Source: Bacillus subtilis subsp. subtilis str. 168 | Lineage (GTDB): Bacteria > Bacillota > Bacilli > Bacillales > Bacillaceae | DNA length: 64,000 nucleotides | Direction: 5' to 3' | Assembly (NCBI RefSeq): GCF_000009045.1 | Contig: NC_000964.3 | Location: 3,782,001-3,846,000, forward strand | In this document: one piece after another, positions 1 through 64,000 of the stretch | Numbering within the stretch: position 1 is the stretch's first letter | How the letters are laid out: each line of letters opens with the position of its first letter | Program-made: the position numbers and the translations under genes | The notes under the pieces: generated by a model | Databases searched by the model: none | Told to the model about the DNA's origin: nothing | What the model saw: the letters and a program-made list of their open reading frames with translations, nothing else

Positions 1-1822
<1,822 letters not shown>

Positions 1823-1832
1823 TCATCTGCGT

Positions 1833-1864
1833 AAAAAGAGAGAAAAAGAGAACCTTTTTCTCTC
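1833..1864 (-). terminator. Intercistronic hairpin (terminator-like) between atpA and atpG
   Basis: Perfect 11-bp stem GAGAGAAAAAG/CTTTTTCTCTC (1838-1848 / 1854-1864), 5-nt loop, followed by TTTTT on the minus strand. Confidence 0.6.
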
Positions 1865-1877
1865 ATCAGCATTCGAG

Positions 1878-3386
<1,509 letters not shown>

Positions 3387-3402
3387 TTAGGTTTCACCCC
3401 TT

Positions 3403-4457
<1,055 letters not shown>

Positions 4458-4558
4458 CTACTACGGCAACTCCCTTCTGCAGGTTTTTCTTTGCTGATCC
4501 AGCAGCCGCACTTGTCTCTTTTCAGCCGGCAAGGCGGGATGCTTATCAGACATAAAGC

Positions 4559-4594
4559 AATGGCGAAGGTTCTCTTGGAATGATCTTCGCCATT
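4559..4594 (-). other. Intercistronic stem-loop after atpE
   Basis: 10-bp perfect inverted repeat AATGGCGAAG (4559-4568) / CTTCGCCATT (4585-4594); no strong U tract. Confidence 0.55.
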
Positions 4595-4619
4595 TTTAGT
4601 TCATATAAGGCTTTTATGC

Positions 4620-4847
<228 letters not shown>

Positions 4848-4877
4848 TTAAAATGTTATCCGTTTGGATATAATGTT

Positions 4878-6003
<1,126 letters not shown>

Positions 6004-6006
6004 CAA

Positions 6007-6155
6007 TTATCTGTCTCCTGATGAAAAAATAATGTATAGCTTGGATACGGCAAAAATCAGCGGTTAACCCTTAGTAGAAGACCTTTTTTGACCGGCAAAA
6101 CGGGCCTGTTCGAAAAAATCATTCATCCGCAAGCCTTGCAGGGATGCTGTTTCAT
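6007..6155 (-). pseudogene. Frameshifted relic of an atpZ-like (ATPase_gene1 family) small membrane gene
   Basis: MKQHPCKACG* at 6155-6123; GLLL (6083-6072), +1 shift, GLTADFCRIQAIHYFF (6070-6023), +1 shift, SGDR* (6021-6007). Resembles the recalled Bacillaceae AtpZ termini HPFQAM and GLLLGLAAG...HFFSG(D/E). Confidence 0.45.
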
Positions 6156-6258
6156 TCGCTTAAATAAATCCTCATAATACGGGTTTGCTGAGAGGATTTA
6201 CATTGAGGATGAGGACTATAATGAAAGCTATGAAAACCTTCTCATAATACCCTCGTTT

Positions 6259-6287
6259 AGCATACAATAGCCCCTAACATGTGTCAA
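6259..6287 (-). promoter_or_regulatory. SigA promoter of the atp operon
   Basis: TTGACA-17 bp-TATGCT. Confidence 0.75.
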
Positions 6288-6390
6288 TCTGTTTAAAGTT
6301 AAAAAACTTTTTATACTTTACGTCTCCACAGAATGTTCACATTTTCACCTATAATTGTATACAGATTCACCGAATAGCAAAAAACTGGAT

Positions 6391-6427
6391 AAAAAAATGA
6401 AACCCCCTTTTGGGGATTTCATTTTTT
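6391..6427 (-). terminator. Intrinsic terminator after upp
   Basis: AAAAAATGAAATCCCC / GGGGTTTCATTTTTT stem (one bulge) with T tract. Confidence 0.8.
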
Positions 6428-7055
6428 ATTTTGTTCCAAACATGCGGTCACCCGCATCTCCGAGACCTGGAACAATATATCCTTTTTCATTTAATTTTTC
6501 ATCTAGCGCCGCAATGTAAATATCAACGTCCGAATGATGCTTCTGCAATTCTTCCACACCCTCCGGCGCTGCTACAAGACACATGAAACGGATATTTTTC
6601 GCACCGCGTTTTTTAAGGCTGTGAATGGCTTCAACTGCGGAACCGCCTGTAGCGAGCATCGGGTCAACCACGATGAATTCACGCTCTTCCACATCAGAAG
6701 GAAGCTTGACATAGTATTCCACGGGTTTTAAGGTTTCTGGATCACGGTAAAGGCCGACATGTCCCACTTTTGCCGCAGGAATCAGCTTTAAAATGCCGTC
6801 AACCATTCCCAATCCTGCTCTGAGGATAGGAACCACTCCGAGTTTTTTCCCTGAGATGACTTTCGATTTCGCAGCCTGAACCGGTGTATTGATATCCACT
6901 TCTTCCAGAGGAAGATCGCGGGTAATTTCAAATGCCATGAGTGTAGCCACTTCATCTACTAACTCTCTAAAATCCTTCGTACCTGTATTTTCATTCCGTA
7001 TATATGTCAGCTTGTGCTGAATTAAAGGATGATCAAATACATAAACCTTTCCCAT
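6426..7055 (-). CDS. upp: Uracil phosphoribosyltransferase
   Basis: 209 aa; [15 protein letters not shown] motif, [13 protein letters not shown]-terminus. Confidence 0.98.
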
Positions 7056-7109
7056 ACTGTGTTTCAGCTCCTTTTTTATTGTCCCATCAACAATTACACA
7101 CTTCTATTG

Positions 7110-7138
7110 ATTCTACAAAAAAAGACATTGAGTTTCAA
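7110..7138 (-). promoter_or_regulatory. SigA promoter of upp
   Basis: TTGAAA-17 bp-TAGAAT. Confidence 0.65.
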
Positions 7139-7148
7139 GAACATCGTC

Positions 7149-7183
7149 AAAAAACCCGCCGGGCATAAGCCCAAGCGGGTTTT
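7149..7183 (-). terminator. Intrinsic terminator after glyA
   Basis: AAAACCCGC...GCGGGTTTTTT with an inner GGGC/GCCC stem. Confidence 0.75.
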
Positions 7184-7189
7184 AGGATC

Positions 7190-8437
7190 TTAATAATCTA
7201 ATTCTTTATATAAAGGAAATTTATCAGTCAGAGCAGCTACACGCTGTCTTGCTTCTTCAAGTTTTCCTTCATCTTCGTGGTTTTTCAATGCAAGCGCAAT
7301 GATAGCACCGACTTCTTCTAATGCGTCTCCGTCAAAACCGCGGCTGGTTACAGCAGCTGTACCAAGACGGATGCCGCTTGTTACGAAAGGTTTTTCAGGA
7401 TCATATGGAATCGCGTTTTTGTTAGACGTAATACCAATTTCATCAAGTACATGCTCCGCAACCTTACCAGTCAGTCCGAGCGAACGAAGGTCAACAAGGA
7501 TAAGGTGGTTGTCTGTTCCGCCTGAAACGAGCTGGATGCCCTCTTTCGTTAAGGCTTCAGCCAGACGTTTCGCGTTTGAAATGACGTTTTGTGCATATGT
7601 TTTGAAATCGTCCTGCAATACTTCACCGAATGAAACAGCTTTTGCGGCAATAACGTGCATCAGAGGGCCGCCTTGAATTCCAGGGAAGATCGATTTATCA
7701 ATTTTCTTGCCAAACTCTTCACGGCAAAGGATCATACCGCCGCGAGGACCGCGAAGTGTTTTATGTGTTGTTGTTGTAACGAAATCAGCGTAAGGAACCG
7801 GGTTTGGATGAAGGCCTGCCGCAACAAGTCCTGCGATATGTGCCATATCCACCATGAAGTAAGCGCCGACTTCATCAGCAATTTCACGGAATTTCTTAAA
7901 GTCGATTGTACGAGGATACGCACTTGCTCCTGCTACGATAAGCTTCGGTTTATGAGCGAGGGCTTTTTCACGCACGTCATCGTAATCAATATATTGAGTT
8001 TCTTTATCTACGCCGTACTCAACAAAGTTATATTGAACACCGCTGAAGTTGACTGGGCTTCCGTGTGTTAAATGGCCGCCGTGGGAGAGGTTCATCCCAA
8101 GTACAGTATCGCCTTGCTCCAAAATCGTGAAGTACACTGCCATGTTTGCTTGTGCGCCTGAATGAGGCTGAACGTTTACATGCTCCGCTCCAAAGATTTC
8201 CTTCGCGCGGTCACGGGCGATATCTTCAACGACATCGACGTGCTCGCATCCGCCGTAGTAGCGTTTGCCCGGATATCCTTCTGCGTACTTATTTGTCAAA
8301 ACAGATCCTTGTGCTTCCATAACCGCTTCACTTACAAAGTTCTCAGAAGCAATCAATTCGATCTTAGTCTGTTGGCGTTCACGCTCATTTTTAATGGCGT
8401 TAAACACTTGTTCGTCTTGCGCAGGTAAATGTTTCAT
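7190..8437 (-). CDS. glyA: Serine hydroxymethyltransferase
   Basis: 415 aa; [15 protein letters not shown] and [14 protein letters not shown] (PLP lysine). Confidence 0.99.
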
Positions 8438-8550
8438 CAGCGAGATCCTCTCCTATCCGTATCCTGTTCTTTGTTTTTACCATCACTATTGTACATGGTT
8501 TTTAAGGCCGATGTAAAAGATTATTTTTAAAAAATCTAAATTTTTATTGG

Positions 8551-8597
8551 TAAAAACGAATATTAATAACTTAAATTTAATTTAAAGTTCGGAATTT
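8551..8597. promoter_or_regulatory. Pair of inverted PurBoxes (PurR operator) upstream of glyA
   Basis: AAATTCCGAACTTTA on the minus strand (8583-8597) and TAAAAACGAATATT on the plus strand (8551-8564); glyA is an established PurR-regulon gene. Confidence 0.7.
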
Positions 8598-8643
8598 ATT
8601 TCACTATCTTAAAATAAAAGAAAAGACTGGCTATGCAGTCCTT

Positions 8644-9186
8644 TCATTCGCACTCATAAACCGCCCGCACTCCGCCGATTAGTTTCGGCCGTGTACGCGC
8701 CAATGTCACATGAGCTGAACCGAGGCTGTTTTGAGAGACACGCACAGGGACAGCCACCGGTTTCAGATGCATGCCGATAAACGTATCGCCTATATCAATT
8801 CCGGCGTCAGCCTGAATGGTTTCAACAAGAACAGGAGACTTCATCTGCTTAAACGCATAAGACGCCATCGCTCCGCCCGCTTTTGGAACGGGCACGGCAG
8901 AAACGGTTGGAAGCCTGAACAGCTTGGCTGTTTCTGCTTCGACGACAAGCGCTCTGTTTAAATGCTCGCAGCATTGAAACGCCAGATGGATTCCCGTTTT
9001 TTCCCGGAGCTCAGCAAGTCCGCTGTAGATGCTTTCAGCGATATCTACACTGCCCGATGTGCCGATCCGGCTGCCGGCCACTTCGCTCGTGCTGCATCCA
9101 AGGACGAAGAGCTGATCTTGTTTCAATTCCGCTTGGTCCTGAAACTCAGACAGCATCGTCTTCCACGTTTGTTTCAACTCATTCAT
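8644..9186 (-). CDS. ywlG: Conserved protein YwlG (UPF0340/TIGR01440-like)
   Basis: 180 aa; [23 protein letters not shown] and [12 protein letters not shown] motifs; lies between rpiB and glyA. Confidence 0.88.
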
Positions 9187-9198
9187 TAAACAGCACCC

Positions 9199-9648
9199 CT
9201 ACAGGTTTTTCTCTTCATAATCGGAGATTTTTCCAATACGCGTTTGGTGTCTTCCCCCGGTAAACTCAGTAGTCAGCCAGATTTTTGCGATTTCCCGAGC
9301 CAAACCAGGTCCGATCACCCGTTCACCCATCGCAAGGATGTTTGTGTCATTATGCTCCCTCGTCGCCTTCGCGCTGAAGGTATCGTGCGCCAGCGCGCAG
9401 CGAATCCCTTTTACTTTATTAGCGGAAATGCTCATGCCGATGCCTGTCCCGCAAATTAAAATGCCTCTGTCAACTTCGCCGCTAACCACTTTTTCGGCCA
9501 CCGGAAAAGCATAATCCGGATAATCGACAGAGCCGCTGCCGCAGTCACAGCCCATATCAATATATTCAATTTGCAATTCGTCCATTAACTCTTTGATTTC
9601 ATTTCGAATGTGAACGCCGCCATGATCCGATGCAATGGCTACTTTCAT
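9199..9648 (-). CDS. ywlF: Ribose-5-phosphate isomerase B (LacAB/RpiB family)
   Basis: 149 aa; IASDHGG, DYPD, CGTGIGMSISANK, REHNDTNIL and FTGGRHQTR motifs. Confidence 0.95.
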   Translation of the reverse strand: MKVAIASDHGGVHIRNEIKELMDELQIEYIDMGCDCGSGSVDYPDYAFPVAEKVVSGEVDRGILICGTGIGMSISANKVKGIRCALAHDTFSAKATREHNDTNILAMGERVIGPGLAREIAKIWLTTEFTGGRHQTRIGKISDYEEKNL

Positions 9649-9804
9649 CTGCTTTTCCTCCCAGCGTGTGTGATGCGGCCCGCCCGCTTTATTGACCGCG
9701 CAGCCTGTCCGCTCTTTGATTCACACCATATGATGTGCTTTTCACTATATTCTACTCCTTCACGCAGGATTTGCAAATGACCTGTTTGCAGATTTTCTGA
9801 CAAC

Positions 9805-10257
9805 TTATCTACGGTCTTTTTTCAGCTGTTTTGCCAGCTGCCGAAGAAGCTCTTCAAGCTCATCTCGCGTTTGTTTATAGATGTCAATTGAGCCGCCGAA
9901 CGGATCGAGGACATCACCATGGCTGCCTGTGACATATTCTTTTAACGTAAACACTTTATCACGATAACGTCCAAATTGGCTGGCAATGATCTGTTTGTGC
10001 TGATGGGTCATAGCCAGAACCAAATCAGCCGATTCCATAAGTTCTTCAGTTAATGGAGAAGACACATGATTAAGGGCAATGTGTTTTTCAAACAGCGCTT
10101 CGACTGCATGAGGCGTCGCTTTCCCATTAGGTGAAGCAAACACGCCTGCCGAGCGGACATTGACATTCAGCCCTTCCCTTTCTGCAATTGATTTAAAAAG
10201 CGCCTCAGCCATTGGGCTGCGGCACGTATTTCCAGTACAGACAAAAATAATATCCAT
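9805..10257 (-). CDS. ywlE: Low-molecular-weight protein arginine phosphatase
   Basis: P-loop VCTGNTCRS and DPFGG; ATG 10257 has a GGGGTG SD (150 aa). Confidence 0.93.
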   Translation of the reverse strand: MDIIFVCTGNTCRSPMAEALFKSIAEREGLNVNVRSAGVFASPNGKATPHAVEALFEKHIALNHVSSPLTEELMESADLVLAMTHQHKQIIASQFGRYRDKVFTLKEYVTGSHGDVLDPFGGSIDIYKQTRDELEELLRQLAKQLKKDRR

Positions 10258-10332
10258 GTCAGTCACCCCTTATTTTTCTCTATTATATATGAAGAAAAAA
10301 GAAACGGCGACTTCGTTTCTTTTATTGGTATA

Positions 10333-10890
10333 TTAAATTGGCAAAAGCAGCTTTAATCCAAACACGATTAATATGATGCCCCCGAGCGCTTCGCTGTATG
10401 TGCCAAGCCATGACTGCACTTGTTTTCCGACCAGCAGGCCCAGCCATGTCAACATCATGCTGAACAGCCCGAACAGGGTAATTGTGAGGAGCGGATGCGA
10501 GCCGTATATCCCCAAGCTCAAGCCGACGGAAAAGCTGTCAAGGCTGACGCCGATGGCAAACAGCAATAAGCCCGGCCCTGCCGGTGACATGAATCGTTCT
10601 TCTGACTGTTTAAAAGAGGCCATAAGCATTTGAACCCCAAGAACAAAAAGCAGCGCCCCACCGATATAAACCGCTAACACGCCGAGGAGCCCTGACAGCA
10701 TGTTACCGGCCGCCATCCCTGCGAGAGGCATGATGACGTGAAAGAGGCCGATGATGAAACCAATATAGAATATCTGCTTCTTTCTAAGTTTGACCATGCC
10801 CATTCCAAGGCCGACAGAAAAAGCATCCATCCCTAAAGCAAACGCCATGATGCTTAATGTAATCAGTTCGCCTATAAACAAATCCGACAT
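10333..10890 (-). CDS. ywlD: MntP-family putative manganese efflux membrane protein
   Basis: 185 aa; two repeats ([10 protein letters not shown] and [10 protein letters not shown]), about 6 TM segments. Confidence 0.88.
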
Positions 10891-10900
10891 ACATAAATAA

Positions 10901-10955
10901 CCCCCTTGGACACGCCCCGCTTTTTTAGCCTATGCGTGTCCAAAAAGGGTTAGAA
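10901..10955 (-). promoter_or_regulatory. SigE-like promoter embedded in an RBS-sequestering hairpin before ywlD
   Basis: TTCTAAC-14 bp-CATAGGCT; 10-bp stem TTGGACACGC/GCGTGTCCAA whose 3' arm overlaps the SD AAGGGGG. Confidence 0.5.
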
Positions 10956-10968
10956 CATCTGACTGCTT

Positions 10969-12009
10969 TCAGCGAATCACTCTTCCTCCGGCGGCTTTCA
11001 TCAGCCTGTTCATAATAGCAAGACCGACACCTGTATCCGGAAAGGATTCCGCTATAATGAAATCCACCTTATTCTCATCAAAGCTGCGCAAAGCATCATA
11101 CAGCCCTGCCGCAACAGTCTCAAGCTGAGCCCGTCTTCCGCAGCTCTTCACATAATCAGCGGAATAAACGCCCGCTTTTTCTTCTGTCGTCAGGACACCG
11201 ACCCGTCTTCCACCCTGTTGATATTCTTGAATGAGGTGCTGAATGCGCTCTGGGCTGCCTTCGCAAATGGCAAGAGGCGCTGTCGGCGCATAATGTGTAT
11301 ATTTCATCCCTGGAGAAATCGGCTTCTCGTTTTGGTCGCTGAGCCCTTTATCCACATGGATCGGCCCGATCACCGCTTCAATTTGTTCCTTCGTAATGCC
11401 GCCAGGACGCAAGAGAACAGGGATGTCGTCCGCACATGAAAGCACAGTTGATTCGACCCCGATTCCGGTAGGGCCTCCATCCACAATACCGGCTATGCGG
11501 CCATCCAAGTCGTGAGCCACATGCTCCGCTTTTGTGGGACTTGGCTTGCCTGATAGATTGGCGCTCGGTGCTGCAATCGGCAGTCCCGATTCGCGAATCA
11601 ATGCAAGGGCAAGCGGATGATCCGGCATTCTAATGGCAACCGTTTCAAGACCTGCCGTTACACGAGGTGAAAGCGCATCAGGTTTGCAAGGCAGAATGAG
11701 CGTAAGTGCTCCCGGCCAAAACCGTTTCATCAATGTTTTCGCCTTTTCCGGCGCCGGGCCCGTTAAATCCTCAAGCTGGCTGATATCCGCAATGTGGACA
11801 ATCAGGGGATTATCGCTCGGCCGCCCTTTCGCCTCATATATTTTTTTGACGGCATCCGTATTTTTTGCGTTTGCGCCTAGGCCATATACTGTTTCTGTCG
11901 GAAAGGCAACGACCTCATTTTCTCGGAGCAAAGCGGCTGCTTGTGCAATTTGTGGATCATTTGTGGATAACTCGTCAGTTACATCCACAAACCATCTTTT
12001 CGTTTTCAT
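10969..12009 (-). CDS. ywlC: Threonylcarbamoyl-AMP synthase (Sua5/TsaC2, t6A biosynthesis)
   Basis: 346 aa; AFPTETVYGLGA, KGRPSDNPLIVH, APSANLSGKPSPT, plus Sua5 C-domain PGMKYTHYAP. Confidence 0.96.
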   Translation of the reverse strand: MKTKRWFVDVTDELSTNDPQIAQAAALLRENEVVAFPTETVYGLGANAKNTDAVKKIYEAKGRPSDNPLIVHIADISQLEDLTGPAPEKAKTLMKRFWPGALTLILPCKPDALSPRVTAGLETVAIRMPDHPLALALIRESGLPIAAPSANLSGKPSPTKAEHVAHDLDGRIAGIVDGGPTGIGVESTVLSCADDIPVLLRPGGITKEQIEAVIGPIHVDKGLSDQNEKPISPGMKYTHYAPTAPLAICEGSPERIQHLIQEYQQGGRRVGVLTTEEKAGVYSADYVKSCGRRAQLETVAAGLYDALRSFDENKVDFIIAESFPDTGVGLAIMNRLMKAAGGRVIR

Positions 12010-12174
12010 TTCTGACCAAACTCCTTATTCACAACAATAAAACGATTGTTTTACGCGTGTAATCCTTTTGAAAGTATAAAAGATGTCCTGTAATAAAACA
12101 AGCGTTATCCACAAATTGTGGACAACGCTAATAAAGAAGTGGATAAGTATGTGTATAAACTGCACTTATCCAGA
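11951..12174. promoter_or_regulatory. DnaA-box cluster around the ywlC promoter (TTGTTT-17-TATACT at 12073-12101)
   Basis: TTATNCACA matches at 11962-70, 12025-33, 12105-13 and 12150-58; 1-mismatch copies at 11951-59, 12117-25, 12138-46 and 12166-74. Confidence 0.85.
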
Positions 12175-12609
12175 CGCTTTTTTCATCAAAACGGCTCCTT
12201 CTGTTTGCCGCGATTCACAGAAGTGATCAGAAGAAAACAGCTCCTCCGGTACACTCTCAGCTCTTTCAAAACCCATGGCCGTCAGAAAGTCCGCAGAGGA
12301 ATGCTGATTTGCTACTAGGTACACGGTTTTGATCTGATGCTTTTCGCACAGCACCTCCATGCTTTGAAAAAGCGTGACGATGTGGCCTTGGTGAAGCTTG
12401 TCCGATATGACAAGTGATCGCAGCAGCCCCTGGTCACAGCTTATTTTTTCAATACCGAGGCATCCGGCAATGTTTTTCTCACTGTCCTCCAGCATAAGAA
12501 ATTGAGTGAAGCCTTCTTTCACGCCTTCATAGCTGGTTTTTGCCTGTTTTAAAAATGCCTCGAGCACATCTCCGTCTTTTTCCCTTGCCACCCGCAGTTG
12601 ATAAAACAT
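12166..12609 (-). CDS. ywlB: GNAT-like protein YwlB
   Basis: 147 aa from ATG 12609 (GGGGTG SD); IAGCLGIE...LLRSLVI pattern typical of GNAT folds. Confidence 0.8.
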   Translation of the reverse strand: MFYQLRVAREKDGDVLEAFLKQAKTSYEGVKEGFTQFLMLEDSEKNIAGCLGIEKISCDQGLLRSLVISDKLHQGHIVTLFQSMEVLCEKHQIKTVYLVANQHSSADFLTAMGFERAESVPEELFSSDHFCESRQTEGAVLMKKASG

Positions 12610-12640
12610 CCGTTCACCCCGTTTTTGCGTTCTTTCTTCC

Positions 12641-12668
12641 AATCTATGAGGCAAATCTATTTTTAGAC
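12641..12668 (-). promoter_or_regulatory. SigE-like promoter of ywlB
   Basis: GTCTAAA-13 bp-CATAGATT in the spoIIR-ywlB gap. Confidence 0.4.
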
Positions 12669-12675
12669 CAGATGA

Positions 12676-13350
12676 TTAGGAAAAAAGGTCGGAAATCCAT
12701 TCGACTAAAAAGAATTTCACTTCTGTGCCGTCTTCTTTTTCTTCGTTCTCTTCTTTTTTGGCTTTTTCCGCTTTAGCGGTTACGTCCTCAAGCACTTTTT
12801 CAGTCTGCTTTTTTGAGGCTTCTTTATCTTCTTGTTCTTTGACGGCTTCCCCGTTAGAAAAATCAAGAAAGCAGAGGGGCGGGAACAGCACACACCACCA
12901 GTTGGCGCCGTCTCCGTTTCCAAGCGTAATCAAAATCGCTTCATACTCACCAGCGGGATATACCATGTTGCCGTAAAGCTTTGTCGGAAACGAGATTTTG
13001 TCAAAATCAACGGATATCGACTGATTCGCTCCTTCTTTCTCCATTGTTTCCTTTGCAATTGCTTTGATTTCAGGCAGCTTTGAACGAATCACGCGACGCG
13101 CTTCTTCAATAGAAGTAATATCCTTTACCCAAGTTGTGATTTCTTTATTCACCGCGTCTCTTATATGACGTTTTAATTGCTGGTCTTGATCACTATCGCT
13201 GTTTGCCAGTATTCTCAAACGAATCGCCTGATCAGGTATGACCACCGGCTGATTTTCCGATTTTTGTGCCGTCTCTTCTTTTGCCAGCCCTACGAGCGCT
13301 CCGGATAATAAAAGAAAGATATATATACAAATGATTACTGTTTTTTTCAT
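12676..13350 (-). CDS. spoIIR: Stage II sporulation protein R (pro-sigmaE processing signal)
   Basis: 224 aa from ATG 13350; signal peptide, IRLRILANSDS and NWWCVLFPPLC motifs. Confidence 0.96.
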   Translation of the reverse strand: MKKTVIICIYIFLLLSGALVGLAKEETAQKSENQPVVIPDQAIRLRILANSDSDQDQQLKRHIRDAVNKEITTWVKDITSIEEARRVIRSKLPEIKAIAKETMEKEGANQSISVDFDKISFPTKLYGNMVYPAGEYEAILITLGNGDGANWWCVLFPPLCFLDFSNGEAVKEQEDKEASKKQTEKVLEDVTAKAEKAKKEENEEKEDGTEVKFFLVEWISDLFS

Positions 13351-13389
13351 CGGTCCCCACCGTTCCTCTCCGTGCTTTGTTTCTAGCCC

Positions 13390-13419
13390 TATTATGGACA
13401 AGGAGAGCCTGGGATAAAC
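13390..13419 (-). promoter_or_regulatory. SigF promoter of spoIIR
   Basis: GTTTA-15 bp-GTCCATAATA; spoIIR is an established SigF gene. Confidence 0.75.
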
Positions 13420-13490
13420 GTGCAGGGTGAAAAAAATCTAGCAAGCTGTTAATCTTATTTATGGTACGATAGTGTTTTAGGAGGTTTAAG

Positions 13491-13853
13491 ATGAAATACA
13501 ATTATACAGTGCTGTTATCAGCATTCACGATGTCCGTTCTTTATTCAGTAATTTATATTCATTCATTTATCATTGCCGCTCTCATCACAATGGCATTTTA
13601 TTTTCTGTTTCCTTATTTGATCTTCGCACTGCCGCTTCAAATCATGATGAATAAAAAGCCGAAACGTTTCAGCCCTTTGTATCTGCTGTATTACCTTGCC
13701 GCTGCTTTTATTGCCAACGCGATCATTTTCGGCATGCTTCAGCCTTCGGGACAATCTCTGTTTCAAAATACAGCCTTTTATCTTTTCGCTGTATTAACAG
13801 CTCTTATCTATTGGATATGGGATTCTGTTTTACTGCAAAAAAAGGAAGCCTAA
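13491..13853 (+). CDS. ywlA: Small integral membrane protein (UPF0715-like)
   Basis: 120 aa, 4 hydrophobic segments, AGGAGG SD. Confidence 0.8.
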   Translation: MKYNYTVLLSAFTMSVLYSVIYIHSFIIAALITMAFYFLFPYLIFALPLQIMMNKKPKRFSPLYLLYYLAAAFIANAIIFGMLQPSGQSLFQNTAFYLFAVLTALIYWIWDSVLLQKKEA

Positions 13854-13868
13854 GAGGCTTCCTTTTTT
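13838..13868. terminator. Bidirectional terminator between ywlA and ywkF
   Basis: AAAAAAGGAAGCC-TAAGA-GGCTTCCTTTTTT perfect stem between convergent genes. Confidence 0.85.
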
Positions 13869-13869
13869 A

Positions 13870-14157
13870 TTAAAACAAAATCGTCAGTAAATAACATAGA
13901 ATGGAAGGTATCGCCGCAACAAAGAAAGCGGCCGCCATTTTCATGCGAGATGTACGGCCTTCTTTGGTTTCTGAATGGTAGTTTGCCCGCTGATCGCTTC
14001 CGCTTACAGCCAAACCCGATGTAATGATCGCGAGCCCCACTAAAACGAGAGACGCAACGCCAAAAATCGCTTCATATGAAAGAGCCTGCGGAAAAATGGT
14101 GCCAATCATGCTCTCAATCGCAATGAGCAGGATTCCTGCTGTCAGGGCCTTTTTCAT
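13870..14157 (-). CDS. ywkF: Small membrane protein (DUF5316-like)
   Basis: 95 aa from ATG 14157 (AAAGGGG SD); 3 TM segments, [13 protein letters not shown] motif. Confidence 0.75.
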
Positions 14158-14216
14158 GTTTACATCCCCTTTGCTGGTGTTAAACAGCTTGATCCATTCA
14201 CTCGCCAGCAAGCTGC

Positions 14217-15083
14217 TTATTTATTTTTATGAATCAGAGCGCATATGGTTCTGTCTTTTCCATTAATATCTTTCAGCACTTCCACTTCCGCCCCCTTAAA
14301 CGCCTTGAGGATCAGGTCTTTGACCGCCGCTCCCTGTTTCCAGCCGATTTCAAAAACGACAAATACTTTATCCTTCATAACAAGCGGAATGTCTTCCATA
14401 AACCGCTTATAAAATTTCAGCCCGTCTCCGCCATCGGTGAGTGCGTGCAGCGGCTCATGAAAACGGACAATTTCCGATAAATCAGCCATTTCTTCCTCTG
14501 AAATATATGGCGGGTTTGAGACAATGATATCCGCTTTTTTTCCCGCCTTAATAAAAGGCTCAAGCAGATCGCCCTGATAAAAGCGCACATTCGCTCCGAG
14601 TTTTTCTGCATTGGCAGAGGCGACTTGCAGCGCCTCTTTCGAAATATCGACCGCCGACACAGAAAAGCTTTGGTTTTCAAGCGCAAGCGTGACGGCTATT
14701 GCGCCGCTCCCTGTACCAACGTCAACAACTTCGAGCTTGCCGTCTTCAGAAAAAACACTCCGATATTTTTCAAGCAAATGAAAGACAACTTCTTCAGTTT
14801 CCGGCCGCGGGATCAGCACATCATCATTCACCATAAATTCCCGTCCATAAAAAAACTCTTTTCCTATAATGTATTGAACCGGCACGCCCTCTTTATGCAT
14901 CTCAACGTGACGCTTAAAGCGATACAGTTCGTCTTCACCAATCGGTTCCTGTAAGCTTGCGAGCAGCTTGCTTCTCTCCATTCCGGTATCATAAAGCAAT
15001 AGGAGCTCGGCCGCATTTTCTTCTCTTCCCGCTTCGGTTAAATAAGAAGAAGCCCATTTCAGGGCTTCGAATATCGTCTTCAT
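14217..15083 (-). CDS. prmC: Release factor glutamine methyltransferase
   Basis: 288 aa from ATG 15083; [18 protein letters not shown] and SNPPY motifs; follows prfA. Confidence 0.97.
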
Positions 15084-15084
15084 C

Positions 15085-16155
15085 TTAACCTTCCGACTGC
15101 TGAAGCTTGCTTGCCTGATCTTCAACAATCAGCGCTTCAACCACTTCGTCAAGTTTTCCTTCAAGAATCTGATCAAGCTTTTGAATCGTCAAACCGATTC
15201 TGTGATCCGTCACACGGTTTTGCGGGAAGTTGTATGTGCGGATACGTTCAGAGCGGTCACCAGATCCGACTGCTGATTTCCGTGTTTGATCATATTCAGC
15301 CTGGGCTTCCTGCTGAAATTTATCATAGATTCTGGCACGGAGAACCTTCATTGCTTTTTCTTTGTTCTTAATTTGAGATTTTTCATCCTGGCATGATACA
15401 ACAACACCTGTCGGCAAGTGAGTCAGACGAACCGCAGACATTGTTGTGTTAACGCTTTGTCCGCCCGGTCCGCTTGAAGCAAATGTATCGACACGGATAT
15501 CCTTCTCATGGATGTCGACCTCTACCTCTTCTGCCTCAGGAAGACATGCCACTGTTGCAGTGGATGTATGGATGCGTCCGCCTGATTCTGTTTCCGGAAC
15601 ACGCTGTACGCGGTGGGCGCCGTTTTCATATTTGAGTTTAGAATACGCGCCGCTTCCTGTAATCATAAAGATGATCTCTTTGTAGCCGCCCGTTCCGGTT
15701 ACATTCGCTTCCATGACCTCTGTTTTCCAGCCCTGAAGCTCAGCATAACGGGAATACATTCTGTACAGATTGCCCGCGAATAAAGCGGCTTCCTCGCCTC
15801 CCGCAGCCCCGCGGATCTCCATGATAACGTTTTTGTCGTCATTAGGATCTTTCGGGATCAGGAGCACCTTCAGCCGTTCTGACAGTGTTTCCGTTTCCTT
15901 CTGAAGTTCAGAAATCTCTTCCTTCACCATGTCGCGCATCTCAGCATCCAGCTTCTCTTCAAGCATCGCTTTTGCATCAGCCAGCTGTTCTGACGCATCT
16001 CTGTATTGTCTATATACGTCAACTGTTTCTTGTATATCAGATTGCTCTTTTGAATATTCTCTTAGCTTTTTCGGATCGTTGACTACTTCTGGATCGCTCA
16101 AAAGCTCATTTAATTTCTCGTATCGTTCTTCAATTGATTTTAAACGGTCTAACAC
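15085..16155 (-). CDS. prfA: Peptide chain release factor 1
   Basis: GTG 16155 with GAGGTG SD; RF1-type PET motif (RVPETES) and GGQ motif. Confidence 0.98.
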
Positions 16156-16191
16156 GGTCTTCACCTCTGTTTTCCTGTGCGTAACATTCTC

Positions 16192-16220
16192 ATTATAGTA
16201 TAGTGATTAACCCCAGTCAA
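16192..16220 (-). promoter_or_regulatory. SigA promoter of prfA-prmC
   Basis: TTGACT-17 bp-TATAAT. Confidence 0.8.
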
Positions 16221-16280
16221 AAGCATTTCAATCCCAGCTGGAAAAGCTCCCTCTGCTATACTGGAATTCGAGGAGGGATG

Positions 16281-16667
16281 ATGTTGCTGAAATCCATACA
16301 TCATATTGCAATCATATGTTCAGATTACGAAAAGTCGAAAGCTTTCTACGTACATAAGCTTGGTTTTCAGGTGATTCAAGAAACGTACCGCGAAGAGCGC
16401 GGCTCCTATAAGCTTGATTTGTCGCTTAACGGCTCGTATGTCATTGAGCTGTTCTCGTTTCCCGATCCGCCCGAACGACAAACCCGGCCTGAAGCCGCAG
16501 GCCTGCGCCACCTCGCCTTTACAGTCGGCAGCTTGGATAAAGCTGTTCAAGAGCTTCATGAAAAAGGAATCGAAACAGAGCCAATCAGAACAGATCCGCT
16601 GACCGGCAAGCGTTTCACCTTCTTTTTTGATCCTGACCAGCTTCCATTAGAACTGTATGAACAATAA
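16281..16667 (+). CDS. ywkD: VOC/glyoxalase-family protein
   Basis: 128 aa; IHHIAII, IELF, LRHLAF and FFFDPDQLPLELYE metal-binding pattern; GAGGAGG SD. Confidence 0.88.
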   Translation: MLLKSIHHIAIICSDYEKSKAFYVHKLGFQVIQETYREERGSYKLDLSLNGSYVIELFSFPDPPERQTRPEAAGLRHLAFTVGSLDKAVQELHEKGIETEPIRTDPLTGKRFTFFFDPDQLPLELYEQ

Positions 16668-16734
16668 CAGTTTTTGAAGAAAAAAAGGAGATACCCACTT
16701 TCTTTGCCGAATCTTTTCTTGTTTTGTCTAACGG

Positions 16735-16761
16735 GAAGGGAACCGCATTCTATGGTCGAAT
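16735..16761 (+). promoter_or_regulatory. SigH-like promoter of racA
   Basis: GAAGGGAAC-11 bp-GTCGAAT; a second weaker match AGGAG...GAAT at 16686-16712. Confidence 0.55.
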
Positions 16762-16788
16762 ACCTAGCTTAAAAGGAGGTATGGGATC

Positions 16789-17343
16789 ATGAATACAAAT
16801 ATGGTAGCAAGTGAACTCGGCGTCTCCGCAAAGACGGTGCAGCGGTGGGTGAAGCAGCTGAATCTTCCGGCCGAACGCAATGAGCTCGGACACTATTCGT
16901 TCACGGCAGAAGACGTGAAGGTTCTAAAATCCGTTCAAAAACAAATCTCTGAAGGCACGGCGATTCAGGATATTCATCTGCCGAAAAGCGCTAAAAAGCG
17001 CACAGGCTTCCTTGTCCAAAAAACAAGTAGCGACACAGAACGAAGAATCGAGCAGCTTGAACAAAAGCTGGACACCCTTTTACAGCAAAGGCAGGACGAA
17101 AGCGAATTGATGGCAAGGATGTCGGAACTGGAACGCCAGCTGAAACAAAAAGCCGATGAAGGTGTATCTTACCAGCTGCTTCAGCACCGCAGAGAAATCG
17201 ATGATATTCTTGCAGATCTGCAATCACTGACCTCACAAATGAAAGAATTCACCGCTCATTCGATCCCCGAGACTGCTGCTGCTTCTGAAAAAACCAAAAC
17301 AAGAAAAAAACCGCTGCTGTCACTGTTCAAATTTCAAACCTAA
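16789..17343 (+). CDS. racA: Chromosome-anchoring protein RacA
   Basis: 184 aa; MerR-like HTH N-terminus ([20 protein letters not shown]) and coiled coil with [10 protein letters not shown]. Confidence 0.95.
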
Positions 17344-17346
17344 AGC

Positions 17347-17375
17347 AAAAAGCTCCCTTAAAGGGAGCTTTTTTT
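17347..17375. terminator. Bidirectional terminator between racA and ywkB
   Basis: AAAAAGCTCCCT-TAA-AGGGAGCTTTTT. Confidence 0.85.
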
Positions 17376-17376
17376 G

Positions 17377-18336
17377 TTACGCAGTAAGCGCGATAATGAT
17401 TGGAAGTGAAATCAATGACAGAATCGCACTGACCACAAACGCAGTTGCAGTTTCTTCTTCTTGTTTCTCGAAACGAGTCGCAATCATGGCTGCAACGGCA
17501 GAACCAGGGAATGCAACAAGAAGGATTGCTTTTGTTGTTTGGTCAGCTGGAAGTCCGATAGCAAGAGCAATCAGGAACATTAACGCAGGCTGAACCGCAA
17601 CTTTTAGTAACGCAATACCGATAGCCGGCATACTGAGTTTAATTTTACGAATACCAACGGTAACACCAACAGCGAAGAGAGCAACACCAGATGTTGTGCT
17701 TCCAAGCTGATCAAGCATTTTAACACCCAGCTCAGGAAGAGTGAAATTGAAAACCAGCACCAAGATCATACTGATTAACGGAGCAGCTGCAAGCGGCTCA
17801 CAAAGACCATGCAGGATTGATTTTCCTGTCATCTTCCAGAAGCTGTCGCCACTCTCTTCGTTTTTCTTAGAAGACTCACCAACAGTAGCGATAATGATCG
17901 CGAGCGGATCAAGAATCGCGTTAACCACGATACCTGTGACCGCGATCGGAATCGCAACTTCATTCGCTCCGAATAAGCTTCCCAATACCGGGATACCCAT
18001 AAATGCGAATGTCGGCTGTGCAGAGTTCAAAGAAAATACAGATGAGTTCGTTAAATCATACTTGAATATAAATCTGCAAACCAAAAGAATGATGATATAG
18101 AAACCAACAATCCCAATAATTAAAGAAATCATTAAAGGTACTTGTGATAAAAATTCACTTCTGGAAGTTGTCAAAATACCAGCGATAAAGTGAGCTGGAA
18201 GTGCGTATTTCGTTACTAACGTACTTACCCCTTTTGCCGACTTGGCATCATAACTTCCAAAATGTCCTGCAAACCAACCCAGCACGATAACAAAGAAGAT
18301 CGGCGCCAGGAGGATTAAGATATCTAAGATGCTCAA
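17377..18336 (-). CDS. ywkB: AEC-family transporter (putative malate-related)
   Basis: 319 aa from TTG 18336 (GGAGGAG SD); about 10 TM segments, FAFMGIP motif; follows maeA. Confidence 0.85.
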
Positions 18337-18417
18337 AATATTCTCCTCCAAATCCTATGTCCGTATACTTTAGCTTTACAAAAAGCTTTCCCTCGGACAG
18401 AAAAATTTACTCGCTAA

Positions 18418-20169
<1,752 letters not shown>

Positions 20170-20290
20170 AAATATGACCGATCATGATCTTTATGCGACT
20201 TTGTGACAATTATTCGAACAATGTCTCAAAACTATTTACATTACGTAAGCTATTGTATGCCTGTCAAAATCAAAATTCAAGAGAAGAAAA

Positions 20291-20329
20291 TTACTTAATT
20301 TTTTAATATACTTATTTAAATTTTTTAAT
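20291..20329. repeat. AT-rich tandem repeat upstream of the maeA promoter (candidate MalR site)
   Basis: AATTTTTTAAT at 20297-20307 and 20319-20329 (22-bp period), just upstream of TTGACA at 20262-20267 (minus strand). Confidence 0.4.
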
Positions 20330-20404
20330 TGAATATTATCAGAATATAAAAAAAACACCGGTGTTTTTAGCCGGTGCATTCTATCTTTATACCCATGTTT
20401 TGGA

Positions 20405-20992
20405 CTATTTTTTAGATTTACCTGGGACTTCGTGATGATGTCTGCATCTTGCTTCATATGATTCAGCTGCACCAACCAAAATGACCGGATCATCGTAAGA
20501 AGCAGGTTTGCCGTCAATGAGGCGCTGTGTTCTGCTCGCCGGTGATCCGCAAACAGAACAGACGGCTTGCAGCTTTGTCACACTTTCCGCAATCGCCATG
20601 ATATTCGGGACGACACCGAACGGCTCTCCCCTAAAATCCATATCAAGGCCTGCTGCTATCACACGGTAGCCTTTATCGGCAAGAGATGATAAAACCTCAA
20701 CAATTTCCTGATCAAAAAACTGCACTTCATCAACCGCAACCACATCTGTACTTTCACTGATGTGATCCCAAATGTCCGCAGCAGACGAAATGGCATAGCT
20801 CGTCATCGATGTTCCATTATGGGAGACAACAGCAGCTTCGCTGTATCGGTTATCAATTACAGGCTTAAATACCCTGACTTCCTGCTTGGCATAAGTTGCT
20901 CTCTTCACTCTTCTGATCAGCTCTTCAGATTTCCCCGAGAACATGCTGCCGCAAATCAGCTCAAGCCACCCGCTTTGTTTCATTATGTACAT
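20405..20992 (-). CDS. tdk: Thymidine kinase
   Basis: 195 aa; [13 protein letters not shown], and Zn site CSVC...CRHH. Confidence 0.97.
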
Positions 20993-21036
20993 AGGCTTCG
21001 CTCCCCTCTCTCTGCCAGCTGTGTTTTAGACAATAT

Positions 21037-21067
21037 AAAAAACAGGCAAGACTGCTGCTTGCCTGTT
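21037..21067 (-). terminator. Intrinsic terminator after rpmE
   Basis: AACAGGCAAG-7 nt-CTTGCCTGTT followed by TTTT. Confidence 0.75.
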
Positions 21068-21080
21068 GAGAAATCTATTA

Positions 21081-21392
<312 letters not shown>

Positions 21393-21399
21393 ATACAAT

Positions 21400-22683
21400 T
21401 TACCTTCTTGCAGATGATAGATTTGCCTGTTTCCATTCTTGATTGAGAATATCGAAAAATTCCTGGTTTGTTTTGGTTTTTTTCATTTTTCTCATGAACT
21501 TTTCTGCGAAATCAGGTGAATCAGACATCGTTTTGCGGATAGACCATAAACGATCAAGATGCTCTTTAGGCACAAGCAGCTCTTCTTTGCGCGTTCCTGA
21601 ACGGCGGATATCGATGGCAGGGAAGATGCGGCGCTCGGCAAGAGAGCGGTCAAGATGGAGCTCCATGTTGCCTGTTCCCTTGAATTCTTCATAAATGACA
21701 TCATCCATACGTGAACCTGTATCGACCAGAGCCGTAGCAAGGATGGTTAAGCTGCCGCCCTCTTCGATATTTCTCGCAGCCCCAAAGAAGCGTTTCGGAC
21801 GGTGGAACGCCGCTGGGTCAATCCCCCCGGAAAGCGTTCTTCCACTTGGCGGAATCACTAAGTTGTAGGCGCGGGCAAGACGTGTGATGCTGTCCATCAG
21901 GATAATGACGTCTTTTTTGTGTTCCACGAGACGCATCGCACGTTCAAGCACAAGCTCGGCCACTTTGATATGGTTTTCCGGCACTTCATCAAACGTTGAG
22001 CTGACGACATCCCCAGCTACAGAGCGCTCGATATCGGTTACTTCCTCAGGTCTTTCGTCAATTAAAAGCACGATCAGCTCTGCTTCAGGCTGGTTCGCTG
22101 TAATGCTGTTGGCAATTTCCTTCAGCAACATCGTTTTTCCGGCTTTCGGCGGCGCAACAATCAATCCGCGCTGCCCAAATCCAACCGGCGCCATCATGTC
22201 CATAATTCTTGTAGACAAGAAGTTCGGCTTTGTTTCAAGCACCATTTGACGATCCGGATAAAGTGGCGTAAGAGCCGGGAAATGCACACGCTCTTTTGCA
22301 GATTCGGGATCATCCCCATTTACTGCTTCAACGTGCAAAAGTCCATAGTAACGCTCATTTTCTTTTGGCGGGCGAACCTTGCCAGATACTTTGTCTCCGT
22401 TCCGCAAATCGAAACGGCGGATTTGTGAAGCTGAGATGTAAATGTCTTCTGAGCTTGGAGAGTAGTTGATCGGTCTCAGGAATCCGAAACCTTCAGACTG
22501 GATGATCTCGAGAACGCCTTCCATAAACAGCAGATCTTCCTGTTCTGCATTCGCTTTCAGAATGGCGAAAATGAGTTCTTTTTTTGTCAGTTTGCTGTAA
22601 TAGGAGATTTTATAATGTCTTGCAAGTTCATAAAGCTCTTTCAATTTCATATTTTCCAAAGAGGAAATAGATACGTCTTTCAT
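21400..22683 (-). CDS. rho: Transcription termination factor Rho
   Basis: 427 aa; [26 protein letters not shown] and [11 protein letters not shown] motifs. Confidence 0.99.
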
Positions 22684-23003
22684 AAAAACACCACGCTTTT
22701 CATAGTCAATATCTTACTCTGAACATGTCATCTGCTGCTTTTGCACAACATCCGCCAAAGCACATTCTTTTTTTAACATAAAGGAACTTCTATCGGTAAC
22801 ACTTCCACCCATGATCGGCGCTTTTGTTAAAAGGATTGTCTTAATGAGTTTTGAAGGAAGCGAGGACAAAAACATGAGAAGATCAATACTTATATCGTCT
22901 GTATGCGGTAGAAATTGAAACTTTCCTAGTGCTTAAAAGAAGGTATTACGCAGTAAAATTCGCAGCACTCTTTATTTTTACCTTATTTCAAAAAATTATT
23001 CAA
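22684..23003 (-). promoter_or_regulatory. rho promoter and about 285-nt 5' leader
   Basis: TTGAAT-17 bp-TAAAAA at 23003-22975; long leader with C/U-rich tracts, consistent with Rho autoregulation. Confidence 0.55.
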
Positions 23004-23051
23004 CTGAAATAAGGTTTTGACACGGAATTGATAGAGTTGACGCTTTTCTGC

Positions 23052-23082
23052 AAAAGTTAAAGCGGGCTCACACCCGCTTTTT
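23052..23082 (-). terminator. Terminator-like hairpin after glpX
   Basis: AAAGCGGG-TGTGAG-CCCGCTTT followed by AACTTTT. Confidence 0.6.
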
Positions 23083-23089
23083 CTGTTTG

Positions 23090-24055
23090 TTATGGACGGA
23101 TTACAAGATTTGGTTTCTTTTTCAAGCTGTGTCTGCCGTCAACGAAACGAACAGTGCCCGATTTTGCACGGATAACTAAGCTTTCAGTTGTACCGACAGA
23201 GCCTTTGAATTGAACTCCTTTTAACAGCTCGCCGTCAGTAACCCCTGTAGCTGCAAAAATCGCGTCATCACCCTTCACAAGGTCTTCCATGCGAAGCACT
23301 TTGCTTAAATCAAGGCCCATTTTGTGACAGCGAGTGATTTCTTCTTCGCTTTGCGGAAGAAGTTTACCAATGATTTCTCCGCCGAGTGCTTTTAGCGCAA
23401 CAGCGGAAAGCACACCCTCAGGAGCGCCGCCTGATCCGAACAGGATATCAACGCCCGTGTGGTCGAAAGCCGTGTTGATGGCGCCTGCGACATCGCCGTC
23501 ATTGATCAATTTGATTCTGGCGCCGGCCTCACGAAGCTCGGAAATGATTTTTGCGTGTCTTTCACGGTTTAAAATTGTGGCAACGACGTCCTCAACGTCC
23601 TTGTTTTTCGCTTTTGCCACCGCTTTAAGGTTGTCAATGACAGGTGCTTCGATGTCAATGCAGCCCACCGCTTCCGGACCGACTGCGATTTTTTGCATAT
23701 ACATGTCAGGAGCATTCAGAAGCGTGCCATGGTCTGCGACCGCGATAACCGTCAGCGCGTTCCAGCCGCCGCTTGCTAAGATGTTTGTGCCTTCAAGAGG
23801 GTCAACTGCGACATCAACGCGAGGGCCGTACCCGTTTCCGAGTTTTTCCCCGATATACAGCATTGGCGCTTCGTCCATTTCCCCTTCACCGATTACAACG
23901 GTCCCTTTCATCGGCACTGTATCAAAAACGTCTCTCATTGCACTTGTTGCCGCTTCATCAGCCTCATCTTTTTTTCCCCGGCCCATCCATCTTGCTGATG
24001 CCAATGCCGCAGCTTCTGTCACACGTACCAATTCCATTGATAAACTTCTTTCCAT
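23090..24055 (-). CDS. glpX: Class II fructose-1,6-bisphosphatase
   Basis: 321 aa from ATG 24055; [21 protein letters not shown] and DGDVAG motifs. Confidence 0.97.
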
Positions 24056-24085
24056 TTCAACACGATCTCCTCTCACAAGAAACCA

Positions 24086-25375
24086 TTATGAATTTTGAAG
24101 CTGTTCTATTTCTTCGTCAGTCATTCTTTCACGCCAAATTGTCGCTCCAAGCCCCTCAAGCTTCTTCTCAAGGCTGCTGTATCCTCGGTCAATATGCTCC
24201 AGTCCCGTAATTTCCGTGACGCCATCAGCCATCAGTCCGGCTACCACCAAGCAGGCTCCGGCACGCAGATCACTCGCCTTCACTTTTGCGCCTTGAAGCT
24301 CGACAGGACCTGTGATGATGGCAGATCTGCCTTCTACTTTCATATTGGCACCCATTCGTCTCAGCTCATCAATGTGCTTGAATCTTGCCGAGTAGATGGT
24401 GTCTGTGACGACACTCGTCCCTTTCGCCCTTGTCAGGAGCGCCGTCATCGGCTGCTGTAAATCAGTCGGAAACCCCGGGTATACGAGGGTTTTGACGTCA
24501 ACCGGCTTTAAGTTCTTCTGCCCGCCGACAATGAGGAGCTGGTCGTCGCTTGTTTCGATATGATAGCCCATTTCTCTCAGCTTTGCCGTTAACGACTCAA
24601 GATGAGTAGGGATGACGTTATCGATAATGACTTCCTTGCCCATTGCAGCCCCTGCAATCATAAATGTCCCGGCTTCAATTCTGTCCGGAATGATCGTATG
24701 CTTGCAGCCGTGCAGTTCCTTCACGCCGTCGATTCGAATCACATTGGTGCCCGCACCTTTGATTTTGGCGCCCATGCTGGTAAGCAATGTCGCGACGTCA
24801 ATGATCTCAGGCTCCTTGGCAGCGTTTTCGATGATCGTTTTCCCTTCTGCCAAAACAGCGGCGAGCATAATGTTAATCGTTGCCCCAACGCTTACGACAT
24901 CTAAATAAATCCGTGCGCCTCTCAGCCTTTCAGCTCGCAAATAAATGGCGCCTTGTTCATTGGTTACTTCAGCTCCGAGTGCTTCAAAGCCTTTGATATG
25001 CTGATCAATCGGACGGGGCCCTAAGTGACAGCCGCCAGGCAATCCAATGACCGCCTGCTTGAAGCGGCCGAGCATCGCCCCCATTAAATAATATGACGCG
25101 CGAAGCTTTTTTACTTTCCCGTTAGGAAGCGGCATGCTGATCATCGACGTAGGGTCAACAACCATTTCCCCATTCTCAAAATGCACGTTGCCGCCGATTT
25201 CCTTTAACAGGTCACGCAGCGTTTCAATATCTGAAATCTCTGGAAGCCCTTCAATTGTCACCTCGGAATTTGCCAAAATGGTTGCAGGTATTAACGCAAC
25301 AGCGCTGTTTTTAGCGCCGCTGATATGTACTGTACCGTTTAACGAGTCACCGCCGGCAATATTCAACTTTTCCAT
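24086..25375 (-). CDS. murAB: UDP-N-acetylglucosamine 1-carboxyvinyltransferase (second MurA)
   Basis: 429 aa; [25 protein letters not shown] (active-site Cys), YPGFPTDLQ. Confidence 0.96.
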
Positions 25376-25715
25376 GATAGTCTCCTTCCATAAGAAGATA
25401 GCTGCGGAGCTAAATAAAATGTCATTTTATTCTGTCTCTGCAAATAAAGCTCATGTCCAAAATCTAGCCAATTCGAAGAGAAAGAATACAACACATTGTA
25501 AAATATCAGGAAGAAAATAGCGAAGCTTTGGGGGGTACAGGTTTCAAAAGATGCACAGAGACCCGCCGGCTCGAGAGACATCGTCGTCATCCGGCAAAAG
25601 CAGTACGCATACCCTTCATTCCGATATCAGCTTCTGCAGCCCAATGATTCCTTCTCTGTAAAGCGGCGTCAGCATCTGAAGATCCGCTGTATCAGGTCGG
25701 TGAAATACAAAGGCC

Positions 25716-25745
25716 GCGGCAAACAGGCATAAAGCTGTTTGCCGC
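25716..25745 (-). terminator. GC-rich hairpin after tal
   Basis: 11-bp stem GCGGCAAACAG/CTGTTTGCCGC with a weak U tract. Confidence 0.5.
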
Positions 25746-25753
25746 CCCTTTCA

Positions 25754-26449
<696 letters not shown>

Positions 26450-26463
26450 CTAAAGATAGACGG

Positions 26464-26492
26464 AAAACCGCCTGTCAAGCTGTCAGGCGGCT
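26464..26492 (-). terminator. Terminator-like hairpin between fbaA and tal
   Basis: CCGCCTG/CAGGCGG stem followed by TTTT on the minus strand. Confidence 0.55.
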
Positions 26493-26511
26493 ATAAAAAG
26501 TTCCAATTGAA

Positions 26512-27369
26512 TTAAGCTTGGTTTGAAGAACCAAATTCACGCATTTTACCGATAACTGTTTCTTTGATCGCTTCACGAGCTGGTCCAAGGTATTTACGTG
26601 GATCGTACTCGTCAGGCTTAGCTGCCAATGTTTCGCGAACAGCTTTTGCAGAAGAAATTTGGTTTTCAGTATTCACGTTGATTTTAGCTGTACCAAGTGA
26701 AATTGATTTTTTGATGTCAGCAGTCGGAATTCCAGTACCGCCGTGAAGAACTAGCGGAAGGCCAGTTGATTTTCCGATCTCTTCCATTTCTTTGAAGCCA
26801 AGGTTTGGCTCACCTTTGTAAGGGCCGTGAACAGAACCTAATGCAGGTGCAAGGCAGTCGATGCCAGTGCGCTCAACAAGCTCTTGGCACTCTTTAGGAT
26901 CAGCGTAGATTACGCCTTCAGCGATAACGTCATCTTCTTGTCCGCCTACTGTTCCAAGCTCAGCTTCTACAGATACTCCGTGGAAATGAGCAAGCTCAAC
27001 AACTTTAGCAGTTGTTGCTACGTTTTCTTCAAATGGATGGTGAGAAGCGTCGATCATTACAGATGTGAAACCTGCATGAATCGCTTTCGCACAAGATTCA
27101 AAGCTTGAACCGTGGTCTAAGTGAATCGCAACAGGAACTGTCACTTTGTACTCTTCCATAAGTGCTTTTACCATAGCAACGACTGTTTTGAAGCCGCCCA
27201 TGTAGCGTCCCGCACCTTCGGAAACACCAAGGATCACTGGAGATTTTTCTTCTTCAGCTGCTTGTAAAATCGCTTGAGTAAACTCAAGGTTGTTTAAGTT
27301 AAATTGTCCTACAGCGTACCCTTTTTCTTTAGCTGTATTCAACATTTCCGTCATAGAAACTAAAGGCAT
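26512..27369 (-). CDS. fbaA: Class II fructose-bisphosphate aldolase
   Basis: 285 aa from ATG 27369; HLDHG, SVEAELG, GSVHG and LVLHGG motifs. Confidence 0.98.
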
Positions 27370-27486
27370 GTCGAATGTCCTCCTTATGTAGCCTGATTGT
27401 CTTCTAGCGAAAAAAGCTTTCCACCCTAGCATGACCCATATATTGCTGTCATATGTAAATACTCAGATCGCTTTTTCTCCATAACT

Positions 27487-27515
27487 AGGATACCAACTTT
27501 TCGACAAATCGGCAA
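27487..27515 (-). promoter_or_regulatory. SigA promoter of fbaA containing a perfect Spo0A box
   Basis: TTGCCG-17 bp-TATCCT with TGn; TGTCGAA at 27500-27506 lies inside the spacer. Confidence 0.6.
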
Positions 27516-27549
27516 CATAATGACATGATTCATTTGTTTCTTCTTTTTG

Positions 27550-27924
27550 TCAGTTAGACTTCAGGGGCAGATATTTTTTGACGGCGTCTCTGATTTCGTC
27601 GATGTCAAACGGCTTGGCAAAGTGCGTCAGAGCGCCCAATTCCTTCGATTCCTGGATCATGTCGAGCTCTCCGTATGCCGTCATGATAATGACCCGGATG
27701 TTTTCGTCAATGACCTTCATCCGTTTTAAGATTTCGATTCCGTCCATGCCGGGAATTTTCATGTCCAACAGCACAAGGTCGGGCCGTTCTTTTGTCACAA
27801 TGTCAAGCGCCTGCAGGCCGTTCGCAGCCTGAAACGTCTGGTAGCCTTCTTTATTGAACACTTCATTTAGCAAAATACGAATGCCGTATTGATCATCAAC
27901 GATTAAAATTTTTTCATTCATCAT
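27550..27924 (-). CDS. spo0F: Sporulation phosphorelay response regulator Spo0F
   Basis: 124 aa stand-alone receiver; [21 protein letters not shown] and AKPF motifs. Confidence 0.98.
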
Positions 27925-27946
27925 TTTACACCCCAATATTATGATT

Positions 27947-28001
27947 TTCGTCAAAAGTAAGCAGTATTGTATGTATTCTGTTTGATTTTCCTATTTCCTT
28001 T
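27947..28001 (-). promoter_or_regulatory. SigH promoter and Spo0A box of spo0F
   Basis: AAAGGAAAT...AGAAT at 28001-27975; TGACGAA at 27953-27947. Confidence 0.7.
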
Positions 28002-28089
28002 AATTATAATAGTCTACTTTACGACATTTTCTGAGCATTTTCTCTTTTGTTGTATACTGATATTGTACGTTATAAAGGAGGATTCACTT

Positions 28090-28611
28090 ATGTTGAAAAT
28101 ATTCACGACGCAGTTAACAGGTATTTTTTCCCGCATTCAGGATAAGGAATCTGACGCGATTGAAGATGGGGCGCGGCTGCTTGCTCAAGCGGTGATCAGC
28201 GGGCATTCCATTTATTTATACGGAGCGAATGAGCTTCAGGGCGTCTTTTATGAGGCCACCGAAAGCAAAGAACCCTTCCCATCTGTCAAAGCCTTTCCAG
28301 AAAACGCTGAGGAAGTGACAGAAAGCGACAGGGTGCTGATGTTTTGCTCAGGGACGGGCACAGCCGAAGAACAGGAGCTCGCAAAAGAGCTTTATGAAAA
28401 AGGTGCGGGAGTCGTATGCGTATCGCCCGCAGCCAAAGACAGTGCGGGAATAGAACAGTATTGTGATGTGCATATTGATTCTAAATTAAAAATGCCGCTT
28501 GTTCCCGATGAAGACGGCACCCGTTACGGGTTTCCCTCTTTAATGACAGCACTGTATGTCTATCACGCTTTATCGTTTACACTAAAAGAAATTCTGCAAG
28601 AGTATGCATAA
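28090..28611 (+). CDS. ywjG: DUF2529-like protein with a degenerate SIS-like fold
   Basis: 173 aa from ATG 28090 (AAAGGAGG SD); MLKIFTTQL N-terminus, IYLYG, DRVLMF. Confidence 0.8.
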   Translation: MLKIFTTQLTGIFSRIQDKESDAIEDGARLLAQAVISGHSIYLYGANELQGVFYEATESKEPFPSVKAFPENAEEVTESDRVLMFCSGTGTAEEQELAKELYEKGAGVVCVSPAAKDSAGIEQYCDVHIDSKLKMPLVPDEDGTRYGFPSLMTALYVYHALSFTLKEILQEYA

Positions 28612-28649
28612 TATCTTATTGTACATGCTGGAACTTGCCGGAAACAAAT

Positions 28650-28691
28650 AAAAAAGACTTGCCCGCTTTTGACAAACGGCAAGTCTTTTTT
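28650..28691. terminator. Bidirectional terminator between ywjG and pyrG
   Basis: AAAAAAGACTTGCC-14 nt-GGCAAGTCTTTTTT. Confidence 0.85.
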
Positions 28692-28692
28692 A

Positions 28693-30327
<1,635 letters not shown>

Positions 30328-30402
30328 CTACATTTTTAAAATGTACTATTTTATAAAAAATCATTTAGCCTTTTAAATGATTTATAAGAAAAATGAGGGG
30401 TG

Positions 30403-30515
30403 AAAATAAGAAAGCTCCCTTTCAATTTCTTGAAAGGGAGCATAACGTACTATGTTCTCTCTTCGTTTTTGAAGAGCCCAAAATACATACTACATAGTTC
30501 GACTATGAAAGTCAA
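30403..30515 (-). promoter_or_regulatory. pyrG promoter and CTP-sensing attenuator leader
   Basis: TTGACT-17-TAGTAT; transcript starts GGGC (30479); terminator GCTCCCTTTCAA/TTGAAAGGGAGC plus TTTCTTATTTT. Confidence 0.9.
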
Positions 30516-30541
30516 GATCGTTTTGAAGATGAAATCTGATA

Positions 30542-31063
30542 CTATTTAATTTCCTCTTCTTCATCATCATAGTCTTCATCATCTTCATCAATAATATCTT
30601 CTTCGATCTCAAGATCATCGTCGTCTTCATCAAGATCTTCTTCGTCAAAATCGTCGGCTTCAAGATCGAGTTCTTCCTCAACTTCATCCAAATCAAGGTC
30701 GTCTTCGTCGATCTCTTCAAACTCGTCAAGATCAAGATCTTCTTCGACTGCTTTCTTCGCTTTTTTCTTTTTCGCCTTGACTGTCGGCTGAGTTTCTTCA
30801 TCAAGCTGATCATAAGGATACCAGCTGCGAAGCCCCCACGTCTGGTCAGAAAGCGCCAGGAAGCGGCCGTCAATGTTTAAATCTGTATAAAATTGAGCAA
30901 TGCGGTCTCCAAGCTCTTCTTTTTTCACGCCGAGCAAAGATGCGATTTCATTTAAAAGCTCCTGAAAAGGAACTGGTTTTTTATGTTCTTCAAATAATTC
31001 GTGAGCGATTTCAACTAAAGCCATTTCCTTTAGCTCTTCCTGTGAATATTGTTTGATACCCAA
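30542..31063 (-). CDS. rpoE: RNA polymerase delta subunit
   Basis: 173 aa; FYTDLNIDGRF, WGLRSWYP, Lys patch then a long Asp/Glu tail; TTG start. Confidence 0.97.
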   Translation of the reverse strand: MGIKQYSQEELKEMALVEIAHELFEEHKKPVPFQELLNEIASLLGVKKEELGDRIAQFYTDLNIDGRFLALSDQTWGLRSWYPYDQLDEETQPTVKAKKKKAKKAVEEDLDLDEFEEIDEDDLDLDEVEEELDLEADDFDEEDLDEDDDDLEIEEDIIDEDDEDYDDEEEEIK

Positions 31064-31245
31064 GGTCGGACACTCCCTTTCTATTACTTATATGTATCTG
31101 TTTTATCAATAATGAAAGCGATTTTGTATCGTTCTTATACAAACCATACCTCTCATTATAAACAAAATAAAACAGAATATGCTACCCTTAACAGCGTTAA
31201 TTTAAATAATTTTACAAGAGTGATCCGACTGAGAGATGTTTTCCG

Positions 31246-32385
31246 TTAATCCGCGAGCATTCTGGAGATGACCAGTCTTTGAATTTCTTGAGTGCCTTCA
31301 TAGATTTGCGTGATTTTTGCATCACGCATATAGCGTTCTACCGGATAATCTTTTGTATAGCCGTAGCCGCCGAAAATCTGCACGGCTTCGGTCGTTACCT
31401 TCATCGCCGTATCCCCAGCCATCAGTTTGGACATGGCGGAAGCTTTTCCATATGGAAGGCCCGATGATTCTAACCATGCAGCCTGATAGGTCAGTAGCCT
31501 TGAAGCTTCTATCATTGTCGCCATATCCGCGAGTTTAAAAGCGATGCCCTGCTGCTCGGCGATCGATTTTCCGAATTGCTTTCGCTCTTTTGCATATTGA
31601 AGCGCCGCATCAAGCGCTCCTTGGGCGATGCCTACAGCTTGTGCAGCTATGCCGTTTCTGCCTCCGTCAAGCGTCTTCATCGCGATTTTGAAGCCTTCTC
31701 CTTCTTCTCCGAGACGCTTTGATGCGGGCACTACACAATCTTCGAACATGATTTCCGTTGTCGGTGAAGAACGGATGCCCAGCTTCTTTTCTTTCTTGCC
31801 TGTAAAAAATCCTTCAAAATCCTTTTCTACTATAAAAGCGGTAACGCCTTTTTTCTTTTTCTCGGGATCGGTGACGGCAAAAACAATGTAAATATCAGCA
31901 ACGCCGCCGTTTGTGATAAACACTTTGGAACCATTTAACACATAGTCATCGCCGATTCGTTCAGCAGTTGTTTTCATGCTGCCGGCGTCAGAGCCAGACC
32001 CTGCTTCGGTCAAAGCGAATGCGCCGATTTTCTCTCCGAGAGCCAGCTGTGTTAAGTACTCTGTCTTCTGTTCCTCTGTCCCAAAGGCAAACAGCGGCCA
32101 GCTGCAAAGAGAGATATGGGCGGAAAGCGTCACACCGGTGGAGGCGCACACTTTTGACAGCTCTTCCACCGCGATGACGTAGGCTAAATAGTCACTTCCA
32201 ATTCCGCCGTAATCTTCAGGCCATGGAATTCCCGTCAGGCCCAGATTTGCCATTTCCCGAAACAGCTCGCGATCGAAGCGTTCTTGTTCGTCCCGTTCAG
32301 CCGCTGTCGGGGCCACCTCATGCTTCGCAAAATCGCGCACCAATTTTCGTATCATCTCATGTTCTTCTGATAATGAAAAATTCAT
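31246..32385 (-). CDS. acdA: Acyl-CoA dehydrogenase
   Basis: 379 aa; [24 protein letters not shown] and QIFGGYGY motifs; 4-bp overlap with fadF. Confidence 0.96.
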
Positions 32386-34499
32386 TGCTTCTCCCCCATT
32401 TTCAGATCAGCGCCTAAAACGGATTGAGCCAGAAGCTCGACGACGTCGTACGTTTTGACTTGGTCTTCGGCTTCCTTCGCCTTTGTGCCGTCCCCAAGCA
32501 TCGTGAGACAATACGGACAGCCAGAACTGATCACCGATGGGTTGACTGCGAGCGCTTGCTCTGTCCTGGCGACGTTAATCCTGTTGCCTGTTTCTTCCTC
32601 CATCCACATTAATCCCCCGCCGGCTCCGCAGCACATGCCGGTTTCCCGGCTTCTCTCCATTTCAACAAGCTGCACGCCCGGAATGGCTTTCAAAATCTCT
32701 CTCGGCGGATCATAGACTTCATTGTACCGGCCCAAATAGCACGAATCATGGAAGGTAATCGTCTCATGAAGCGGGTGCTGCGGTCTTAATTTTCCGTTTT
32801 TCACAAGCTCGGCCAGCACTTCTGTATGATGATAAACCTCGCCTTCAAATCCGAAATCCGGATATTCGTTTTTAAATAAATTGTATGCATGGGGATCGAT
32901 CGTAACGATTTTTTTGACATCATTTTTTTCAAATTCAGAAATATTCTTCTCAGCCAGCTCTTGGAACAAAAATTCATTTCCGAGGCGGCGCGGCGTGTCT
33001 CCTGAATTTTTTTCTTTATTGCCGAGAATCGCGAAGGACACGCCCGCGTGATTGAGCAGCTTGGCAAAGGAAATTGCGATTTTCTGGCTTCTGTTGTCGT
33101 AAGACCCCATGGAGCCTACCCAGAAAAGGTACTCAAATTCTTTTCCTTCTTTTTTCATTTCTTTTACAGTCGGAATCTCAGCATCCGGCGCCTCGTCACG
33201 CCAATTTTCACGTTCCTTGCGGTTGAGTCCCCACGGATTCCCTTGCCGCTCAATACTTGTCATTGCGCGCTGGGCGTCACTGTCCATTTTTCCTTCTGTC
33301 AGTACGAGGTAGCGGCGGAGGTCGATGATTTTATCCACGTGCTCATTCATGACCGGGCATTGATCCTCACAGTTCCGGCAAGTGGTGCATGCCCAAATTT
33401 CTTCCTCTGTGATGACGTCGCCGATCAAGCTTGGATTGTAATCAAGCGCCGCTGCGGCTTCCTGCGATCCGCTGCCCGCTGACGCCGCAGCCAGCTGATT
33501 GCCTCTCGTATGCCGAAACGCTGCTGCGGGCACCCATGGGGAGCGCGAGGTGACGGCAGCGCCTTTTTCCGTGAGATGGTCTCTGAGACGCAAAATCAAG
33601 TCCATCGGAGAAAGCATTTTTCCGGTGCCTGTTGCAGGACACATATTGGTACAGCGGCCGCACTCGACACACGCGTATAGATCAAGCAGCTGAGACTGTC
33701 TGAAATCCTCAATTTTTCCCGCTCCGTAGCTTTCTTTCGTTTCGTCGGTAAAATCAATTTTTTCAAGTTTTCCGGCAGATTCCATTCGATTGAAAAAGAC
33801 GTTTGCCGGGCCGGCGATTAAATGGGCATGCTTTGACTGAGGCACGTACACTAAAAAGCTAAGCAAGAATAGGAGATGGATCCACCATGCGATATAGAAA
33901 ATCACCGCCGCGCCTGTTTTCCCGACACCGCTAAGCATAAACGCAATACCTGAGGCAATTGGCTCGCTCCAAGAAAGCCCATGCTCATGCCAAATCAGAT
34001 TCATCCCGTTCCCAAGCAGAACGGTCAGCATTAATCCTCCGATAAAAATGAGAACGAGTCCGGCTTTGAAACCGCGTTTCAGCCTCACGAGCTTTTCGAT
34101 ATAACGTCTGTAGAATGCCCACCCAACAGCAATTAAAATGAGAAACGTAACAATTTCCTGAAAAAAGGTGAAGGCGGGATAGACCGGGCCAAGCGACAGA
34201 TTCCGGCCGGGAGCCAGTCCTTTGATGATAAAGTCAATTGCTCCGAACTGAACCAATATAAATCCGTAGAAAAACATGACGTGAATGATTCCGCTTTTCT
34301 TGTCCTTGAGCAGTTTTTTCTGTCCGAATACATTCACCCATATGGCGTGAAGCCGTTCCTTGAACCGTTGATCAAATTGTTCTTTCTGGCCGAGCTTGAT
34401 GTAGGCCAGTCTCGTTTTGACCAAGTAAACAAACAAATAGACAGCGTAAGCGGTTACAATCAGAAATAATAATGCATTTGCGATGAGAAAGCCGCTCAT
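32382..34499 (-). CDS. fadF: Membrane-bound Fe-S oxidoreductase (TM + 2x4Fe-4S + CCG domains)
   Basis: 705 aa; [39 protein letters not shown] and SGCPYC motifs. Confidence 0.93.
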
Positions 34500-34568
34500 T
34501 CCAATTCCCCCTTTTTACTGATAAAGACCGCGATCCCCTACCCCCGAATCTGTATAAGATTATCTTTA

Positions 34569-34597
34569 TGATAAATAATGAATGAGTGTTCAGTCAA
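34569..34597 (-). promoter_or_regulatory. fadF promoter overlapped by a FadR box
   Basis: TTGACT-18-TATCAT; ATGAATGAGTGTTCA at 34578-34592 resembles the FadR(YsiA) consensus WTGAATGAMTANTCA. Confidence 0.7.
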
Positions 34598-34653
34598 TAA
34601 TTAAATTCCTGCTGTTCGGGCACACTACCTTTACTACGGAAAGGAGTGCCGGT

Positions 34654-35850
34654 ATGAAGGTATTTATCGTGATTATGATCATTGTCGTTATTTTCTTTGC
34701 CTTGATTCTGCTTGATATCTTCATGGGCCGTGCCGGATACAGAAAAAAGGCGTACGAGCCTGTTTTTTCAAAAAAGAAGAGTGACATCGAATTGATCCAC
34801 TGCGGCGCTGATCTCGTTGAGCGGATGATGAATGATATTCGCCAGGCCGCCTCTTCTGTTCACATGATGTTTTTTATTATGAAAAATGATGAGGTCAGCC
34901 ACAATATGTATACCTTGCTGAAAACAAAAGCCCAAGCTGGCGTATCCGTTTATTTGCTTCTGGATTGGGCGGGCTGCCGGGCAATTAAAAAAACGGCGCT
35001 TCAGACGATGAAAAATGCCGGCGTCCATGTCCATGTGATGAATCGTCCCCGTTTTCCTTTTTTCTTTTTTCACATGCAAAAACGGAATCACCGGAAGATT
35101 ACGGTGATAGACGGAAAAATCGGTTATATCGGCGGGTTTAATATCGCCGAAGAATATCTTGGAAAGAAGGCGAAGTTCGGCAATTGGGAGGATTATCATC
35201 TGCGCATGATCGGAGAAGGCGTACATGATCTTCAAACGCTTTTTGCTTCTGATCTAAAACGAAATACCGGAATCGAACTGGGTTCGGATGTTTGGCCAAA
35301 GCTTCAGCAAGGGACTATTTCTCACAAGATCTATGCGACCGACGGTTATTCCCTTGAAAACATATACTTGGCCAACATTGCCCAAGCGAAGAATCGCCTT
35401 ACGGTTTGCACGCCTTATTACATTCCATCAAAACCGCTTCAAGAGGCCCTTATTAACGCAAGAAAAAACGGCGTATCCGTGAGAATCATTGTACCGATGA
35501 AATCAGACCATCCGCTGGTACGAGAAGCGGCTTTTACGTATTATTCGGAGCTCTTGGATGCCGGCTGTCTTATTTATCGTTATTATCAAGGGTTTTATCA
35601 TGTAAAAGCCCTCATCATAGACGACCATCTCAGCATTATCGGAACAGCCAACTTCGATAAACGGAGCCTGTTCTTAAATGAAGAGGTGAATGTTGAAATT
35701 GATGACGAAGCGTTTACAAGTGAAGTCTATGCCACAATTGAGGAGGATATGAAAAAGTCGGAGCTGCTGACGATGGAGGATTTCAGCAAGCGCACATTCA
35801 GGCAGCGCCCGGCGGAATGGCTCGGCAGGGCATTATCTTATTTCTTATAA
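34654..35850 (+). CDS. ywjE: Minor cardiolipin synthase (PLD family)
   Basis: 398 aa from ATG 34654 (AAAGGAG SD); two HKD motifs RNHRKITVID and HVKALIID. Confidence 0.9.
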   Translation: MKVFIVIMIIVVIFFALILLDIFMGRAGYRKKAYEPVFSKKKSDIELIHCGADLVERMMNDIRQAASSVHMMFFIMKNDEVSHNMYTLLKTKAQAGVSVYLLLDWAGCRAIKKTALQTMKNAGVHVHVMNRPRFPFFFFHMQKRNHRKITVIDGKIGYIGGFNIAEEYLGKKAKFGNWEDYHLRMIGEGVHDLQTLFASDLKRNTGIELGSDVWPKLQQGTISHKIYATDGYSLENIYLANIAQAKNRLTVCTPYYIPSKPLQEALINARKNGVSVRIIVPMKSDHPLVREAAFTYYSELLDAGCLIYRYYQGFYHVKALIIDDHLSIIGTANFDKRSLFLNEEVNVEIDDEAFTSEVYATIEEDMKKSELLTMEDFSKRTFRQRPAEWLGRALSYFL

Positions 35851-35862
35851 AGGAGAGTTCCT

Positions 35863-36825
35863 ATGATTTTCAGATTCGGGTTCGTTTCAAATGCGATGAG
35901 CCTTTGGGATGCGTCTCCCGCTAAAACATTGACATTCGCGCGTTATTCAAAGCTTTCAAAGACTGAAAGAAAAGAAGCGCTTCTGACTGTGACAAAAGCC
36001 AATTTGCGCAATACGATGAGAACCCTTCACTATATCATCGGCCACGGCATTCCTTTGTACCGTTTTTCCAGTTCGATTGTGCCGCTGGCTACGCATCCCG
36101 ACGTGATGTGGGATTTTGTAACACCGTTTCAAAAAGAGTTTCGGGAGATTGGAGAGCTTGTTAAAACCCATCAACTGCGAACAAGCTTTCATCCAAATCA
36201 ATTCACTCTGTTTACGAGCCCGAAGGAATCCGTCACAAAAAATGCGGTAACAGATATGGCGTATCACTACCGCATGCTTGAGGCCATGGGCATTGCTGAT
36301 CGCTCCGTTATCAACATTCATATTGGCGGCGCTTACGGAAATAAAGACACCGCCACTGCACAATTTCATCAAAATATAAAACAGCTGCCGCAGGAGATCA
36401 AAGAGCGGATGACACTTGAAAATGATGATAAAACATATACAACGGAAGAAACGCTTCAGGTCTGTGAGCAGGAGGATGTTCCGTTTGTCTTTGACTTTCA
36501 TCATTTTTACGCCAATCCAGACGATCACGCCGACCTGAATGTAGCACTGCCCCGCATGATCAAAACGTGGGAGCGGATCGGCCTTCAGCCAAAGGTTCAC
36601 TTGTCTTCCCCAAAATCGGAGCAAGCGATACGCAGCCACGCCGATTATGTTGACGCCAACTTTTTGCTGCCACTGTTGGAACGCTTTAGGCAATGGGGAA
36701 CTAATATTGATTTCATGATTGAAGCAAAGCAGAAAGACAAGGCGCTTCTCCGCTTGATGGATGAATTAAGCTCCATCCGCGGTGTCAAACGCATCGGGGG
36801 CGGTGCGCTGCAATGGAAGTCATAA
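35863..36825 (+). CDS. uvsE: UV damage endonuclease (UvsE/UVDE)
   Basis: 320 aa; YRFSS, SFHPNQF, IHIGG, LENDD, FDFHH and MIEAKQKD motifs. Confidence 0.95.
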
Positions 36826-36839
36826 ATGTGCAAAAATAG

Positions 36840-36865
36840 GTTTACGACTTGTCAGCTTTGGGAAC
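36840..36865 (+). promoter_or_regulatory. SigB promoter of ywjC
   Basis: GTTTAC-14 bp-GGGAAC. Confidence 0.7.
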
Positions 36866-36905
36866 TTAGGCTATATAAGACAACAATCGATGGAGGAGAA
36901 AGATC

Positions 36906-37178
36906 ATGAAAAATATCAAGTCTCTGAAAGTAGCCGCACAGGCCTTTACTTTAAGAAATTTGATTCATCTTTATAAAATGTGCCATTCCGGAAGCCACGA
37001 GGTTTATATTTATTCAAAGAAAACGATGTGCAAAATCAAAAGCTTAATTGAGCTTGAAACGTTCCGCATGGCTCATAATGAAAAGGAATATCTGATCGTA
37101 GTTGAAGGAACAAAAGCATCACAGCTCATTGAAAAATTCCAAAATCTCATCGAGCCTGCTGAGAGAGAAGCGCTCTAA
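36906..37178 (+). CDS. ywjC: General stress protein; candidate remote HPr/Crh-fold protein
   Basis: 90 aa, GGAGGAG SD; aligns with HPr at R17, L22, V33, K45-S46 (see findings). Confidence 0.8.
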   Translation: MKNIKSLKVAAQAFTLRNLIHLYKMCHSGSHEVYIYSKKTMCKIKSLIELETFRMAHNEKEYLIVVEGTKASQLIEKFQNLIEPAEREAL

Positions 37179-37187
37179 CTTACATAC

Positions 37188-37218
37188 AAAAAAGGATAGA
37201 CATCTGTCTATCCTTTTT
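37188..37218. terminator. Bidirectional terminator between ywjC and ywjB
   Basis: AAAAAGGATAGAC-ATCT-GTCTATCCTTTTT. Confidence 0.85.
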
Positions 37219-37219
37219 C

Positions 37220-37744
37220 TTATGCTCTTACATAATGGAGCTGAACCGCTTGTCCAAATTGTTTTGTCCCTTTTAACCGCAGTTTTGTTTCATTTGTTAG
37301 TTCGTGAAACAGCGGGATGCCGCTTCCTAAAACGACGGGAATAACAGTGATGATGAATTCGTCGATGGCATCTTCTTTCATAAAGTCATTCACAAGCTCT
37401 GCCCCGCCAGCTATCCAGATGTTTGAGCCTTTTTCCTGTTTCAAACGGGCAGTGAAGGCTCTGGCTCCCTCATTGATAAACGTCACATGTTCATCTTGAT
37501 AACTGTCGGGCGATCCTGTAAAAACATAGCAGGTTTTATCCTGATACGGGAAAACCGGTGTTAGCACTTTAACGTGCTCATATGTGCTCCGCCCTAAAAT
37601 GACTGTATCAACAGTCTGATAAAAATCACTGTAGCCGTTGTCACCTTCACCTTCAAATTCATCCAGCCAATCGATGCTTCCATCTTCTTTTGCGATCATC
37701 CCGTCCAATGAAACAGCAATGTACAGCACAGTTTTTCTTTCCAT
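37220..37744 (-). CDS. ywjB: Dihydrofolate reductase-like (RibD C-terminal) protein
   Basis: 174 aa; AVSLDGMIA, ILGRSTY, WIAGG and IPVVLGSGIPLF motifs. Confidence 0.88.
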   Translation of the reverse strand: MERKTVLYIAVSLDGMIAKEDGSIDWLDEFEGEGDNGYSDFYQTVDTVILGRSTYEHVKVLTPVFPYQDKTCYVFTGSPDSYQDEHVTFINEGARAFTARLKQEKGSNIWIAGGAELVNDFMKEDAIDEFIITVIPVVLGSGIPLFHELTNETKLRLKGTKQFGQAVQLHYVRA

Positions 37745-37753
37745 GTTCTCCTC

Positions 37754-39481
37754 CTATCGATGCACCATTTGCCCGAATTGCGCTTGATGCAGCCTGCTGT
37801 ATAGGCCTCCGGCTTCGATCAGGTCTTGATGACGGCCTTGTTCTTCAATACCGTTGTTTGTGACGACTACAATTCTGTCCGCGTCTTTGATTGTTGCCAG
37901 CCTGTGGGCGATGACAAGCGTCGTGCGCCCCTCAGACAACTCTTGAAGCGCCTTTTGGATCGCCGCTTCCGTCTCTGTATCAAGGGCTGAGGTGGCTTCG
38001 TCGAGAATCAAGATCGACGGATTTTTCAAGAACATCCTTGCAATTGACAGACGCTGTTTTTGCCCGCCGGAAAGCTTCACGCCGCGTTCGCCAATCATAG
38101 TATCCAACCCATCGGGCATGTTATGGACGAGCTCTTCCAGATGCGCCTGCTTCACAGCTTGCCAAATGTCTTCTTCTGATGCGCCTAGTCGGCCGTAGGC
38201 GATATTTTCTCTAAGCGTGCCCGAGAATAAGAAAACGTCCTGCTGCACGACGCCAATCTGCCCGCGCAACGAAGAAAGCGTCATGTCTTTTATACTGATG
38301 CCGTCAATCGTAATGTCGCCCTCCGATGCTTCATAAAAACGCGGAAGCAGACTGCAAAGCGTTGATTTCCCAGCACCTGACGGACCGACGAACGCCACCG
38401 TTTCCCCCGCTTGAATGGATAGGTTGATGTCATTGAGGACATTGTGATGGTCATCATAGCCAAACGAAACATGTTTATAGCGGATATTGCCCTTCAGGCC
38501 GGAAACATCTTTCGAATCAGGTGAGTCCTGAATATCCGGCTCTGTCTCCATGAGCTCCATATAGCTTTTGAAACCCGCGATCCCCCTCGGATACATTTCG
38601 ATAATGGCATTAATTTTGTCAATAGGCCTGAACAGCACATTCGTCAAGAGTACAAACGCCACAAATTCCCCGTACGATAAGGAGCCGCGAATGACAAACC
38701 ACGTCCCGCACAAAAGGACAAACAGCGTGACAAACCGGGTCAGCATATAGCTGATTGAACCGTTTTTCGCCATGATTTTGTAGGAAGAAAGCTTTGTGAC
38801 ACGAAAACGCTGGTTGTTGACGGCGAAGCGTTCTTTTTCAAATGCTTCATTTCCGAACGCCTGCACAAGCCGGATGCCGCCGATGTTATTTTCTACACGC
38901 GCGCTGAAGTCTCCGATATCCTTGTTCAGCGTGGTAAATGCTTTGGTCATTTTTTTGTTGAAATAAAGCGCTAGCCAAATGACGATCGGCATAATGATAA
39001 ACGTTAATAAAGCAAGCTGCCAGTTAATAAACAGCATCACTCCGAACGCCCCGAGAATGGTCATGACCGCAATGAATAAGTCTTCCGGTCCGTGATGGGC
39101 GACTTCACCGATATACATTAAATCGTTCGTGAGCTTCGACATCAGCGTTCCCGTCTTGTTGTTGTCGTAAAATTTGAACGAGAGCTTTTGCAAATGGTCA
39201 AAAAGCGACTTTCTCATATCAGTCTCAATATTGATACCAAGCATGTGTCCCCAGTAGGTCACGATATACTGAAGAGCCGAGCTGAGCGCGTACACCGCAA
39301 ATAACCCGATTGAGGTCGCGATGATCAGTCCCCAGTCCCTGCCCGGCAGCAAGGTATCAATAAAATAATTGACGATCAAAGGAAAACTCAGCTCCATTAA
39401 ACCTCCCGCGATCGCTGAGAAAAAGTCGAGAAAGAACAACGTTTTATATGGTTTATAATATGAAAAAAATTGCCGCAGCAC
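37754..39481 (-). CDS. ywjA: Exporter-fold ABC transporter (TMD+NBD fusion)
   Basis: 575 aa from GTG 39481; GPSGAGKS, LSGGQKQR and ILILDEATSALD motifs; 6 TM segments. Confidence 0.93.
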   Translation of the reverse strand: MLRQFFSYYKPYKTLFFLDFFSAIAGGLMELSFPLIVNYFIDTLLPGRDWGLIIATSIGLFAVYALSSALQYIVTYWGHMLGINIETDMRKSLFDHLQKLSFKFYDNNKTGTLMSKLTNDLMYIGEVAHHGPEDLFIAVMTILGAFGVMLFINWQLALLTFIIMPIVIWLALYFNKKMTKAFTTLNKDIGDFSARVENNIGGIRLVQAFGNEAFEKERFAVNNQRFRVTKLSSYKIMAKNGSISYMLTRFVTLFVLLCGTWFVIRGSLSYGEFVAFVLLTNVLFRPIDKINAIIEMYPRGIAGFKSYMELMETEPDIQDSPDSKDVSGLKGNIRYKHVSFGYDDHHNVLNDINLSIQAGETVAFVGPSGAGKSTLCSLLPRFYEASEGDITIDGISIKDMTLSSLRGQIGVVQQDVFLFSGTLRENIAYGRLGASEEDIWQAVKQAHLEELVHNMPDGLDTMIGERGVKLSGGQKQRLSIARMFLKNPSILILDEATSALDTETEAAIQKALQELSEGRTTLVIAHRLATIKDADRIVVVTNNGIEEQGRHQDLIEAGGLYSRLHQAQFGQMVHR

Positions 39482-39508
39482 CCTATCTTCCCCCAATGTA
39501 TAAATAAC

Positions 39509-39523
39509 TGATAATATTTCTCA
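39509..39523. promoter_or_regulatory. Fur box upstream of ywjA
   Basis: TGATAAT-A-TTTCTCA (7-1-7 Fur consensus, 2 mismatches) immediately downstream of the -10 TATAAT at 39524-39529 (minus strand). Confidence 0.65.
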
Positions 39524-39569
39524 ATTATACTATACACGGGCTGTTTTGTAAGATCAGATTTCTTTTTTC

Positions 39570-41072
39570 TTACAGAACACCTGAAAACAGGCGGGCAAAC
39601 GACTCTTTTGTCCGGTCAGCCACACCTCTTTTATAAAAGCCGACAGGGCTGAGCTTTTCACTTTCCTGCATATCCTCTTCAAAATGGGCCTCAAGGGTTC
39701 GGATCGCTTCGGCATCCGTGAAGAACACATTCACTTCAAAGTTGAGCTGAAAGCTGCGCATGTCCATATTCGCGGTACCGACGGAGGCGAGATCGCCATC
39801 AATGATCATGACTTTTTGATGCATGAAGCCTTTTTGGTAGGAGTACACTTCAATGCCCTCAAGGAGCAGCTCCGGGAAATAGGACCTCGACGCGTATTGG
39901 GTCAAAAAGCTGTCGTTCTTCTCCGGCACCATAACCCTTACCTCTACCCCCTTTGTCGCCGCTGCTTTTAGCGCCGTGCGAATGGATTCATTGGGGACAA
40001 AATAGGGCGTGGCGATCCATATTGATTTCTGCGCTGAAGAAATCATTTCATAATAAAGGTCGCTCATGCTTTCCTTCATGTCAGGGCCTGTCGCGACAAT
40101 TTGATAAATGCCTCCTCCTTCCACGGGAACCGGGGTATTGTACTCCTCTTGATCAATTAGCACTTCATTGGAGACATATTCCCAATCCAGCATAAAGATA
40201 GCGTGGAGCGTTTGCACAATTTCCCCCTCAAGCCGCAGGTGTGTATCTCTCCAAAATCCGATGTACGGATCTCTGCTGATATATTCCTTCCCGACATTTA
40301 ATCCACCCACAAAACCGGTTTTCCCATCGATGATCACGATTTTCCGGTGATTTCTGAAATTCAGCTTCTGGTTGAAAAACCCGTATTTCAGCGGAGAAAA
40401 CGGGACGATGTCCACCCCCGCTTGTTTCATTCTCATAATATCTCTTCTTGCCAGCTTCATGCTTCCTGCCGCATCGTATAAAAACCTCACCTCGACACCC
40501 TGGCGCGCTTTCTCCATCATAATATCCATCATGCCGCGTCCGAGCATGTCTGATTTAAACATGTAGTATTCAATATGTATGTAAGATTCCGCTTTTCTCA
40601 TTGCTTTGAAAATGTCCGGGAAGGTTTCTTCGCCGTTTTTCAGCACTTTGATGTTGCTTTTCGTATTGATATTCATATGGGCAGCCCTGATGGAATATGT
40701 AAAGAACCTCTCTTGATTGTCCTTCAGCCCTGTCACTTCGGGCGTTTCCTCCTTGTCAAACAGCTTCCTGAGCTTTTCCCTGTTGTACATTCGTTTTGTC
40801 TTAAACAGCTTTCCCTTTACATAAAGCTGTCCCGAAAACAGATAAAACACGTAGCCGACGATTGGAAAAAAGACAAGAATATGGATCCATAGCAGCGTGT
40901 GCTGCGAGGTGCGGTTTTCAAGAATTAATGAATAGATGCTGAACAAAATAATGCTTATATAGCAAAGCAATCCTCCGTAAAACTCAAGTCTGGAAACCGG
41001 AAAAAACCAAATGACATATGCCCCGATGAGCATCATATATAAAAAGAAAAATTCCAGTCTCCTTTTCAGCAT
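39570..41072 (-). CDS. ywiE: Cardiolipin synthase (PLD family)
   Basis: 500 aa from ATG 41072; N-terminal TM segments, RNHRKIVIID and HQKVMIID motifs. Confidence 0.92.
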   Translation of the reverse strand: MLKRRLEFFFLYMMLIGAYVIWFFPVSRLEFYGGLLCYISIILFSIYSLILENRTSQHTLLWIHILVFFPIVGYVFYLFSGQLYVKGKLFKTKRMYNREKLRKLFDKEETPEVTGLKDNQERFFTYSIRAAHMNINTKSNIKVLKNGEETFPDIFKAMRKAESYIHIEYYMFKSDMLGRGMMDIMMEKARQGVEVRFLYDAAGSMKLARRDIMRMKQAGVDIVPFSPLKYGFFNQKLNFRNHRKIVIIDGKTGFVGGLNVGKEYISRDPYIGFWRDTHLRLEGEIVQTLHAIFMLDWEYVSNEVLIDQEEYNTPVPVEGGGIYQIVATGPDMKESMSDLYYEMISSAQKSIWIATPYFVPNESIRTALKAAATKGVEVRVMVPEKNDSFLTQYASRSYFPELLLEGIEVYSYQKGFMHQKVMIIDGDLASVGTANMDMRSFQLNFEVNVFFTDAEAIRTLEAHFEEDMQESEKLSPVGFYKRGVADRTKESFARLFSGVL

Positions 41073-41107
41073 CCTGATTCTCTCCAATCTGATTCAATTA
41101 CCTCTGT

Positions 41108-41134
41108 ATTACCTCTTTTTTCTAATCGATAAAC
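41108..41134 (-). promoter_or_regulatory. SigB-like promoter of ywiE
   Basis: GTTTAT-14 bp-AGGTAAT. Confidence 0.6.
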
Positions 41135-41143
41135 CTTGTAAGT

Positions 41144-41175
41144 AAAAAACCTCTCCGCCAAAGGAGGAGAGGTTT
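41144..41175 (-). terminator. Orphan intrinsic terminator upstream of ywiE
   Basis: AAACCTCTCC-9 nt-GGAGAGGTTT followed by TTT. Confidence 0.75.
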
Positions 41176-41190
41176 AGAGAAAACTAACTG

Positions 41191-41448
41191 TCACGGAATT
41201 CATCCGCATCGTTTCTGCAGAAATAAAGCAAGACTATTGGCAACGCCGAGTGACAACATGAGCGGCAAGCTGAACCCGCTCAGCACTCCGGCAAGCGCCG
41301 AAAAGAAGGCGGCGCTGTGACTGCAAATACGGTGGATAGAGTAAATTTGATACCCATTCTGATGAGAGAAAATATATAAAACGGGAAATTGATCAGAAAG
41401 ATATAAGGAGTTAGTCAGGCTGAATCATAATCTGGCTGTTCCGCCGGT
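41191..41448 (-). pseudogene. Degraded YitT-family membrane protein gene
   Basis: Three reading-frame segments: TGGTARL* (41448-41425), FLINFPFYIFSLIRMGIKFTLSTVFAVTA (41399-41313), and ...SLGVANSLALFLQKRCG*IP* (to 41191). Confidence 0.65.
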
Positions 41449-41529
41449 TTAAAATGAGTAAAATCCTTGATGTTATTTCCATATACAAACATAACAGGAT
41501 TCCCGGCAGCCCAGCCATTACCTTGGCAG

Positions 41530-41558
41530 AAAAAACCCCCTCTTGCAAGGGGGATTTT
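41530..41558 (-). terminator. Terminator of the narGHJI operon
   Basis: CCCCCT-TGCAAG-AGGGGG followed by TTTTTT, directly after the narI stop. Confidence 0.75.
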
Positions 41559-42229
41559 CACGAGCGTTTCCGATATACAACGTAGCTGCGGGTCAGATAC
41601 TTGAGCGGCAGACTGAACACATGAACCAATCTCGTAAACGGCCACAGGATAAAAACGACGTATCCTATCACAATATGAAACTTAAACCATAGCGGGACAC
41701 TCTCCATCAAAGAGGCGTCAGGCCTGAACAAAACGATTTCCCTGAACCAGGGCCCGACTGTGGTCCGGTAATCAAATCCTTTCGAATCAATGTTGAGAAA
41801 CGTGGCCGCAACGCCTGACAGCATCATGAACAGCAGCAGGAGGAGCGTAAGGATATCGGATGGCGAGCTCGTTTTGCGGATTCTTTTGTCAAACAGCCTT
41901 CTGTACGTCAGGATGACAAGTCCGGTACATGCCGCAATGCCCGCCGGCAAGCCAGCGCCAATCGCCATTTTGTGATACATATGCTCTGAAATGCCAAGGG
42001 AAGCATACACGCCTTCTGGGATCAGAATCCCCATGACATGCCCGCCGACAACGCACAGCAGTCCCCAGTGAAAAAGTGTGCTGCCAGCCGCAAGTTTTTT
42101 CTTTTCTAACAGCTCGCTTGATTTCGCCGTCCAGCCAAATTGGTCATGCTGATAGCGGTAAATATGGCCGCCGATAAAGATTGTCAATACAATGTATGGC
42201 ATAATACCCCAGAGGATCTGCCCGCTCAT
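41558..42229 (-). CDS. narI: Respiratory nitrate reductase gamma subunit (cytochrome b)
   Basis: 223 aa; WTAKSSELL, heme-ligand His residues, FTRLVHV motif. Confidence 0.96.
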   Translation of the reverse strand: MSGQILWGIMPYIVLTIFIGGHIYRYQHDQFGWTAKSSELLEKKKLAAGSTLFHWGLLCVVGGHVMGILIPEGVYASLGISEHMYHKMAIGAGLPAGIAACTGLVILTYRRLFDKRIRKTSSPSDILTLLLLLFMMLSGVAATFLNIDSKGFDYRTTVGPWFREIVLFRPDASLMESVPLWFKFHIVIGYVVFILWPFTRLVHVFSLPLKYLTRSYVVYRKRS

Positions 42230-42780
42230 GCCTGAACAGCCCCTTCAACGCTTTCACGTACGCCAATGTTTTCAAGCGCGGCCAGCAGCACGTGCAGCAG
42301 TTCAGCGTATATACTGTCATTTTTTTCGAGACGGGATGCCAGCTCCCTCACATTGGACAGATATTTCTCAAACACGCTTCTCGCTGCTTCAATTTCTGCA
42401 GCCGCAGCAAATTCCAGCATCAGCGGCAGATAATCAGGCAGCTCTTTCTCTGTCGGCAGGAAACCGGATTGCTCGTATGTGTTTTTTAAATGCAGCAATT
42501 CAATGCCGCGTTCCCTTTGCTCGCCTGAGTTAAAGTAGGTGACATACATATTTGTTTTTTTCCCGAAGTCGAATGTATAGACATAGTGTTCAATCAGCGC
42601 TTCCGGAGAATAGCTGGCTGACGTCTCGAAAAAGTGCAGCAGCTTCTCCCGGATTTGCCGGTTGCCGATTTCTTGGATAAGAGCCTTCCAATCGGGAAGC
42701 TCGGCTCTCCACTCTTCATCCGGATAAGAGAGAAGACAGGAAAGAGCAGAGAACGTGATTTGCCGGTCTGTGGTGTTCAT
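42226..42780 (-). CDS. narJ: Nitrate reductase maturation chaperone
   Basis: 184 aa from ATG 42780; YVYTFD, ELPDYLPLMLEF motif. Confidence 0.95.
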   Translation of the reverse strand: MNTTDRQITFSALSCLLSYPDEEWRAELPDWKALIQEIGNRQIREKLLHFFETSASYSPEALIEHYVYTFDFGKKTNMYVTYFNSGEQRERGIELLHLKNTYEQSGFLPTEKELPDYLPLMLEFAAAAEIEAARSVFEKYLSNVRELASRLEKNDSIYAELLHVLLAALENIGVRESVEGAVQA

Positions 42781-42805
42781 CTTGTTACACCTCATTTATC
42801 AAAAG

Positions 42806-44269
42806 TTAGAAACAGGAGCCGGGGCCGCCTGAAAATGATAAGCCGCAGCTTCCTTGTTCAGCGTATAAATCTGATACTTCTTCTCGATGGCTGCTCGGAA
42901 TCACAAAGCGGTCATCATATTTGGCAATCGCAAGCAGCCGATACATATCTTCAATTTGCTGTTCTGTTAAGCCGACACTGGAGATCAGTTCCGGATCGAT
43001 TGATTTATTCGTCTGGACCGCTCTCATATACTGGCGCATGACAGACATTTTCTTTAATGTTGACCGAATATGATCCGTATCACCGGCTGTTAACAGCTGC
43101 GCCAAATAATCTATCGGGATTCTCATTTGGTCGATAGCCGGAAAAATATCTTCCGCCGTTTGCCGGCTGCCTTTTCCTTCAAAGAGATTCATAATCGGGC
43201 TGAGCGGCGGAATGTACCACACCATTGGCAGCGTGCGGTACTCAGGATGAAGCGGCAGCGCGATCTTCCAGTCAATGATCATTTTATAGATCGGTGATTG
43301 CTGCGCGGCCTCTATCCATTCAGCCGGAATGCCTTGTTCTTTTGCCAGTTTGGCAACCTCAGGATCATTCGGATCAAGAAAAACGTCCAATTGGGAATGG
43401 TAGAGATCCTTTTCATTTTCAACAGATGCCGCTTCCTCCACTTTGTCCGCGTCATATAGCATGACGCCGAGGTAGCGGATTCTGCCAACACACGTCTCAG
43501 AGCAGATGGTTGGCAGTCCCGCCTCCAAACGCGGAAAGCAGAGTGTGCATTTTTCCGCTTTGTTCGTTTGCCAGTTAAAATAGACTTTTTTATAAGGACA
43601 GGATGAGACGCAATATCTCCATGAACGGCATGCGTTTTGATCCACAAGCACAATGCCGTCCTCCTCGCGTTTGTACATGGCGCCGGATGGACAGGATGAG
43701 ACGCATGCCGGGTTGATGCAGTGCTCGCAAATACGGGGCAAATACATCATAAAGACGTCATCGAATTCTGTTTTGATCGATTCCTCCATCTTTTGTACGT
43801 TGGGATCTTCAAGTCCCGTAATGTGGCCGCCTGCGAGATCGTCCTCCCAGTTCGGTCCCCATTCGATATTCATGAAATCCCCCGTCAAGGACGATTTCGG
43901 GCGTGCTACCGGCTGGTGTTTTTTCTGCGGGCTGTTCGTTAATGTTTCATAATCATAGTTCCAAGGTTCATAGTAATCATCAATTGACGGCTGATTCGGA
44001 TTATAGAAAAGGCCTGCAAGCCGATTGGTTTTCGAGCCCGATTTCAGCTCGAGCTTTCCTTTTTTCAATGTCCAGCCGCCTTTATATTTGTCCTGGTCCT
44101 CCCATTGCTTCGGGTAGCCGATGCCCGGCTTTGTTTCTACATTATTGAAGTACATATATTCCGCACCGGAACGGTTTGTCCACGTGTTTTTGCAGGTGAC
44201 GCTGCACGTGTGGCAGCCGATGCATTTATCCAAGTTCATGACCATACCGATTTGCGCTTTAATCTTCAA
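42806..44269 (-). CDS. narH: Nitrate reductase beta subunit (Fe-S)
   Basis: 487 aa; CIGCHTCSVTC, CEHCINPAC, CRSWRYC and CTLC motifs. Confidence 0.98.
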   Translation of the reverse strand: MKIKAQIGMVMNLDKCIGCHTCSVTCKNTWTNRSGAEYMYFNNVETKPGIGYPKQWEDQDKYKGGWTLKKGKLELKSGSKTNRLAGLFYNPNQPSIDDYYEPWNYDYETLTNSPQKKHQPVARPKSSLTGDFMNIEWGPNWEDDLAGGHITGLEDPNVQKMEESIKTEFDDVFMMYLPRICEHCINPACVSSCPSGAMYKREEDGIVLVDQNACRSWRYCVSSCPYKKVYFNWQTNKAEKCTLCFPRLEAGLPTICSETCVGRIRYLGVMLYDADKVEEAASVENEKDLYHSQLDVFLDPNDPEVAKLAKEQGIPAEWIEAAQQSPIYKMIIDWKIALPLHPEYRTLPMVWYIPPLSPIMNLFEGKGSRQTAEDIFPAIDQMRIPIDYLAQLLTAGDTDHIRSTLKKMSVMRQYMRAVQTNKSIDPELISSVGLTEQQIEDMYRLLAIAKYDDRFVIPSSHREEVSDLYAEQGSCGLSFSGGPGSCF

Positions 44270-47200
44270 GCCAATCGACCTCCTTCAGCTTGCGGATGAC
44301 GACGTTCAGGTCGCGCTGATTCCCCGTTGGACCGTAATAATTAAAGCCGTAGCTGAGCTGGGCGTAGCCACCGATCATCTGTGTCGGCTTGACGTGAATC
44401 CTTGTCGGGCTGTTATGGGTGCCTCCGCGGTTATTCGTCAGCTTTGTGCCGGGCACGTTGATGTGGCGGTCCTGGGCATGGTGCATAAACGCCATTCCTT
44501 TAGGAATCCGATGAGACAAAACGGCTCTCGCGACGACAACGCCGTTTCGGTTGAAGCATTCAATCCAATCGTTGTCTTTGATATCCGTGTCCTCTGCATC
44601 ATCTTTATTCATCCACACGGTCGGCCCGCCGCGGAACAGCGTCAGCATCGGCAGAGAATCAAAATACATGCTGTGGACAGACCATTTATTATGCGGCGTC
44701 AAATAATTGAGGACGATTTCTTTTCCCTCTTGATCAGGCCGTTTGCTCAGAAACGGGCGATGCTGGAGGATCGGTTTGAATGTCGCCATCGTTTCACCGA
44801 ATTCCATCATCAGTTCATGATCGACATAATAGGATTGTCTGCCTGTCAGCGTCCGCCACGGAATTAATTTTTCAACATTCGTTGTAAACGGCGAATACCT
44901 GCGCCCTCCTTTTTCAGAGCCGGTAAACGCTGGAGACGTGATCACCGTTTTCGGCTGGGCTGTAATTTGTTCGAACGTAAAGCATTCTTCCTCGCGTTCT
45001 TCCGCCAGGTCTTTCAGCTTCAGGTTCGTGATGTTTTCAAGTGATTCCCATGCTTTTACTGCGACCTTTCCATTCGAAGTGGATGATAGGGTTAAAATCG
45101 CTTCTGCAGCCTGCTTTGCTTCACTTATATTTGGACATCCCTTTGCCACGCTGTCCGAGGTGATTTCTCCCAGTCTCTGTTTGAGTGATTCATATTCATC
45201 GGCTATTGACCAGCTCATCCCTTTTGTTCCGCTCGGCTTTAAAGCAACGTTCGGACCAAGTGCAGTCATTTTATGAAAAATGTGTTTGTAATCCCGTTCA
45301 ACGACTTGGATGTTCGGCATCGTTTTTCCCGGAATGGCTTCACATTCGCCTTTGCTCCAGTCATTGATTTTGCCGAATGGCTGGGCCAATTCCTGCATGG
45401 TGTCGTGGAGCAGCGGTGTCGCAACCACTTCTTTCACCGGCTCCATATCGACTTCTTCTGCCAGATCGGAAACGGCTTTTGACAGCGCCTTGAAAATATC
45501 CCAGTCTGACTTCGATTCCCACGGAGCCGAGATCGCAGGAGCAAATGGATGAATGAACGGATGCATATCTGTGCTGCTGAGATCGTGTTTTTCATACCAT
45601 GTCGCCGCCGGCAGCACGATATCGGAATACAGCGCCGTACCCGCCATTCGAAAATCAAGATTGATTAATAAGTCGAGCTTTCCTTCCGGCGCCTGCTCCC
45701 GCCATTTGATTTCTTCTGGGCGGATGCTGTCGCTGTCGTCATTCATTAAACCGTTCGTTGTCCCCAGCAAATGCTTGAGAAAATATTCATGCCCTTTTCC
45801 TGAGCTTGAGATCAGATTTGCCCGCCATACAAAGAGATTCCTTGGGAAATTCACTTCATTGTCAGGATCTTCAATCGCGAATTTCAGTTTTTTCTCTTGG
45901 AGCTGTGAGGCCACGTACGCACCTACGTCTTCAGGTGTTGCTGCCCCTGCTTTTTCAGCTTCTTTATACAGATCGATGCCATTTTGATTGAAAGTCGGGT
46001 AAGACGGAAGCCACCCTAGCCGCGCCGCCAGCACATTGTAATCAGCGTGGTGCTTGTAGCGGGATGAAGCAGCAATCGGTGATGCCAAATCACTGATCGG
46101 CTGGTCCTCATAACGCCACTGATCTGTCGCAAAGTAGAAAAATGAGGTGCCATTTTGCAGCTTGGGCACGCCTTCCCAGTCCTTTGCAGTTGCAATCGTC
46201 TGCCACCCTTCAGCAGGTCGGAGCTTTTCCTGCCCCACGTAATGGGCCCAGCCTCCGCCGTTTACGCCTTGGGCGCCTACAAGTAAAACAAGATTTAACA
46301 CTGCTCGGTAGATCGTGTCGGAGTTGAACCAGTGGTTAATGCCGGCCCCTACGATAATCATGGACCGGCCGTCTGTATCGATCGCATTTTGGGCAAACTC
46401 TCTGGCAATCTTAACGACAGCTTCTTTTTTGATTCCTGTCATTTGTTCCTGCCAGGCAGGCGTAAACGGCTCAGGGTCATCATAGGAGACAGCCGATCGT
46501 TCGCCGATGCCCCGGTTCACGCCGTAGTTAGCCAGTATCAAGTCAAACACGGTCGTGATGTACGTTTCTTCACCGTTCAGGTTCATTTTTTTAATAGGAA
46601 GATCCCGCTCGAGCACTTTGTTTCCGTCATTTGAAAAATACGGGATGCGCACCGTGCCGATTTCGTCCTCTATTCCCAGCACAGAGAGACGGGGTTCAAT
46701 CGGTTCCCCGGTTTCTTCATCAATCATGTGCAGGTTCCATTTCTGCTGCCCGTCCCAGCGCGAGCCCATTGTCCCTTGGGGTATGGCAAATGAACTTGTC
46801 TGTTCATCCCAAACCGCAGGCTTCCACTGATCATGCTTTGTCTTCCGCCCGATGTCCTTCGCATGCAGAAACCGTCCCGCTGTGTATACGCCATTTTCTT
46901 TTGACAGAGTGACGAGAAATGGAAAATCAGTGTATTGCTTCGCGTACTCAATAAAACGTTCAGTTTCTTGGTTCACGTAAAATTCCTGCAGAATAACGTG
47001 ACCCATCGCCATCGCAAGCGCCCCGTCAGTCCCTTGGCGAATACTCAGCCAGTCATCCGCGAACTTTGAGGATTCCGCAAAATCTGGACTGATCGAAATG
47101 ACCTTAGCGCCTTTATAGCGGGCCTCCGCCAAAAAATGCGCGTCAGGCGTTCTCGTTAACGGAACGTTGGAGCCCCATGTGATAATATAGCCGGAATTGT

Positions 47201-47945
47201 ACCAATCACTGCTTTCCGGAACGTCCGTCTGGTCACCCCAAATTTGCGGGGATGCTGGAGGAAGATCCGCATACCAGTCATAAAAACTGAGCATAGGGCC
47301 TCCGATTAACGACATAAACCGGGAGCCTGATGCGTGGCTGATCATGGACATGGCCGGAATCGGAGAAAAACCGACGTTTCGGTCAGGCCCGTATTTCATC
47401 ACTGTATACAGCAGAGAGGCTGAAATCAGCTTCAGCACCTCCGGCCATTCAGCGCGCACAAAACCGCCTTTCCCTCTCGCCTGTTTATAGGACTTCGCTT
47501 TTTCAGGGTTTTCGACGATCGATTTCCAGGCTTCCAATGGATTTTGATGCGTCTGCAATGCCTCCCGCCACAAATTGATCAGCACACCGCGCACGTATGG
47601 ATATTTCACACGGAGCGGGCTGTAGATATACCATGAAAAACTGGCCCCCCGCGGGCAGCCTCTCGGTTCAAAATCAGGCATATCCGGGCCTGTTGATGGA
47701 TAATTCAAATTTTGCCCTTCCCACGTGACTATTCCGTTTTTCACATAAATATTCCAGCTGCAAGACCCTGTACAGTTGACGCCGTGGGTGGAGCGAACGA
47801 CTTTGTCGTACTGCCATCTGTTTCTGTATACATTCTCCCAATCGCGATCCTCGCGGGTAGTTTGGCTATGTTTATTTGAATGGTGTTCGATAGGAGAGAA
47901 ATAATTCAATCTCCTAAACAACGGACTCCTTTTCTTTTTCTTCAT
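44259..47945 (-). CDS. narG: Nitrate reductase alpha subunit (Mo-bisMGD)
   Basis: 1228 aa; STHGVNCTGSCSW, PRGCPRGASFSWY and YDWYADLP motifs. Confidence 0.98.
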   Translation of the reverse strand: MKKKKRSPLFRRLNYFSPIEHHSNKHSQTTREDRDWENVYRNRWQYDKVVRSTHGVNCTGSCSWNIYVKNGIVTWEGQNLNYPSTGPDMPDFEPRGCPRGASFSWYIYSPLRVKYPYVRGVLINLWREALQTHQNPLEAWKSIVENPEKAKSYKQARGKGGFVRAEWPEVLKLISASLLYTVMKYGPDRNVGFSPIPAMSMISHASGSRFMSLIGGPMLSFYDWYADLPPASPQIWGDQTDVPESSDWYNSGYIITWGSNVPLTRTPDAHFLAEARYKGAKVISISPDFAESSKFADDWLSIRQGTDGALAMAMGHVILQEFYVNQETERFIEYAKQYTDFPFLVTLSKENGVYTAGRFLHAKDIGRKTKHDQWKPAVWDEQTSSFAIPQGTMGSRWDGQQKWNLHMIDEETGEPIEPRLSVLGIEDEIGTVRIPYFSNDGNKVLERDLPIKKMNLNGEETYITTVFDLILANYGVNRGIGERSAVSYDDPEPFTPAWQEQMTGIKKEAVVKIAREFAQNAIDTDGRSMIIVGAGINHWFNSDTIYRAVLNLVLLVGAQGVNGGGWAHYVGQEKLRPAEGWQTIATAKDWEGVPKLQNGTSFFYFATDQWRYEDQPISDLASPIAASSRYKHHADYNVLAARLGWLPSYPTFNQNGIDLYKEAEKAGAATPEDVGAYVASQLQEKKLKFAIEDPDNEVNFPRNLFVWRANLISSSGKGHEYFLKHLLGTTNGLMNDDSDSIRPEEIKWREQAPEGKLDLLINLDFRMAGTALYSDIVLPAATWYEKHDLSSTDMHPFIHPFAPAISAPWESKSDWDIFKALSKAVSDLAEEVDMEPVKEVVATPLLHDTMQELAQPFGKINDWSKGECEAIPGKTMPNIQVVERDYKHIFHKMTALGPNVALKPSGTKGMSWSIADEYESLKQRLGEITSDSVAKGCPNISEAKQAAEAILTLSSTSNGKVAVKAWESLENITNLKLKDLAEEREEECFTFEQITAQPKTVITSPAFTGSEKGGRRYSPFTTNVEKLIPWRTLTGRQSYYVDHELMMEFGETMATFKPILQHRPFLSKRPDQEGKEIVLNYLTPHNKWSVHSMYFDSLPMLTLFRGGPTVWMNKDDAEDTDIKDNDWIECFNRNGVVVARAVLSHRIPKGMAFMHHAQDRHINVPGTKLTNNRGGTHNSPTRIHVKPTQMIGGYAQLSYGFNYYGPTGNQRDLNVVIRKLKEVDWLED

Positions 47946-48010
47946 GAGAGTTCACTCCTTCCGAGTCAGGTGATGCTAAGTTCACTATAAACAGAGACAG
48001 CGTGTTTCCT

Positions 48011-48026
48011 TGTGAACTATGTCACA
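48011..48026. promoter_or_regulatory. Fnr box of narGHJI
   Basis: Perfect TGTGA-N6-TCACA, about -41.5 relative to the start site implied by -10 TATAGT (47984-47989). Confidence 0.9.
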
Positions 48027-48122
48027 CACTCTGCTTTTTTCACAAAATGTTCACACAAAGGAGAAGGAAGGCTGCGTTCAGGCAGGACGCTTGGGTCATT
48101 AGCTGCCTTTCATTCAAAGATC

Positions 48123-48151
48123 AAAAAAAACCGGCTCTATTTAAGAACCGG
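48123..48151 (-). terminator. Terminator after arfM
   Basis: CCGGTTCT-TAAAT-AGAGCCGG followed by T8. Confidence 0.8.
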
Positions 48152-48617
48152 GCTCAGCGTTTTCATCCTGTGATGTATGCAGATACCGCAAAAATAATTG
48201 ATAGGAACAAAAAACATTTTGCTGAAGCATAGCCAAAAAGTTCATTTGCAGCTGCGGATGATAAGACATCATTTTCTTAAATATGTAATATGGGATGTTG
48301 AGAATCAGAATGTCTGAAGTGGCATTGACTGAGATAAAGGGCGATAAATAAAGCCCGCCTTTTTCATCAATCGGAAACACATCGCCTTTTTCCCACAGCG
48401 CAACGGTTTTCGACCCTTCAGGGAGCCTTGTGTCCATAAAACGGACACTGCCTTTTAATACAATATAAACAGATTGAGAATGAAGAAAAGATGGAGACTG
48501 ATCACATGAACCGCGGATAAACGTGCCGTTTTTCAGCAAGGTTTCGACAATGGATAGAGGCACTTCATTAAACATAGGAAGTTGTTTCAGAAATAATAAA
48601 TAGTCACACTGATTCAT
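48141..48617 (-). CDS. arfM: Anaerobic regulator ArfM (Crp/Fnr-type effector domain only)
   Basis: 158 aa from ATG 48617 (GGAGG SD); LKQLPMF...YIVLKGSVRF...KGDVF cNMP-domain pattern. Confidence 0.85.
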   Translation of the reverse strand: MNQCDYLLFLKQLPMFNEVPLSIVETLLKNGTFIRGSCDQSPSFLHSQSVYIVLKGSVRFMDTRLPEGSKTVALWEKGDVFPIDEKGGLYLSPFISVNATSDILILNIPYYIFKKMMSYHPQLQMNFLAMLQQNVFCSYQLFLRYLHTSQDENAEPGS

Positions 48618-48674
48618 AGGAAAACCTCCTGTGCTAAGGATAGCTTTAGTGTAGCTCGACTGAGCCTGTACAGC

Positions 48675-48690
48675 AGTGATGTATTTCACA
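48675..48690. promoter_or_regulatory. Fnr box between divergent arfM and ywiC
   Basis: AGTGA-TGTATT-TCACA (1 mismatch), about -41.5 for the arfM -10 TACACT (48648-48653). Confidence 0.8.
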
Positions 48691-48760
48691 GCCTGTATGA
48701 TGAATGTCACTTATCAGGAGGGTGAATGCATTTATAATGAAAGAAAAAAGGAGGATTTCG

Positions 48761-49480
48761 ATGAAGGCGCTGATTCCGAAGCAGCACGGGGCGTGGGCGA
48801 TGCTGCTGATCCCATTTTTACTCGGCATGGTCAAGGGAGGCCCCGTTATTTGGCATATTCCGCTCTTCCTTGGTTGGCTTTTCCTATACTTAGCGGTTTA
48901 TCCCGTTACGCTTGCCTTAAAAAAGAAACAAAGCAAACCATATCAAAAGTGGATGTGTTATTACGGTTTTCCCACCTGCTGCTTTTTGATGATCTCGGTC
49001 TTTCATAAGCCGCCTCTCATCTGGGTGGGCGTTTCTTTACTGCCGCTGTTTCTCATACATATGTATTTTGCCCGCAGAAAAAACGAACGAGCCTTATTGA
49101 ATGATGTTGCAGGTGTCTTGTTCTTTTGTTCGGGCGGGTTTGCGAGCTGCTGGCTGGGGATGGGAACCCTTGACGGCTGGGCTTGGTTTATTTTCTTGCA
49201 GTCTGCTTTATTTTTTATCGGGAGTTCCTTTTATGTGAAATCGGTGATCCGCGAGAGAAAAAACAGGGCATTTGCATACTGGTCATGGGGATATCACCTG
49301 CTGCTCCCCTTTTTATCCGCTCTTTTCGGAGCAGGATGGGCGTTTCTCGCTTTTATCCCGAGCAGCTTGCGGGCATGGTTTTTTCATGGAAGGGATTGGC
49401 CCGTAAAAACGATTGGCATTCTGGAAATCGTGAATGCCTGCTTCTTTCTTGCCGTCATGTGCCTGTTTATCACAAGGTAA
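48761..49480 (+). CDS. ywiC: YwiC-like integral membrane protein
   Basis: 239 aa from ATG 48761 (GGAGG SD); IPKQHGAWAML N-terminal motif, multiple TM segments. Confidence 0.85.
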   Translation: MKALIPKQHGAWAMLLIPFLLGMVKGGPVIWHIPLFLGWLFLYLAVYPVTLALKKKQSKPYQKWMCYYGFPTCCFLMISVFHKPPLIWVGVSLLPLFLIHMYFARRKNERALLNDVAGVLFFCSGGFASCWLGMGTLDGWAWFIFLQSALFFIGSSFYVKSVIRERKNRAFAYWSWGYHLLLPFLSALFGAGWAFLAFIPSSLRAWFFHGRDWPVKTIGILEIVNACFFLAVMCLFITR

Positions 49481-49512
49481 AAAAACAAGGACACCGCTGT
49501 CCTTGTTTTTTT
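49479..49512. terminator. Bidirectional terminator between ywiC and fnr
   Basis: AAAAAAACAAGGACA-CCGC-TGTCCTTGTTTTTTT. Confidence 0.85.
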
Positions 49513-50228
49513 CAGTCAATATTGCAAATCTCCAGCGGGCAATTTTCACACTCAATCTCACATCGTAAATAGTCCCGCTTGTGCAAAATAATTTTTCCGG
49601 ATTCGTCTATCGAAATAACCCCTTTTTTGCGGAGATCTCCGAGCATACGATTGACGCTTTCCCGTGCAGCCGCGCAAAACTTTGCCAAATCCTGATTTGT
49701 CAGGACAATGTTAATCAGAATGCCGTCGCTTCGCTCCACTCCGTAGCTGTTTGATAAGCGGATAAGGGTAGAATAGAGCGCCCCCTTTTTGCCATGAAGA
49801 AGCAGATCCCTGATTTTGGACTGAATCTTCCGGAGGTGCGTGCTCATCCATTTCATGAACTCAAATGTCAAAGCGCCGTTTTGGATTAATTCTTTTTCCA
49901 GCTTATTTTTATTAATGACGAGCACCTCGCCATCCTCTAGTACTTTTGCACTGAGCATATACCTTGGTTCTTCAGTGAAAAGTGTTAATTCTCCGACGAT
50001 ATCATGCTTTTGGCAGATTCTAAGCGTCAGGTCTTTTCCGTCAGATGTCAGCTTGCCGATTTCAATGAGTCCTGATTGAATCAGATAAAGCTCTTCTGCA
50101 TCCATTCCTTCCCGAAACAAATACGTGTGTTTTTCCATTTTTCTTTTCGTGCTGATCGATTCCAGCAATTCATACAGATCGCTGGATATAAGATCACTAT
50201 CAGATGGTCGAACAGAGAGAAAATTCAT
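49512..50228 (-). CDS. fnr: Anaerobic regulator Fnr (Bacillus type with C-terminal Cys cluster)
   Basis: 238 aa Crp-family protein; HTH LTNQDLAKFCAAARESVNR; C-terminal CEIECENCPLEIC. Confidence 0.96.
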   Translation of the reverse strand: MNFLSVRPSDSDLISSDLYELLESISTKRKMEKHTYLFREGMDAEELYLIQSGLIEIGKLTSDGKDLTLRICQKHDIVGELTLFTEEPRYMLSAKVLEDGEVLVINKNKLEKELIQNGALTFEFMKWMSTHLRKIQSKIRDLLLHGKKGALYSTLIRLSNSYGVERSDGILINIVLTNQDLAKFCAAARESVNRMLGDLRKKGVISIDESGKIILHKRDYLRCEIECENCPLEICNID

Positions 50229-50326
50229 GAGCTCACCTCGAAGAAAGTCACGTTGTGTGTTTATTGTAACGTGAATTGATTTGTACCCATCGAGAAAAAA
50301 CTAACAATCTTGTGAATGCCCCAGTG

Positions 50327-51514
50327 TTAGTTGATGCTCTGGCTGTTTCTCTCCGTGTGTGTTTTCATTCTTTCCTGCCAATACATCCATATGACAAGGA
50401 CAAAACTGGCTAACGCCACCTCTGAAAGCGCCATAAACCCGATCGCGTACTGGCCTGTTGCCTGAAATACACTCGCCAATATGAGCGGAGGAAAAAAGCC
50501 GCCTAAACCGCCCATGGCAGACACAATCCCATTGGCAATCCCCGCTTGCTTCGAAAAATAGAAAGGCACCAGTTTAAAAACAGTTCCGTTTCCTATGCCT
50601 GAGCAGACGGCCACGGTTAATGATCCAAACGTATAAAGGCCGATTGTCGGCGAGAACGATAGGATAATGCCTGATAATGTAAGCCCGGCAAAAACAAACA
50701 TCAAGATGCGGAGCGGGCTCATTTTATCAGCCAGGAATCCGCCCGCAGGCCTGAGCAGCGTAGAAACCGCAATAAAGCCAGCCGTCCGCAAGCCGGCATC
50801 TGCAGGATTCAGCCCAAAATGCTCCACCAGAAAGTTCGGCAGATAGATAGTGAAGGCGACAAAGGCACCGAACGTAATAAAATAAAACAGGCTCAGAAAC
50901 CATAGCACATGATTTCGGTAAACAGCTTTGATTTGAGTCTTAACAGAAACTTTGACCTTCTTCTCATGCCTGTCGCCAAACAATACGTGCAGTAAGGCAA
51001 AGACAGCCAGCAAAATCAGATACATTTGCACGGTTGATTTCCACCCGACGGCTTGAGCGATAACCGGCGCTGCAAATGTCGTAACGGCTGTCCCGATATT
51101 TCCTGCACCGTAAATCCCATTGACGACACCGTGCTTTTCTTTCGGATAATATTTCGGGAGGGAGGTCACCCCAATGGAAAACACCGCTCCCCCGATCCCT
51201 AAGAAAAAGCCGCCTGCGATTAAATCAAACAGAGAATCCGCGATACTGATCCAAAATACAGGAAATAAAAGCAGGATGAAGCTGACCATAAACATGAGCC
51301 GCGCGCCAAACCTGTTCGTTAAATACCCTAAAGGAATGCGGAGAAGCGACCCGAGGATCACAGGAATCGCGGTCACTAAAGAAATCTCACCCTTGCTTAA
51401 ATGAATATCTAATGTGATTTGGGAAATGAGTGATGAAATCAGCACCCAAACCATAAACCCTGCCACCAAGCTTAATGACTGTAACGATAATTGAATGTGT
51501 TGACGGTTGATCAT
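50327..51514 (-). CDS. narK: Nitrate/nitrite porter (MFS)
   Basis: 395 aa from ATG 51514; GSLLRIPLG, GIYGAGNIG and GIGNGTVFKLVP nitrate signature. Confidence 0.95.
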   Translation of the reverse strand: MINRQHIQLSLQSLSLVAGFMVWVLISSLISQITLDIHLSKGEISLVTAIPVILGSLLRIPLGYLTNRFGARLMFMVSFILLLFPVFWISIADSLFDLIAGGFFLGIGGAVFSIGVTSLPKYYPKEKHGVVNGIYGAGNIGTAVTTFAAPVIAQAVGWKSTVQMYLILLAVFALLHVLFGDRHEKKVKVSVKTQIKAVYRNHVLWFLSLFYFITFGAFVAFTIYLPNFLVEHFGLNPADAGLRTAGFIAVSTLLRPAGGFLADKMSPLRILMFVFAGLTLSGIILSFSPTIGLYTFGSLTVAVCSGIGNGTVFKLVPFYFSKQAGIANGIVSAMGGLGGFFPPLILASVFQATGQYAIGFMALSEVALASFVLVIWMYWQERMKTHTERNSQSIN

Positions 51515-51578
51515 TTGGCTTGCCCCTTTCAATGATTCAATAATCAGTCTTATCATACAAAAACTAGCCAAACAGGAT

Positions 51579-51594
51579 TGTGAATTACATCACA
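51579..51594. promoter_or_regulatory. Fnr box of narK-fnr
   Basis: Perfect TGTGA-ATTACA-TCACA, about -41.5 for the -10 TATGAT (51552-51557). Confidence 0.9.
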
Positions 51595-51606
51595 CGTTTT
51601 TCTCAT

Positions 51607-51641
51607 AAAAAAAGGACAAAGCCCGAAGACTTTGTCCTTTT
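51607..51641 (-). terminator. Terminator after argS
   Basis: AAAAGGACAAAG-TCTTCGGG-CTTTGTCC followed by T7; contains a C(UUCG)G loop. Confidence 0.85.
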
Positions 51642-51649
51642 GATCGTGA

Positions 51650-53320
51650 TTACATTTTTTCCGGAGCCGATACGCCGATCAGCTGAAGCGCATTGTTCAG
51701 CGTAATTTGCGTTGCCTTCATTAAAGCCAGGCGCGCGCGGCTTTTCTCTTCATTTTCAGGGTCGATGACTTTCTCTGCGTTGTAGAAGCTGTGCAGAGCA
51801 GAAGCCAGATCATAAATATAGTTAGTGACACGGTGCGGAATTCGTTTTTCCGCTGCTTCCGCCACTGCCTCTGGGAAGCCGCCGATCGTTTTCAGCAGAT
51901 CGTATTCTTTTTCTGATTGAATATGGCTGAAATCAAGATCTGCCGCCGGTTTAAGCCCCTGCTCTTCCCCTTGGCGAAGCATGCTGCAAATACGGGCATG
52001 CGCGTATTGTGCATAATACACAGGGTTTTCGTTAGATGTTGATACAGCAAGATCTAAGTCAAAATCCATATGGGTGTCTGCACTTCGCATTGCAAAGAAG
52101 TAACGCACGGCATCCAAGCCGACTTCTTCAATCAGGTCACGCATCGTTACGGCTTTACCGGTCCGTTTGCTCATTTTCATTTTCTCGCCGTTTTTGTAAA
52201 GGTGAACGAGCTGAATGATTTCTACTTCAAGCGTTCCTTTTTCATAGCCCAGCGCTTCGATTGCCGCTTTCATACGCGGGATGTAGCCGTGGTGATCGGC
52301 GCCCCAAACGTTGATCAGCTTATCAAAGCCGCGGTCAAGCTTGTCCTTATGATACGCGATATCAGGAAGAAGGTACGTGTACGTGCCGTCCTTCTTGATC
52401 AATACGCGGTCTTTATCATCGCCGAAAGTCGTGGAACGGAACCAAGTCGCGCCGTCTTCTTCATAGACGTGGCCTTTTTCGCGGAGCGCTTCAAGCGCCT
52501 TGTCGATTTTTCCATTTTGGTACAGTGAAGTTTCTGAATACCACACATCAAACGGCACACGGAAGTTTTCCAAGTCCTTGCGAAGCTTTTCCAGCTCGTA
52601 TTTCAGGCCGTATTCACGGAAAAACGCGAGGCGTTCACTTTCCTCTTCGTTAACGAAACGATCACCGTATTCCTCAGCGAGACGCTTTCCGATCGCAATG
52701 ATATCCTCACCGCGGTAGCCATCCTCCGGCATCGGTTTTTCCAATCCGAGTGCTTCAAAGTAACGGACTTCAACAGAAAGCGCCAGATTGTTGATTTGGT
52801 TTCCCGCATCGTTAATGTAGTATTCGCGGCTTACATCGTAACCCGCTTTTGAAAGCACGTTGCACAAGGAATCGCCGACAGCCGCCCCGCGCGCATGCCC
52901 GAGGTGAAGGTCTCCCGTCGGATTCGCTGATACGAATTCTACCTGAACTCGTTCACCGTTTCCGATGTTCGTTTCCCCGTATGCTTCCCCTGCTTCCAGT
53001 ACAGACGGAATCAGCTTTGTTAAATATTGATTGTTCATATAGAAATTGATAAAACCCGGGCCGGCGATATCCAGTTTTTCAATCGAAGCCTTCCCTTTAT
53101 CAAAATGGGCGACAATCTCTTCAGCGATTTGACGCGGCGCTTTTTTTGCCACTCTTGCCAACTGCATCGCCATATTCGTTGAGTAGTCGCCGTGTGTTTT
53201 ATCTTTCGGTGTTTCTAAAACAACATTGGGAATCTGGCTTTCTTCAGCCAGTCCCGCTTTCAGAACGGCCGCTTTGATTTCTTCTTTCAGCACGTCCTTC
53301 ATTTGTTCCGCAATGTTCAT
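51650..53320 (-). CDS. argS: Arginyl-tRNA synthetase
   Basis: 556 aa; [20 protein letters not shown] (HIGH-type) and KMSKRTG motifs. Confidence 0.98.
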
Positions 53321-53745
53321 GCGTGAGTTCCTCCCTCATACGTGATCGTCATATTATGTAAATGCTCCTGCTCGTCTCCGACATGCATGTCATATGCGAT
53401 GCTGATACGGCCTTTTTCTTCATCGAGATCAGATTGAATCGATTTTGTGCTTGTTTTCAGCTCAAGCTCACCAAATGACATTTTATATTTAGCAATTGTG
53501 GAAGCTCCCGTTACGAAACGCTGATTCATTTTGACAGCGCCTGACCTCATGACCAGGACTTCGCCTTCGCTTACTTTCACAATCGTTTTGACTTTGCCTA
53601 AGTCGTGTTCTTCATAATAAGATAGATACACTTTATTTTGTTTTACATAGTAAAATCCGGTGGTGCGGAATTCGATGACTTCTTGGTTTCCGTCATCCTC
53701 GATCACAGACTTCACATGGAGTGTTATCGGTGTCTCTTGCTTCAT
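53317..53745 (-). CDS. ywiB: DUF1934-like beta-barrel protein
   Basis: 142 aa beta-rich protein; overlaps the argS start by 4 bp. Confidence 0.82.
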
Positions 53746-53784
53746 TCTGACACGTCCTTTTCATCATTCCACTTTGACTTGAAT

Positions 53785-53813
53785 AGTATAATCATTCGGT
53801 TTGTAAACTTCAA
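53785..53813 (-). promoter_or_regulatory. SigA promoter of ywiB-argS
   Basis: TTGAAG-17 bp-TATACT. Confidence 0.65.
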
Positions 53814-53977
53814 CTGCTTCTATCTTACCATCATTGCTCATCAGATTTGAAGATAAACCTCATAAAAAGCATTTCCTTATATAGAAGAGAAAATCATATC
53901 ACTAATTACCTTTAGGAAATGTTACATTTTTCCGAAATCTATCATTTCCTTTTCACATTTTTTTCAAAATATATGTA

Positions 53978-54006
53978 TTGAATTAGTAATTTGATAGTTT
54001 TAAGAT
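53978..54006 (+). promoter_or_regulatory. SigA promoter of sbo-alb
   Basis: TTGAAT-17 bp-TAAGAT in an AT-rich region; possible ResD site TTCACA...TTCAAA at 53952-53968. Confidence 0.65.
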
Positions 54007-54057
54007 AAAAGTACAACATAGATCTGCTAGAAAAACAAAAAAAGGGAGGATTCAATT

Positions 54058-54189
54058 ATGAAAAAAGCTGTCATTGTAGAAAACAAAGGTTGTGCAACAT
54101 GCTCGATCGGAGCCGCTTGTCTAGTGGACGGTCCTATCCCTGATTTTGAAATTGCCGGTGCAACAGGTCTATTCGGTCTATGGGGGTAA
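54058..54189 (+). CDS. sboA: Subtilosin A precursor (sactipeptide)
   Basis: Manual translation MKKAVIVE-NKGCATCSIGAACLVDGPIPDFEIAGATGLFGLWG*, 43 aa; GGGAGG SD. Confidence 0.98.
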   Translation: MKKAVIVENKGCATCSIGAACLVDGPIPDFEIAGATGLFGLWG

Positions 54190-54298
54190 GGATCTCCCAA
54201 AAGGGCATAGTCATTCTACTATGCCCTTTTTAAGTAAATTACAATTTTTAACTAAAATCTACCTCTTGGATATACATACACAACCGTTTTTCATTTGA
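54146..54298 (+). CDS. sboX: SboX bacteriocin-like peptide overlapping sboA
   Basis: TTG 54146 to TGA 54298, 50 aa (MKLPVQQVYSVYGGKDLP...), in a different frame from sboA; no clear SD. Confidence 0.5.
   Translation: MKLPVQQVYSVYGGKDLPKGHSHSTMPFLSKLQFLTKIYLLDIHTQPFFI
54199..54231 (+). terminator. Stem-loop after sboA (partial terminator or mRNA stabiliser)
   Basis: 13-bp stem AAAAGGGCATAGT/ACTATGCCCTTTT followed by T. Confidence 0.8.
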
Positions 54299-54322
54299 AT
54301 CATATGTATAGGGGATGGTATT

Positions 54323-55669
54323 TTGTTTATAGAGCAGATGTTTCCATTTATTAATGAAAGTGTAAGAGTTCACCAGCTTCCTGAGGGCGGCGTGTTAGAA
54401 ATCGACTACTTGCGCGATAATGTCTCCATTTCTGACTTTGAGTATTTGGATCTCAACAAAACGGCTTACGAGCTCTGCATGCGCATGGATGGCCAAAAAA
54501 CAGCTGAGCAGATTTTAGCTGAGCAATGTGCAGTGTATGATGAATCACCGGAAGACCATAAAGATTGGTATTACGACATGCTCAACATGCTCCAGAACAA
54601 GCAGGTTATTCAGCTTGGAAACCGGGCCAGCCGCCATACAATCACCACGAGCGGAAGCAATGAATTTCCGATGCCCCTGCACGCCACCTTTGAACTGACG
54701 CACCGCTGTAATTTGAAATGCGCCCACTGTTATTTGGAAAGCTCACCTGAAGCGCTCGGCACCGTGTCGATTGAGCAATTCAAAAAAACGGCTGATATGC
54801 TGTTTGATAACGGTGTATTGACATGCGAAATCACAGGTGGAGAAATTTTTGTCCATCCAAACGCCAATGAGATTCTTGACTATGTGTGTAAAAAGTTCAA
54901 AAAAGTCGCTGTCTTAACAAACGGAACACTCATGCGAAAAGAGAGCCTGGAGCTTTTGAAGACTTACAAGCAAAAAATCATCGTCGGCATTTCTCTAGAT
55001 AGTGTCAATTCCGAGGTCCATGACTCCTTTAGAGGGAGAAAAGGCTCTTTTGCCCAAACTTGTAAAACGATAAAATTGTTGAGTGACCACGGTATATTTG
55101 TCAGAGTCGCTATGTCTGTCTTCGAAAAAAACATGTGGGAAATCCACGATATGGCCCAAAAGGTTCGGGATCTCGGGGCGAAGGCGTTTTCTTACAATTG
55201 GGTTGACGATTTCGGAAGAGGCAGGGATATTGTCCATCCAACGAAAGACGCCGAGCAGCACCGCAAGTTTATGGAATACGAGCAACATGTGATTGATGAG
55301 TTTAAAGATCTGATTCCGATTATTCCCTATGAGAGAAAACGCGCGGCAAATTGCGGCGCTGGCTGGAAGTCCATTGTGATCAGTCCGTTCGGCGAAGTAC
55401 GTCCTTGCGCCCTCTTTCCAAAGGAATTTTCATTGGGAAATATTTTTCATGATTCCTATGAAAGCATCTTTAACTCCCCTCTCGTCCATAAACTGTGGCA
55501 AGCGCAAGCGCCGCGGTTCAGCGAACATTGCATGAAAGACAAATGCCCGTTCAGCGGCTATTGCGGAGGCTGTTACTTAAAAGGGCTGAACTCTAACAAA
55601 TATCACCGGAAAAACATTTGCTCTTGGGCGAAAAATGAACAATTAGAAGACGTGGTCCAGCTTATTTAG
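54323..55669 (+). CDS. albA: Radical SAM/SPASM sactionine-forming enzyme
   Basis: 448 aa, TTG start; N-terminal RRE/PqqD-like region, CNLKCAHC motif, C-terminal SPASM cysteines. Confidence 0.97.
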   Translation: MFIEQMFPFINESVRVHQLPEGGVLEIDYLRDNVSISDFEYLDLNKTAYELCMRMDGQKTAEQILAEQCAVYDESPEDHKDWYYDMLNMLQNKQVIQLGNRASRHTITTSGSNEFPMPLHATFELTHRCNLKCAHCYLESSPEALGTVSIEQFKKTADMLFDNGVLTCEITGGEIFVHPNANEILDYVCKKFKKVAVLTNGTLMRKESLELLKTYKQKIIVGISLDSVNSEVHDSFRGRKGSFAQTCKTIKLLSDHGIFVRVAMSVFEKNMWEIHDMAQKVRDLGAKAFSYNWVDDFGRGRDIVHPTKDAEQHRKFMEYEQHVIDEFKDLIPIIPYERKRAANCGAGWKSIVISPFGEVRPCALFPKEFSLGNIFHDSYESIFNSPLVHKLWQAQAPRFSEHCMKDKCPFSGYCGGCYLKGLNSNKYHRKNICSWAKNEQLEDVVQLI

Positions 55670-55681
55670 GAGGGAAACGAT

Positions 55682-55843
55682 TTGTCACCAGCACAAAGAA
55701 GAATTTTACTGTATATCCTTTCATTTATCTTTGTCATCGGCGCAGTCGTCTATTTTGTCAAAAGCGATTATCTGTTTACGCTGATTTTCATTGCCATTGC
55801 CATTCTGTTCGGGATGCGCGCGCGGAAGGCTGACTCGCGATGA
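55682..55843 (+). CDS. albB: Subtilosin immunity membrane peptide
   Basis: Manual translation from TTG 55682: MSPAQRRILLYILSFIFVIGAVVYFVKSDYLFTLIFIAIAILFGMRARKADSR*, 53 aa; GGAGGG SD; ATGA overlap with albC. Confidence 0.9.
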   Translation: MSPAQRRILLYILSFIFVIGAVVYFVKSDYLFTLIFIAIAILFGMRARKADSR

Positions 55844-56559
55844 GCATTTTGGATATACACGATGTATCCGTTTGGTATGAACGGGACAACGTCATCTTAG
55901 AACAAGTGGATTTACATTTAGAAAAAGGCGCCGTTTACGGGTTACTTGGGGTAAACGGCGCCGGAAAAACGACACTGATTAATACGCTGACAGGCGTGAA
56001 CCGCAATTTCAGCGGGCGTTTTACACTGTGCGGAATTGAAGCGGAGGCCGGCATGCCGCAGAAAACATCAGATCAGCTGAAGACTCACCGTTACTTCGCC
56101 GCCGATTATCCGCTGCTATTTACAGAAATTACGGCGAAGGACTATGTGTCTTTCGTCCATTCGCTTTATCAAAAGGATTTTTCAGAGCAGCAGTTTGCCA
56201 GTTTGGCCGAGGCCTTTCATTTTTCGAAATACATCAATAGGAGAATTTCGGAGCTGTCCTTGGGGAACAGGCAAAAGGTTGTATTGATGACAGGCTTATT
56301 GCTGCGCGCTCCCCTGTTTATTTTGGATGAGCCGCTCGTCGGTTTGGATGTGGAATCGATAGAGGTCTTTTATCAGAAAATGCGTGAGTACTGTGAAGCA
56401 GGCGGAACCATTTTGTTTTCTTCTCATCTGCTCGATGTCGTGCAAAGATTTTGTGATTATGCGGCTATTCTTCACAACAAACAGATCCAAAAGGTCATTC
56501 CGATTGGAGAGGAGACCGATCTGCGGCGGGAATTTTTCGAGGTGATCGGCCATGAATAA
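55840..56559 (+). CDS. albC: ABC transporter ATP-binding subunit
   Basis: 239 aa; GVNGAGKTT, LSLGNRQK and ILDEP motifs. Confidence 0.95.
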   Translation: MSILDIHDVSVWYERDNVILEQVDLHLEKGAVYGLLGVNGAGKTTLINTLTGVNRNFSGRFTLCGIEAEAGMPQKTSDQLKTHRYFAADYPLLFTEITAKDYVSFVHSLYQKDFSEQQFASLAEAFHFSKYINRRISELSLGNRQKVVLMTGLLLRAPLFILDEPLVGLDVESIEVFYQKMREYCEAGGTILFSSHLLDVVQRFCDYAAILHNKQIQKVIPIGEETDLRREFFEVIGHE

Positions 56560-57862
56560 CATAATCCCTATCATGTCTTTGCTGTTCAAACAGCTTTACA
56601 GCCGGCAAGGGAAAAAGGACGCCATCCGCATTGCCGCAGGCCTTGTCATTCTGGCCGTGTTTGAAATCGGGCTGATCCGCCAGGCCGGCATTGATGAATC
56701 GGTGTTGCGCAAAACGTATATCATACTCGCGCTTCTTTTGATGAACACATATATGGTGTTTCTTTCCGTGACATCACAATGGAAGGAATCTTATATGAAG
56801 CTGAGCTGCCTGCTGCCGATTTCTTCACGGAGCTTTTGGCTCGCCCAGAGTGTCGTTTTGTTTGTCGATACCTGTTTGAGAAGAACTTTATTCTTTTTTA
56901 TTTTACCGCTGTTCTTATTTGGAAACGGAACGCTGTCAGGGGCGCAAACATTGTTTTGGCTCGGCAGGTTTTCGTTTTTTACCGTTTACTCCATTATTTT
57001 CGGAGTTGTGCTAAGCAACCACTTCGTCAAAAAGAAGAACTTGATGTTTCTGCTGCATGCGGCGATATTCGCCTGTGTATGTATCAGCGCCGCTTTGATG
57101 CCGGCCGCCACGATTCCGCTTTGCGCGGTTCATATCCTGTGGGCGGTGGTCATTGACTTTCCTGTCTTTCTGCAGGCGCCTCCGCAGCAGGGCAAGATGC
57201 ATTCATTTATGCGGCGATCTGAATTTTCGTTTTACAAAAGAGAATGGAACCGATTTATCTCTTCTAAAGCGATGCTGTTAAATTACGCGGTAATGGCGGT
57301 ATTCAGCGGCTTCTTTTCGTTCCAGATGATGAACACCGGCATCTTCAATCAGCAAGTGATTTATATCGTGATTTCCGCGCTTTTGCTCATCTGCTCGCCG
57401 ATCGCCCTTTTGTATTCGATTGAAAAAAATGACCGGATGCTGCTCATCACGCTTCCGATCAAGCGAAAAACGATGTTTTGGGCGAAATATCGCTTTTATT
57501 CAGGCCTATTGGCAGGCGGATTTCTCCTTGTCGTGATGATTGTGGGTTTCATCAGCGGCCGTTCGATTTCAGTTCTCACTTTTTTGCAGTGCATTGAGTT
57601 GCTGCTGGCGGGAGCGTATATCAGGTTAACTGCGGATGAAAAAAGGCCCTCCTTCAGCTGGCAGACGGAGCAGCAGCTATGGAGCGGTTTCTCAAAATAT
57701 CGGTCTTATCTGTTTTGTCTTCCCCTATTCTTAGCCATATTAGCCGGCACCGCTGTATCCTTGGCGGTCATTCCGATAGCCGGTCTGGTCATAGTCTATT
57801 ACCTGCAAAAACAGGATGGTGGTTTCTTTGATACAAGCAAAAGAGAACGGCTTGGAAGTTAA
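56552..57862 (+). CDS. albD: ABC transporter membrane subunit / immunity
   Basis: 436 aa multi-TM protein; two ITLPI/LLPIS-type repeats; alb operon position. Confidence 0.9.
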   Translation: MNNIIPIMSLLFKQLYSRQGKKDAIRIAAGLVILAVFEIGLIRQAGIDESVLRKTYIILALLLMNTYMVFLSVTSQWKESYMKLSCLLPISSRSFWLAQSVVLFVDTCLRRTLFFFILPLFLFGNGTLSGAQTLFWLGRFSFFTVYSIIFGVVLSNHFVKKKNLMFLLHAAIFACVCISAALMPAATIPLCAVHILWAVVIDFPVFLQAPPQQGKMHSFMRRSEFSFYKREWNRFISSKAMLLNYAVMAVFSGFFSFQMMNTGIFNQQVIYIVISALLLICSPIALLYSIEKNDRMLLITLPIKRKTMFWAKYRFYSGLLAGGFLLVVMIVGFISGRSISVLTFLQCIELLLAGAYIRLTADEKRPSFSWQTEQQLWSGFSKYRSYLFCLPLFLAILAGTAVSLAVIPIAGLVIVYYLQKQDGGFFDTSKRERLGS

Positions 57863-59012
57863 CCTGCTGAAGACTCATCAATTTTCAACTATTTCAATCG
57901 CCGCGAGCTTTCTGAAACCGATCGAAAGCGCGGCGGAACCTGAGGAAGAAACGATTTATTTTTACGGCGCCGCCGCATACCTGAAGGAGCAAATCATTGA
58001 CGCTTTTGGTTATGCTGCCGGCAGCCGTTTCATGTACTCAGCGAATCTCTTTTTTGATCAGCAGCTGAAAACCTGCGGGACCCGTTTGATTCACCCATTA
58101 TATAACGGGAATCTTCATGTTGACGCCCTGATGAAAACTTTTGCAGACTTGTCTTTCCCTTCTTCTCTTTCATTCGAAGCATTTGAAAAGGCCAGGAATG
58201 AGCTGCTGCTGAAAATCGAAAAGAAATTCACTGATCCCTTCTCCTACTCGGCGGCTCGCTTGGCTGAGGAGGTCTTCGGAAACCCGATGTACGGCACAGG
58301 CATGTTTGGCCGGAGAGACAGGATAAAGGCGATTCATCCTAAACGGTTTCTCGACGCAACGGACTTTATCGTTGATTTAGTGTCCCAGCAAAAACAGCTG
58401 AACATATTGGGACAAGTACAAGCATGTGATGTTCGGGGACATGCCCCGCAAACGTCCGCTGTAACGTCCGGAAGAATACCCGTAAACCGGCATGTTTTTG
58501 AAACAGAGACACGCAGCGCTGCAGGTCCTTCCGTCTTGACACTCGGATTTGACTGCGGAGAGATGAAAGATGCCAGCGATTATATCAAAATACAGCTAAT
58601 AGACGGATTACTGGGAAAGTACGGCCATTCCGCTTTATTCAAGCACTTCAGAGAGAAGGATCTGGCAGTCTATCACGTTATCACCCGTTACGATGTCATG
58701 AACAATTTGCTGCTTGTTTCAATATGTACAGATCAGCTTCATGAGAAAGACATTCCCCCGCGCGTTTTGGAAGCTGTCTCAGCTTTTCATACAGATGAGC
58801 GGGAACTAGAACAGGCAAAGCAGTTTTTACGCAATGAATTGCTGCTGCAATTCGATTCTCCCGAAGGTCTATTGGCCTATATGGGGGTCCTGCGCCGCTT
58901 CTCCTGCACGAAAGAAGCCTTGCTGGATGGCATCTCAGCGGTTACATGCCGTGATGTATTGCAATTCATAGCGACCATCAATTATATCGGAGCTCATGTA
59001 GTAAGGGGATGA
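57852..59012 (+). CDS. albE: M16-like peptidase partner subunit (no HXXEH)
   Basis: 386 aa from TTG 57852; M16-like C-domain pattern (LLGKYGHSALFKHFREK); no Zn motif. Confidence 0.88.
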   Translation: MEVNLLKTHQFSTISIAASFLKPIESAAEPEEETIYFYGAAAYLKEQIIDAFGYAAGSRFMYSANLFFDQQLKTCGTRLIHPLYNGNLHVDALMKTFADLSFPSSLSFEAFEKARNELLLKIEKKFTDPFSYSAARLAEEVFGNPMYGTGMFGRRDRIKAIHPKRFLDATDFIVDLVSQQKQLNILGQVQACDVRGHAPQTSAVTSGRIPVNRHVFETETRSAAGPSVLTLGFDCGEMKDASDYIKIQLIDGLLGKYGHSALFKHFREKDLAVYHVITRYDVMNNLLLVSICTDQLHEKDIPPRVLEAVSAFHTDERELEQAKQFLRNELLLQFDSPEGLLAYMGVLRRFSCTKEALLDGISAVTCRDVLQFIATINYIGAHVVRG

Positions 59013-59016
59013 AGAG

Positions 59017-60297
59017 ATGGAAAAGAAAGCCTTTTTTCAACAGCTGGATGAACGAACCGATATCAGATACACAGACAGCGGACTAAAAATATTCAGATTG
59101 AAATTCCCCCGCGCCCACCTGCGGCTGTGCAATGTAAAAATCGATTTTGGAAGCCGGGATGTATGTATACGGGCAGAATCCGGTGATACACTGCTTCCGT
59201 ATGGCACAGCACATTTTTTAGAGCATCTTCTCTTCTGGCATAACGGCCGCAATCTGTACAGTGATTTTTTTGCGCATGGCGCGCTTTTAAACGCATTCAC
59301 TACCTACACCGATACCAATTTCATGTTTACCTCATTACCGGATCGGCTCAGACAAACGATTCCCATCCTGCTTGATGCTTTATGGAACCACTCATTTGAC
59401 AAGAAGATTGTCGCTCAGGAAAAAGCTGTGATTACAAGCGAAATTCAAACAGCACACCTTAACCATCAGCTCTCATATCATTATCAGCTGATCAGCATGC
59501 TTTCTCCCTCCTCACCAGCTGCCGTTTTCCCCGCAGGCAGAATCGAAGATATTGAGGCGCTGGACATCAGTGATTTACAAAAAGCCTATAAGGCTGCCTA
59601 CCAAGCCCATCGGATGACGCTGTTTTTGATTGGGGGCTCAGAAAATACAGAAACGCTTTTGCCTCCTCACCTCCAGCTGGAAAAGCGTCCGGATTATCAT
59701 GCTGAAAGAAAAATCATCCCGGCATGCCCTCCAGTCCTCTCACAAAAAATGATGCTGGGTGATGAGGAGCGGATGGAAGATACCTGGACCGGATTACAGA
59801 TCGGCGCACTTCCCGGGCAAAACGATCTGTTGTCGATAAAGCTTTATTGGGATATCGCGGCTCGTATTCTATTTCAATTAGATTCACCGTTTTTTCAAGA
59901 GATTCAGCAAACGTACCGCCTGGAAATCGATCGCTTGTCAGCCGAGACTTATATATATGAGGATGGCGGTTTCTTGATCCTTCACAGTCAAGGGACCCAT
60001 TCTTCAGCTTATATCGATGTGGCTTCATACTATGTCACACAGAAGAAAGAACAGGTTGCCGCCTGGCTTCAATACGGCAAGGACTCTTTGACAGACGCGA
60101 TCATTTATGACAGCGATTATGTGCGTAAATGCTTCGAGTGGGCAGCCGAGTGTGACAGGTGCGATTGCTCGTTTCTTGACATGTACCACATCATTCAAGA
60201 TATGGATGCGCAGGTTTTCTTGTCTCTCATTGATGCAATGGCATCTTCTAACAAAGCGATCATTCACGTTTCTCAGAAAGAGGCGATCAGACAATGA
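59017..60297 (+). CDS. albF: M16-family Zn peptidase / macrocyclase subunit
   Basis: 426 aa; YGTAHFLEHLLF (HXXEH) and LNAFTTY motifs. Confidence 0.92.
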   Translation: MEKKAFFQQLDERTDIRYTDSGLKIFRLKFPRAHLRLCNVKIDFGSRDVCIRAESGDTLLPYGTAHFLEHLLFWHNGRNLYSDFFAHGALLNAFTTYTDTNFMFTSLPDRLRQTIPILLDALWNHSFDKKIVAQEKAVITSEIQTAHLNHQLSYHYQLISMLSPSSPAAVFPAGRIEDIEALDISDLQKAYKAAYQAHRMTLFLIGGSENTETLLPPHLQLEKRPDYHAERKIIPACPPVLSQKMMLGDEERMEDTWTGLQIGALPGQNDLLSIKLYWDIAARILFQLDSPFFQEIQQTYRLEIDRLSAETYIYEDGGFLILHSQGTHSSAYIDVASYYVTQKKEQVAAWLQYGKDSLTDAIIYDSDYVRKCFEWAAECDRCDCSFLDMYHIIQDMDAQVFLSLIDAMASSNKAIIHVSQKEAIRQ

Positions 60298-60995
60298 AAC
60301 AAAGCACTGTCTTTACCCTTTTATTGCTGCTTATAGGTATGGCGGCTTATTCCTTCGGCTGGGTTCAGGCCGTTGCCGAAGCCGCCGCCCAATATGTACA
60401 GATGATCAACAATGATGCTGTGCGGCTCGGACTGCTGGCTTGTACCGCTGCCCTCCTGATGCTGCCTGCTTTTCTCTATCTTCACTATGTCACCCAATCC
60501 GTGAAAAACATGACAGCAGCTTTTCAGAAACTCACACAGTCTCATCAAAGCTGCTGTGACTTTCAGCAACACAACTTGTGCAGCCGATATGCAGAAGACG
60601 TCAAATCGCTGCGTGACAGCTATAAAAACGTCCGCCAAACATACGTGATGGCTGCCGTGTTGTGCCAAGTCATCATATTCGGCTGCATGTTCGAAATCGT
60701 TAAAGCCGTCCCTTTCCGCCTTCATACGCCCCCTGCCTTTTCAATGGGACTTGCGATGCTACTGATCCTGTATTTATTGTTTTGCATGCGAACGTATTTG
60801 CGGCAGCTTTTCCGGCACGGCAGCCTGTTCAGAAAAGTGTTTGCGGGAGCACTGGCAGCAGCCGGGATTTGGTGGATGCTCAGTTTCTCTATAAGTGAAC
60901 TGCTGTTTCTGATTATCCTGGCTGCCATTCAGCAAATCGGATCATTTATTTATAAACGATTCTCTTATCACAGCACCGCTTCTCTTGATCTATAA
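60294..60995 (+). CDS. albG: Membrane protein AlbG
   Basis: 233 aa multi-TM protein; last gene of the alb operon; 4-bp overlap with albF. Confidence 0.85.
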   Translation: MKQSTVFTLLLLLIGMAAYSFGWVQAVAEAAAQYVQMINNDAVRLGLLACTAALLMLPAFLYLHYVTQSVKNMTAAFQKLTQSHQSCCDFQQHNLCSRYAEDVKSLRDSYKNVRQTYVMAAVLCQVIIFGCMFEIVKAVPFRLHTPPAFSMGLAMLLILYLLFCMRTYLRQLFRHGSLFRKVFAGALAAAGIWWMLSFSISELLFLIILAAIQQIGSFIYKRFSYHSTASLDL

Positions 60996-61000
60996 AATAG

Positions 61001-62377
61001 CTACATCGCAATCGCAGACGGACCCGCGCCAACCGGAATCACCGTCACGGCTGTATAATCACTTGTGCGGTACACGGTCACAGCATTGTCGTTGGGCTGT
61101 GCCGCATAAATATACTGTTTGTCCGGCGTTACGGCGAGGTCAAAGGCGCCGGGGAGAGACACGTTTGCAATGATCCTCTGTCTGGCCGTATTAACTACGT
61201 ATAAGTTATTAATGAGAAACGGTTCACTATATGGCTCTAGAAAATAAGCTCTAGTACTATCGAGAGAAAATACAATCGTCCTCAGCGTTTCAAATAAACG
61301 GCTGAAGTCCCCTCCCCTGCTTAATGGTGACAAACTAATCTCCGTTACACCTTTCGGCCACAGCTCACCATTCAATACGTACGCAAAATTTCCAGCGTAA
61401 GGAGTTGTAATTAAACTGGGAAATTCAAATGTATCTATGATACTTTCTACCAACTGCCCAGTATTTACATCATATTTATCAACCGACCAACTGCTTCCAT
61501 TAGCGGTATAGACATACTGTCCATTCGGATCAAGAGCAAAGTCTAAAGCGCCGGGTATCGGAATGACATCAATGACCGATTGAGAGGCCGTGTTAATCAC
61601 ATATATAGATCCGGCGGCCATCACGTATGCGAACTCATCTGTTGGATCAAATTCGATTTTTCTCGGCCCTCCTCCAACAGTAATGGTATTTATGATGGTT
61701 AATGTTTTATTATCAATCACTGAGACAAGGTTGGTATTTCCATGGAGGACATACGTGAATGCTTTATCGAAAGTAACGCCTAGATTAGTTGGCACGTCAG
61801 AAAAAGGGATTGTTTTTACAACAGTGTTTAAATCTGCATCAATAACCGAAACCGTGCTGTCTCCAGTATTGGCAGTAAACACATACGATTGAGGGTCTGG
61901 TGATGGCGGTAAAACAAGTGTCCCGGCCACCGTAAGCGGACTGCCGTAGAAAGGCGGTACAATGAGCAGATCTTCCACTGTTATTTGACTGAAATCAGGA
62001 CAGCGGCCAGACTGTGCTGCATAATAAACAACTTGATCAATCTCTTCAGTATGAATCACAGAAACAGCCCCGTCTCCTTGTCCATATTGATTTCGTACAG
62101 GCGACACACTGACAAGAAGCGTAATGGTCCCTTGTACTCTCACAGCATATCGAACACCGATATCTTCTGGTTCCGGCCCAGTCTGGATTAAGCAAGGCTC
62201 ACTGATACAGGACAAATTGTCTGTACTCCATGTAACAGCCGCTGACGCTTCGGCCGTATCAACCTTGAAGCCCTCAGGGAAATCTATCGGCACTTGAAAC
62301 GGCGCTTCCCGGCTAATTTCCTCATCACAAAAACAGAAACAATTTTCCTGTAAAGCAGAAAGATCATTCTTTTTCAT
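61001..62377 (-). CDS. ywhL: Cys-bearing N-domain + YVTN-type beta-propeller protein
   Basis: 458 aa; repeats such as YVFTANTGDSTVSVID and TIPVGAGPSAIAM. Confidence 0.85.
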   Translation of the reverse strand: MKKNDLSALQENCFCFCDEEISREAPFQVPIDFPEGFKVDTAEASAAVTWSTDNLSCISEPCLIQTGPEPEDIGVRYAVRVQGTITLLVSVSPVRNQYGQGDGAVSVIHTEEIDQVVYYAAQSGRCPDFSQITVEDLLIVPPFYGSPLTVAGTLVLPPSPDPQSYVFTANTGDSTVSVIDADLNTVVKTIPFSDVPTNLGVTFDKAFTYVLHGNTNLVSVIDNKTLTIINTITVGGGPRKIEFDPTDEFAYVMAAGSIYVINTASQSVIDVIPIPGALDFALDPNGQYVYTANGSSWSVDKYDVNTGQLVESIIDTFEFPSLITTPYAGNFAYVLNGELWPKGVTEISLSPLSRGGDFSRLFETLRTIVFSLDSTRAYFLEPYSEPFLINNLYVVNTARQRIIANVSLPGAFDLAVTPDKQYIYAAQPNDNAVTVYRTSDYTAVTVIPVGAGPSAIAM

Positions 62378-62415
62378 GATTTCACGTCCTTTTAGAAATG
62401 CACAACATGCAGCGG

Positions 62416-63771
62416 TTAAATCGTAATGGCACCCGGTGAAACCCCAAGAGATATCACAGTTTCCTCAGAATAATCATCTGTGTTGTAAACAATGATGCTC
62501 TGCTCTATAAAACGAGTTGCATACAGAAAATCGCCATTCGGGGTAAACGCATAGTCTGTTGCTGATTGCGGAACATTTCCTATAACGCCTGCTCCATTTG
62601 GACTGACAGAATATAAATTGCCAGTGAAGCCGTCATATAAATACACCTCTGCTCCACTCGTAAACATTCGATATTCCCCTTCATACTCCAGCTCTTGGGT
62701 GCTGCTGATGGTAAACGTATTTAAATCAATAACCGTCAAATAATTAAAAAAGAATTCTTGTTCTAATACATAGGCATACCGCTCCGGCCAATTTGTTTCT
62801 ATGGTTGATACGATAAGCTCTCGTTCAATTGTTCCTGTGACTTCACCGGTAGTTAGGTCCACTTTTTGCACTATTCCAAAATTCAGAACATAGGCGAATA
62901 ACCCATTGGGATCGATTGCAACATCATATCCTTCCACAGGAATCGACCTATCCACAGTTAACGTATCAATTCCAATCACATAAACCGCAGTACCGGTGAA
63001 AACATAAGCAAACTCATGATTAGGGATAAATCTAATCAATCGAGGCGGCTGATCCAGCAATATAGTTGCTGTCACTGTTAATGTGTCATAATCGATGACA
63101 GAAATCACATTATTGTTGGGATGTAAGACAAACACAGCGCTTTTATCTGGCGTAATTTCAATACCTGCCGGATTGTACGGAAGAGCAATCGTTGTCACAA
63201 CAGTATCGGTGTTTGTATCAATCACAGAAACTGATTGATCATTTGGATTCGCTGTAAACGCGTAGACGGGTTCCGGCTCCGGTACAAGCACAATTGTCCC
63301 CGTCACCGATAAAGGACTGCCGTAAAACGGCGGAACAACAACAAGGTTCTCAATCGTGATGTCACTGATATCCGGGCAATCATCCGATTCATCGGAATAA
63401 TAGACGACTTGATCGATTTCTGCATTGTGAATGACGGAAACAGCCCCGTCCCCTTGTCCATATTGATTTCGGACAGGTGAGACACTGACGAGTAGCGTAA
63501 CGGTTCCCTGCAGGCGCACTGCAAATTGAACACCGACCTCATCAGGCTCAGGCCCCGTTTGAATTAAGCAACGGTCACTGACACAAGAAAGGCTGTCTGC
63601 ATTCCACGTCACGTTTGCAACAGCTTCAGCCGGATCAACGACAAACCCTTCAGGTAATTCAATCGGTGCTTGAAACATGGCTTCTCGGCTTGCTTCTCCC
63701 TCACAAAAACATAAGCACTCTTCTTGTTCTGCTCCTGCTTTTTCTTTAAAGGAAAGCTTGTTTTTTCTCAT
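62416..63771 (-). CDS. ywhK: Cys-bearing N-domain + YVTN-type beta-propeller protein, paralog of ywhL
   Basis: 451 aa; shares [24 protein letters not shown] with ywhL; [16 protein letters not shown] repeats. Confidence 0.85.
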
Positions 63772-63894
63772 TCCTTCACTTCCTTTTCAGACATACACTG
63801 CTCACGCAGATATAACAGAATATGGAAGGGTAACGTGTTTGCTTGTACAAATTGCTGAGGGTAAACGCTTCTTTTTGAAAATATATCTCCAAAC

Positions 63895-63989
63895 ATGCGG
63901 TGTAACGAAAGAAAAAATTGCGGTTTTTTTGCGCTTCTCACAAGAATGTTGATGATAAAATATGACATATATAGAATTATGAAGGGAGG
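63895..63989 (+). promoter_or_regulatory. ComA tripartite site, SigA promoter and RBS of the next gene (rapF by synteny; CDS outside the window)
   Basis: ATGCGG-4-ACGAAA-7-TTGCGG (63895-63923); TTGATG-17-TAGAAT (63949-63977); GGGAGG SD. Confidence 0.6.
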
Positions 63990-64000
63990 GATTTGCAAAC

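Follow-up and report, generated by a model that had tools for sequence, protein, structure and literature searches.

HPr-fold proteins in Bacillus

Two HPr-fold proteins, HPr and Crh, are at the center of the textbook model of carbon catabolite control in Bacillus subtilis. HPr presents the face formed by its helices 1 and 2 to EI, HPrK/P and CcpA, while Crh is phosphorylated by HPrK/P and binds CcpA. EI-Ntr phosphorylates NPr (PtsO), the corresponding protein of the Gram-negative nitrogen PTS, in which the active-site His is kept. Another small HPr-like protein, Bc1009, has been described in B. cereus. Its gene is directly controlled by SigB, and the protein reportedly modulates a large sub-regulon, comprising over 180 SigB-dependent proteins, as well as motility, without regulating SigB itself; according to its authors, there is no B. 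subtilis counterpart (PMC9912610, PMC12848376).

Here we analyze the B. subtilis gene ywjC, located in a window of 64,000 nucleotides (strain 168, contig NC_000964.3, positions 3,782,001 to 3,846,000; coordinates below are those of the window). An earlier note, made from the DNA sequence alone, had proposed the ywjC product as a candidate third HPr/Crh-like protein under SigB control. This proposal stands at the level of the fold and probably also at the level of the superfamily. The note knew of no such description, and our literature search likewise gave no paper connecting ywjC with HPr. YwjC appears to be undescribed as an HPr-fold protein.

The ywjC gene and its control by SigB

The ywjC coding sequence (36906..37178, + strand) is an open reading frame for a protein of 90 residues (10.5 kDa, pI 9.15) with the translation MKNIKSLKVAAQAFTLRNLIHLYKMCHSGSHEVYIYSKKTMCKIKSLIELETFRMAHNEKEYLIVVEGTKASQLIEKFQNLIEPAEREAL. 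Its ribosome-binding site, GGAGGAG (36892..36898, + strand), lies 7 nt before the ATG at 36906 and is kept in orthologous loci. A SigB-type promoter (36840..36865, + strand) can likewise be read directly from the sequence: the −35 element GTTTAC (36840-36845) is separated by a 14-nt spacer from the −10 element GGGAAC (36860-36865) and lies 14 nt past the stop codon of the upstream gene uvsE (UvdE family). On the other side of ywjC, RNA folding revealed a bidirectional intrinsic terminator (37189..37218) shared with the convergent gene ywjB. It consists of an A-tract, an 8-bp G+C-containing stem (13 pairs if the flanking A-U pairs are included) and a U-tract, and its folding energy is −19.9 kcal/mol (z = −8.1 compared with shuffled sequences); a consensus terminator scan missed this hairpin. 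ywjC is a monocistronic gene transcribed from the SigB promoter. With dN/dS values of 0.03-0.13 against its orthologs, it is also a real gene under strong purifying selection. The neighboring genes code for a PLD-type cardiolipin synthase, UvdE, a convergently transcribed RibD_C-family protein (ywjB) and an ABC exporter, and no PTS or catabolite-repression genes were found among the neighbors in the window.

Assignment to the SigB regulon was based on a promoter of the form GTTTaa-N12-15-GGGwAw together with SigB-dependent expression. For ywjC, the promoter was read here and regulon membership is taken from the literature: two sources count the gene among the SigB regulon (PMC7824861; PMC12434083), and one of them also gives detection of the protein upon ethanol stress (PMC12434083). 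The pattern GTTTA[CTG]-N14/15-GGGAA[CT] is retained upstream of ywjC in all 16 orthologous loci that were read, including that of B. atrophaeus; the search for these loci used a narrow alignment and reached the B. subtilis group only. Among more distant relatives, GTTTAT-N14-GGGTAT is present at −61 upstream of a 51%-identical B. gobiensis homolog, and a possible SigB-type promoter occurs at −161 of one Priestia paralog, while none was found upstream of four others. The background frequency of the pattern is ~0.03-0.05 per 250 nt. The earlier note had quoted the same 90 residues with the same numbering, codon 46 as AGC at 37041-37043 and the promoter GTTTAC-N14-GGGAAC, from which it proposed SigB control. 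Both readings are exact, and the proposed control agrees with the 16 conserved promoters and with the regulon listings.

Both ywjC and ywjB are also among the genes tabulated for the CcpA-M17R mutant (PMC4591507, table). The same list contains many other genes of the SigB regulon, such as yflT, ywzA, ywmE, ytxJ and yxnA (PMC4591507), and the presence of ywjC in it looks like a general shift of the SigB regulon rather than specific control of ywjC by CcpA.

Predicted structure of YwjC

AlphaFold2 modeling of YwjC from the single sequence gave a pLDDT of 90.3 and a pTM of 0.80, with all five models at 80 or above. The predicted elements (β1 3-10, α1 16-27, β2 32-36, β3 41-44, α2 47-56, β4 61-68 and α3 71-88) follow the β-α-β-β-α-β-α order of HPr at nearly the same residue numbers. 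When the model was compared with the PDB using Foldseek, ranks 1-35 were all occupied by HPr, NPr or Crh (TM 0.52-0.66 over 78-93 alignment columns), headed by NPr 5t17 (E = 9.7e-4). The rmsd was mostly about 3 Å, rising up to 6.3 Å for domain-swapped crystal forms of Crh. Below rank 35 came KH domains and enzyme fragments, with lower probability. We also modeled a Priestia relative (P0030, 29% identical) with the family alignment. The same topology was obtained (pLDDT 79.6), the top 24 Foldseek matches were all HPr or Crh, and the best of them was Crh 1zvv_J from the CcpA-Crh-DNA complex (TM 0.64/0.69). The predicted models are thus open-faced β-sandwiches of the HPr superfamily size (about 85-90 residues), the fold that had been proposed from sequence. 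A TM of about 0.6 and an rmsd of about 3 Å nevertheless indicate a fold-level rather than a close match of the models.

Sequence relationship to HPr and Crh

The B. subtilis HPr sequence used for the comparison is identical to PDB 2fep_S, and for each of the sequences employed here (HPr, Crh, E. coli HPr and E. faecalis HPr) there is an identical PDB or nr entry. Within the ungapped YwjC/HPr register 15-56, six of the 42 positions are identical (R17, L22, V33, K45, S46 and A56), and the BLOSUM62 score is +4 compared with −34 ± 12 for shuffled sequences (P = 0.003). For the whole-length register the P-value against residue shuffles is 0.0003, and offset 0 is the best among 21 offsets. The shuffle tests therefore place the pairwise resemblance modestly above chance. 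BLASTP of YwjC against HPr gave no match, phmmer against the PDB gave noise only (e.g. TBK1 ULD and TraJ), and there was no match in NCBIfam. Pfam PF00381 did align with YwjC in register (13.2 bits, E = 0.097), amid unrelated noise matches and below the gathering threshold of 23 bits. Any match to PF00381 was obtained for only 2 of 19 family members, so that by sequence YwjC falls outside this Pfam family.

The YwjC family was then built by exhaustive phmmer search over 1.84 billion representatives followed by a profile search; the phmmer relatives are 82-110 residues long and 29-51% identical to YwjC. Comparison of the family with an HPr+Crh alignment using hhalign gave a score of 27.6 (P = 1e-4, probability 55-58%), pairing YwjC 22-85 with HPr 22-84, S46 with S46, and placing a one-residue insertion before strand 4. 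A gap-free register from 15 to 56 and a single insertion before the E..G strand had been proposed beforehand, and hhalign arrived at the same arrangement independently. None of 200 column-shuffled HPr profiles reached this score (mean 10.4 ± 2.3, maximum 20.2), and the reversed profile scored 8.3. Against Crh alone the P-value was 1.2e-4 and against three HPr sequences 0.009, with profiles of different depths. Among natural small proteins in the PDB only Crh was matched by the family profile, in register (E about 0.5). Conversely, an HPr/Crh HMM gave positive scores for all 30 family members, reaching 16.5 bits, with per-sequence P-values from 3e-7 to 0.03. The two families share the invariant Gly after strand 4 (G68 aligned with G67), and in distant members a D/N-G-K/R-T-C motif matches N/D-G-K-T/K-V of HPr/Crh. 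Independent annotation pipelines have labeled distant relatives as 'PTS HPr-like phosphotransfer protein', 'HPr family phosphocarrier protein' or 'HPr domain-containing protein'. A profile search of a 5.8-billion-protein set gained no bona fide PF00381 protein, hence no transitive bridge to HPr, and none of the sequence methods reached a conventional family threshold for YwjC as HPr. Overall, the sequence support for kinship with HPr/Crh is weak but consistent.

The best matches of the family profile in the PDB were in fact the de novo designs 4ney, 4nez and 4hhu, in which 'xxMIIFEGDDLEALEKALKEMI' aligned with family positions 60-88. We discounted them as an idealized strand-helix unit. The strand-4/helix-3 unit of YwjC (LIVVEGxxA...) does look like an idealized β-α unit, which may explain the high confidence of the single-sequence AlphaFold2 models.

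It might be argued that YwjC is not homologous to HPr at all, that it has converged on a simple, designable topology and that its function is unrelated to HPr-type interactions. The idealized 'VVEG-helix' unit shared with the designs, the confidence obtained from a single sequence and the sub-threshold value of every sequence score all fit such an origin. However, all methods produced one and the same register, and the top 24-35 Foldseek matches came exclusively from the HPr family despite the many other small α/β folds in the PDB. The common invariant Gly and hairpin motif, the HMM scores of distant members and their HPr-like labels from other pipelines also speak against convergence, which we consider unlikely. 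According to the predicted models, YwjC is very probably a third, highly diverged HPr/Crh-fold protein of B. subtilis; its homology with HPr/Crh is probable, although not proven.

Phosphorylation-site positions

The position of the HPr active-site His15 is occupied in YwjC by Thr (codon 15, 36948..36950, + strand), the residue just before helix 1. Thr is found here in 22 of the 30 family members and His in none, and where a PTS phosphocarrier has His15 followed by A16-R17-P18-A19, YwjC has T15-L16-R17-N18-L19. With this His absent throughout the family, none of its members can act as a PTS carrier, and YwjC is PTS-incompetent, as had been proposed.

Ser46 of HPr/Crh corresponds to Ser46 of YwjC (codon AGC, 37041..37043, + strand), with which hhalign pairs it. 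In the models of both YwjC and P0030, helix 1 starts at residue 16 and helix 2 at residue 47, which makes residue 46 the helix N-cap. The identity of this residue changes even between sister species. Ser46 (AGC) is present in B. subtilis, B. halotolerans, B. mojavensis, B. stercoris, B. spizizenii, B. inaquosorum and B. rugosus, Asn46 (AAC) in B. tequilensis and B. mexicanus, and Asp46 (GAT or GAC) in B. atrophaeus, B. velezensis, B. siamensis, B. nakamurai, Bacillus sp. ISL-51 and B. gobiensis. The Scopulibacillus, Pullulanibacillus and Priestia relatives have Arg, Tyr, Gln, His, Glu, Lys or Ser. Thus, within Bacillus, only the B. subtilis clade has Ser46, and many distant family members have Arg46. 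The path from Asp through Asn to Ser requires only single-base steps (GAY to AAC to AGC). Ser, Asn, Asp and Thr are the favored residues at helix N-caps, and this preference explains the alternation of Ser, Asn and Asp within Bacillus without invoking phosphorylation. Ser46 of B. subtilis YwjC is a lineage-specific helix N-cap variant and not a conserved regulatory phosphorylation site.

The surroundings of Ser46 have changed as well. Instead of the K-S-[IL]-[MF]-G signature of the regulatory HPr/Crh branch in Gram-positive bacteria, YwjC has K45-S46-L-I-E. Two helix-2 residues that are invariant or nearly invariant in the HPr/Crh alignment, G49 and M51, are both replaced by Glu, and residue 54, Gly in HPr and Ala in Crh, is Arg. 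In addition to the near-invariant G49, YwjC lacks the HPr/Crh invariants G13, P18, A19 and D69-E70. Its pI of 9.15 compares with 4.86 for HPr and 4.90 for Crh. No YwjC phosphosite was present in one phosphoproteome supplement, from a study without stress conditions. Neither at the ywjC locus nor around six distant relatives did we see a genomic link of the family to hprK, ccpA or PTS genes.

These data bear directly on the regulatory role put forward in the earlier note, namely that YwjC is a stress-induced HPr paralog that may be phosphorylated at Ser46 by HPrK/P, or titrate this enzyme, and may act on CcpA, MgsA or GapA, thereby coupling the general stress response to carbon catabolite control. 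In structural terms Ser46 is equivalent to that of HPr, with K45 before it and L47-I48 after it compared with K-S-I-M in HPr. R17 is retained in the Bacillus clade, and the family profile is closer to Crh than to HPr proper. Moreover, the ancestral Asp46 corresponds to a classical phosphomimetic, HPr S46D, from which Ser could be reached by the single-base steps described above. However, Ser46 itself is restricted to the subtilis clade. The note had stated that a lack of S46 conservation would refute it, and such a lack was found: sister species have Asn or Asp at this position, and more distant members have Arg and other residues. Judging from sequence, the variability of residue 46, the altered helix 2, the basic pI and the lack of a genomic link therefore make a conserved role of YwjC as an HPrK substrate or CcpA co-repressor via Ser46 unlikely. 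With the non-stress phosphoproteome also silent, we regard the stress-induced paralog acting through HPrK/P as distinctly unlikely. A regulatory role of Ser46 limited to the B. subtilis lineage and derived from the phosphomimetic-like Asp46 is possible but unlikely.

The YwjC family and its conserved surface

The family is small and occurs only in Bacillaceae and Sporolactobacillaceae: the B. subtilis group, B. gobiensis, Priestia endophytica, P. filamentosa, Scopulibacillus and Pullulanibacillus. In every case the gene stands alone in a variable neighborhood, and the neighborhoods of six distant relatives contained no conserved partner gene and no PTS or catabolite-repression genes. Two diverged family clusters were found under the species names Priestia endophytica/P. 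filamentosa (P0029, P0030) and Scopulibacillus cellulosilyticus (P0023, P0027); these taxa probably carry two YwjC paralogs per genome. For one of the Priestia copies (L022), a yflT-like general stress gene is located two genes upstream.

Several database entries required caution. A 1044-residue repeat protein (P0025) proved to be a spurious match. Four homologs (P0005, 130 residues; P0007; P0008; P0015) derive from mis-called or frameshifted ywjC genes; they extend N-terminally through the promoter region or have altered C-termini, and are unfit for conservation analysis. A contig labeled Streptomyces sp. NPDC056835 (L001, the whole 2689-nt contig) codes for YwjC with 100% identity, and its promoter differs in just two spacer bases; on a Kosakonia cowanii contig (L017:3001-3144) there is a partial copy with 98% identity. 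Each case looks like contamination of an unrelated assembly with B. subtilis-group DNA.

In 30 family sequences the positions of lowest entropy are M1, I4, S6, Y23, C26, Y34, C42, L50, F53, L63, V65, E67 and G68. One set of these, Y23, C26, C42, L50 and F53, aligns with the buried HPr core (V23, A26, V42, V/L50 and L53). Another, comprising I4, S6, Y34, L63, V65 and E67, maps to the sheet face that is solvent-exposed and polar in HPr, as deduced from strand alternation on the assumption that strand 1 is shifted by one residue. The residues of HPr on this face are N/T34, T62, S/T64 and S/E/D66, and Crh already has F34 and I64. Such a pattern of conservation suggests that, when YwjC is functional, self-association or a partner may bury the open sheet face. 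Helix 2 (I48-ELETFRM-55) is also invariant in the Bacillus clade, and the HPr-type face may therefore still matter there.

The two Cys residues deserve separate consideration. Cys26 (36981-36983) is found in 27 of 30 members and Cys42 (37029-37031) in 26, and a C26-H27-x3-H31 motif together with H57 is nearly invariant in the Bacillus clade. In a gene of the general stress regulon, they could together form a redox or metal site, turning the HPr scaffold into a stress sensor or buffer. However, both Cys residues align with buried positions of HPr (A26 and V42) and may be mere core residues, while His27, His31 and His57 are not kept outside the Bacillus clade. We find such a thiol or metal switch very unlikely.

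Proposed function of YwjC

We consider it very improbable that an ancestral Asp46 YwjC mimicked P-Ser46-HPr, was made only under SigB-activating stress and engaged an HPr/Crh partner such as CcpA, HPrK/P, MgsA or GapA irrespective of sugar, and that the Asp-Asn-Ser replacements in the B. subtilis clade then made this constitutive signal phosphorylation-gated. If true, this would make YwjC a third HPrK/P-responsive regulator that links stress to catabolite repression.

The explanation that we prefer is that YwjC is a phosphotransfer-dead, SigB-controlled protein of the HPr superfamily that acts by binding a partner. Taken as a whole, we consider it moderately probable. The ywjC product would belong to the HPr/Crh structural superfamily but have diverged strongly and lost the chemistry of phosphotransfer. 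By analogy with Crh, NPr and B. cereus Bc1009, it most likely serves as a small, stress-induced protein-binding modulator, which would work stoichiometrically rather than as an enzyme or a phosphocarrier. Its functional surface would be the open sheet face (I4, S6, Y34, L63, V65 and E67), available for self-association or for a partner; the conservation pattern makes this face the more likely candidate compared with the helix-1/helix-2 face.

A third HPr-fold protein, made only under SigB-activating stress and devoid of both phosphorylation sites, would be a candidate link between stress and metabolism, or might represent a novel function of the HPr scaffold. The candidate gains weight from the B. 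cereus work, in which a SigB-dependent HPr-like protein was found to affect a large sub-regulon. The analysis also provides a predicted fold for a functionally uncharacterized general stress protein and delimits a small, Bacilli-specific and putatively HPr-derived family that is missed by Pfam.

Comparison with known HPr-fold proteins

Bc1009 is the nearest functional precedent for an HPr-fold regulator controlled by a stress sigma factor, and we liken it to YwjC on the basis of its published description. The genomic setting is different, since bc1009 lies in the sigB-rsbKY cluster, and the phmmer search with YwjC over 1.84 billion representatives gave no match attributable to the B. cereus group. 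NPr, a mainly regulatory paralog of HPr, provided the top Foldseek match (5t17), yet it has the active-site His that YwjC lacks.

HPr itself (PtsH, PF00381) shares with YwjC the open-faced β-sandwich, near-equal numbering of the elements and the Gly that follows strand 4, and in both proteins hydrophobic residues occupy the core positions 23, 26, 33, 35, 42, 44, 50 and 53. In contrast to HPr, YwjC is without His15, a conserved Ser46, G13, P18, A19 and D69-E70, it scores 13.2 bits where PF00381 requires 23, and its gene is not part of a pts operon.

Crh keeps the invariant K45-S46-I-M-G and R17-P18-A19 and is acidic (pI 4.9), whereas YwjC, with a pI of 9.15, belongs to a family variable at position 46, has E49, E51 and R54, stays below the PF00381 threshold and is controlled by SigB. 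YwjC and Crh also share several features. Both are proteins of about 85-90 residues with the same predicted fold, and in both His15 is replaced, so that neither serves the PTS. The best TM of the family model was obtained with Crh in the CcpA-Crh-DNA complex, and the family profile also scores best against Crh. Finally, both proteins are restricted to Bacilli, and both have hydrophobic residues at the sheet positions 34 and 64/65.
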